Below are positions 1 through 64,000 of a DNA stretch of 64,000 bases, piece by piece. The first letter of the stretch is position 1; the number at the start of each line of letters is the position of its first letter. The notes beneath the pieces were generated by a model. It did not search any database. It was not told the origin of the DNA and saw only the letters and a list, made by a program, of their open reading frames with translations. This stretch comes from Dimorphilus gyrociliatus (Eukaryota > Animalia > Annelida): assembly GCA_904063045.1 (NCBI GenBank), contig CAJFCJ010000019.1:1999700-2063699 (forward strand), written 5' to 3'. The position numbers were made by a program, and so were the translations under genes.

Positions 1-24
1 ACCGATTAATTGGATTTTTGCAAT

Positions 25-1707
25 ATGTCGAAAACTTTGAAAGATATTCCCTCTCCTAAATCTTGGCCTTTGGTTGGTTGTTTACCGCACTATTATCAAC
101 AAGGTTTTGACAAACGCCATCTAATTTTAAACGAATTCGCAAGGGAGTACGGCAGTATCTTCGTTGAAAATTTAGCCTTTTTAAAGAACGCTATTGTTAA
201 TGATATCCAAGAATATTCGAAAATCGTTAAGGCGGATGGGCAACAAGTCGACCGTATTCCCTTAGATCCCCTACTCCACTACAGGAGGAGTAAGGGTTTA
301 AGCGATGGAATTGTAAACGGGTAATATCTATAGAAAGTGTTTATATATTTATATACAGTATATCTACACACAAATATATAAATATGTATATAAACATAAT
401 TTCTATCAATATCTATAAATAAACCATTACCTCTGCAAAAAAAACTAATAAATTTGTTTATAGAATCGGACCGAAGTGGTACGAATCCAGACAATTGGTC
501 AATAAGAAAATGTTAAGTAAAAGTTTCGCAGACGCCTTTATTGAACAATTGCACGATGTTGCTATCGACTTTTGTCAAAAGTTGGAAAATGACAAACAGG
601 ATACGGATTTGATATTCGATTTGGAGTTCTTTATCGATAAATGGGCCGTTGATAGCTCTTTTATATTTCTTTTTGGTAAACGCCTAGACTGTCTAAAAGG
701 AGACGACATCGAATTCGTCCGTAATTTACAATCGGTTTTCGACATACTACACCAACTTCTCTTTTCAATACCTCTCTACAAAATATGGCCAACCTCTACA
801 TGGAGAGAGTTCGAACGTAGATGCGACAAATTGTTCCAGTCTGCTTTAGAGTTATGTCAACAAGTAAATATTATCTTTGCAGTACATATTCGCGGTAGAG
901 TGTATACAGAAAATATAATAAGGAGAAAAAACAACGAAAAAAAAGAAAGAATAAGCTAAAAAACAAATTTACAACGCTTTTTTATCCCTTTTTTATTTCT
1001 AATGTTTTACTATACTATACACATAGAATCAAGTTGAAAGTGAAACGTCAACCTCACCCAGCTTGATGAACTACCTATTGCTTGATAAAAACCTATCGAA
1101 ACAAGTTGCAGTTGAACTTACGGTTGAAATGTTAATGGGAGCCGTTGAAGCAGTAAGCGTCTATTTTGAATTGTTCCTATATATAATTTACAAATGCTTC
1201 CCTTTAACAAACATCCGCTGTATTACTATGGTCTCTCTACTGTCTGGCTACGAACGAGAATTGCCAAGAGAAACTCTATCAGGAGATCAAAAACGCAGAC
1301 TATAGAAACATTAACAACATAACATATTTAAAAGCTATTGTTAAAGAAACTCTTCGTTTGTACCCTGTAACTTACTCAACCAGTAGGATCTTGAACAAGG
1401 ACACAGAATGTGGAGGTTATGAATTGCCCCGAGGCACACATGTCCAAGCCAATTTGTACACTATGGGAAGAAATGAAGATAGATTTCGCAACGCGAAAGA
1501 ATTTATACCAGAAAGGTGGCTAGGGGACGAAGGGAAAAATAATTTGGTATTCTGCAATTGGATTTTTGGACATGGTCCAAGACTATGCTTGGGAAAGCGT
1601 TTAGCAGAGGAAGAAGTGTACTTAGCAATTTTTGAGGTAAATCTAAGTAGAGTGATATGACTTTTTTGGAGCTTTGAAATCCGCCTAATAGTCACGTGAC
1701 ACAGAAT

Positions 1708-1748
<41 letters not shown>

Positions 1749-2056
1749 ACAGTATATGTATATACTTGATCATATTGCCTATATCTGTAAATGTATATAC
1801 ATATAAAACTCTACTACGGGCTGTATATAAATATACACATATTTGTATGCAAATATATTATATTTCTTTAACTGTATGTCTATATTATATAAACAACCCG
1901 TATACATATATACTCTATATCTGTTTTTGCTTATATACTGTACAGATTGTAAAACACTTTCGGATGGAATACTTCAACGAAACAGTACATCCTATTGTAA
2001 AAGTTCTCCTAGTTCCAGACAAGCCTATTTCTATTCACTTCAGAAAAAGATATTAA
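25..2056 (+). CDS. Cytochrome P450, mitochondrial clan (CYP12/44/49/302-like); 5 exons ~25-320, 464-863, 1027-1152, 1211-1636, 1946-2056
   Basis: N-terminal PSPKSWPLVG, K-helix KETLRLYP, PERW and heme motif FGHGPRLCLGKRLA. Exon phases join correctly, but intron 3 ends in CAA instead of CAG (see findings). Confidence 0.9.
1715..1744. repeat. (AT)n microsatellite in the last CYP intron
   Basis: Uninterrupted AT run, visible directly. Confidence 0.9.
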
Positions 2057-3155
2057 TAAACTCAACTCCCTTACCAGATATTGTTTGACATCTTCTGTTA
2101 GTTGACCGATCATCCTTTGTACAATTCTCCATTAAGCGTCGGACACCACGCCGATTATAGATTACCGCAATCCGCCCTATAGTCGGACAGCACAATGCGA
2201 TGGTCGAGCGTCGATAGACGGCGTAAGTGATGCCTCTTTTACACATTTTTCGACGGCCTATCAAACGCCCTCATTTACTTTTTCTAATCATTACCTGTTA
2301 GAATAATGAACAGCATATTAATACTTTCTTTAAGATAAATTAATAACATACTATTCTGTCGTAACACTTTTTCTTGTATTGAGTGTCTCAATGTTCATTT
2401 CAAAAGTCATTTTCAATCTTAACACTTCTCATAATATAATAAATAGAATTATTTCCTAATTTACTTTGCTTAATCTAATAAAGAAATTATTCCCAATTCT
2501 CTATAACGCTTGGTATATCAGAATTGGGAATGGGAATGACCAAAACAAGCTTAATTCCTGCAGGAAATTAAACATGTAAAAAGGTTATATAATACAAATA
2601 GAAAAGTTTTCAAATATCATACTTAAGTTATCTTCTTCCTTTTCTTCTCTTCTTCATCTCCTTCTGATTTAGCTTTCTCTACTGAAAGTAGAGTTTACTT
2701 ATTATAGACCTAATTATAAAATTAATTAATATATTCTAGAGGTGAATTGATTCGTTAGCTATTCAAATTAGGCCAACTTCTTAAGATATTTAAATAAAAT
2801 GATCAGGCTTCTTAGACAATGATCAATGGGTTTATTAGATTAATTTATAAATATAATGGTTAATCTAAAGAAACTCATTCGTTTAATATATGCTTAGTGC
2901 TATTTTTTTTGTTTCTTTTTTATGCATCTTTACATTTAGTTGCCAGTAAGTCATGGATTATGGAGCTGGCATGTTCAAACCAGAAACTTTCACTCTATAG
3001 AAAAAGATCTCTATGACCTTATATTGTTCCCTGTCTATCCTTTTGTATTTATTAGGATGTAAATGCATTAATATATGTATCTATCTTATGCATAAATAAA
3101 ACCGTCAATGAATGGTTTCTATATTAAATGTTTATTAATCAGTCTACATTCTTTA

Positions 3156-3881
3156 TTAGATACAGTTATTTTTTTTTAATGAAATTTTCAATTTTTTTCT
3201 CTTGTTTACACGTTTTCTACGATTAGAAATAACTATAGAGTCATTCATTTCATCATATCTTTTGAAGATAGGCGACTCTCCTTGAAAGCACCTTATCATA
3301 GAGCGAGTGACAACGCCGATATTTAACGGAACATATTTAGAAATTTTATTTACGGCTTTCTGAAAACTACCAAAGAATTTGTCTTGCTCTAATTTATTAG
3401 CTTTCTTCGATAATCTTCTCTTTTCTTCGAAACAAACGGATTCTCCAGTTATAGGCCGATCAGACAAACGTGACTTCTTAGGCGAAGTTGGCCTAGGTGG
3501 CCGATCCAATTCCATTTTTTGTTGTCCCTTGTTTACCTTAAGATTCTTTGGGTACCCTTTTCGTTCCTCTATCGATTCGGCATAAGAGAGAAACCCAATC
3601 TCAGTGTTGTAAATTTCATTAATATTCTTAGGAGGATGTCTAAGCGATATCGATTCCAAATCTGATTTAGTACAAAATAATCTTTTTGGAGCTTTTCGAA
3701 TCTTTTCAAAATAGCTCCCAATAAATGAATCAGTCGATACTTGGTCAGTACATAACTTATCGATATCATTCGAGCGTTGATCCGCAAATACAATAACAGA
3801 GTCGTCGCCCCCTCCATTTATAAACCATACTATATCATTATCGCTGGGTGGTTTTGTCATTGTCTCTTTTTTTATCGTCAA
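3156..3881 (-). CDS. Intronless ORF (~234-241 aa) of unknown function, Lys/Arg/Ser-rich with a basic C-terminus; first ATG at 3860
   Basis: A 241-codon open frame in very AT-rich DNA is unlikely by chance. No recognisable domain. Confidence 0.55.
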   Translation of the reverse strand: MTIKKETMTKPPSDNDIVWFINGGGDDSVIVFADQRSNDIDKLCTDQVSTDSFIGSYFEKIRKAPKRLFCTKSDLESISLRHPPKNINEIYNTEIGFLSYAESIEERKGYPKNLKVNKGQQKMELDRPPRPTSPKKSRLSDRPITGESVCFEEKRRLSKKANKLEQDKFFGSFQKAVNKISKYVPLNIGVVTRSMIRCFQGESPIFKRYDEMNDSIVISNRRKRVNKRKKLKISLKKNNCI

Positions 3882-4534
3882 ATAAAAAAAAATTTTAATG
3901 ATCTATAAAATGTTCCAATTTTTTGACGTTCTAAAATAGAACATTAACGTTATGAAAACAGAGACTCGAGAGATGAGACTGACAGAGACAGGAAAAGAGA
4001 ATAAACGCGTAACGTAATTAACCACCCTCGCATAATACCAGTTAATATACTTATTTCTCTTATTCGTTCTATAGCCTAGTAAATACACTTAATCTATATG
4101 ACACCAAAGTCTAATAAAGTTCATTATACTTCAGATTTAACTGCATAAAGACAAACAGTTATATTGTAATCCTAAGCAAAAATATGAATCTCGTTGTTTT
4201 CGTTCTAAATCTTATACGAAATATTCTTTATGCTATCTAAAGAATATAAAATATTTTGGTTTTTATTTTCTGGGTAAAAATTTTCAACTTGAACTTTTTT
4301 ACAGCATATTTATTGAAATTCATTTTTCGTTAAAAATGATAATAAATAGTTTATAAAAGCAAAATATCTATTTCCTCTTGAAATCGTATTCAAAAATTTA
4401 AAATAAACGGTTTTGCTTATGCTTCTGTTTCTTGAGGACTTTCTTTTTTTGAGCAATCAAATATAAATTTTGCTGATGTTACAATTGAAAAAAGAATAAA
4501 AACCAATTTACAAAAAATACAAACAAACGAATTG

Positions 4535-7263
4535 TTATGTTTCTGTAACGCTCCGTTCAGACTTTTTCTGTAGAGGAGGCCCTATATAAATAGGTGAAGA
4601 ATTTGCATTGGGTGTTTTTTGGGATCGGCACAGTAGAAAGGATTTTAATCTCCTCGGAATGAGATGACCACGCATTTTATACGAGTAACTTGCGTATAAA
4701 ATACAACCTAAACTCACAAAGATATATGATAATATAATCAAGTAGCCAAAAACTTCTGGTGTGGCAAAGAAGAGAACCAGTATAAATTTTAGCATATCAA
4801 GCAAACTATTAAGAGAATTTTGAACTCCGTTTACCAAACCACGCTCCGTTTCGACGACATTCTCTTGGATTAATTGTGTTACCACTAAATCCGCCATCCA
4901 TAGCCCTAATTAGTTGATAGAGAGAGAAAACAAAAAAAATCACAATAATGAAAATAATAACAATAGCTATAGAATAAAAGTTATATTGCTTACCTGCTCT
5001 CGATAATATGATTCCACATAGAAATACTATAATTGAATGATAATTTTGATTATTATTTCTAGAGAAGGAATCTGATGAATTCAATGTAGAATTTATTGTA
5101 GGTAGAATTTTTAGATTAGCGTTTGTTGTGTAATTATAAATATCACTCGATGTATCGTTCACGAAAGATTTGTCAATATTTCGAGAAAAAATACTTGCAG
5201 GTTTAAATGTAGTTCCAGGTAAAAATAGAGAAATGACCGATAATGACAAAAACAACATTTCTGAATTGAAACCTATTAAACCGGTACGCTCTAGGCCTAT
5301 TTTCTTTCGACATTTGGTAAACAGGAAGGTTCCAAATATACCTATCAAACCTCCCAAACCCTGACAAACACCTGTCAGTGCTTCATTGACCCCTTGACTG
5401 TATATATATGCAACAGTAACCGAATCAAAGCCCAAAACTGTCATATATAAACAGGCTAATGCCAAGCCAGCGCAAACGACCCGTTGCTTCATATAAATCT
5501 TCCATCCCTTAATCAAGATAATTAATTCTCCAAAAACAAGTTGGACGCAAGATTTTTTAATCTTTTTAGGTCGTAAATATTCCACTTTGGCTTCTATTTT
5601 TTCCCCTTCGTTTTCTTTACCCTCAACCTCTTTTTCGGAAATTGTGTCATTTAGTGGTATTTCTTCTTCTACATTTTGAGAATTCGATTCGGTTTTATTT
5701 AATTTATTTTTATCGAGCATTTCTTCCATTTCAACGTCTTTGTCAGTTATTTCTTGGACTTTAACTTCTTCCTCAACCAAGACTGCATCTATAAATTAAA
5801 ACAGAATATGCGTTTTCTTTAAATACGGTAATCATTAGGCAAAGCTTTAACTAACCATCCGTGCCTTTAATGGCTAAACGAGGAACTAAGTTATAGACCT
5901 TCTTCAGTAAAGCATATTCGAGAAATAAACTGACAATATTCCATGCAGCTATAAATATTGCAGATACTTGCAAACCGAAAGCACTCATTATTCCTCCAAC
6001 AGCTATAGGGGCAAGAATTTTGCAGGACAAATCAATTGATCGAACAACAGCATTAAGACCTTAAATATGTAAATAATTATATATTATAAAACTGTAAAAG
6101 CTCAGTAAAACTTTAAAACCTACTGGCCAATCCAGATTTCGTATCAGCAACAATAATTACCCAATCTTTTTCAATAGCTATTTTCATTGCTGTGCTGGCT
6201 AATAAAGCCATAACTCCTAGAATCACAATCATAGCTTCCCATGAGAAATGCAATGCTTGTTTAACGTAGGTTTTCTGTTGTTTTAGTTGAAGTTCCTTAT
6301 TACTCCAGTCAATAGAAATACCGCAATACTGTTTATAAGTGCAAAAAAATATCTATTGTAATTATTTATAATTACACTTCCTAACAAGTAGATTACCCAA
6401 AGATATAAATAAAATGCTGTGGCAGCAATGGCTACGCATAAATTCTGCACTGCCAGACTGATTTTTACAGCTGTTTTGAATGAAAGAAATACAATAAATA
6501 CAATAAAATAACATAATACTAATAGGTTAAAGACAATGTTTTATTAAATTCTCTTTACTACCTTTTAACCTGGCAGTTCTGTCAACCAAACTACCGATTA
6601 AACCACCGCAGAGCAATACTGATATACCGCATAAAACCCCGAAAATAGCAGCCAGCCTAAATTTGCCATGATCAAGTGCAAAAAGATAAATGCCTGTTGC
6701 ATAAGTCCACATTCGATCACCCTTTAAGGAAATAAAATGATACCAAATTTAGCAAAAGAAATTAGGACGATTTTCATCATTATAATTAATATTATCTTAC
6801 CCAACTAGATAAGCAATGTGCACAATAGATAAAATAAGTTGGGTTCTGATACCATTTAATCTTTGCTGTAAAAATTTAAATATTTTAAACAAATGTCAAA
6901 TACATATGTTCAAAGTTTTCACTAGATAAATCAATTAATACAATGAACGAATACCAAGTTATTTTTATTTTCTTTATTTTCTGTGTGACCTCTTAAAATA
7001 CTTATATTTGCACCGAACGAAGAGATCTTTGTTACGCGAATGTTTCCTATATACTCGGGAAAGACATCGGACAATACAAAAAGACAAAGTGCCATGAAAA
7101 GACATACATTTCTAGACATGACTGATCATAACGAGCTAGGTCATCTGATGAACGATTTGTATAAATGAATTCAATCTGATATCACTGATATAAAATATAT
7201 GATAAACGATGAATTGCCTATTTTTTAAACAAAATTAAGTAATAAACCTTTATTATCTGCCAT
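4535..7263 (-). CDS. SLC40A1: Ferroportin (SLC40A1-like iron exporter), multi-exon; start codon placement (MADNK at 7263) tentative
   Basis: Spliced reading gives AHCLSSW-GDRMWTYA, GSLVDRTARLK, LYMTVLGFD and GLWMADLVVTQLIQENVVETERGLVNGVQNSLN, all characteristic of ferroportin. Confidence 0.93.
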
Positions 7264-7816
7264 GTTAACTTGCTTTTTTTCAAAGTTCAATACGCTCTCA
7301 TAATCCGTAGAAAAACTGTAACTAGAAGAAGATTCAGTAGAAAATGATGTAGGTTTTGTCATTTCATAATGTAAATAACGCAATTCTAACCTAGGCTTTG
7401 TTAGACTTTTAAAAGTTTTCAAATGAATCCATGAAATTCATTGTATTGGTAAAAAAAATAAAATGATCTAGAACCTCCCAGATTTCCCAGACAGCTGGTT
7501 ATATGTCAAGGTCATTTACGCGCATGCGTATAAAACATAGTTTAGTTTCCCAAGCGGGAATCACCATAGCTACAATGACTTTTGAAAAGTAAATTATTTT
7601 AAAAGTGACGTAGAAAAACATTAAAGCAAGTAAAAATCAAAGAGTTTCCATTAAAAATAAATCGATTATGTTGTTATAGCGTTTGAAATAAGCTTCTTAT
7701 TTCTTCGTCTCTTTCTCCTTTGACGCTTTCGCTTACGTCGGCTTGTTTGATTTGGTGCTTTAATAAAAAAAGAAACCATAAAACTTTAGCATTATTATTA
7801 TTATTACCATTATTAT

Positions 7817-9199
7817 TTAAAACAAACTTCTGTGACATCTTTTACCATGCCAACCGTTAAGGCATCGACATCTATTTTTTTGGACGCATCGACCATGCTC
7901 TCCACAAGAATGTTTACAAAGAACTACAAACACGATAAAAAAACAATAGTATTAGAAAAAGAAGACCAAACATATTAAATTTCGTTTGTTGTTTCGTTGT
8001 ACGTGAATGAAATTAAATATATATATGTGTATACGTGTGTGTGTGTGTGTGTGTGTGTATGAAGAAGACTTTCAATATTTTAGATATCAATAAACTTTGA
8101 ATTATAAATCACCAGAATCAGAAAACTTAATTACAAGATTACCTTACCTCTTCTGCAATATTTACCAATAAAACCGTCTCTGCAAAGGCATCTATTCTTT
8201 TTAAAACAAATACCATTATTTTCACATTTTCTTCTGCATTTGCCAAGGCCTCTTTGACATCTTCGACCTCCTGTCCCATTCTTACATTCACATTTGTCAG
8301 GTAGAATACATTTGCCACCGAAAAGGCATTGCTTACGGCAGACTGGTATAGAACAGTTAGCTCCAATCCACCCAGTGCTGCACACGCACATTCCATGTTG
8401 ATTACAGGTACCATTGTTTAAGCATTCGAATTTACAAGTATGCTTTAAAGCTTTAGTCGATGAACAACGTTTTCTTAGCTGTAGACGAATTGGTGAACCG
8501 GAAATGGCTTTTGATTTACTCGATATATGTAGTAGAACATAGAAAGATGCAATAGCAGAGACTTTATTTGTACACTGCAAGTGTAGTTGAAATTCTATAG
8601 TAAGAAAAAGAAACATCCCGAAGGTTCATTAATGCTGGTAAAAAGTAATAGTCTTTAATACAATATTGAATGACGGTACCCTGTCTCTTTTCAGAAATTG
8701 AACCCGAAAAAGGAACATTTATCGATGGATGCTCAAGAGTTGATAAGTCAAGCGATTGAAGTTTTTCAAAACGATACTGAAACTGTAAAGAAAACAAAGA
8801 TAAAATGTTAATGAAAAAAAATGTAAAGATCACGTTGCACCTTTTAACATATATACATCAATCTGATCGTTAGAATTGAAAGAGAGTACCTTTGCCTTTC
8901 CAGGAGCGAACCATCTTAACTTAACAACGGATGTGTTTTGTAGAAGAGGAGGAATATAATCGCTTAATGAAAGAGAGCGAAGAAACGGTACGACTTTTCC
9001 ATGACGAATCACGTCGATTTTGTTCCGTTTACCTGTCACGTTTCAACGTAATTACAGGTTGATGGGTTACAGTTACGCCCCTCTGTTTACCGTTAATGTC
9101 CAGGCCGTAAGTTTTGTCGAAGGTGATGGATAATTTTTGGGTGTAAGACAGCCTTAATACGAAAAGAACGAGAAAGGCGAAATATGTAGTTGGCCGCAT
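7817..9199 (-). CDS. WIF1: Wnt inhibitory factor 1 / shifted-like secreted protein (signal peptide, WIF domain, EGF repeats)
   Basis: Signal peptide MRPTTYFAFLVLFVL; WIF-like segment LQSLDLSTLEHPSINVPFSG...LQCTNKVSAIASF; several EGF repeats (CLNNGTC, CLFGGKC, CENNGIC); last exon ~7817-7923. Confidence 0.85.
8035..8058. repeat. (GT)12 microsatellite in a WIF1 intron
   Basis: Visible directly. Confidence 0.9.
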
Positions 9200-9554
9200 T
9201 TTGTATTGACTCAGTAGATTATCTTTTCGAATGGCAAACAAAAGGCCACAGTGTAGGACTACAAAGATATTAAATACATCCTTGTGTTATGAAAAAATTT
9301 TCAGGTGCGTACATATACAGGATAAACTAGACGTACGGGATACAAAAGCGCCCCCTCACGTTTTCTATATAGATTAATTTCGGAGATATGATGAAAAAAA
9401 TATAGCTTTTACCAGTTTACAAAATCATTTTCAAACTTCATTCTCTTTTTAGTTGTTATTGTTTCAAATAAACTATAAACAATAATAGAAACCATTAACA
9501 AAAATAACAATTATACTAATATCAATAAAGATAATAGAATAATTCTACAAGATA

Positions 9555-12500
9555 ATGATTTCGCAATTGAAGCTTTTCATAATTCTCTTTAAGAAAAGAT
9601 GGACAACTTTGAAGAGGAATAAGTTAGTAGTTGTTCCTTTTCTATTATTTCCTTTTATCATTTTTATGATCTTATTGATTTGCAGGTTATTTATATTTTA
9701 TATTATTTTAATATTGTACTAATAATTTTGTATATGTTTAAAACAATAGATTGATAATTATAGATAAAACACAACAACCGAAACACTTAACACAATATAA
9801 TATAATATATTATCAACCTTATGCAATTGACAATAGCCTATTTAATTACGCAAGTAAGCTTGTAATTTGCAAAGAGAAGTATTGTTTTCAAATTCTGATA
9901 ATGCACTTAACAAAGTTTGTAGTGGTGTTTATAAGGAAGGAATACCTAGGGATGTAATAATTTACTCTCCATCGACCCCTTTTACTAGAATGATTATGAA
10001 TAGGGTCGCCCAGGCAATAGGAAATCATTCATGCTCCTCCGATTCGCAGAACATCTATTCAAATATTAAAACGTGGCGTGTACGGAGCGTTCCTCTATTA
10101 AATGCGTACCAATTAAACGACTTTTACGTCACTAGCGGTAGATCGTATGAATGTACCAAACAAGGATTAAGAATTTTAGCGGCCGTCCAATTTCCAGACG
10201 CTTGGGTTGGTTTTTATAGAAACATTTTCTAGACACTGATAGTTTTTATGAGCTCTATAATAAAAACAGGCGTCTGGAGGCGTTAATATGTCTATTCTAT
10301 TATATAGCTCAAGTTTTTATGTAAATTTTTTATAGGCCGACTTAACGGAATGGCCAGAAAATTTATCCTACGACCTTCGTCTTCCATCTGAAATTATTCG
10401 AGAAACTTCTGGTAGAGAAGATTTAAAAAAATGGTTTACAGATAAAACTTTCATAGAAGACTTTATACTTAATTTAAAAAACTTGCATAGGATACCATTT
10501 ACAACTGAATTAAGAAATCGTGAGTTCTTTTTTCGAACGTTCTCTTATACGAAAATAACTATTATAGGCGCGAAAATTACTAAACAATTATTAAACAATT
10601 TAATTTTGATTTAAAAGCTTATACGTTTAATCCGCAATGGGAAAACATGGAAAAAAATATATTTTTAGAATTACAATGGTTAATTGATAAATCGATAATT
10701 CATTCTATTAATTCTTCTGCTAGTCTAATCGAATATAAAGTAGAATTGGTTGTAAGTTTATTTCTCGTAGCCTAGTTTACATTGGCAACTTTCATGTTAA
10801 CATGATTTGTTTATGAATATTTTATATTTTCTGAAAATATATAGAGATTTTCTGAGGAAGAACCTGTAAATGACCTAACTTTATCCGAATTGGATTCGCA
10901 CGCTCACGCGGCAACCACTCTTCTAATATTAACTGCATTAACTCTAATATTTATCGTTAATATGGATACAGAGAATGTTTGTAGACGTCGAATACTACTT
11001 CAAGAGCATGGTGTGTGGGCGTCAACCTTCTATGGAGAATGGATGTTCAGCTTTTATGTTCTACTCATTTATCCCCATGTAATTATCATTTTACTCTCGT
11101 TAATTATATTCCCAAAAATAGGTGATCAAACATATTCAACAAATTTTGATTGTTCCCTATTTCTTATATACTTAACACTAATGTACATGGCACGAGTAGC
11201 GTTTTATCTCCTTTTTAGTGTACTCTTCAAGAGAGGTGCTTAAGTACGGATTATGTGTAGATTAATAATTAGTTTTTTTATTATTATCTTATAGTTTTAA
11301 CAATTGTATTATGTACATACGTTGCTAATGTAGTTGTATGGCTTTTCGAAGACTTTTACAACGTACAATTCTTCTATTGGAAGCAATTTTTTTTGAAACT
11401 TGTATTTCTACTTAATTGGATGAAATCCGATGTCAGATTATACTCTGGTCAGCAAAAAAATCTTTGACTGTTAATTAATCTTAATTTAAATATAAATTAT
11501 TTATAAAGAAAAGCGAATATTTCTTTTGTTTTCCATTTTAGAAACGTCCTTTAAATGGGAACGTCTCTATCAAAGAGGTAATTCAGTTCATCATCCAGCA
11601 GCTAGCGACGTAATTGCGATGAACTTTATTATGATGCTTTTTTATATCTTCTTATCCTGGTATTTTCATCAAATAAAGAGTAGATACTCAGATTCTGGTG
11701 GAGGGGGGAAATCTTGGAATTTTTTCCTGAGTGTAAGTAGAAGACGCCGCCGCCGCTTAACTACTTGTAACGCCCTCTGATGATTGAAATATGAAAAAAA
11801 ACCGACTTATTTTCCATTCTATAGACTAGCTATTGGTTTTCCAATTCAACTGAACAGAAGATGATCTCTCCTGGTTCGGAACATCGATACAGAATGAAAA
11901 ATTTTGAACAAGATCATAACTTCAATAAAATTCCCTGTATAATTGTCGATGTTTTAAATATATCGGGAGATGTTACCTTTGAATATTTGGGAGATGATAG
12001 ATATACATTTAAAGTCTATCTAAACGAAATAACAGCAATTGTTGGACCGCCTAAATCGGGAAAATCAAAAATAATGGGCGTAATGAGCGGTTGGATAAGA
12101 CCCGATGTTGGCTATTCCAAAATATTTGAAGTAGATGCTGTCGAAGATCAAGATGAGGCTCTCCGTCTAATTGGCAAATGGAGTAGTGTTGATACATGCT
12201 ATAGGGAATTAACAGTCTACGAGCACCTAGTAAATAATCACTAACCCATCAATATACTAATTAAAATAATTATTACTTTTTTTCCCTAACACTATCTTAT
12301 TGAAGATTTTCTTTGCTTCATGTAAGCTGAGAGAGTATTCAAGGCTAGGAAGAGAAGTTAACGGTCTACTCTCTTTATTTGGCCTTCTTCATAAAAAATA
12401 CAATCTAGTGAGTTGTTTAAACGAAGTTGAACAACAAAAACTAGGCATTTGCGGTGCATTTATGGGTGACACAAAGATAGTTATGCTCCAAAATCCAACC

Positions 12501-15500
12501 GTGGGAATGTCGCTTAGCGATAGAAATTTTACATGGGATTGTTTACTCAAGTTGAAAAATGACAGAGCAATAATTATAGTAGAAAATTATTTAAATGACG
12601 TTGATTTATACGCAGATAGATTTATGTTAATGTCAAATGGGAGAATAGAATGTTATGGTTCTTGGGATTACATTAAGATGGAATATGGTTTAGGATATCA
12701 TTTGTTAATATATAAAAATTACGATACAGAGGATAGAATTATACACAACTTTTTACTGGAAGAATTTCCAGAATTATACGTAGAAATTGATAAAGAAAAG
12801 GAAAATCTATTAAAGTATTATATACCGTCTAGATTTGTACACAAGTTTCAGTTGTTTTTCTCGTAAGTTTTATTTTCATCCTATAGTCTTTAACTATTCT
12901 TGGCATATATCATTTTAAATGGCTAAAAAATCCTTTAAAATCCGTTTAAAGTAGATAGATTGTGTTCTGGATATATTTTAGCATATAAATTATTCTTATA
13001 AATTAATCCTTAAACAGAAAATTAAAAACCCAAAGTTCTCAAATAGGCGTTGTAAAGTACAGACTCTTGGCTATAAATATTCAAGATGCATTTGCAAGGT
13101 TTTTCTATTTTAGAGGCAAACTAATTTACATATCTGTATTTGTGATCTCTTTCTTCAATCCCTCAATCCTAGAATAAAGACAGGAGCATCTGTTAGTGGA
13201 GGTGTTTTAAATCCAATTCACGAGTTTAGTTCAGAAAGTTCCAAAGGAAAGAAATCCGTATTAGTAAGATGGTTTTTTTTTTGTAAATTTCTTATTTATC
13301 ATTTATAATCTATTTCTTCTCTCTGTTTGCCCAATATTCTAAAAATAGTATGGTTCAACTCCAAAGAGAATAAAAAAACGTTGTGAGAGAAAAAAATGTT
13401 AAGATTCTAATACGATTCTATTATTTATTGATAACATTTAACAGTATAAACTTTTCATAGACCAAACAACTATGACTGAATGGAGTAGACGAAAACAAAT
13501 TTTTATTGCTGGAATAGAATATAGAACAGTTGTTCTTCTTAGAATGAAAAGGGGAATATCTATCTTCTTGCTTTCTATATTATTTTTAATAGGCCTAAGA
13601 GTTTCATTAAATCTAGTTTTCACAAATGATATAGAAAATGTGCCATCAGCATATTCAATCTATCCTGGAAAATATAGAAATCGTATTTAATTAATAACAG
13701 TTCTATTGATATGAAACTATTATAATTTTTATTTTTACAGAAACAATATATTACCTTCCAGAAATAAAGATTAATAATCATTTAAATGCTACAAATGAAT
13801 ATTTCGAGGTTAATAACCAAACTAATGAGTACGAAATGATTCTAATGAACATGTATAGCAATATTAATAGTATAGAAGTATTAAATCTTTCTTTTGTACT
13901 ACGTCAAAGTAATTATCAGAAAGGAAATGATAAACAATCGAAAAAATAAATAAAAAAGAAAATGTTTCTATTTATAGGCCGAACTAAAGATAAATATAAG
14001 ATAGTTTGTAATTATTTGGACAGTATATATCAACGTATTGGGAGGGAAAAGTTTGCAAAATATATTCTAAATTCATACGCCTTCTGGTCATTAGGAATGG
14101 TTTGTTAGCAAAATTTGAAAAGTTTCTATTAAATTTCTCATTTTTTGCTCTCTTCTATCCTTTGTCTTAAGGATGAAACAGAGAGAAAAAACTTTAAATT
14201 GACAGCTTTCTATTCCGGTAGGTTTTCCTCCTTTTTGTCCGAGATATTGAACATTTTTTACATCGTTTACATTGGACAGAAAAATTTCTATATTTATGCT
14301 TTAACCTTCTGTTAAAACTGTTATTTACAGGATACACTTATCACGGAGCGGCATTAGGCCTAAATACGCTTTCAAATATTTTACTAAGGAAACACACAAG
14401 CAGTAATAGAACAATAAGCATACGTAACTTCCCTCTTCCGGTCCGTCTTGATAATGGACCAATAAATTATCATTTGGGATTGCGTAATACAGTTATGGCT
14501 TTTGGAACATCTTTCTTTTTAAGCATCGAAAGCCTAATATTTTCAATTATGTTTTTAAAAGCTAAATTGTGCCAAAAGTTTATAATGAGACAATTTAGGG
14601 GCGAAGATATGCTGTATCAGTTTCTTTCTTCGTGGCTGATCGATTCTATAATTATTTTTATAACAGCAATTTTAACAAATGTTTCTGGAACAGTATGATA
14701 TTATTACTGTCTTACTGTATTAGTAATTAGTCGAAAACTATCAAAATATTACTTTAACAGATAATAACCGACGGACTATCAGCTATAAAAGGCGAGGAAG
14801 TCGTCCTCACAATCCTTTATTCAATAGCTTGTCCACCATCCAATTATTTCCTGGGTACAACTCTACAATCGATTACAGCATGTATTCAACTATGGTGTAT
14901 TCTAACTGCCGCTCCCTTAATATTCTTAGTGATAAACTTATATCCAGATATTCCTGGACTAGCGATAATCAATTATTTTAACCCCCATATTAACTATATG
15001 TATGGTCTATGGTTAAGCTCTATAAACAAGGTCAATCATATTTTCAATTGATAACAAGCGTACATAATAATAAAATTTACTGTTAGGTTCAGTTGTGTTC
15101 AACAGTTGACTGTTCCAAGTCGAATGTAAACTCCTTGTGTTGTAAGATATGCTATGGGTATAGGTGCTTTATCATTACCAATAATCCATATAGTTTTAAT
15201 GAACCGGGCATTGGAAAAGTTCTGATAGGCTTAATGTTACATGCAATATTTGTTTTTTCTTTTGTGATATTCCTTGAGAAACAACGACCCAATTTTGAAG
15301 TGATCTTATATCCTTACTTATCGGTTAGTTATACTTAAGTTGTCTATTGTTGATGCTGATGTTACAAATATACCTGATTAGAGTGAAATGAATATTTTGG
15401 ACACAGAAATAGGAGAGAAACAAGAAAAAGAACGTATTATACTGGCTGAAAGACCCGAAAGTTTAGGTATAATCGTCTTTGATGGCGTCTATAAACGAAC

Positions 15501-16700
15501 GATGAGAAAAGGTAAAAAATACTTCTTTCTATAAAAGGTCATTTTAGAGCAGTAGCTATCTAGATGAGATAAAAGTGGAGAGGGCTATGTTAAAGTGTAA
15601 GATAGAGAACGTAATTGGAATTTTCGCAAACAGATTTTGTTCTAAAGGACACAGCTGATGTTGATAACGCTTACCTAGTTGTTAATGAAGGCGAATTTAT
15701 ATCAATAATAGGAGACGAGAATGTGAGCTTAAACCAAATGATTTATCTTGCCTGTGGATTAGAAATACCAACTTCCGGAAGAGTATTTATTAATGGGTTT
15801 AATACCAGATTAAATCGTGAAGAAATTTGCAAAGTTTGCGGTGTTGCCTTATCTAATCCCCAGTACCTTCCACAATTTCTGACAGTTCGAGAATTATTGG
15901 TTATCTATTCAAGGTTTCGTAATATAAAGAATGATAAGCTAAATGAGCACGTTTGTAATATAATAGATATGTTCTCATTACGAGATATTGAGCATTTTAA
16001 AATTGGTGAATTAGTAGACAGTAATCTACAAATGGTAAACCTAGCTGCTGCTTCAGTTGGACATCCACCCATTATTGTTTTGCAGGAATGCCATTTAGAA
16101 TTTTCTATTAGCAAATAGACTTTACCTATCATGTACCTAATCTAAAATTGCCCAATTAACTTCTAAACGGCATTACAGAATCCATTTTCCTCTTTAACCT
16201 ACCAATTAAAAGATTTAGCCATAAATGCACTACTGGATTTATTAAAAATGAATTGTACGATTGTCAGCAGTTTTCCTAGCTTATGTGACGTTGATGACAG
16301 GCTAGAAAGTCGTATAGTTGTACTAATAAAGAATAGAATAATGGGTGTGGGTACTAAACAACATTTAATTGACAAATTCGCTCCAGGATATCACGTTCGA
16401 TTTCAAATCAAATCGTTCGAAAATCCATCAAAAGCAAGATCTTATAAAGAGAGAATTGATCGTTTAACGAGATATTACTTCCCAGATTGTGAATTAATTT
16501 ATGCCTCAGAAAATGGAATAGGCTTACTGACTTATAATCTAAATATTAATTATTTTAGTCTATCTATAGTTTTCTCTCGCCTTGAAAAATTACGCAATCG
16601 ATTACCCCCCTCCTCAGTAGTTGACTTTCAAGTGAGTGATGGTAATTTAGAGGACGTTCTTCAAAGATTTATTACAGTATTTCACCAATCCCTAACTTAA
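9555..16700 (+). CDS. ABCA-subfamily full transporter (TMD-NBD-TMD-NBD), highly divergent, both NBDs degenerate
   Basis: ABCA-type N-terminus MISQLKLFIILFKKRW. NBD1: ITAIVGPPKSGKS, ELTVYEHL, GS..YIKMEYGLGYHL. NBD2: GEFISII, PTSGRVFINGF, LTVRELL, G..QHLIDKFAPGY. C-terminal VVDFQVSDGNLEDVLQRF. Confidence 0.85.
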
Positions 16701-17372
16701 AGATTTTCTGTATATACCTATATATATACATATATATATATACATGATTCAAACGAGCTTTCCATCAATTAAGAACCTTTTATCTTGTTTGCTCAACTAA
16801 TTGAGTACTTTTTCTTTTTTTTAACCTACATAAATCACATTTGTTGTTTTTATATAAACAGTTTGAGATAAAAAATAAATAAAATACTCTCTTTAAATAT
16901 ATATTTTAAAAGTATGCCATTTAAAATTATTTATGGGCCTATTATCCAAATAATGTTTTATAAATGTACGTTAAATCCTTAAATAAGTTTTATTAAGTTT
17001 GTTGAAAAATTATCATCCAATCAGCTAAGACATCACATTTTCCATTTAAAATAATTGATAATTTACGATGGGTTTCCGGTAGTGTGTTTCCGATTTAAAT
17101 TTGGTCCATTTTCGCTCTCTACAAAAAGTACCTTACTACTACCGTAAAGAAACGTTTAGTACCTTTCCAATTCTAAAAAGTAATAATTATCTTATAGCAA
17201 TCATTATATAAACATGACAAAAAGTATTTAATCTTATTAACAATATAACCATATTCTCTTCTACTTACTACGTCTTTCATCAGATTTTTATTCAATATCT
17301 ATTGTTATAAGTGCAATATGTGTTTCCCTTTAATTTTCAAAGTTTAATGATTATTTGTGATAGATAAAAGAA

Positions 17373-19967
17373 ATGGGAAGAGCCACAACAATAACTTTAG
17401 CAACTTCGCTTGGATTGGCAGTTGCTTTGTACGTGTGGCATAAAAAGTATAGAAGAAGCATCAAAATCTCAGAGCAGAAAGCTCAAAGTTTCAGCAAAAT
17501 TAAGATTCTCTATGGATCGCAAACTGGAACTTCAGAGGTTAAGATAAATATTAAAAAGCGACTGAATGAAAATTAATTATGTATATACTATATTTCAGAA
17601 ATTCGCACGGATTTTAGCTAAAGAGGCAAAAGAAATTCACAAAATTGAGTGTGAAGTTATATCAATGCAAGACTATGATCCTGAAGATTCTTTGTCTGAT
17701 GAGGTAATCATTTATAATACTTCTTTCATGAGTTACAAACAATCCGTGCCTTTTATTAGGCCAAAAATGAAATTATTCTTGTTTCAATCATCTCAACTTA
17801 CACTGATGGAGCACCTCCTGAGTCGGCTAAATGGTTTTGCAAATGGATCGAGGAAGCGTCGTCCGATTTTCGTATACAAAAAAGTCTATTAAGTAACTTG
17901 AAGTTTTGCGTTGTATCTTTAGGAAACTCGCTGTATGAGGAATATTTTGGAACGGTATGTATATTCAAATCGAAAAAGTGAACAAAATTAAAAATTAATT
18001 ATTATTCAAAGGTTGGTAAAACCTTAGAAGATAGCTTCAAAAAACTTGATGCAACAATGATCCTTCCTCTCGGAATTGTTGACGAAAACGTTGCTGAGAG
18101 TAGACATGGAGGTATCAGTTAACCCAGCATAGCTTTAACATAAACTTAAAAGTATATATCATATAAAGGTAAGGAAGGTGACTTCGCCGCATGGAAGAAA
18201 AAGTTTTGGAAGAGGGCTTTACGCATAATTAAAAATAATGAGCATATCGAAGTAAAAAACTCTAAGAAATCGTCAAAAGATTGTTGTTCTGCTTCTTGTT
18301 CTTGTCAAGGAGATAAAAAAGTAAATGGAACTAAAACCAATTTAATTTCTATTACCCATCCATTTCTTTAAAATCATCTTAGACGGAAAAGAATGAAAGC
18401 GATAGTGGGCTAAGCGAAGAAGAGGAAGAAGAAAACAGCGAAGATGTAGTTGATGTTGAAGATTTGGGAAATATAATGGGAAAAATAACGAGGAATGCTG
18501 CTAAGGGAGGAAATGAAAAAGAGATGATCACTCCTATGTTGCGTGATGCCTTAACTAAGCAGGGTAACGTATTTTCCCAAGAGTGTAAATTCTACTACAA
18601 TTTCTTTTTTACAGGTTATAAACTAATAGGGACGCATTCAGGCGTAAAACTATGTCGTTGGACAAAATCTATGCTAAGGGGTAGAGGAGGATGCTATAAA
18701 CATACTTTTTATGGTATCGAAAGTCATCGGTGCATGGAAACTACACCAAGCTTGGCATGTGCTAATAAGTGTGTGTTCTGTTGGCGGTTAGTCATCCCGA
18801 AATAGATAAAATATAAAAGAGGATAATTTGATAATGTGTTTCAGTCACCACACAAATCCTGTAGGAACCGAATGGAAATGGAAAATGGATGAGCCAGATG
18901 TTATATTCAAAGGCGCTTTAGAAAATCACTACAAGCTAATTAAACAATACAGAGGTGTTCCAGGAGTTAAACCAGAACGATTGGAGGAGGCTTTTAGGGT
19001 TGCTCATTGCGCTTTGTCTCTAGTTGGAGAGCCAATTATGTACCCAAAAATTAACGAATTTGTTAAGATGTTACACGAAAAGAGAATATCTAGTTTTCTA
19101 GTAACAAACGCCCAATTTCCAGATGCTATTAAGTAAATTATAATTCATATTTCGCAGCTATGTAATTCAATTAAAGTGTATCCCTCTCAATTAGAAATAT
19201 GGTACCTTGCACTCAATTATACGTTAGCGTTGATGCAGCAACACAAGATGCTCTAAAGAAAATTGATAGACCTCTGTTTAAAGACTTTTGGCCTAGATTT
19301 CTTGACAGTCTTTCTGCCTTATCTGCTAAGGTTGAAGTTTATACACGTGTTGGCTGTATAACATGTTTTAATGGAACGTACTAATTGCTTTGCAGGGTCA
19401 ACGAACAGTATATAGGCTAACTTTGGTTAAGGCATGGAATACGGAAGAGCTAAATGCCTATGCTGATTTGGTGTCATTGGGAAAACCTGATTATATAGAA
19501 ATTAAGGTTAGTATTAAAAAATTAAATTATATATAGAACATATTTCCAGTTTAAAGTTTATCAATAAATAAAAGGGTGTAACGTACTGTGGAGAATCAAA
19601 GGCGACTACTTTGACAATGGAAAATGTCCCCTGGCACGATGAAGTACTACGATTCGTCCAACAGTTAGCTGATTTACTACCAAATTATGAAATAGCATGC
19701 GAACATGCGCATTCGAATTGTGTTTTGTTAGCGGATGTAAAATTCAAGAAAGACGACGGCTGGTATACTTGGATTGACTACGAAAAATTCCACGAATTAA
19801 GCGATAGGTACAAAGCATCAGAAGGAAAATTACAATTTACAAGCGAAGATTATATGGCTAAAACCCCGACTTGGGCTCAATACGGAGCCGTTGAAAGAGG
19901 CTTTGATCCAGAAGAAAAAAGGCATTTTAGAAAGAAGGCTAATAATAAAGACATTGGAGGTTGTTAG
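17373..19967 (+). CDS. TYW1: TYW1 tRNA wybutosine-synthesising radical SAM enzyme (flavodoxin plus radical SAM domains)
   Basis: ILYGSQTGTSE flavodoxin motif; GYKLIGTHSGVKLCRWTK; CANKCVFCWR (CxxxCxxC); QLYVSVDA; C-terminal ERGFDPEEKRHFRK. Confidence 0.97.
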
Positions 19968-21928
19968 GTCAATAATAATTTATAATTAAAAGAGTGTAAT
20001 TAAAGTTTTTTGTTCTCTTTTCTTTGTTAATATTTTGACGAAATAGATGAGAAATTCCTTTTTGCGCTTTTTCTCTTTTTCTTATGTTTTATAACTTTTA
20101 AACAGACAAGCATTAATATATTAATATCATAGTTTCAACTAGGCCAGAGCTACTATATACTTTTACCTTGACATACTGCATGGACAAGTTCAAAAATAGT
20201 ACATTGAATGATACGATAATTTAGAACTTGTCATATACTACATTATCAACAATTAATTTACCCGAATCACTGTAAACAAATATCTTTAAAATGAGATGAA
20301 AGTGTTAAATTGAAAGGCTATCTAATAACTTTAAATTCATTCCTACTATATCAACTATTTCTGCGGGTCTAATACATTTTCCCAGCGAATTGTCTCATGG
20401 CCCGCCAGACGAAACTTCTATTCTATACCCTGTAGATAGTCTAAACACCTCCTAGGGCGTTACCTACAAAAATTGGTACCGTTAATATCTATCTCTGAGT
20501 GCGAGTGGGCTTACTCATGCGAACTTTCTCTGTTACCCTTTTGTCCAGAAATTTTAATAAATTTACTCTTTAATGATTTTATCTTGCTATTCTTGTTTCA
20601 TCTTTGGAAAAAAGACTGCAATGAACTATAAATAAAAATTTTTCGAGAAACTATTGTAAAATCATTCATTTTACCTTGGATTGATAGAACATTTTCTCTT
20701 GTGAGGCGTGATTTCTTTACCAATTACTTCTTAATTTAGTTTCCTAATACACTGCAAATGTTGCTATAAATGTAAAATTTTCATTGCATTCAATACCGGA
20801 TGAGTGTCAAGGTTTACTTTGTTGTTAAAGTTCCAAGTTCACAGTAAGCTTTCTTTGGTTGTTTTACCAGATCAGACAAAACTAATTAGTAGTCAATTTT
20901 GGATATTTGCCTATTCATTTTCAAACAAGCCATAATAGCCCTTAAGTTAAACGTCAATAGCATTTAAAATACATATATAAGAGGAGATTCCATGGCAATT
21001 ATCAATTTCACGCCCAATAGTCAGTCGTATGTCAGGTTTCGTTAATTAGTTAACTAGGTCCCAATAAGTTACACAAGACCTTCTATAACTTATATCAGAA
21101 GCATATATTAGTTTCACATTTTATTCAAACGGACGTTATATAATTATTCCCATAGTACTCTTAAAACAGATCATTAAGAGAGTAGACTCTTTTTCCTGTT
21201 AAAACTGAAAATATTGGCGGTATCTTAGCTCTTGCTTTGAAACATTTTATTACAATTAAAAGTTCACACTTTCTCAGACACTATGAGCCAGAGAAATATA
21301 GACAAGATATCCTTATTAACCTTTCACCCTACCAAATTTACAGGTTTCATCTTCACAGTAGCAATCCACCGTAATATATTGAATATTTTCAATAAGTAGG
21401 CTTATCGCCATATTTTTTAATCTTGTCTTACTTAAAGGGATGTTGCAATATATCAGTTTCTGTTCGATCGCTTTAGGGTATAATTTTGCACTCTTGAGCA
21501 ATCAAGTATCATTATCAAATTAGGAAAATATACTTGCTGAACCCTGATTGCCCAAGTTTTAGGGCAGATGAAGATCAAAGCAATTTTGTCATAACAATAC
21601 TGAAAACCAAAATCGTTTTCTCAGACCATCTTACCTTGCCCTTAGCCAAGTGTATACTAGTAAACTAGCAGAATTATTCCGTCAAATACATTTTGTGATT
21701 AACTGTCTAAATATAAAATAATATTTTCTAAAGTGCCTAGAAGATTGGATAACTGGACAGTTTCAAATTTTCCCGCCAAACGCTATTTAATAAGTATTAT
21801 GTTTGTCGATAAATACCGAATAATTAAACGATTGTTCGCCTAACGTTTAAAATACTTAAATTTACAAATTTTGACAAAATTGATCAAATTAAGTCACACT
21901 TTAGACTGTATTGTTAACGTGGTATACT

Positions 21929-22773
21929 TCAAAACTTGTCGAAAGTTTTCTTTGAAGATTTTCCAGTACCCTTTGATACTTTAACGACATTAAATCTAAC
22001 GGTTTTACTGAGTGGGCGGCATTCTCCAACCGTCACTAAATCTCCAACTCTAACATCCCTGGAAAGAAAACTTCCTTAGTACTAGTTGATATTAAACAGG
22101 GCCATATGACTTACCTAAAGCATGGGCTTAGATGAACCGACATGTTCTTATGGCGTTTCTCAAAACGGTTGTACTTCTTTACGTAATGCAAGTAATCACG
22201 ACGAATTACGATCGTTCTGTGCATTTTCATTTTCAATACAACGCCTGTCAAAATTCGGCCGCGGATGGAAATGTTTCCTGTGAACGGGCATTTCTTGTCG
22301 ATATAAGTTCCATCGATGGCCTGAGGTAATAAAAGGTTTTAAGAGAAGACTAAAGGATAAAGAAAGTAGACGTAAAATATATTGTCTTAAAATCAGTAGT
22401 CACGTTACTTCACCAGCAAAAAGTATGAAGACCGTCGTGATATAGTATCATCATAAGTGTAATATTACAGCATGTAACAAGAATCAATTATATACTCACT
22501 TCTCTGGGGGTTTTAAATCCAAGACCGATATTTCGGACATAACGGAGCTTCTTGGATTTACCAGAGAGTAGACTCTTTTTCCTGTTAAGAAAAACAGTCG
22601 GTTGCTTCTGAAAAGCTCTTTCGGTCTGTTGTAAAAAACATATTCATTAAAAGTGTTCCAACATATGTATAATGGCTAATGTCAAATTAAGAATCAAGAT
22701 TTACGGTTCTAAAACTCGGTTTTGTATCAATAAATTAAAAAAAACTGGAGTCACGCTTTACCTGTTCAGCCAT
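21929..22773 (-). CDS. RPS11: 40S ribosomal protein S11 (uS17); exons 22773-22762, 22625-22500, 22320-22115, 22058-21929. Missed by the ORF track.
   Basis: Manual splicing gives [18 protein letters not shown]...[38 protein letters not shown]...[31 protein letters not shown]...FDKF*. Confidence 0.98.
22387..22458 (-). ncRNA. SNORD35: Intronic box C/D snoRNA, U35/snR73-like, guiding 2'-O-methylation of a cytidine in 28S rRNA AGACCGUCGUGA
   Basis: In RPS11 intron 2 (179 nt, longer than the usual ~55 nt): C box ATGATGA (22454-22448), D box CTGA (22396-22393), short CTTA/TAAG terminal stem. The 12-nt element TCACGACGGTCT (22440-22429) is complementary to conserved 28S AGACCGUCGUGA. The D' box is degenerate. 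Confidence 0.88.
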
Positions 22774-22776
22774 GTT

Positions 22777-22786
22777 GAAAGAAAGG
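22777..22786 (-). promoter_or_regulatory. 5' terminal oligopyrimidine (TOP/TCT) motif of RPS11
   Basis: CCTTTCTTTC just upstream of the ATG, as expected for a ribosomal protein gene. Confidence 0.6.
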
Positions 22787-23478
22787 ACCGGACACATGTT
22801 CGCACTTCCGCAAATCGGGTGGGTGGCGCGAAAATCGCATTTTATAATTTTTTGTACAAATTTTCCCTCTTCGCCATTAAAACCATTTAAATGAAAGCTA
22901 AAATGTAATGAAAAATTTATCTACATAGATTAATAATAAAAATCCTTCTAAAAAGTCACTTTAGCATTAATAATTTTATTTTTTATCAATTAATCTGGCT
23001 CTACATCTTAAAAAACCATACTTATGGACATTATTAAACTGGTTACCTGGTATAAATTAAAAAGTTCCTTACTCTTTCCTTTACAGCTAATCTTTAAATT
23101 GTCAATTCGAAGTTTTCTTACAAATCCTCTTCAAGATTAACATATCTATTATCAACTAAGCGAAAGTTGATAGTTGGATAAGATTTGAATACACATACTT
23201 GAATTTTTTAAACATTTGTATTACCCTTCGAAAGGTCATAAACGATGGTTCGGATGTACATACATTTAAGTTTGATTTTAAAAAACGAATGAAATGATTT
23301 ATTTTTAGTATTTGAGATCGATATCATAAACACCTCAAAGTTTATTCATATGCTACTTTGAAAGTTACCACCTAAAGCTAACTCGCACATAGAAGATAAT
23401 CAATTATTCCCTACTGAAAAGAGACCATAACAACCAAGAGACTGCAATGAGACAAATTCTATCAAACTACAGATAAGT

Positions 23479-26400
23479 TTATTCGTTTTGTTCGGGTAGA
23501 ACATAGGAAATATCATCCCATGGGTGTCGATACAAGCCTTGTTTTAATCTCTTCTGGTCAAGGAAATGGCCAATGAATCCGATGCTTCTACCTAAAACAA
23601 ACAAACCGTTTAGTGCTCCAATATCTACATACTGTTGAGCCTCTTCTGCAGTAAATCCCCCACAATGACGCAGGAGGTCAACCATAGCAGATCCGATGAA
23701 ACCGTCAACATTCAGAATCAGATTAGGTTTCTTTGAAGTTGTAATCTTTTCAACTTCACATGCATAATCTAAAACTGGAGTGGCAGGGAAATGCTTTTTA
23801 ACATATTCTTTCAGAATGACAACACGTTTGTCTGGGTTATTTATTGACTTCACTCGATGGCCAATACCCATAATTAGTTTACCCTTTGCCCTCATTTCGT
23901 TGACAAACTCCATCGGAATCTTTCCAGTGTCATATGCTTCAGCAAAAGTCTTTGCTGCCTCATCTAAAGCCCCTCCAAAGCGATCACCAATTGTCAAGAG
24001 ACCGGATGTAAGAGACGATATCAAGTCTTTACCAGCTCTTGCACAGACGATCGTATTATGCGCGCCCGAGACTGCAGGTCCATGATCTGCAGTAACCATG
24101 AGAACCATTTCGATAAATTTACAAGCATAAGGAGGAAGTCGTCGCTGAAACCACAAGAGTCCCAATACTCCACCTAAGCCTAAATCTTTTTCAAATATTT
24201 CTGTTATTGGAACACCAGCATACAACAACTCCTGCCCTCTCTCGTCACAGATCGACGTCATAAAGGATGCAGGTTTACGTATTAGGCCTAATTCTCTTGC
24301 CCAGTTATAATCCATTGGAACTGTTGGTGGAGCAACTTCCGGTTTAATAACTATATCACCCTTAGCCACCAGCTCATCAAAAGTTGATTTAATAGAATCA
24401 CCCAGTTCATCGAAAGTTCTTGGAACAACGGCACCGGCTTCTGCAAGTGCTTTATTTTTAGAAACAGCAGTTTCTCTCTCTGCTTGAGCACAAGATCCAG
24501 CATGACCAAATTGAACTTCAGACGTGAACATGTTGGCACAAGTTCCAATACACCAAGCAACAATGGGTTTTTTAATCTGTTTTTTGTTAAGTGCTTCAAC
24601 TATCTTATACTCTTCAACACCTCCAACCTCACCTAAGAGTACAAGCATTTTTACGTCGGGACATTCATTGAATCGTAAAAGATGATCAACAAATGTAGTT
24701 CCTGGGTATCTATCCCCACCAATCGCAACTCCTTCGTAAACACCATCGGCGTTCATGGCGATAATATTGTTCAATTCATTACTCATTCCACCCGATCTGG
24801 AAACGTAAGCTATACTTCCTGGTCTGTACAATTTCGAAGATAGAATGTTGTCTAACATTCCTCCTGTGTTACCAATTTTGAAACATCCTGGCTTGATACC
24901 ACCAACAGTAGCTGGACCAATAATAGTAATATTTTTCTTCAATGCTTCTTGATTTATTTTTCGAGTGAGATTTTCTGGAATACCTTCGGCTATTATAGCA
25001 ATAGTTCGGATTTGACTATAGCCCATTGCTTCTATAGTTGAATCATACGCTGATCGTAATGACGCAAATGATACAAGAACATCTGCGTCGGAATGTTTAG
25101 CGAAGCAATCAGACATTTGTTTGTAAACTGGAATCAGAATTTCCTTGTGACCCCAATAAAACTTTTGTTTGTGGTCACCAGTAAAAGGGTAAATCATAGC
25201 AACAACAGAGGGTGAGCGTCTTCGACAGGAATAGTCAAAGTCAAGCATTCCTTGTACAGCTCTAGATTGTAAACCCCAGATAACGCATTTCGTTTCTGTA
25301 GAAAACATTTGCTGCTTTTCTGATAGAGTCAATTCCGGAATTGCCTCTGGAGCAGCCTTATTCGCGTCATGAGTAGTGCTGGTTTTGGTCGACGTCTCCC
25401 CTGGCAAAACGAAATTGGCAGTTGTGTTTTGACGTTTTGGTTTACTTCTTGGCATTTCTCTCTTTCCCAGTGCCATGGCCACTATTCCTGTCATATGAGT
25501 TTCAGGACCGAAAACATGAATGGGTACACCCAATGTATCCCCAAGCTCGGTCATTACACGCAAACCTTCTTGATAATTTGGACCACCCCGCCTTACAAAA
25601 ATTGAAATATTCCCTTTGATTAAACGAGTTTGAAATTCTCTCAAAGCTTTGACAATTCCTTTAAAAGTAGCCGCGACATTCGTAAAATTAGCTATGCCAC
25701 CACCTATAATCAAAACTTTTCCACGATCGTCTATTTCTTTGGTCATTATAGATAATAATGTTTTGGCATACTCATATGTTTGCTGTTCACTCGGGGCTCC
25801 GCTATATTCACCGTAATTGGCTAACTCAGACGCTCCACCCAATTCGCATACAGTATCCGCATAAATAACCGAAGCTCCACCTCCAGCAACCATTGTCCAA
25901 ATTCTACCTTTGGCATTCAAGATAGTTAATTTCAAAGATGCACCGCTCTTTGCGTCCAAATCGGCGATATACGCTTCCTCTTTGGTTGCGTCTCTTCCAA
26001 AAGGGGGTGGAAAATCGATCTCTCCCCAAGCCTGCTTGCACAAATATTCGGCGCACTGATCTAATTTTGCAGCCAAATCGAGAACATAGCATTTTCCAGA
26101 AGTGACAACTAGAGGGTTGATTTCCAAATACGTAAAGAAGAGATCCACATAAACCTTGTACAAGGCTTCAATAAAATCGATCAATATTCCCTGTCTATCC
26201 TTGCTCGCCTTTGAAACTAGCCGTTCGAGGTCTTTTCTAGAAGGCTTTTGTCCAATTGGAACTTCTAATTTAGACGCTTTGGCATCTACATCACCAATTT
26301 CTACACCACCTTCATGATGGAATAAGATAATATCCCCATTTCTATGACTATATACGCAAACGTAGACTTCATCTTCTGGTTTATGAGCACAAAACGGTTC

Positions 26401-27359
26401 GATAATGAAGTTCGTTAATCGACCGCAAGCCTTTCCAACCTGACAAAATCGACAAATTATTAGTATGATTATAGAAAAAATTTTAAAGCATACAATCAAT
26501 TTCAAAGACGCATATTACAGTTATGCATAATTTCACGCTTCCTAAAGCAGTAAATATAAGGGTGTCATGCATCAAATTAGTCCTAAAAATCTACGTCTCT
26601 CAAAGCCAATTTTTTGTCAAGATTATAATCAATTCTCTAATTGCCTTTAAAATTACTGTTTGATTATAACAGTCTCTGTTGTCACGGAAACTTATCAGGT
26701 TGGTCTGAGCGGAATGATAAAATACTTATTTATAAAGTCTAGCTATTTGTACTTGTCAAATGAGCTTTTCCCTATTATTTGTTTTTTTATAAATATTCGC
26801 TTGAGCTAAAATATCTCTGTTAGCGCATAAATAGCTTAATTTATGCTTTATCTCCTGATCTCCTACCAATCGATGTCTATTTGTAACAGCACAGCACTCT
26901 CGAAGACGATTGAAAAATCAATAAGACCTGAGCCAAGCGGAAAGTACAACATTATCATTTATCTAATCCGATACACTCAATTGACTCGAACTTTTTTATT
27001 AATTTAACTGACTTACTTTTGTTTCTTTGTTTATTCTCTCCGCGATCCATTGCTTGCATTCACCCAAATCACAGTTGACCTTAATTAGGCCTAACTTTCC
27101 CCTGCGTTTGATTAGTTGATCTGGTTTAACAACTAATTTCTGAATAGAACACAATCAAAGATTGTAATGAATGGAACAGTAGTCATACATTTAGATGTTA
27201 ACTAACCGTGTTTGATAGCCAAGCATGTTTTGCAGTCAGCTGTGACCATTCTGTTTTATCATTGAATGAAGCACACATGCTGGGAGCTGCAGCTTCGCAT
27301 TTTAAATGCTTATTTAGAAGCTCCTTTCCTATATTTTCTCGAATAGCTTTAGCTGACAT
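23479..27359 (-). CDS. ACLY: ATP-citrate synthase; two small 5' exons (ATG 27359; 27140-27017) plus one ~3 kb exon 26439-23479
   Basis: MSAKAIRE; [18 protein letters not shown]; [19 protein letters not shown]; QFGHAG phospho-His motif; [11 protein letters not shown]; [10 protein letters not shown]. Confidence 0.98.
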
Positions 27360-27821
27360 GATCAAACGTTGTCTGAAGACGGACTAAAAACTCTGGAATC
27401 TTCGTTTTGAGATAAGTTCTGGAATTTAAATTATTATTAAAAGGGATAAACGACACGTATAGAAAAAATGACGTGACTATATAAATATACATAAGATTTA
27501 ATTAAACAGGTAAGTTACCCTTTTAAGCAGCGAAATATCGTTGAAAATCACGCCACCAACAGTGGATTTCACGAATGATAGATATCGAACGGCTGATTGT
27601 ACAAAATAGACTGGTGGCGTACTGCTAACTTAAAAATACATTAATTAAATGTGGAACAGAAAGATATACCAGAGTTCCATCTCGACCTTGACCTAAAGCT
27701 ATACGGCAGAATGACTTAACTGAATGACTAGGTGAAAATTCATATGTGTTTTATATGTTTTAGACATACCGGAAAATCGAAATCTTTAGCACTGAAGTAA
27801 AGTAATTGCAAAAGACGCAAC

Positions 27822-28560
27822 ATGTCGGACGCCGCGCCGGTAAATCATAATTTTTTCCTTCTTATTTAAATCTTACTAATAGATTCCAAAGATAATTTGC
27901 TAATAAAATGCAATTTTTAATGTTTATTCTATTTTTTGGGGAAAAAAAGATCAATAGCGAATACTTTCCTGAGCTGAAAGTTTTCGCGCTCGCCATTATG
28001 CTCAATGGATGGTTGTCTTATTTAATACTCTATGTTTCTTATTTTGCATAATAATCAACTTTAGCAGAAATCAATAAATTAAATTTTAATTTTAGGAAAA
28101 GAACGATAAAGGTGATAAAGAATTTATCAAATTGAGAGTTGTTGGTCAGGTACGAGCGATATTATACTATTTTTATTGTTCCATTATAAGTCTGCTTTTC
28201 AGGATAATTCAGAAGTTCATTTTAAAGTGAAAATGTCTACTACGATGGCTAAACTTAAGAAAACTTATGCTGAGAGGCAAGGCGTATCAGTTCAAACTCT
28301 TAGATTCCTTTTCGATGGACGACGAATCAACGATGATGAAACACCCGCACAAGTATGTACTATTTTAAAGCAGCAGATTCTAAGTGGAAATTGATCTAAT
28401 ATTTTCTTAGTATTTTGTCATAGTTGCAATAACAATTCGATTTTTATCCATTGCAAATAAAGTAATTAAAATTTCATATTTTTCATTTCAGTTGGACATG
28501 GAAGAAGACGATGTAATCGAGGTTTACCAAGAACAAACTGGAGGAGCAACAAACAATTAG
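27822..28560 (+). CDS. SUMO: SUMO, 4 exons
   Basis: [33 protein letters not shown]...[37 protein letters not shown]. Confidence 0.97.
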
Positions 28561-28717
28561 ACGGCGAAATAGGCGAACTTTTTATGTAAATATATTCTTT
28601 AAAAACAAAACGCCTATTGCGTTAAATCTTTACTTGAGAATTTTTTTGTAGTGTTAAACAGGTCTTAAAAGTCAAAACATGTATTTAACTTCTTATGTAG
28701 TATTTGTACATCATTGA

Positions 28718-28718
<1 letters not shown>

Positions 28719-28752
<34 letters not shown>
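28719..28752. repeat. Interrupted (AT)n microsatellite downstream of SUMO
   Basis: Visible directly. Confidence 0.85.
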
Positions 28753-28753
<1 letters not shown>

Positions 28754-28974
28754 CCAATTACATATATATACATATTCATTTATATACATGTAAATTGGTT
28801 CATTCGTAAAAGAAACGTTTTAGTCGTCAACTGAAATTAAAAATTACAAAGTAATAACTTTTAATGTACATCTATATAACCGCTAGGTGGTCTTTACTAT
28901 ATAACCAAAAACTGTGCAAGTGCCTGAAAAAAAAATTGATAAATCGATAGAAAAAGCTAAAAAAAATGGAAGTT

Positions 28975-29764
28975 TCATTCGCAATCTGTGGATTGCTCTT
29001 CTTCATTTGCCCAGTTGCTTATAATATTATAGGAGCGCAAGTACTTGCGGCGGAATTCTTCTCGTCTTTCTCCTGCTTCAGTACACGGTGGCACGGACGG
29101 TTTCACCTCTGCAACGACCTATCGATTTAAATTCTTTTATGAAATATAGTAAAATAATTAACCAACCTGAAAAAAGTTTTTGAAACTGCAAACCCTCACC
29201 AGTTAATGGATTGCGAGTTTGCGTTTCTTTCCGTGTAATACGAACAGATCTTGGTCGGTCTAAGCATTCCATACCCTTTCCGGTAATGGGATTTTTTAAC
29301 GGCTTATCTGACTTTTTGAAAGTACCATAGTACAATCGTTCAATCATTTTCCTTTGGGCTGCATAATTTTCTATTGGTCTTCCAACTGTCTTTTCCTTTT
29401 GTTTTTTATCCTCTTTTTTGCTAAAGGCATTTAAGGACAAATTACTCTGCCTTTTAGGTGAAATTACACGCTTCTTCTCGGACTTTTTCTCTTTTATTAC
29501 CTCCTTACCAACCTGTCCCGTTTTCGTAGATTCTTCTTTAACAATAACTGTGTTTTTTACAGTCGTATGATTAACAGCAACTTCCTCAACACTAATAGAC
29601 TTTTCAATTACTTTCTCCAAAATCAATTCGTCTTCAGTTTTTGCATCGGCATCTTTTTCTACATCTTCCTCTTCTTCATTTTTTGCATTATCTTCCGGTT
29701 GGTCTTTAGCTGTTTCTTCACTTGCTAATTTAACCGCCTCTTTTGAATCTCCATTCTCTTCCAT
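28975..29764 (-). CDS. Acidic/basic low-complexity protein with two NP[IL]TG.G motifs (Jupiter/HN1-like motif), probably 2 exons
   Basis: ATG at 29764; motifs KNPITGKG and RNPLTGEG. Proposed splice TCAG|GT to TTGCAG|AG gives the C-terminus EVKPSVPP...YLRSYNIISNWANEEEQSTDCE*. Confidence 0.6.
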
Positions 29765-30152
29765 AACGTGAACGAAACTAATAGAGTACCATCTGTTGTA
29801 ATGGAACTGTACACGTTGCTAACTCTAATAAATGTTTGTAGGCCTAATATATTTGAAGCAGCTGGTGCTTTGTTGAATAGAAATATGCAAACCGTCCTTT
29901 TCGCCATCTATTGCACGACGTTCAAGTGCTACTCTCCTTTTTTTTAAGAAAAAAAAACTCTTCGAATTAAAAGAACCTAATATAAAAAATATTAAAAAAA
30001 GCAGAAGATGTATAGAGATTAAACTATTTAAAGTAACAAAAATGCCAATATAGCTTAAATTTATTAATTTATTACCTTTAAATCTTTGTTTATTAGATTA
30101 AGTAATAATAATAATATAAAAGAGTATATAAATAAATAATTACAAATATTTA

Positions 30153-32237
30153 TTATATTTTCTTAGATAGATTTTTAATGTCTGTAATTTTCAGTTTGTT
30201 GATTAAGTCTCTTCCTTTCCTTCTTTCTACCAATATGCCATTTTTTATTCTTACTTTTACTATTCCTATTGTTTTTCGATTGATCGTAATTGTTAGTAGA
30301 ATTTTGTCTGGTTTGTGGAGCATTATCAATCGATTCAGTCTCTTTCATTGTTTCGGTTAGTGTATAATCGCACCATACGTCAGAATGTGTAGCATAGGTT
30401 CCTATATAGTATGAAAAAGGTACATAGCATAAAACTATTGTTGTATATTATTATTCTAAAACTAACCGAAGGTATCCATTTCGCGGGGTGGAACGTTATA
30501 AAAATCACAAATGTTACGCATATAGTGTGGTATAAAAAATTTGTGATTTGTTCTCTTCCTATACGGATTTAAATGCCAGTTTTTTAACTGTTTGCTCAGC
30601 AGTTTTTCTATAAAGTTTTTAAGGACAAAATATAAATGATTGACTGTTTGAAGATACGCGTGTAAAGGTTTTTTTTAAGCATAATAAAAAGTTTCTATTA
30701 ATTAGACTTGCAATTTTTACCTAGGCCTGAGTCTTGTTCGCTTTTAGCGTCAATTTTTGTTGTTGTAGTTGTGTTATTATCAACTATATGGCTGCTTTCT
30801 ATTGATTTTTCATCTCCTTTTTGAGATGTAGATAGATTTGCATTCGATGATTGATTGTCCAGTTTTTCTGAGATAGACTGTAACTGAAATTACATTTATG
30901 AAATTATTTATATGAAGAAAGAGATACGAGGCAAAAATAATAATGATATAAATATTTACCTGATTTTGAAAATGTGATGAGGATTGTTCCTCCTGATTTT
31001 CAAGTTTTTCAGATAATTCACTTTCAGTCTAATTGTATTATTAAATTAACTTTACGAGTAATATATTTCTTAAAATACCTTTGATTTGTCTTTTGAAATC
31101 GATTGATTCTGTCTAAGTGGACAATTCTGACTAGAAAGATTTTTTAGTTCATTTTTTCTTTTATTTTGCTTTTTCGAGTTGTCGTTTTGTCCAAGTAGTA
31201 AATATTCAGGACAAGTAACTCTCTTGTGACCACGCTTTCTACAATACTTGCATCTATCTTTTGGCTTTCGAGAACTTTCAGGTAAATCTTTGTCTGTCTC
31301 AGAGATATTTCCGGCTTCTTGCATGTCCGTATGTGGCAATTTTACGCTATCATCCTATTAAGTATATTTATTTTAGGAAGAAAATAGGGCTATAAAATTT
31401 AATGTATAAGTAAAAGCTTACCGATGAGCATTTAGCATTTCTTTCACTCTTTCTAGGGATTCCTGAGATGTTCATCGATTTCAAAACGTTAGTTATTAAA
31501 TTCTTACTCTCAACTTCGTCTTCGGATAGTGATAATATTGAAGAATCAGAACTATAATAGGCATGCTTACGCTTTTTCACTTTCTTATTAGGTTTTTGCT
31601 CATTTTCGTCTGTCTTTTTATCGGTTATTTCGTCATATTCAACTTGCACACGATTGGGTTTTTTGTTCGACAAATTGTTCAGTTTATCTTCCAGCCCGCC
31701 TTCTGATGTTGTTCTTAAACGAACAGGAGAGGAATATTCTGTTGACAGTTCCTTCGCCATTTTGACTGTCTTTTGTTTTTTTGAGGTTGATAAACCTTTC
31801 GTTGGACTTTCATTTTCCTCAATATTTTTCGCGCCAATTTTTGAGTCTTTACCTTTTACACTTTCCAATTGTCTCTGATTTTTATGTTTTGAAGTATTCT
31901 TTGATTTAAGAACAACTTCTTTTTCTGTTGATTCTTTACGTTCTAGGAAGGAAGATATTTTTATTGGTTTATCTCGATTGTTTCTAGTTTGTCTATCAGA
32001 CGTTCGAGGTGTTGAGTTTTTTCGATTCTCTAATAACACTTTCGACTCGTGACTTTTGAGAGAGGGAGAGGCGCCCAGATGATCTTTTTTATTATCATTA
32101 GAATATGAATTAAACAATGTTGGAGTAGTTGGCATATCGTTATTATATTCGAAATGAATTTGGCTGTACAAAGCCCACTCTAATTCCTCTTTATCGGAAC
32201 TATCAAGATGATCATTCCAAGCTTCGTTATCAGACAT
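30153..32237 (-). CDS. ZCCHC7: ZCCHC7/Air-like zinc-knuckle protein, multi-exon
   Basis: N-terminal ELEWALYSQIHF resembles the ZCCHC7 motif EFQLYSQIHY (recalled from memory); CCHC knuckle CKYCRKRGHKRVTC. Confidence 0.65.
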
Positions 32238-32719
32238 TTTTCAATTTATTAGCCTTTTGAATGACTTTTTCTGAAAAAATAACAAAATGATCTTAAGCAT
32301 TTATTGAGCGATAATAAAAAAGTTTGTGAACAATTATTAAACATTCTTATAATAATTGATTAAAAAATAAAAAACCTGTTAGAAAAAAATTGTCCACAAA
32401 AACTAACCAAGTTTTGTTGCTATTCTATTATGCTATGAAAGGAAAAGTTTTCTTAAATGTATACAACGTGAGTAGAGTGAGACTTTCCAATTTATGGACA
32501 TCGTAAAAAAACGGTTCTCCTGTTAATATAGGCCTTTCGGAAGTTTTATTATCTTATGTATATTACAATATATATTAATTACAATATAGTTCTCTTATCT
32601 TATAGAGATTACAAATGATAGAATATATGATCAACGCTATACATAAAATATATTTATAAGTCAAGCATTTTCTATGTATCTCTTGTCTTCATTTCAATAG
32701 TAGTGATGTAGTGTTAAAT

Positions 32720-34071
32720 TCACAGGTTCCTAGGTTGTTGAGGTTGAATCATAAGAGACGGTTGTTGTTGATTATTGGAAGTAGCAGGAGCTTCCAGATT
32801 CTTAAAAAGCTGCTGAAGCCATCGCTTAGTTGAGGTGTCGTCTTTTAATACATTTTGAAATGTTGTATCCTTCAATTGGTCAGGTAAACATTGGCGTAAA
32901 GCTTCTTTTGCTCTGTAAAAAGTTGTTTTAAAGTTAAAAAAAAACTAAAAATAAACATATGAAGTATCTATTTAATAAACAACTAATAGAATAGGCCTAG
33001 GCATTTCAAAATTCAAACATACCTTGGATTATCGCTGAGCCTGAGATAGCATCTGACGACATGCTTCAATAAACGACCAGATTGTTCCTTAGATAATTGT
33101 AGTACCATTTTGCCGAGTATCATGGCAACATGAGAAAATCTTTCATAAGTTTGACAAATGTATGATAGACCAGTTTCATCAAGTAATATCTTTTGCAGTA
33201 TGAATGTAGCTACCTAAATAATGGAAGAGACAATAATAATCTGCATGCTTTCTAACAGAAAATCTTAAGCTTTAATTACAGTTTTGGATAACTCGCTGCC
33301 AGTTTCCATAATTCTAAGACATAATGGAATAATTTCTGTTGTTAAAAGGAAGTTGATAACCTCTTGTTCGTCTGTCTATAATTAGAATTTTTTTATTTAA
33401 AATACTCTATTAAGTAACTGTTAGTAAACGAAATTACTTTAACAAGGGCTCCAATTACCCCCAGACTTGTTAGCCTTAAGTATTCGAAGGGTCTAGTTTT
33501 ACACCCAGTATGTAAAAATGGATACAACCATAAAGGAATATGTGCTAAAAAATATTAAATAACTAAGTTTTATAAAGACATGTCAAAAGTCTTACCTTGA
33601 AGAAAAGCCGACCTCGTGTCTTGATGTGATGCAACGCACTGAAGAAGTGCTAAGGCGTTACATACTCTGTTAGACTGATGAGCCTATGAAGAGAATAAAG
33701 AAAATACTGTTGTTTTACGATATTACAGGAAAAGCTCGTAATTATACTTACTGTAAGATGAGGGGGATTTATAGCTGGATATATGCTAACAATTTCTTGT
33801 AAAAGGGCGGCGATTGTTCCGAAAGAATTCCACAACATGGGAGCCAAATCGGTGACAACTTCACGCTTTTTACTGAAAGAACAAAGAATATTAAAATCGA
33901 ACACCTGTACAGCATTACTACTACTAACCTTAACTCTAATAATGCATTTTCCCTAGTATCTGGATGGTTTAATTCGAGAATCCATTGGCAAATTTTATTC
34001 ATTTCTAAGGCATTTTGAGAAGACCCGGAGGATTGAACGTTTGATAAGGGCATCCCTACGTTCAGTGACAT
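32720..34071 (-). CDS. CNOT9: CCR4-NOT subunit 9 (RCD1/CAF40)
   Basis: ICQWILEL...[47 protein letters not shown]; [19 protein letters not shown]; [13 protein letters not shown]. Confidence 0.97.
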
Positions 34072-35021
34072 CTTTAATCTAACAAATGAAAATATATTAC
34101 ACAGATTAATCAATACTCATATACCAAATATATTAGTGTTAAATTAAATCTTTAGTTGCTGATTTTTTAAGTCGGTATGTACGAATTGATAAACACATAT
34201 ATTCAATAATAAATAATGGTTATTTACAAGGGTATCAGTTTTAACTTGATTGTACAAGGATTTTATCACTTTTGTCAAAAACGATTACGTCATATGATAA
34301 TTCTCATTATAAATATTCAAGATTTTGTTTAATGATATATAAGAAAATTCTAAAATAGGCAGAAAAACCAAAGCAAAAATAGCACTTTTTAGGGATTATA
34401 GTGAACTGAGCAAAAATAGGCATCTTCACACACACAATTCTTGCATTTATTCCGATTCGAATTGTAACGATATATAATGGTTTATATATAAGTCTCAAAT
34501 TTACCTGCTATTTGATTATAAGAATGTGTTTGATATAGGGGTTACTTTTTTATGTATATTCCAGTCGTGCACAAAATAGGATTGTGTCAGTACTGACTAA
34601 AAGCCGGGTAGAAAATGAAATAAATTTTGTTATATTCGTAACTAATATTAAAATGAAAAATTCTTTGATTCCATACTTTTGGATTAAGAATTAATTTTTT
34701 AAAATATGATATCTTTAGGAATTTAAATATTGAAACTATTCCAGAACCAAATAAAAATCAATTCAACATATTTAAATGCGAACATATTATATTTCATTTT
34801 TTATAGAAGTACCGTTACTTTTCGTAATAAAAATTATTAGAGAGTTTTATTAAAAATTTTCATAAATTTTTATTATAAAACGTGAAACTTGAAAAGATGT
34901 AACCGGAAGCGGAATCTATCTAGCAGACATTGTGACGTTGTGTAGTAGTTATTGCACGTTGTTTTGTCATCTGGATTTTTTGCCAGCTAGAACATCATAA
35001 TTAAGCAAGGAAAAGCGAAAA

Positions 35022-36997
35022 ATGGCTGAATCGGTGAATTGTAATACAGCTCCAGATTCTTGGGAGGATAATAACGACGACAAAGGGGAGAGTTTGCAAA
35101 ATTCTCTGCAGCATTTAAACGTTAATGCGCCTGCATTCGTTCCGGGGCAAAACGTGCATGCCGCAGTCTTCGTTCCTGGCGGCGGAATGCAAGCACAGCC
35201 TGATAATGAAGAACCTAGTAAACCATCGACTGTCAACAGTGAGTAACACATCGATTTCAACGATATTAAACCAACTCGTGGCTTTTCTTATAGGCGAGCC
35301 GGCAAGTGGTGAATCACAAGAAACTGATCTTGTCAAAGAAGATCCTCCAGATACATGGGAAAATGACGAAGAAGAAGTAAAAACTCCGGTAGATGACACT
35401 GTAGAAAATACATCAACTGTTACACAGCCGAAGAAGGAAAAAAAGTTGAAAGTAACTCCGACTGAAAAGAAAAAGGATCACTTGAATATAATTTTCATTG
35501 GCCATGTCGATGCTGGCAAAAGCACAATTGGTGGACATATAATGTACAAAATTATTTTATTGTTATTTCACAATTTCACACTCATAAACATGTTATAGGT
35601 ATCTAACTGGTATGGTCGATAAAAGAACATTAGAAAAATATGAAAAAGAGGCAAAAGAAAAGAATAGAGAAAGTTGGTATCTCTCCTGGGCACTTGATAC
35701 CAACCAAGAGGAAAGAGACAAGGGAAAAACTGTGGAAGTTGGCAGGGCTTACTTTGAAACGGAAAACAAGCATTTTACCATTTTGGATGCTCCCGGGCAT
35801 AAGGGTTTTGTACCGAACATGATTTCTGGTGCTTCCCAAGCGGATGTAGCCGTTCTTGTTAGTAATTTTATATGATGTGCGAAAAATTTTAGATATATTA
35901 CATGACTTTTTCTGTCTTAGGTTATATCAGCACGAAAAGGTGAATTTGAAACCGGATTCGAGCGTGGAGGCCAAACTCAGGAACACGCTATGCTAGTGAG
36001 AACTGCTGGAGTTAAAATGCTCATAATAGTAGTTAATAAAATGGATGATCCTACTGTAAAATGGGACGAAAAACGATTCAATGAAATCAAAGGGAAATTG
36101 ACGCCATACTTAAAAAAATGCGGATTCAATCCAAAAACCGATTTACTTTATTTGCCTGTATCAGGATTGACCGGTGCAAATCTACTAGAAAATGCGACCG
36201 ATTTGTGTCCTTGGTATGAGTACGTATCTGGTTAACTTAAAATAAATAACAGGTGTTAATATGTTTATAACATTTCCAGAGGGCCTTCTCTTATAAAACA
36301 TTTAGATAGTATAAGACCAATAGACCGAATGTTTGATGGACCGTTACGATTGCCCGTTGTTGATAAATATAAAGACATGGGCACGATTATTTTAGGAAAA
36401 ATTGAATCTGGAAAACTTTCGCGTGGAGATCAAGTGATACTCATGCCTAATAAACAAATATGTGAAATTACGACTTTGTGGTCTGATGAAGAGGATGTTG
36501 AGTCCGCATTGAGTGGAGAAAACGTTAAATTAAAATTAAAAGGCGTGGAAGAAGAGGAAGTCAGTCCTGGATTTGTCCTATGTCACTCATTGAACTTGTG
36601 CCATACAGGACGCGTTTTTGACGGCCAAATTGTTGTACTCGAACATAAATCAATCATATGTGCTGGTTATTCGGCTGTTTGTCATATCCACACTTGCGCG
36701 GAAGAGGTAACAATTAAAGCTCTGATTTGTACGATAGATCGAAAAACTGGAGACAAGTCGAAGACGAGACCAAGGTTTATAAAACAGGACCAAATAGCTA
36801 TTGCTAGATTCGAACTTAATGGTGGAGTTGTATGCCTAGAATCATTCGAAGATTTTCCGCAAATGGGACGATTCACCCTACGAGATGAAGGTAACGATGA
36901 AATATTTTTTATGTGGGTCTTAATTTTCTAAAAATACTTGTTCCAAATAACAGGCAGAACCATCGGAATAGGAAAGGTGCTCAAACTTGTCAATTAA
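35022..36997 (+). CDS. GSPT1: Eukaryotic peptide chain release factor 3 (eRF3)
   Basis: PAM2 motifs [11 protein letters not shown] and [10 protein letters not shown]; G-domain [30 protein letters not shown]; ends [14 protein letters not shown]. Confidence 0.97.
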
Positions 36998-37519
36998 AAA
37001 TTACGAACTCTCAATCCTGCTGCTTCTTCAATAACGGATAAAATTCGAGTCTTGTACAGCTTTCGCTATGAATGTACGCAACGTTCAGTCGTCTTTTTTA
37101 TAGAAAGAGCGTACAAACTTAATATTGTATCTAAAGTATTTATAGAATAACGAAATGTTTTTTTAAACGATTACATTTTTTTTTGTCTTTATACTCGACT
37201 TGAATATGCCAGGCTAATTTTTAAAAGTGCTTGCCCTATTTTCAACAAGATATACTTGTATATAATTATACTACTATCTGACTTTCGCCTACTGTCTTGA
37301 TAGGAAGCAAGTTTCCTTTAACTAAACAAATAGAGCCATTGATTAATGGGATGAGAAAAGCTTAAAATTGTATTGTTTACAGGTAAATTTTTAAGTCCAG
37401 AAAAAGATGAATCGATGCACTGAAAAAGAACCAGGATCCTTTTTTTCATCTATTTGACGTAATAACGCGCGTACATGTGCATAATACGGGCAGGGAAAAC
37501 GAACCAAGCTGCAGGTGGC

Positions 37520-40500
37520 CTATTTCCACTGGGACCAATTTTGCTCGCATTGATTCCAAGTGGTGGGGACCACGTAAGAGGTGACGTCCGCTGGATGCCA
37601 GTCTGTCCAGGTTTGGGCGAGCGTCGTTGAGGGAGGCTGCTGTGGTACAGGAACAGAAGCGACAGGTGATTGCTGGCGGTGGGCTCTCTCCGTTCCAATC
37701 GGCATGGGCAATTTGCGTTCTTTGCCAATATAATTTTCTATTACAAAAAATACGCAATCAGCGCATAAAATATTATATAGTAACCTTGATTTTTAAAATA
37801 AATACCTGTAACGGCAGTTTCGCCCATAGTCATTCTTCCAGTTTCAACAAATATTGGCTCCCTAACATTATTCCATGCTGTACCAAAATCAGGGTTAACG
37901 AACCGACTTGTTGTAATTCCAGAGCCATATGCCGTCGTAGCCGGTGGCGGAACAACAATTGGACTGTAAGTTCCGCTACCTAAGAATGCATTTTCATAGG
38001 TCGACTGTGGATGTACTTGTACTTGCGGCAGACCCTCAGCAGCAACTTCAGCAAATTTCTTCCTTTGCTCATGGTCATCTTCGCATGGCTTCTTTTCCAA
38101 AATTTCTGACACATTCGAAAGACGATGCTGAAACGGCGAAAAGTGCATCGATGTGGTCGGCGGTGGAGTGCACCAAGTGGAAGAAGTGGTAATAGGCGAC
38201 GAAGTTGGAGCAACGCCACTGCTAGGAGTCGCCTGATAAGATGGTATTGGAGTCACAGAATCAGTGGTCATCATCTCTCCTAGATTCCAGGCAGGAGCCG
38301 AGGAAATTGATTTAGGAGTTTTAGGTGTCTTTGTTTTAGACGAAGCTGATTTAGGCAGGGAATTAGAAGTACTAGTCAACGGATTGCTAGTTGGTGTTCC
38401 AGAGACACTTGTAGGCGTTCCATTTAATATTGAAGAAGGTAATTCGACTATAGGAACTTTAATTTTTTGTGCCGACAAATGCTCCAAATCCTTTGAAGGA
38501 TCATGGATAAGCTGCTCAATTAAATGTTGTGCGTCTCGTATGTTCTCTGCTGAGCCCTTTATTGTTATCATGCGATCAACGCATCCTGCCTTCTGCTTCT
38601 CTACTTCTATATGAGCGCCTGACAACTCTCTAATAGCATTAATGTTGCAACCTCCACGCCCAATAACCCGACTAATACAGGATGAGGCAACCTTCACCTT
38701 TTTGGCTCTTGTGCTCTGTGGTTTCCGAGTGACCTCCTTCCAGCCTTCATCTCGTTTTACTGACCTCTTCGGACTAGCAATCGACATTTTCTCTGGTGTC
38801 TTCAGGGGTTTTCTCGTTGTCGTATATGTTACAGCCGTCGAGGCCGCCAAGTTCGATGACGAAGATAACAATTGGACCAATGGAGAGGATACTGTTAAAA
38901 GAGATGATACTACTGAAGTTACAGCACTTTCACAAGTCACATGTTTTGCCCTTTTTGATCTAATATTATTAGCTCGCCTGGAAGAAGGGGAAGGTGTAAT
39001 TGGAACTGCTCCGTTCTCTATCGAACCATTCATTTTACTCGTATTGTTATGTAAAGGGGTAGTTGTCGTTTTAATAGGACCAACCGTTGAAACAGTAGTT
39101 GCTTCTGGTATCTGTTCAACAAGGACTAAAGATATCGCTCGACCATTTTCGACTATTTTTCTCGGCGGCTCAGGAGATGATATCTTAACAAACTTTTCTT
39201 CATCGTCTTTTGCATCTGGCGTGTCTTTGTCGGATTTTCCCTTCTTTTTAGCCTTTCTTTTTTCCCGCTTACGTTTCGCTGTCTCCTTCTTGTTGGCTTC
39301 GTGCTTCTTTTCCAAATCCAATTGCTCTAAAAGCATAACAGCATTTTTGTTAGCCTCTTGTGCTTGACGTTCCTTTGCTGCAATTATTATTTCCATACAC
39401 TGTCGACATTTTTTAAGTTTTTCTTCTTCTTGAGGTGTAGCTGGATTTTGAGTGGCAATAAACCTTTCGCATTCCTGGTCAAGAGGAAATTGCTGAACAT
39501 GTTTAACAAGCCACTTAACGACCTTTACATGACCGTTCCTAAAAGCTGCCATTAAACAAGAAACTTTTCGATTATCTCGACTGTCAACATCTGCATATCG
39601 GTTGACTAAAAGTTGAACGACATCTAAATGACCACCGTGGCATGCTAACCACAATGGAGAATTGCCTTTCTTGTTTTTCACCTCAATTGTCGCACTCCTA
39701 TCAAGAAGAAGCTCAACAAATCTGCAATGGCCCTTGTCAGCAGCGATAGTTAAAGCTGTATCTCTCGATGAGGGGACTGGAGAGGCGTTTACGTCAGCTC
39801 CGTGATCGAGTAAAACCTGTCCAACTTCAACATAACCACCCGATGCAGCCTCCATAAGAGGTGTTAGACCAGTCTTTGCTCGATGTTCTATATTAGCTTT
39901 TCGCTCCACCAGTAATTTTACTACTTCATGTCTACCTTGGAAGCAGGCTAGTGTTAATGCAGTATTGCGGTTTGTCTCTATCTGTGCGTTAATATCTGAT
40001 CCCATTTCCAAAAGTAATTTCACTGCTGCTGTGTGTCCGTTCATCGCAGCAAGCATTAATGGTGAAATACCTAATTTTGAACCAGTCCTCGAATTGATTT
40101 CGGCTCCATGAGAGAGAAGTAGTCGTATAATATTTACGTAACCTCCCGAAGCAGCCAAACTAAGTGGTGTATAATCCGAAACATTTCGGTGCTCTTTATT
40201 AGCGCCTTTTGACAAAAGGTATTCTACAACTTCCATTCGTCCTCCAGAGCAAGCTAAACTGAGGGGTGTGTCTTTTGTTCGCTCACTTTGGGCTTCCATA
40301 TCTGCTCCATGGTTATTTAGGATGTCAACCACTTCAGCATGTCCTGCAGTTGCAGCCAGTATTAAGGGAGTAAATCCCTTCTTATCTTTATGCTCTATAT
40401 TAGCTCCTCTCTGCAGAAGTAGCTTAACCAATTCACTATGACCTCCGGCACAAGCCAGAGTAAGGGCTGTATCATGGTTGCTTTCAGTTTGGGCATCAAC

Positions 40501-43500
40501 GTCTATTTTTGGGGTAACAGATTGACTTGTCGTAGATGCAGGTGCGACTATAGCGGGTACCGGCTCTTCTGAAGGTTCTGGTTCAATTATCTGCGCGTGT
40601 TTTTTCTTCTGCTTCTTGGCATGAGGCAGGTCCGAGCAAGTCGGTGGCACCCCATGAATGTGCTGCTTTTTTGCACTGGTAGGAAGAACAGTCTGAGTTG
40701 AAGAAGAGGCCATGTTGGTATTAGTAGGCGACGATTGCAAGTTTTGATGTTGCATAGTCAACTGCATTAGTCGATTTATGTATTTTAATCTGTCCTCTAA
40801 CGCTTCTATTTGCGAATGAACGTCATCCAGTTGTGTGACGTGGTCTGTGCTATCTACTTGTTGTCTAACCAGAGCTTGGTGATGTCTAGCAGTTTGCAGT
40901 TGTTGTTGCAGGAGCATTGACTGTTGAATAAGTTGCTGTTGGGCGTGAGGATGTTTGAATATTTCTGAATCGGGCTTAGTTAGGTCAGATGGTAAAGGTG
41001 TAATTACAGGAGCTTGTTCATTTTGCTGTAACCATTTTTCCAACAATTCTCTGTTCTCGTTATCCTTCATACGTTCGACAAATTCTTTCATGGCTCGTTG
41101 ATGTTCCTGTGCACATTCAGCTTGACTTTCTATCAAATCCGGCGGTAGTATACGGACTCCATCGTCTTTCCGTAATATTTTTTCTATTTCCGCTTGATCA
41201 CAGTTTTCCTGTATAATTTTATATTCATCTTCCATTTTTAGAGAATCAGTTAAATTTTGCAGTTGGCGTACTAAACATTGAATATTTGAGTCGCTAGGAT
41301 CTTGTGATTTTAACAAATCGCTTAATGCTTTCTTTCTTTCCGCATGAGTTTCGTTCAGCTCAATAGTTTTTATCAGATTACTCAATAGATCTTCTACGTC
41401 CATTTGGGGATTTTCACCGTTTGGATAATTTGTAACTGCTGCTTTCATGGCTGCCTGTAAATCGAAATCAGGAACTGGTGTGCTTGGAGGAGGTGGAGGG
41501 TGTTTTCGTTGTGCTCGAAGAACATTTCTAACGACGGCTGCTTTGGGGGTTTGATCAGCAGAAGGTGATGTATCTTGAGGTGTGGGGGCCGGGACAATAT
41601 TCCTTAATCCTTGGACGGGCACTCTAGACGAATCATTAAGTACATCGACATTGTTCGTCGGAGGCGATGGACAATCCAATAAGATGTTAACAATGGAAGT
41701 ATGACCACCTTTTGCTGCTTCAATTAGCATAGTTGATCCATCTTTGAGTTTATGATGAGGATCGGCTCCATGCGATAAGAGAAATTGAACAACATCTACA
41801 TGCCCGCCTGCGCAGGCCAAGGATAAAACTGTATGATCGTTATTTGACGTAGATCTATTGACGTCGGCACCCTCTTTGACCAGAAATTCTACAGTTGATA
41901 AATGTCCGGAACGAGCAGCCTTCATTAGAGGAGTTCTGCCACCTTCAGATTCATGTTCTAATTTAGCATTACGACTAACTAACAACTGTGCAACTGCAGT
42001 ATGACCGTTCTCACATGCATAAGTAAGAGCTGTATCTCCAGTACTAGTTTCATGGTGCACATTAGCGCTGGCATTTAATAAAAATTCTACAAGTTGCAGA
42101 TGACCCTCTTGTGATGCCTCCATTAAGGGAGTGCTACATCCTAACTCTAGATCAGCTCCAGCTGTAATGAGAAAATTTGCAACATTCAAGAAGCCACCGC
42201 AACAAGATAGTGTCAAAGCTGTTTCTTGTGTTTCTTCGGTCTGGGCGTTTATTTTGGCTCCATAACTTAATAAAAGAGCTACCATTTCCTCGTGTCCCTC
42301 TCTTGCTGCCTCCATTAAAGGTGTATATCCTTCATCGTTAACCTCTTCCAAATTAGCCCCTCTTTCTATTAAAACCATTGCTAAATCTGTATGACCACCA
42401 CAAGCTGCTAATGTAAGAGGTGATTCAAAACTTTCGGCAGGCATATTGACTTGGGCTCCACTATCTAATAATAATTTTGCCACTTCTACATGACCATCCA
42501 TGGACGCTTCCATTAAAGCTGTATGCATTTCATCTGTTTTGTGCTCTTGATCAGCACCTGCACTTAAGAGAAATTTAACCATTTCTAAATGTCCCTTATA
42601 ACAAGCTAGAGTTAAGGCGCTTTCTTTAAATTCATTAGAATGGGTATTTATTCCTGCTCCGTAATCTAAAAGTAGTTTTGAAACAGGAACGTGACCGGCT
42701 GATGCAGCTTCCATAAGAGGAGTATGTCCATTTTCATTTTGTTCTTCGACGTTGGCACCAGCTTCAACGAGAACTTTAACTACGTCTACATGACCGGCGC
42801 ATGCAGCATAATGCAGAGCTGTATTTCCATTAACGGAGGAACCATTTGATGGTGATGTATTGCTTGATGATTGTGCATTGACATCAGCGCCATGCTTGAG
42901 AAGAAGTTGAACGCAGTCGGCATGCCCATGGACAGCTGCTTCGAATAGGGCAACAGGACTCTTCATCTTAACTTTTCCAACTTCTAACAATTCTTTAACT
43001 AAATTAGTATAACCTGTAGCGCAAGCAACGCTGAGGAAGTTGTCACTATCATTCAGTGCATTCAACAAATGTTTCATGTACTTGGTTTTGTGAGCACCTT
43101 CTGATTTCAGTTGCTTTGTTCTATATATATAAAAAAAAATTTTCGACTATACATACAATTTCTAAGTATATCAACTTACAGTATTCGCCGGAACAAACTT
43201 TTTACATCTAGGCTTTCTTGCGGTGGACTGTAATATTAGCTATTTTTTATAATTAATAGTTTAAAAAATGAGATACAAGTACCTTCCAGGAGATGATTCA
43301 TTCCTCGGATTTGAATTCAGACTAGCTGTTGCTTCGTCTAAAGCAAAATTCATGGTATCCGTCAAGCACTTTATCACTTTTTCATCTTTAAAATCGGTTT
43401 CATCGTCGACACCTATTTCCAAGTGCGTTTTAACGTACTTTTGCTTATTAAAAACATTATACATACCAGCTGCATTTAGTAACTCTGTTAAATGTTGCTG

Positions 43501-43992
43501 AGTTTCTTCGTCAATCATATCGGGATCGCAAAGGAATTGACTCTCGACATCCTCATCTCCGTAATAACACTCATCTTCTTCGTCGTCGTCGCTGGCTTCG
43601 TCTCCTGTCAAGTCTTCATCGATCTGCGTGCAACAGTCCAAAGTGTTAATGAACAAATTTTGACGATTTTTTTAACTAAATTTTAGCTATGAAAGTATAC
43701 AACACGAAGGTTGTCACATAAAAGTAAACAAGCAACTATAAGTTCTTGAATTTAAGTGCGAGACAGAAATGCCTCGTGACCTTCATTTTTCGATAATTTT
43801 TGACATCAAATCTCAACTACTCACGTCAGAATCCTCTACTTCAGACACATCCGAAGGTAAGCTGGACGTGTTAGGGTTTGATAATGTATCCTTATTCTGA
43901 TCGTTTTCTTGATAGCATGACGGCACTTCATTCGCCGCGTTTTGGTCGTCTTTTGACGAGTTCAATTCGGCTATACCGCATTCAGTCGACAT
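37520..43992 (-). CDS. ANKHD1: MASK / ANKHD1-ANKRD17 ankyrin repeat and KH domain protein; contains one ~5.3 kb exon
   Basis: Two ankyrin arrays (NENGHTPLMEAASAGH..., ESNHDTALTLACAGGH...); KH motif SRVIGRGGCNINAIRELSGAHIEV; C-terminal PIGTERA; ATG MSTECG at 43992. Confidence 0.96.
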
Positions 43993-44929
43993 TTTGGGAG
44001 GGGTGAATACGTTTAATAGTTATAGTGTGGAAAAAAATCCGTAAACTGTCTGAATTTCGGATAAAAATTACGCAAACTTAGCTCATTACTCGCCAGCTTA
44101 GGCCGCCATTTTGTATGAGCTAACTAAATCACAGATGGTGTACCGCCCAGGTTTTTACAGCATTGCTTTTAAAACTACGTATACTTTCTATTAATTTGTC
44201 TTTAAAATAGCTTTTTGTTGTTTTCCCTCTAATTAATTTTTAAGCCTAAATTATTTTATTTGTTAGTTTACTTAAATATCATTTGGCTTTGATTAACTGA
44301 ACGCAAAGGTTTTTTTTAAATTTATTGTAGATCAAACCTCCTAAATGAAAGATACCTTTGTGCAGGAATAGCCATCGAATAAATGCAATTATATTCAATA
44401 TTTACAATCCAAAAAGAGTTAACCACTTTTCAGATATAAACCTAAATCATACATTTCAGTTTGGAGAATGAAAAAGTTCTTTTAAGCAGCTATGAATTGA
44501 AAAAAATATCTAATTTGATAAATATTTGTAATAGTTCATCATCTATTTGAATTTTGGATTAAATTTTTTAGTTTTCAAATAGTTTTTGAAATCAATTCTA
44601 TCAGTGGTATTCATATTTTTTTCAACATCAGCTAATATAGTAAAAAGTTTAAAATTAATATTTTTCTACAGTTGATAAAATTATACTTGAACATTTATGA
44701 CAGTCTATATATTTATTTAAGAACCAATAATGCACCAATTATTGACCCTCGACCTGGTCATATGAGGAAAACATATGCCGCGCACGTTCTAGTGAGTCCA
44801 GACCAGGCGGAATTTCCGCTATGAGAAAACACGTTTATTCGTTAATCGAAACTCAAGTGCCTGATCGAAATGAATAAGCGATAAACACTGCATCGATCTA
44901 TTGGCTCAAAAACAATTGATTCGTTTCGA

Positions 44930-47697
44930 ATGAATAAAATTGATAGTTCTCCAAAAGGTTCTTTTGGCTGTCTTTTAAGGGTAAAGGCAAAATCGTCCAA
45001 TACAACGCCCAGATCCTCTGACGGTTCCCTAATGGATCATCCATTACCAGAAATCGATCCACTAGAAGCTGCAATTCTATCTAACAATCGACGATCCTCT
45101 AGCTCAAAAGATCCTAGTCCAGCGCTACCGAGAAATTGTCTTAATTTACAAGCCAAACCTGTGGTAAATTGTTTAAGACAAAGCGGAAGTAACCTAATAA
45201 ATCATTTTTCTGTTCTGAAATTCACAGAACGAAACGAATCGGTCCCTACCTAGCAGTCCCAAGGAGGCAAAGAATTTTGTTTTATCTGATTTTGCGAGAA
45301 ACGCTATAGATAATGGAGAAACCAGTAGCGAGGATGAGATACAAACTGTGCGGTCAAATGAAAGAAAGTGCGTGCGTAATTCTTCGCTAAGATCTTCTCC
45401 AGATCACCATAACAAAGAGGTTTCTATCGCTAAGATTACTATGTATACTATTTTTCTAAATCAACAATCGATTTTAGGATATACCTATAATATTTGTGGA
45501 ATCTCCCAGTAAACGTCTGTTTTGCAATTTATGTGGGAACGTGTTCACTGAACCAGTTATTGTATCCTGCGGGGTAAGGAGACTTTAACCACACTAAAAT
45601 TATCTTTTTATTACTGACCCACCTTCTATTCAGCATACGTTTTGCAAAGATTGTGTAGAGACGAAATCAAACGGTGCGTGTTGAATTTCTCTTGAGTATT
45701 CAAAACGAATGTACAACCATATTGAGAGACATGTTAAATTTAATAGAGTCGCAGTTAACTATATAGCTATTTGATTATTTCTCATATGTTTTAATTAACA
45801 GAAAATTGTCCAGTTGATTCTACACAACTAGAAGTCGTAGCAAAGAATTTAACAGTTGCAGAACAGATCGGAGAACTTTTAATTAGATGTCGCTACGGAT
45901 GCCTAAAAGACGCAAGCAATCGTTGGGATATTGATAATCAGGGTTGCCTCTTTACAGTTCGTCTTATAGCCAGAAAGTGAGTCTATATATTTACTAGCCA
46001 CCTAAAAATACTAAACTCTTTGTACTAATTAAGCGAACACGAAGATAACTGTGTATTTCGCCCAATAAATTGTCCAAATAATCCGAATTGTCCCCTTATC
46101 CTTAAAAAGGATCTCGATGAACACTTGCGAAATTGTGAATATGCTGAATGTCCTCATAAGAAATATGGGTGGGTAATAAATATCTCAATATATAGCTTGT
46201 GAATCATTAATTGAATGAGTATATCTATATATAGGTGCAAGTTCTGTGGTACTGCTACTGAATTAGCGGCTCATATGGCTAATTGCCAATTCGAAAGTGT
46301 TAAGGACTACCTTAGAGTCGTAGATGAGCGAATTAATGAATTACAGGTGTTTATTTTAATAGTTGCACTATGAAGAATTATTTATTCTTACCTGTTAATA
46401 AATTTAAACAGAATCAAGTGTCAAATAGAGAGAACGAAATTGAATTTCTACACTCTATGTTGGGTAAAGTTTGCGAAAGAATGGATACTTTCGAAAACAC
46501 TTTGAAAACCTATGTAGAATTATCTAATGAGAAATCTGATGAAGTTGTAAAAGCAATGAAACGTCAAGACCAACAGTTGAATAATTTAGACGTCTGTAAA
46601 AATTATAACATGTCGTCGTGTTAAATACTAATTATTCTTTATTTCTGCTTATTGATTTTTATAGAAAGACGTTTACAATGTCATGGAAAAACTTAATCAA
46701 GGTCTAAATGCCACATTCGATCCTCTGCAAGTTATTAAATGTAAAGGAACTTTGGTTGGGCATAATGGACCGGTTTGGTGTCTTTACGTTCATCAGGAGC
46801 TACTCTTTAGTGGATCCTCTGATAAAACAATCAAAGTATGGGATACTAGTGTTATTAACTACAAGTGCATTTCAACTCTAGCTGGGCATGAAGGAATTGT
46901 TTTGGCAGTTTGCGTTTGTTCGAATAAACTATATAGTGGCTCCCAAGATTATAATATTATATCTTGGGATTTAAATAATCTTGAATTACAACAAATTATA
47001 CCTGCACACGATGATGCAGTATGTACTCTTGCTGCTGTTGATAATCGTCTGTTCAGTGGTTCATTGAAAGAAATACGAGTAAGCTCTGATTGTAATCAAG
47101 TTTTGCGGTTGAATACTATTTAAAATGTGTATTTTGCAGGAGTGGGATGCTAGCACAAATCAATTGCGCAGAGTTAACAAATTAACTGGACTTGATCATT
47201 GGGTGAGAGCATTGGTTGCGAATCATTCGTTCCTTTACGCAGGATCCTACGACACAATTAAAGTTTGGAACTTGAGTAATATGGAATGCGTTCTCTCAAT
47301 TTACGTGCCCAGTGGTAGTATTTATAGCTTAGCTATAACAGACACGTATATCTTATGTGGAACAAACGAGAAAGATATTCACGTTTGGGAAAGAAAATGC
47401 GGAACTTTTGTACAATCTCTAAAAGGTCACACAGGAACTGTCAACAACTTGGCTGTCGTACACATGTCATCGGGGATGAAGGTTATCAGTGCCTCTTACG
47501 ATCAGTGTTTAAGAGTGAGTATAATATCTACGGTGTGTGTAAAGTACTAATGTCTTTCCATTTAGGTGTGGAGTCTTGATAACCTTATTTGTACTCAAAC
47601 TCTTGCACGACATCAAGGAAGCGTTGCTTGTTTGGCTGTATCTAGAGGTCGTGTATTCTCCGGGGCAGTTGACGGTCAAGTGAAAGTCTGGCAGTAA
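44930..47697 (+). CDS. TRAF7: TRAF7 (RING, TRAF-type zinc finger, coiled coil, WD40)
   Basis: [26 protein letters not shown]; [22 protein letters not shown]; ending [17 protein letters not shown]. Confidence 0.92.
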
Positions 47698-47774
47698 AGA
47701 GAACTGAATATTTTTTATTTCTTTTCGTAAAGTTTACACTGTTTATATCTAAAAAGCGATTAAAAGCCTTTAAA

Positions 47775-48294
47775 CTAATATTCTTGACTTTGGCTTGACG
47801 GATTGGCGCTACTGCCAGTTTTCTTTGGCAAAAGAACAGACTGAATGTTTGGCAGGACCCCTCCTTGAGCAATAGTTACGCCCGACAGTAGAACATTCAA
47901 TTCTTCGTCGTTGCGAATAGCTAGCTGCAAATGACGGGGAACAATACGAGATTTCTTATTATCACGAGCAGCATTTCCCGCCAACTCTAGCACTTCCGCA
48001 GCCAGATACTCCATGACTGCTGCCATGTAGACCGGAGCTCTAAAGTAATTAGTGATTTGTATGAAATTAGCAGTGCGATAATTATTTAACACACTAACCC
48101 TGCTCCGACTCTCTCGGCATAGTTACCTTTGCGTAGAAGTCTAGAAAATATACAGTAAAACTGTTAGTTTGATGTACCGACTAAGTTTTTTCATCAAACC
48201 TGTGAATTCTACCGACTGGAAACTGTAAACCAGCACGATTAGATCTCGATTTTGACTTTTGTTTTGCCTTTCCTCCTTTACCGCGACCAGACAT
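47775..48294 (-). CDS. H2AX: Histone H2A.X with two introns; exons 48294-48200, 48140-48099, 48039-47775
   Basis: [11 protein letters not shown]...[43 protein letters not shown]... with the C-terminal SQEY motif that defines H2A.X. Confidence 0.95.
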
Positions 48295-48352
48295 TGTTGT
48301 TTGAGTCAAAAAATTGGGCTTTTACTTGAGAAAAGTAGAGAAATATGGCCGA

Positions 48353-48387
48353 TTTCGCGCTCTTAGTAGTCTACAAATCTGTCCAAT
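48353..48387. promoter_or_regulatory. Candidate E2F site (TTTCGCGC, 48353-48360) and CCAAT box (48383-48387) upstream of H2A.X
   Basis: Exact consensus matches 60-95 nt upstream of the ATG; function not shown. Confidence 0.45.
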
Positions 48388-49560
48388 CACCTTCTACTTT
48401 ACTTTCAATATTTCGTAAGACATGACAACTGGTTCGCTTTGACATATGCTAACAATTTTTTTACGAGGAATTACCAACCAGGCTAACATAAAAAAAACTT
48501 TTCAATACCGCAGGACCTTATATAAAGTATAATAAAGTATTTTTATACTGTTAATAACTTTCGTAAAGTGTAAAACTACGCAATATAATGATTCGATCAA
48601 ACGAAATGAAAACTAGCAATAAATTTTCACAATTTAGACATTCTGACTTTTAGAAAGTTCATTAGGGGTGAAGAAGTCATACAGATTGCTGTTTTTCTTT
48701 AAATTTTTTAAAGTAAATGTCAGGTCAAAGAGAAGATTTTAATGTGAATATGAGCATATAATAACATTTTAACATTATTAACCTATTTATAAGAGATCAT
48801 TGAGGATATGTTGTTTTTTAATTTTTCCTTGTATACAGTATATAAAGAAGAAGAAATCTCACACAAGCGCTCGAAGAATCTTATTTTTTTCCTTAAATTG
48901 AAATCTTTCATTTTCCCTCATATTTTCCTTTTCCAATCAATAATAAAGAATAAAATACTATTATTGAACATATTTATTAAACATTTCTTTATTTAATACC
49001 AACGGAAAAAAATACAATTTAATCTGCTTTCTGCTAAATGAATATTTAAAGATTTATCTCGTTTCCCAGAATAAATATCTCAATAATCTGAATATTTAAT
49101 ATAAATAAAAACAGACTTAGGAAAATTTTTTATTTTTAGAGTACGTAGAATGCTCATACGTGGAAAATTCTGTTGTTGCATAATATTGTAAAGAAAGTTT
49201 CATTTCTCCTATTGGTATTAATAAGTTCCATAAATTATGGAAATTAGATAGGTCAAGTTCAAAATTAAAAAGTTAGAAAAGGGAAAGTTTTTATCTTCTT
49301 CTCATAAGAAAATTTAAATTTCTTTAACTCATTAAATCTTGATGGAAAAATATCTGGGTCAAATGTTGCAATGTATTTTAGAAATGAAAATGAAAGTAAA
49401 AATTAAATTAGTATTTTGCGTATATTTAAACATTCTACGTTATATTATTTACAAAGCAAATTGAATCTGAAAATAGTAAGCAACAACAATAAATGAGTCA
49501 TTTAATCCAAAGAAATTTATTAATATTAAAAAAAGTAGAATCTGTCCAATGATCTTATAG

Positions 49561-51019
49561 ATCTCATATCAAGATAGACGGGAGTTCCCACGACTGGTTC
49601 GCTGCTGACCTATTATTTTCGAACAGTTTTCAGAAATTCTTAAGTATATCCAATCATCTATCTTAAAATGTTTCATCTACCTTCACACGTTGAAAAATAT
49701 AAAAGTTCGGTAAGTAAGACAAACTGAAAATTAATCATTTGAAAGGTAAAATGTTGATTTTCGCTGAATAGGAAAGCGAAAATACGCTTACTAAAGAACT
49801 GGATGATTTTGTCCAAGAATTTTTCAACGGACGCTCTGAACCAAAAAAAATCAAGGTGGAGACGTTGAGAAATGTTATACCAAAATTTCAGAAAAACTAT
49901 AGAGAGAGAAATAATTTTCCAAAAAGTAACAGTGTCTTGAATATTCAGGAATACTAAACAAATTTGTTTATTTATATAGAAAAGTCAAGCTGGGAAAATC
50001 CTCCACCTCCAGGTTGGCCAAGTGATATTCCCTACATAGATCCAAATAACCCAAAGAGTTCAAAAAAACCAAGAAAAGTAGACTTACAAAAGATAGTAGA
50101 AGTATTTGTTTCTGATTATCAAGTAATTAACAATAGTTTAATCTATTTTATTAATGAAATTGTATAATATAGCAATTTCTTTAACAAATAGACTTCGAAA
50201 CTACAGCAAATGTCCTACCATCCCGAAATCGATGCTCACGACTATGAATATAATTTTGAAAACAATTTTCTATATAATAATAACTTTGAAGAAGAAAATT
50301 CACTCTTCTTAACACATGATATGCATAACATTCAGGCGAAAGAACGATCAGAAACAATATCTGAATCGGATTTACTGTGGGATTCTAGCCAAAGAATTAA
50401 AATGAAAGTAAACATTATTGGTAGTATAAGCGACAGCTTACCAAAAGACGTTCAGCAGGAATTTCGTATGTATCTTTAATTTGAACAATTATAAATATTA
50501 TATTAAAGAACAAACTATTCAATAGAATACATTAAAGAAAGGAAAATTACGGATACGGTAGTTCGAAGCGAACTGGAACAGAAATTGGATGAAATAAAGA
50601 GGGAGCATCATGAAGAGATAAATAAAAGAATTCAAAGTCGGGAGCAAAAGGAAGAACTTGAAGTAAGTTTCTTAACTTCTTTTTCGTTTAATATAAACTT
50701 TTTATAATCAAGAAACAAACTATTGAGCTGCAGCTAGTAAGTGAATTTGTTGAGGATGCTAATCTACAGCTGTTGCTGGACGATTTGGAGTGTACTAATG
50801 ATTGTTTATTATACAGTGATGTATGTAATATTTATAGTAAATTCGACTATATTCTAATATCTTATCCATTAGTCAAATTTAGAAAACTGTACTCAGCAAA
50901 TGTATTCAAACGATGAAGGAAATGATAATCAATCGACTGCTAAGAGACATTGGCACATTGATTTCGATAATGACGATCAAAGGCATAGAAAAAAGATGAA
51001 ATATAATATTACAGTCTGA
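49561..51019 (+). CDS. Multi-exon gene with a divergent NRF1/EWG-type DNA-binding-domain-like segment; 5' exons unresolved
   Basis: Spliced exons read LRNVIPKFQKNY...SSWENPPPPGWPSDIPYIDPNN, similar to NRF1 LRAFIP...WWPEDIPW (recalled from memory); stop TGA at 51017-51019. Confidence 0.5.
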
Positions 51020-51655
51020 AGAAAAATTTGAGATAACAGCGATTATTCCTTTCGATGAGTCTCTTTCGGGTAGCCTATAGATTTCTATAAATCTAGCAAA
51101 CTATATTACTATTATTATTATCTAATATAGTTGAAGAACGTTTGTAATTTAACGAAATTTACACGTTTAACTCAAAATTTAAGATTATATTTGATCTAAA
51201 CAAAGATATATTATTTCATAATCACCGAAAAATCAATTCTGAATAGCAAAGAATTCTATTAATTTCTTATTGCTATTTAACAATATTTTGCTTACAAGTA
51301 GTTGCTATTCAATTGTTGTATTAATTCAGTGGTGACATCTATAATCTATTAACTTGATAGCGTCTTTTATGAATACAATCCTCTCTATATTTGTTAGAAG
51401 AAAGTCTTAAGTCTTTTTTTAACGGAAATCAAATAAAACCTTATTTGTTTGTTGTTGTCAAAAGAAACTTTTTCAGAATTATAATATTTGTTCATACTTA
51501 TATAAAAAGAGAAGCGAAGACTTTATCCATATAAAAGGGATAACAGTAAAACCTCTAATTAACAAGTTTAATTTGAATATTTTAAATTTATTTTTTTTAT
51601 TTAAATAATTAAAACACATCTTATATTTAAAAAAAACAATTATTAGACCACAAAA

Positions 51656-51728
51656 AGCCCCCGGGGAGGTTCGAACTCCCGACCCCTGGTTTACAAGACC
51701 AGTGCTCTAACCACTGAGCTACGGAGGC
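51656..51728 (-). tRNA. tRNA-Thr(UGU)
   Basis: GCCTCCGTAGCTCAGTGGTTAGAGCACTGGTCT-TGT-AAACCAGGGGTCGGGAGTTCGAACCTCCCCGGGGGCT. Full cloverleaf, A and B boxes, followed by a T-run terminator. Confidence 0.98.
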
Positions 51729-52838
51729 TGACGACTATATGGCTTATATAATGCTATATAAATCCGGACTATCTTATGAAAGCAAAAACAGAAAGATGTT
51801 GCTTGTTTTTTACTGAAATTCAAGTATTTAAATATCAGACACTGTTGCAAGCTGTTGACCTATTTTTCATATAATTATTTAAAAACTGATACATTTAGTC
51901 GAAATATTCGAATCAATTTAAAAAGCGAACAATCTTATCTATTGAAACCTTTCTCAACTATACTTTTTAAGTTTGTTTGTTTTAAAACATTGTTTATAAA
52001 CCTTTCTCTATATATACTAAAATCTATCCATTAATTGTTACCATTTAAGTACAATATATACATATATATAGTATAAATATTATATCTTTTGTTAAGCTGT
52101 TTTAGGAAATGGGCGTGGCTAACCACAACTTTATATCTTAATTGAAGTCCTTGTTCCTTTCATTATAAATGTTTAAAATCATTTTTAGTTCATATTAAAA
52201 GGTCACAGAACTGAAGATTTCTTTCTCTTTGTTAAGCTCTAGTGCATTTCGGCCTAGAGCACTTTTATAGCACATAAATTAGAATATATTTAGTAAATTC
52301 GAATATTGACTATTATTTTTAGATATGTGAAAGAAATTTGAAATTTTTATCACTAACAATTCATTTTGAAAGCGAAAAAATGTGAAAAGTAATTCACTTA
52401 AACTGTCAATTTTCCAAATTATAATTCGGTTGTCTCAAAATCAACCTATCTTAGCGGGAGAGGTAACCAATCAGCATTGGAAAATGGCGAAACGGGCATG
52501 TGTTCCAACACATGGACAACGAACATAAGCGTGATTACGAGAATGGAATTCGATAGCAAATCTGGAAAATCAACATTCTTTCATCGTTTGTCAATAAATT
52601 AAAGAGAATGATTGTTAAAGCTCGATATATATGTTTTTGGTGATACATTTGTTTATAAAATATAATATTTTGCTTTTTTTGTTGATGATAAACGTAGGAT
52701 TGAATATACAACGAGCGATAATCTAAGATAATTATGTATCTAGTTTGTAGCGTACGGTTTTATGTAAACAAGCTCGATATATTGAACGATCGATGAAAAA
52801 ATCAAACTGTATTTAATTGTTTAACTTTTCTTAACAGA

Positions 52839-55175
52839 ATGTCTATGCAGCCCGATAGAAACCATCCACAGGCCATGTGGCCTATGCCAACGATGCAGCC
52901 TTGCGGTGCTTCGAATCATTTTCGGCCGCAACATTATATAGAAAATCTACTGCATGATCATAGATGGCCAAAGCATTCCACATCGCAAACTCATTGGCCT
53001 CCACGATTACATCACGAAGGTCAGCACTACGGCCAAGATATGATGCAGTCCCAATCCCACTCAATTGGCGGATGTCCCCCGTCATCTCAATGTTTCGTAC
53101 AGCAGGGACACACAAAAAATACGAAAAGCCATCAAAATGCTGATAAGTTTTTATCCATTGCGTCTTTGGCCCAACCAGCCGCTTCCTCTTATGTTCCTCC
53201 TTTGTTGAATCCTCAAAATGCGGATAGTAATAATCCTTTCATGAATAATTGGAATGTAACGACCAGCGTAACAAATTCAGCTCCATTGCCGAGTATGTTT
53301 AATTTTTTACCACTACAAAACGTACAAAATGATGACGTCATACCACCTCCATTTACCTTATCTGCCGATAAGAATGATCCAAAGTTTTGCAGTCCTACCA
53401 AAACAAGTGAAGCAAACTCACGCATCAATGAAATAGCTAATGAACTACGTAATATAACATCATTTCCGTGCATCTCACCGCAGTCTCTATCTGATTGCGA
53501 GGTAACTAAATCAGCTCAACCTCCATCACATAGCGTCTCTAAACTTATTGATGAAGCCGTTAAACAAAAGGAAACAATAGTTAAAAGTTCAACGTTTCAA
53601 ACTGTGCCATATCAAAATAGGCCCCTCTCCCACGTCAGTTGCAGCAAGCCTAATCAACAACGAAGGCAGGAAAAGAATCAGCTGATTCACGAAGCTGTGC
53701 CTGCTCCTCCTCCTCCTCCTCCTCCTCCTACTTCTGCTTCTGCACCTGCTCCTGCTCCCGCTCCTGCTCCTCCTCCTCCTCCTCAATCTTATACTGTTCC
53801 TCTATCTCATCGTTCTATGCCAGTTTCAACGAGGACGTCAACCGAAGTTACCTCATCAACTTCAACGACCAAAACACTTTTGCAAACAATAGCCAGCTCC
53901 AATTTGTCGCTAAACTTGTGTTCCAAACAGTCGCTGCCGCTCTCTCACGTACCAAAGACTTGCTCTCAGTCCGTTGTCACGACTTCTTCCGCCCAAGTTC
54001 CAACAACTATAACACCAAAAACGCTAATAACAACGACAACGGTACAGATTCCTCAAGTACAAGTAACATCGACGACAACCGCACAGCCAAAACCAGCCTC
54101 GGTTGTGAGTGTAACTCCGAGCCACAATGTTCAAACAACGAAGATCACAACTGATAAGAATGTTGAAGAGGCTTCCGTCCTTCCTGTTGAATATATGTGC
54201 GACTTTTGCAACGCCACTTTTAAACGGGAAAGTGCGTTAGTAGCGCATTTGAGAACTCACGATTCTCCTCCGACACCCGCCACCTCTTCTGCCCAAAAAA
54301 CGGGTCGCCACGTCTGCAATGTTTGCCAGCAAACCTTTTCACGAAAAGATGTTATGACGAGGCACGCTCGTCGTCATCGGGAGGATTATAAAAGAGATGA
54401 ATGCGAGGAGTGCGGAGCAACTTTTACCGAACGACGTTCTTTGTTACGTCACCAAGCAAGGGCTCACTCTATTGATGCACAACATATTTGTAAGGACTGT
54501 AATGCTCGTTTTAAAATGCCTAAGCAATTAGCTACCCACATGGCTGCAAAGCACGGAGATTCTAATGCAATTTGTAAATCAGACGGCAAGCACGAGTGCA
54601 GCCAATGCAATAAATTCTTTAAATCTCCACATCACCTGACGGCTCACCAAAGGGTTCACACTGGAGAAAGGCCATTTAAGTGCGCAGATAGCGACTGCAA
54701 TAAAACATATAAATCTCATTACGCACTTACTCAGCACATTGCTGCAGTTCATGCTCATGAAAAACCATTCAAGTGCCCCTATTCTCAATGCAATGCATCT
54801 TTTTCAGCAAAGAGTTCCCTATCTTATCACGTTAGTACTCACACCAACGATAGAAATCATATATGTTTCGAATGCGGTCAGGCATTTATTATGGCCTCGG
54901 ATCTAAGGAAACACCAAAGAATCCACAGCGGAGATCGACCTCATGCCTGTGACCAGTGTCCAGCAAAATTTAAACTGACTTCTCATTTAGCCGCCCATAA
55001 ACGACTGCACAATGGAAAATCTGTCGTTGTAAAAACAACATCAAAGGGGGTAACGACGACAACGTCTAATAAATCTTCGGCAACTTCGCCTAAATGCGAT
55101 AGATGCGGTGAGATTTGTGCTAATCGAGGTCATTTAGCCGTACATATGAGACGTGAGCATAACTCAGCAATTTGA
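52839..55175 (+). CDS. C2H2 zinc-finger protein (about 11 fingers) with Q/P/T-rich N-terminal region
   Basis: 778-aa ORF with repeated CxxC...HxxxH fingers and an HTGERPF linker. An acceptor at ~52837 suggests an upstream exon. Confidence 0.93.
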   Translation: MSMQPDRNHPQAMWPMPTMQPCGASNHFRPQHYIENLLHDHRWPKHSTSQTHWPPRLHHEGQHYGQDMMQSQSHSIGGCPPSSQCFVQQGHTKNTKSHQNADKFLSIASLAQPAASSYVPPLLNPQNADSNNPFMNNWNVTTSVTNSAPLPSMFNFLPLQNVQNDDVIPPPFTLSADKNDPKFCSPTKTSEANSRINEIANELRNITSFPCISPQSLSDCEVTKSAQPPSHSVSKLIDEAVKQKETIVKSSTFQTVPYQNRPLSHVSCSKPNQQRRQEKNQLIHEAVPAPPPPPPPPTSASAPAPAPAPAPPPPPQSYTVPLSHRSMPVSTRTSTEVTSSTSTTKTLLQTIASSNLSLNLCSKQSLPLSHVPKTCSQSVVTTSSAQVPTTITPKTLITTTTVQIPQVQVTSTTTAQPKPASVVSVTPSHNVQTTKITTDKNVEEASVLPVEYMCDFCNATFKRESALVAHLRTHDSPPTPATSSAQKTGRHVCNVCQQTFSRKDVMTRHARRHREDYKRDECEECGATFTERRSLLRHQARAHSIDAQHICKDCNARFKMPKQLATHMAAKHGDSNAICKSDGKHECSQCNKFFKSPHHLTAHQRVHTGERPFKCADSDCNKTYKSHYALTQHIAAVHAHEKPFKCPYSQCNASFSAKSSLSYHVSTHTNDRNHICFECGQAFIMASDLRKHQRIHSGDRPHACDQCPAKFKLTSHLAAHKRLHNGKSVVVKTTSKGVTTTTSNKSSATSPKCDRCGEICANRGHLAVHMRREHNSAI
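53698..53785 (+). repeat. Coding (CCT/GCT) triplet repeat encoding a poly-Pro/Ala tract
   Basis: cctgctcctcctcct... translates to VPAPPPPPPPPTSASAPAPAPAPAPPPPP. Confidence 0.85.
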
Positions 55176-55751
55176 ATCTGTCTGTTACTGTGATAACTGT
55201 TGAAGTGATCTTTTTGTTCTATTCTTTTTCTTTTGTTTTGTTCAAAAATTTCATCCATTTTTTTCTTTGTATTATGTAATATTTGTAGAGAAACTTAAAT
55301 ATTTTTCTGACTGCGTAGCTAAGTCAAAAGAATGCAACAATGCCATCAAATAATTTATCAATATTATTATAAATACTGTTATTATCATTGTTTCATTTAA
55401 TGCACTCTTTAGATTTATTGTATATTCTTTTACAATAAGTGCTTATTATTACAGAAAATAATTTATTCAATTTACGGTTTTATCTCTTTTCAACATTATA
55501 GATTCTACTATATATACTAATATATATGCATATATATATATATACATATATGGCTGCTCTCTTTGTAGAACATTTTTAATTATACTTCATTCAGGATAAA
55601 CGCTCTTTTAAAAAAAGCAGTATAGGCCAAAAAGAGTCAACGAAAACTGGTGTTGAATATTTTACAGTTGACTGACGCTAGTTTAGGCTTGTAATAAGTA
55701 GTTAAGTGTTCAACTAGAACAACTTGTTCATTTCATAACATCTCACAAAAT

Positions 55752-57455
55752 ATGGCTCCAACAAGATGGGGTAATCGAGCTGAATTAAGAAAAATCGAGC
55801 CAGATTTTGAAGGTCTATGGGGTGATATCACATCAACGATGAATTGGTGTGAAGCTAAGTATGAAGTATCGCCTTATTTCGCAGAATTTTGTTAGTAATT
55901 AAATTAAGACAATTAGATCATTGAAAGATCTTAAATTATCTATAAATCTTCCTCTTTCTAGGGAACACAATAAGTAATCTTGCCATGATAATACCTCCTC
56001 TTTTTGGAATATTTTTAGCATGGCGAGATAATATGGAATTAAGATACATTCTGAGTCTTTTATCTCTAGCCAGTTAGTTTCTTTTTCTTCTTTTTCCTTT
56101 ACTAAATACAAGCATCGGAGAAATGGAGGAGGGGGGAATAGGAGAAGAGAAGTAAATCAGCAATAATAGCACTAAAAACTTTTCCTTCTAAAATAGCCGT
56201 TGGAATAGGATCTTGGTTCTTTCATATGACCTTAATATACGAAACACAAGTAAGCATAACATATCCTAAAATAGTAAATTAACAAAAGAAAAAGGGAAAT
56301 TATCTTATATTACGTAATCGAATCACAAATAATTAACTTTTTTATTTTTTCCCTATAATTCTATAATAGCTGTTGGACGAATTACCTATGCTATATGGAT
56401 CTTTGGTCTTCATTTATACAATGTAATTCTATATAGATTTTGTATTTGTTTGTATGTGTGTCTTTGGTAATTAACCTTTTAATTTTCTATACAGTTGGAA
56501 TATTGATCAAAGCAAAGGAGGAGTAATATTAAATACTTTCCTTGTTGTTTATGGTATTATTTCGACAATAGTTGGTGTTTTACATAGATATATATATAGT
56601 ATATGTATACTAATATATGTATTTATATATATTATTATTAATTCAATAGATTTATTTGAAATTCCCCGAACCAGAATTATTCCAAGTAAGTAATCTTCGT
56701 TTGTTTGTCTGTCTGTATATCTATCTATCTATCCATCTCCCTTATTATCTATATACGTCATAATACATTATGTCATTCCCCTATTCAGACTGCATATGGC
56801 CTTTTAGTCCTAACAATGGTCATTCTTGGATTTAGGTCTATGCAAAAGTTTAAAGCTTGTAAAAGAGATAGAATGACCTACTATTTGAGTTTATTTAGCT
56901 ATGCTTTCGGATTTTTCCTCTGGCAAATTGATGTAAGAGCCTGTTCCCATTTAAAGTAATTATTTACTTAGTATATTAATATTCATTTAAAAATTTAATT
57001 GTCATTTTTTAAATGTTTCTAAATAATTTATATATAACTTTTTCCTTTAATAAATAGGTCAATTAGATCAGGTATTGGATATCCTATTAAACCTGTCTTG
57101 CAATTTCATGCATGGTGGCACATATTCGCGGGAACTGGAACTTACATTAGTATTCTTTATGTGTAAGTATACATGTAGAAACATCTAAAGAGTTGGTTGG
57201 TAAGGGAAATAAGGAGGAAGGGTAAAAAAAACGGGGCTTGTCAAGGCTTTTAACGATAATCAGCAAATGACTTTTTTGCAGGGCAAAAATTCGTGCGTTA
57301 TATTTGAAGGAAGTCGTTCGCTATAAGGTAATTTCATTCTTTTTCAATCAAAAGAAACTTTTTTTTCCCTCAACTAATTAAATGTCGTATCCGTAAAATA
57401 GCGACATTTCTTCTGGGTATATCTAAGGAAAGTTGGAGGTAGAAGAATACATTAG
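55752..57455 (+). CDS. ACER3: Alkaline ceramidase, multi-exon
   Basis: GLWGDITSTMNWCEAKYEVSPYFAEF-WNTISN; VGIGSWFFHMTL; QLLDELPM; LQFHAWWHIFAG. Confidence 0.93.
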
Positions 57456-58723
57456 CTTACGCTAATAAGCAATATCAAATGAACTATTGAAATCAGGTGA
57501 AACTTTATCTAGAAAAAACAGCCTTAATGAATTGTTTTTTTTACGTCGTTATTTATTAGACTAGAGAAAGGTTGTAATTTGTTAATTAAAATATTTCTTT
57601 TGTTGTTTTATTAAGTTCCATCAGAATTTTTTTCACTGATTAAAGGATGATAGTAAAGTTGGATTTGCTTTCAGTTCTATTCTAAATAGAATAAAAAACA
57701 ATATATATATATATAATGTAAACAAACATAGACAATGAAAGAAAAAGAAGGAAATGAAGGAAAATTTTTGCTAAAAATATCTTTTTATTTATTTCTTTTA
57801 TAGATTTTTTTTATTTGCTTTTTAATCTTATCTTGACCTTTTTATCTTGCTTTTCAAACAGCTTTTCATGTTTTATTCTTATCTTTTCTTTTTCTACAAC
57901 ACAAAATTACATATCTTTTCCGTCTCTCTCTCTCTCTCTTTGTCTGTTTGATATTTTCCTCATGTTAACTAATCTTTCTCTATGTTTTACAGACATTTGG
58001 AAAAATGATATGCATGATCAAGAAGAACCGGAAAACTTTTCATTTTCTTTTATATATGTTCGTAATTATTTTTCAAATTTATACTTCACTGGTTAAATTT
58101 CGAATAGGAGATAAATAAAACAGATTCGTTATCAGTTACAATTATTATTTCTTTTATGTTTTGTATTTTCTTCGCTGATATTATAAACACTATTTTATCT
58201 TCGCTATCCTATCTATTTCAATCTCTTTCTTTTTCTCTTTCCCTTCCTCTCCGTCAATTACTCAATATCATTAATTATAGTAAAGAAAGCTATTCCAGAA
58301 TTTCCTTAACATCAAAAGGCTTGTGATCTAAAATTTAGTCTTATTATTATTCGCTTTATTCTCTTTTTTCCACTGTCTATTTACTCCTTTATTTGTTAAA
58401 GAATTCTCGTATTTACCTTTGTAAAGTGCCTTTTTATATACATTTTCTTTTTAAAGATCTGAAATTTTACTTGAAATTTTCCTTACACAATTCATAAAAA
58501 AATAAAGGACTAAGGAAAAGACCATACTTATTCCATTATTGATTTTTAGCAAAGCATAAACATTCTGTAATGAGTTATAAACATTTCCTCTATATATTCG
58601 TAATTATATGGAGATAAAAAGTATTTTTATAATTAGAATACAGAGAAAATATATACACCGTATATACAATATATATATCTATATTAATGTAACTAACGCC
58701 ATCTGGTTTTTTATTAAAATAAA

Positions 58724-58792
58724 ATTGCATCAGTGGGGCAACAGACATTCTTATCTATTTGAGGGATCCCTTGACGAAGTACCCACTTCGCC
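58724..58792 (-). pseudogene. Degenerate copy E of the vault-RNA-like gene
   Basis: Keeps GGCGAAGTGGGTACTTCG and CCCCACTGATGCAAT but has lost the terminal stem and the -24 TATA element. Confidence 0.6.
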
Positions 58793-58878
58793 TTTTTTTC
58801 TATTTCAACATATTCTGCAGCGTGAATTTACATTTATTCCATCTACCGTTTGGTATATAAATTTACAATTACCATTAA

Positions 58879-58951
58879 ATTGTTTTGCGCCGATGGGTTT
58901 GTAACAAGACTCTATTATAATTAGTAGGATTAAATCCCATACCTTACCAGT
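58879..58951 (-). pseudogene. Degenerate copy F of the vault-RNA-like gene
   Basis: Keeps the 3' motif CCCATCGGCGCAAA, a matching ATGGG in the 5' half, and the TATA-like gctatataaa at 58976 with the same spacing as intact copies. Confidence 0.5.
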
Positions 58952-59156
58952 TCGAAGATTTTCAACTATTTCAGAGCTATATAAATAGAATTATATTCGA
59001 TTGAATTTCTCAACCGATTGCAATATATTAAGCAAGAACGAGTCATTTAAATACATGCTTACTTATGTAAAATTCTTATCAGGTATAGAAACATCATTAA
59101 AAACCATTTTAATTAGATTAGAAAAAAGAAAAAAAAGAAAAAAGTAAAAAAAAAAA

Positions 59157-59248
59157 GTCGGTTTGCGCCAGTGGGGAACTAAGTATTCGAAGTGTTCATT
59201 CAATCTTTTTGTATTTGAAGTAAGAAGTACCCACTCGGCTAAGCCGGC
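59157..59248 (-). ncRNA. Vault-RNA-like Pol III small RNA, copy A (92 nt)
   Basis: GCCGGCTTAGCCGAGTGGGTACTTC...TTCCCCACTGGCGCAAACCGAC plus T10. A box TAGCCGAGTGG; ends base-pair; upstream TATA. Vault identity is inferred from similarity to vtRNA ends recalled from memory. Confidence 0.75.
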
Positions 59249-59271
59249 TCAGAGAAATAACGATGTTAACA

Positions 59272-59282
59272 GCAATATAAAG
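59272..59282 (-). promoter_or_regulatory. Upstream TATA-like Pol III element (CTTTATATTGC) at about -24 to -34 of copy A, repeated for copies B and C
   Basis: Same offset in each unit; nearly the same motif lies at -25 of tRNA-Thr (51753-51763). Confidence 0.65.
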
Positions 59283-59413
59283 CAAAACGATAGATTGTTA
59301 ATTATTATAGAATATTCTATATTTACTTATATGGAGTAAACATACATTAATTATTAAATATACTAAAATGCTTGACCAAAGGAATAATTCATTAAAAAAA
59401 CAAAAAAAAAAAA

Positions 59414-59507
59414 GTCGGATTGCGCCAGTGGGGAACTAAAGAATTTGAAGTGCCTGTCCAACCTTGAGTTTCAATGAAATAAGAAGTACCCACTCGGCTA
59501 AGCCGGC
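59414..59507 (-). ncRNA. Vault-RNA-like Pol III small RNA, copy B (94 nt)
   Basis: Same 5' 25-mer; 3' CCCCACTGGCGCAATCCGAC plus T12; different central loop. Confidence 0.75.
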
Positions 59508-59667
59508 TCGAAGAAAAAACAGCGTTAACAGCAATATAAAGCAAAACGATAGATTGTTAATTGTTATAGAATCTACTATATTTACTTATATGGAGTAAAC
59601 ATACATTAATTATTAAATATACTAAAACGCTTGACCAAAAGAATAATTCATAAAAAAGAAAAAAAAA

Positions 59668-59759
59668 GTCGGATTGCGCCAATGGGAAACCAAATGGCTT
59701 GAAGTGACTATCAACATAAGTTCGCTTGAAATAAGAAGTACCCACTCGGCTAAGCCGGC
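59668..59759 (-). ncRNA. Vault-RNA-like Pol III small RNA, copy C (92 nt)
   Basis: Same 5' 25-mer; 3' CCCATTGGCGCAATCCGAC plus T-run. The C>T change keeps pairing as G-U. Confidence 0.75.
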
Positions 59760-59915
59760 TCAGTGAAAAAACGACGTTAACAGCAATATAAAGTGAACGA
59801 TGGATTGTCAATTTCTATAGAATGTACTATAATTCATATACATCAGGTAAAAGTACATTTATTATTAAATATAGTAAAATGCTTGACCAAAGGATATTTC
59901 ATGAAAAAAAAAAAA

Positions 59916-60010
59916 GTCGGGTTGCGCCAGTGGGTGAGAAAGCGTTTGAAAGGGAACTTCAAGCTTATAAACATTTCAATCTCATGAAGTACCCACTCGG
60001 CTAAGCCGAC
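59916..60010 (-). ncRNA. Vault-RNA-like Pol III small RNA, copy D (95 nt)
   Basis: GTCGGCTTAGCCGAGTGGGTACTTC...ACCCACTGGCGCAACCCGAC plus T12; perfect GTCGG/CCGAC terminal stem; unrelated upstream flank except a TATA-like motif at the same offset. Confidence 0.75.
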
Positions 60011-60603
60011 CTAAGGAAATACATACGATAGACCTCTATATTACTCTAACTTTAATAACACATCTTGTGTCGTAGTAGTTCGAATGGTAGGTTTAATTTA
60101 ATATTAAACTTGTCGGAAAGTCTTAATATATTTGTTGCATCAAGTAATTAATCCTTACTTTTAAATGTCTTATATATATTTATATACTGTATACTGTATA
60201 TTTACGTTTATACCTTTATAAATATCTAGAATTACAGAAATTTTATTTATATTACACAATAGCTCAATAGCTGAATACTCTGAAAATGGTTGAATTGTCA
60301 CGTGATCATTATGTTGTTACTAGCAACAGTGATTTCCCAATAGAAAATAAATCATTTTTTATAACAATTATATACTCTATTTTATTTCTTTTTCAGTAAA
60401 GAAAACATTGATAATTTTCAAATAATTTAACAATAGAAGGTATACATTTGGTACACATTGTTTACAAAATAAACATTTAACAATGAGAGAAGTATTTCTT
60501 AACAATGAAGCAAAATGATTTAGAAAAAAGTAAACGTAGTAATAAATAAATTTCATAAGAAAGCGAGAGAGAGAGAGAGAGAAAAATATCTGATTTTCCC
60601 TCT

Positions 60604-62832
60604 TTATTTTCTCTTCAAATGTGTCTTTTCCATCCACGGATAAATTAAATCACCCATTACTAGTTTCTTTAAGAAAGAAAAAATCTCCCAAGGTTCATTT
60701 TGCTCTAATCGATCATAGCTAATGAGTTCGTGGCATGAAGCTGCTTCCAACTATTAAAATAGTAAAAATTGTATAGGAAGATAGTTATAAATAGACGGAA
60801 TAATTTTATGTTATAATACATACTTTCATCCATAAATAGACAACTCCGTTTCTATCAGGTTCAACTACTTTAAAAGTTACTTTATCTAAAAATAAAAGAA
60901 CTAAAGAAAAACGAAAGATGTTCGTGTAGAAAACTTACCCATAACAGTTTTTGAACGAATCATTTTCAATAAAAACGAATAAAAGGGGATGCGATTGAGA
61001 AACATAACAAATTGTTGAGGTATAAATTGCACAATAAGTACCAATAACCGCAACTAAAAAGTTTTAAATACATTTTAATAAACACTACTTTATGAATATT
61101 ATTAAACTTACCAATGTAAAAACTGCATAATAGGTTAAAACTGTTGGAAACAGAAAAAGAATAATACAAAAGAATAAGGTCCCAACAAACAGTGTATCGA
61201 CATCGCATGACAAAGTATCTATCCTCTTCCTCAAAACGTTCTTCTTTTTACCTCGAAATAGTAAAAATAAAGAGGAAACACCTTTCATTTGAAGCTTATA
61301 TAATCTAAATAATAGTAAAAATATGGTTTATAACAATTCAAACATTTTTAGCGCAAATTTTTAATCTTTTACCTTGATGCGTAAACGTAAAAGCAGTATA
61401 TGTGCAAAGTCATCATATTAAAAATATCAATACAGAAGCTTATTTGATAGGAAACACCTAATACTCCTATCCATAAAGTAAGGTTTAGCATCATTGCAAT
61501 CCATGGTTTAATAAGATTCAAGTAGCCTGGAGAATAGAAAAGAGATTAAATTGTTTCTTTCACTACGAAGATAGGAAATTATTACCCATCCACAAATAGA
61601 AGTGATAAAGGAAAAAAGTTCCAAGAAAGTGACTCAATTGATAATTTAGCTTTAATCCAGCCGGACTTCCCATTAGCCATTTTATAAGAAGTCTTAAATG
61701 TTCAACAATACTCTAAATAAAATAATAAAAGCAATAATAAATAATTTTGCAGGCTAAATTAACAAACAAAACAAACATTAGCTACAAGAAGAAGTTCATC
61801 AGAGCACTTTTCGGTATCAAACATATCTTTTAAGAAATAGATTGTACATATTCCAACCACTATGTCTATAATTCGTCTAACAGAATAGTTTAATAACCTG
61901 TTCATCGAACGGATAATTGCAGGAGATGTAGATCAGCAAATTTGTATTATTTACCTCAAGGTGCATAATGGATTATTAATATCGTACTTTTTCAAGGATT
62001 GAAAACCCTGATAATGCTCAAGCAAATTCTTTCCAACAAATGTTAGCAAAATGATCCTTTTTAGAATACTATTCTTGATGCATTCCCTATTTGGGGAAAA
62101 AAATTATAAGTTAATTATTACTTATTGCTAAAGCTGGCAGTGTATAAAATAGTCTTACTCCAGACGAAATAGACAACGGGGAACCCAAAACACTATACTA
62201 AATATATGATACAGTAAATAGGTGAAAGCATTGTAAAGTGCACGTATTTTCCAGGGTTTAAGCATACACGAAGATGTGTCAATTACATCCAGAGAAATGT
62301 TACACTTTTGAGAAACTTTTTGTTGTAGATGCAGGGCTCGACTAAGCTGGTTGACGTGTGTACCTTCCATGAGTTTTGTAGCATTTTCCCCATCATCTAT
62401 CCAATCTGCAGCCGATTGCATCAACAAGGCAGACTGCTGTACATATTCTGCACTATATAATATAACCATTGCTTCACTACAATCCCAAACGGGGCTGAGA
62501 TGAATAATTGGCACGTCGTCTTTTTTTCTACATGCAACAATCTCAAAGCGAACGATATATGAACTAATGATCGATGGTACTGTCAAATCATCATTTCTAA
62601 ACCAAACTCCCAATTGTCTAATACTATAACCAAAGCCTTCACTCAGCTTGCTTTCTCGCAACCAATCTCTTATAGAACGAACATCTCCATTTCGAACAAT
62701 ACCTGTCACACAAATTATTCTAGTCTTTCTATTGCTCCAACCGATAAGATTACCCGTAGGGGCATTCATACATTCATAAGGAATGTAAATCCTAACGATG
62801 GGTTTGGGGTCATGAAATTCCCAGTTCGGCAT
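60604..62832 (-). CDS. PIGQ: GPI-GlcNAc transferase subunit Q (GPI1), multi-exon
   Basis: [11 protein letters not shown]...[12 protein letters not shown]; [15 protein letters not shown]...[23 protein letters not shown]. Confidence 0.93.
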
Positions 62833-63166
62833 AATTGAACGATATTACCAGAAAGCTGTAATTTATAATTTTATCTTTTCCCCTTAACTAAAAAATTACA
62901 GCGAAATCAAATTTTAATGACTAGAAATTTCCCAAAATTTCATAGAAATATCTGGGTATTTCCAAATATTAGGTATTACAGACGAAAACTTAAAACTTAT
63001 GTAACGACTCAAATGGATATCGCAATACTAAAATCAATTGGAATAATATTCGATTATGTTTACATTGCAACTGAATAGTCTCGAGCAGATGTAGATTTTT
63101 ACTAAGTCGCTAATGTCTGAAGACTATTCACTTGGTTATTACACATGATTTAGTAACACCCAAAAT

Positions 63167-64000
63167 ATGGCTGATAGTGCTAGTGAATTAGAAAGCGATA
63201 CAAATTCCATGAATGACGGCCCAACAGCCCGACTGATGACTCCTAATCATATTGAGTACATGCAGAGGAGAATGGAATCGCTTCAACAAGAGAACGTCGT
63301 CCTTAAAACAGAGCTGGAAAAGTATAAACAAAGAGTAAAGACTCTCGAAGATGATAATGTTCGATTGCGAAGGGCCAGTGTTTCAATAGTTTGTAGTTTT
63401 AATTTCTTTTGTTACAAATTATTATTCGACTAAGACATAAACAGACTATTTAAATTACATTTAATTGACATTTTAGCAAGCTCGCGCTGAGCAAGAAGAA
63501 GAATTTATATCGAATACCCTTTTAAAAACCATTGAAACTCTAAAGAAAGACAAAGAAGTATTGGCAATGAAATACGAACAGGAAGAAGAATGCCTCACGA
63601 ATGATCTCAGCCGAAAACTCTTTCAACTCCAGCAGGAGAAGCAAGCTCTTGAAAGAACTTTAGAGCACGAACAACAAAAGGAAATAAATAAACTTAAAAA
63701 GAATACCGAACGCCTCGAAGCCGATATAAAACATAAACAAGCTTTGCTAGAGGAGCTACGTCGCGATAAAGTTCAATTAGAAAACGAGCTGGAGCACGAA
63801 CAAGAGGCTCTAGTTAATAGACTTTGGAAACGAATGAGTACTCTTGAATCCGAGAAAAGACGTTTACAACAACAATTAAATGGTAATACAGATATTCCAT
63901 CACCGAGAAATAATATTGAAGATGATTCTAGTGCAGCCAGTTTGAGAAACGAAGTCTATCGACTAAGACAACAAGTAACAAATCTCAGAGCAGATCATGA
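63167..64000 (+). CDS. CCDC6: CCDC6, 5' part (runs off the window end)
   Basis: SLQQENVVLKTELEKYK...LRRASVSI-QARAEQEEEFISNTL...EQEEECLTNDLSRKL...LEHEQEALVNRLWKRM. Confidence 0.95.

Follow-up and report, generated by a model that had tools for sequence, protein, structure and literature searches.

A compact tandem array of four vault RNA genes in a spiralian, probably annelid, genome

A spiralian, probably annelid, genome contains four tandem vault RNA genes (Rfam RF00006) that are probably active, with two decayed copies lying downstream of them; judged from the sequence, we put the probability of this reading at roughly four in five. The genes lie in a 64,000-nucleotide (64-kb) stretch of Dimorphilus gyrociliatus DNA, which is referred to as the window and whose coordinates are used throughout. 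Sequence and structure together place the genes in the family; that they are transcribed, which proteins they bind and what they do we only infer.

Results

Four tandem units match the Rfam vault RNA model

The array occupies positions 59157-60010 of the minus strand and comprises four tandem units of 95, 92, 94 and 92 nt, counted from the first G to CCGAC with the U tail extra.

59916-60010, minus strand: vault RNA gene copy 1, 95 nt, Rfam Vault 47.0 bits
59668-59759, minus strand: vault RNA gene copy 2, 92 nt, Rfam Vault 43.1 bits
59414-59507, minus strand: vault RNA gene copy 3, 94 nt, Rfam Vault 47.0 bits
59157-59248, minus strand: vault RNA gene copy 4, 92 nt, Rfam Vault 46.4 bits

The units form a regular repeat with a period of ~250 bp, placing four genes in 0.85 kb, and with a U tail their length of 92-95 nt falls inside the range of 80-150 nt for vault RNAs. 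Their 5' 25-mer (GYCGGCTTAGCCGAGTGGGTACTTC) is identical in copies 2-4 and differs at one position in copy 1, the most divergent of the four, and the 3' motif CCCAYTGGCGCAAHCCGAC is common to all of them. A search of the 64-kb window with the 22-mer core of this 5' block (GGCTTAGCCGAGTGGGTACTTC), allowing up to three mismatches, gives four hits, against an expectation of 0 from 100 shuffles.

The window was scanned against 4227 Rfam families. All four copies are full-length matches to RF00006 (model positions 1-99) at 43.1-47.0 bits, which is 9-13 bits over the gathering score of 34, with E-values of 2.5e-7 to 3.2e-6 each (whole 64-kb window, 4227 families). Five matches in the window lie above the gathering score, these four and one tRNA-Thr. 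The likeness to the Vault model reaches past the A box and takes in both UACUUC and the 3' GGCGC block; within the conserved 5' block the lone systematic deviation from the Rfam consensus is one U fewer (GGC-UUAGC versus GGCUUUAGC). A permissive scan of positions 58900-60300 (E up to 10) returned, besides Vault, three unrelated families at 14-19 bits, far below threshold, and the Y RNA model (RF00019) had no match there on either strand. Neither an Rfam tRNA match nor an ARAGORN prediction falls within the array. The sequence-only reading had proposed that these are vault RNA genes and that the Vault and Y RNA covariance models should be compared, with a better fit to another family counting against it. 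The comparison favours its proposal, as Vault passed in all four copies, Y RNA was without a match and no better-fitting family emerged at E up to 10; the RF00006 scores above the gathering score and the covariation of the panhandle described below both support the identification.

The array carries signals of a probable mixed RNA polymerase III promoter

Each unit has an A box at nt 8-18 (TAGCCGAGTGG), an exact fit to the Pol III A-box consensus TRGCNNAGTGG. A TATA-like octamer ends 26 nt before the first G of each unit (TAATATAG in copy 1, TTTATATT in copies 2-4), and a T-run terminator directly follows each gene.

60036-60043, minus strand: TATA-like octamer of copy 1
59993-60003, minus strand: A box of copy 1
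59904-59915, minus strand: T-run terminator of copy 1 (12 T)
59785-59792, minus strand: TATA-like octamer of copy 2
59742-59752, minus strand: A box of copy 2
59659-59667, minus strand: T-run terminator of copy 2 (9 T)
59533-59540, minus strand: TATA-like octamer of copy 3
59490-59500, minus strand: A box of copy 3
59402-59413, minus strand: T-run terminator of copy 3 (12 T)
59274-59281, minus strand: TATA-like octamer of copy 4
59231-59241, minus strand: A box of copy 4
59146-59156, minus strand: T-run terminator of copy 4 (11 T)

The spacing of the TATA-like octamer is constant in all four copies, although the upstream region of copy 1 is otherwise just 53-56% like those of the others. Within the variable middle of the RNA, conservation is confined to one island, CTTCRAR, at about nt 56-64 (CTTTCAAA in copy 1). 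This island is a poor match to the B box GGTTCGANNCC; it stands at the normal A-to-B distance and ~8-20 nt from the 3' stem, whereas the B box of the Rfam consensus abuts the stem. On these elements, the layout (a TATA-like sequence ~30 nt before the probable start, internal boxes and a long T-run) is that of a predicted mixed, internal-plus-upstream Pol III promoter. The human VTRNA1 genes also have a mixed promoter, with an upstream TATA and internal boxes. The weak B box of the array is in character, because the B boxes of lophotrochozoan and Fasciola vault RNAs are reduced too, to GTTC-like remnants (PMC8824774).

Much of this architecture had been described in the sequence-only reading. 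Its four minus-strand units of 92-95 nt with a common 5' 25-mer and 3' motif are present in 4/4 copies, its T-runs of at least 7 T measure 9-12 T, and the TATA-like element that it placed before each unit is the octamer at the constant 26-nt spacing. Its caveat of a degenerate B box displaced from the stem was also justified, CTTCRAR alone being found, ~8-20 nt away, and the interrupted end-to-end stem that it drew is recovered by folding (the minimum-free-energy structure in 3/4 copies, the centroid in copy 2).

The paired ends are kept by compensatory changes

The ends of each unit form an outer stem (GYCGG/CCGAC) and an inner stem (GCC-AGUGGG/CCCACU-GGC). Copies 1, 3 and 4 adopt the resulting panhandle as their minimum-free-energy fold, whereas in copy 2 only the centroid shows it. 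Copy 1, at a minimum free energy of -29.9 kcal/mol (z = -2.96), is the only one whose fold clearly beats that of shuffled sequences; for copies 2 and 3 there is no advantage over shuffles (z about 0). The outer stem is fully paired only in copy 1, through a U-A pair, where copies 2-4 have a C/A mismatch and the metagenome sequences described below have C-G. A C-to-U change in the 3' motif of copy 2 retains the pair as G-U.

A metagenome collection (241 million records by its description) was scanned with the pattern GGCTTAGCNNAGTGGNTACTTC. The pattern occurs just three times, each time within an element that scores with the Vault model (54.9, 52.2 and 43.2 bits).

658-767, Ga0081606: metagenome Vault element L006, one of the two best-scoring (54.9 and 52.2 bits)
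788-890, Ga0081606: metagenome Vault element L007, one of the two best-scoring (54.9 and 52.2 bits)
78-208, plus strand, JAAUXW010304803.1: metagenome Vault element L008, 43.2 bits

All three share with the array the 5' block that is shorter by one U (GGCTTAGCNNAGTGGNTACTTC) and the 3' GGCGC block, and the same helices are kept in them by compensatory changes; their middles, in contrast, are unrelated to those of the array. L006 and L007 are paralogous vault RNA loci from one organism, with flanks alike on both sides of the gene. The centre of L008 is tRNA-Met(CAT)-like (Rfam tRNA 45.5 bits; ARAGORN 103-178), and in this element vault RNA ends enclose a tRNA.

We aligned the four array copies with the three metagenome elements (n=7) over a panhandle of 16 pairs. 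In this alignment 95.5% of the panhandle cells are paired, compared with 35-48% after shifting the 3' partners by 1-3 columns, and four pairs have changes on both sides. Column 5/123 is C-G, U-G, U-A or A-U, and column 21/107 is G-C, A-U or U-A. The observed covariation score was reached by none of 500 shuffles, and RNAalifold, supplied with no structure, predicted 15 of the 16 panhandle pairs.

These elements suggest how the RNAs could be made. RNA polymerase III would start one or two bases before GYCGG, directed by the A box, the weak B-box-like CTTCRAR and the TATA-like octamer upstream of the start, and would stop in the T-run, giving an RNA of ~95-100 nt. This RNA is predicted to fold as a panhandle, its conserved 5' and 3' ends pairing with each other and leaving the middle of 45-48 nt open to variation. 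If vertebrate vault RNA is a guide, the paired ends may act as a protein-binding platform (for TEP1 in mammals); some of the RNA may belong to vault particles, and different partners may be bound by the middles, which are specific to each paralogue.

Decayed units and the evolution of the array

We built a lineage-specific covariance model (R1) and ran it on the window. It scores the four intact copies at 92-97 bits and finds nothing else convincing in the window except one 16-bit match just downstream of the array. This match is one of two decayed units, the other having been recognized by alignment.

58881-59033, minus strand: decayed fifth unit, between copy 4 and the sixth unit
58715-58798, minus strand: decayed sixth unit, lineage model 16.3 bits (E 0.0019 in 861 nt, E 0.24 in 109 kb)

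The fifth unit retains, in the correct order, the TATA-like GCTTAATATATTGC (59020-59033), CTTCGAAC (58950-58957) and the 3' motif CCCATCGGCGCAAA (58884-58897), and is without its 5' end, outer stem and terminator. The sixth retains GAAGTGGGTACTTCG and CCCACTGATGCAAT and is without the outer stem. Four intact units and two relics therefore give a birth-and-death picture of the array.

No further copy was detected in the other 63 kb of the window by the 22-mer with three mismatches or by the lineage model. Contigs from host DNA run X1 (211,358 records) were compared with the array at a likeness of at least 80%: nine were placed, all at least 95% alike, and none was 80-95% alike. Contig depth in this run is 77-188 inside the array versus 220-248 in the single-copy flanks, bearing in mind that depth is not equal to copy number and that part of the records was filtered out. 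The run also contains a variant unitig over 59223-59368 (59304 A>G, 59314 A>C, 59316 T>A) whose depth is roughly half that of the flanks. Together with the low depth of the array, this unitig may reflect allelic variants of the array.

Among units 2-4 the spacers are 80-92% identical. The middles of the RNAs (45-48 nt), by comparison, are 60-68% identical among copies 2-4 and 54-57% identical to copy 1, against 49-51% for shuffles. In the youngest pair, 138/150 spacer positions are identical (92%) versus 32/49 positions of the middle (65%; Fisher p = 2e-5). This contrast could be due to promoter constraint or gene conversion in the spacers, to diversifying selection on the middles, or to both. 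Diversifying selection was considered because simple neutral divergence after duplication would not predict such a contrast between spacer and middle; as an account of the central domains we regard it as doubtful. The preservation of ends, A box, TATA spacing and terminators beside nearly randomised middles points to selection, rather than decay, acting on the four intact units.

Genomic surroundings and host

The window contains animal genes (ATP-citrate lyase, an ankyrin-KH protein, a C2H2 zinc-finger gene and a ferroportin exon) and has a G+C content of 29-41%.

23479-26505, minus strand: ATP-citrate lyase (ACLY), single uninterrupted 1008-aa ORF
37741-43077, minus strand: ankyrin-repeat KH-domain protein, single uninterrupted 1778-aa ORF
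51656-51728, minus strand: tRNA-Thr(TGT), 71.2 bits, 7.4 kb from the array; no Pol III gene besides this and the array was detected in the window
62155-62832, minus strand: neighbouring exon of 225 aa

The single-ORF ACLY and ankyrin-KH genes have exons longer than is usual in animals, in keeping with a compact genome.

Spiralians provide the best named relatives of the ACLY protein (Capitella, Mya, Babylonia, Pinctada and Haliotis; 73-75% identity), and one further relative, 92% identical, is found in Logan assemblies only. In an ACLY tree, which contained no echinoderm or hemichordate row, a long branch carries the window sequence and this relative, and it lies outside the chordate, arthropod and mollusc clades, which are well supported; the placement of the pair within Spiralia is weak, with a 46/70 link to nemerteans. 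The expectation of a probably protostome host, voiced when the array was described from its letters, thus appears to hold, given the spiralian identity of the best named ACLY relatives and a tree position outside the chordates. The 225-aa exon has a 76% identical homologue in Logan contigs. Neither a Vault match nor the 22-mer is present in the relative's contigs for this exon (2.8 kb, ending before any vault RNA) or in its ACLY contigs, and a search of the protein collection with a 50-aa ORF that reads through copy 3, aimed at the vault RNA loci of relatives, gave no candidate.

Alternative explanations

The units could belong to a different Pol III panhandle RNA, Y-RNA-like or particular to the lineage, that is vault-like merely through its A box, paired ends and U tail. 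We consider this improbable. In its favour, most of the conserved 5' block is A box, a feature of type-2 Pol III genes in general; the B box is degenerate and the association with vaults putative. However, the scores exceed a curated Vault threshold by 9-13 bits, the likeness continues beyond the A box into UACUUC and the 3' GGCGC block, Y RNA has no match at E up to 10, other families stay far below their thresholds, and three unrelated contigs, which score as Vault too, carry these features in combination as well. That the Vault model matched AT-rich DNA by chance, a view backed only by the general caution that RF00006 is a short and low-information model, is of negligible probability: four independent matches within 0.85 kb have E-values of 2.5e-7 to 3.2e-6 each, the 22-mer is expected 0 times, and covariation is present. 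This explanation is refuted by the RF00006 scores, the 22-mer shuffles and the covariation.

It is also improbable that the array is a tRNA-derived repeat (a SINE or a satellite) or a row of silent, dead pseudogenes, a view to which the tRNA-like A box, the tandem units with 80-92% identical spacers and the two clearly decayed neighbours lend some weight. Against a repeat, the array has no tRNA-model or ARAGORN match, the other 63 kb of the window hold no additional copy (22-mer at three mismatches; lineage model), and among the host contigs none has a likeness of 80-95% and the depth is not above that of the flanks. The sequence-only reading had named hundreds of dispersed copies as the mark of a SINE; none was found in the window or the host DNA contigs, and a SINE is unlikely given this absence. 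Against dead pseudogenes, the ends, A box, TATA spacing and terminators are intact in four copies despite near-randomised middles. We favour an array of four probably active vault RNA genes, with two relics downstream.

Discussion

Vault RNAs had been taken, when the array was described, to be on record essentially only from deuterostomes, so that a protostome cluster would extend the family. This claim does not stand, as RF00006 holds entries from Lottia, Helobdella and Macrostomum (PMC8824774). The premise arose because, in reviews, most of the vault RNAs listed still come from deuterostomes and Trypanosoma brucei; one such list names frog, human, sea urchin, trypanosome (Trypanosoma brucei) and fish (PMC10491885). 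A 2022 study used the vault RNAs of Lottia gigantea and Helobdella robusta from RF00006 as search seeds, made a comparison with the Macrostomum lignano entry, and described five vault RNAs of Fasciola hepatica, four of them clustered, which are expressed in all stages and enriched in extracellular vesicles (PMC8824774). The locus is thus an added, probably unannotated, member of a known family, in a phylum already catalogued for vault RNA. Neither vault RNA nor major vault protein is mentioned in the Dimorphilus genome paper (PMC7854359) and four of its supplementary files.

The closest comparisons are with the lophotrochozoan members of RF00006 (Helobdella robusta, Lottia gigantea and Macrostomum lignano), which share with the array the family model and a spiralian host, Helobdella being also an annelid. 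They have in common a conserved A box followed by a (T)TACTTCG-type sequence, a panhandle and a weak B box; unlike these three, Dimorphilus is not named in PMC8824774. The vtRNA1-5 of Fasciola hepatica likewise come from a protostome, occur in several copies and fold as a panhandle, with a B box of GTTC-like remnants. The four clustered Fasciola genes, however, span 133 kb, whereas those of Dimorphilus fit in 0.85 kb as a ~250-bp repeat, and the Fasciola RNAs come with data on expression and vesicle enrichment, while those of the Dimorphilus array are predicted from sequence. The human VTRNA1-1, VTRNA1-2 and VTRNA1-3 genes (PMC10491885, PMC8287541) resemble the array as a local, multicopy Pol III cluster of ~90-100-nt RNAs whose paired ends are conserved and whose central domains are specific to the paralogue, with an A box inside the gene and a T-run as terminator. 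The array differs from them in its 5' block, one U shorter than the Rfam consensus, in the displacement of its B-box-like motif from the 3' stem, and in its surroundings: the window shows no evident protocadherin gene, and a C2H2 zinc-finger gene is the first neighbour on the upstream side.

The genes are found by a routine Rfam scan and lophotrochozoan members are already catalogued, and the array opens no fresh question. It is unusual only in the stronger conservation of the spacers relative to the middle of the RNA, a contrast that could suit tests of the purpose of the variable domain. If diversifying selection were true, the array would consist of vault RNAs with different recognition loops on a constant protein-binding handle, and the set would be renewed through the birth and death of units. 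The array provides a clean, compact vault RNA cluster from a miniature annelid genome, in a family for which reviews still list mainly deuterostomes. Sequences of the major vault protein are reported from annelids and bivalves and none from arthropods (PMC3762200), and the array favours an origin of vault RNA, as of the major vault protein, before the protostome-deuterostome split.
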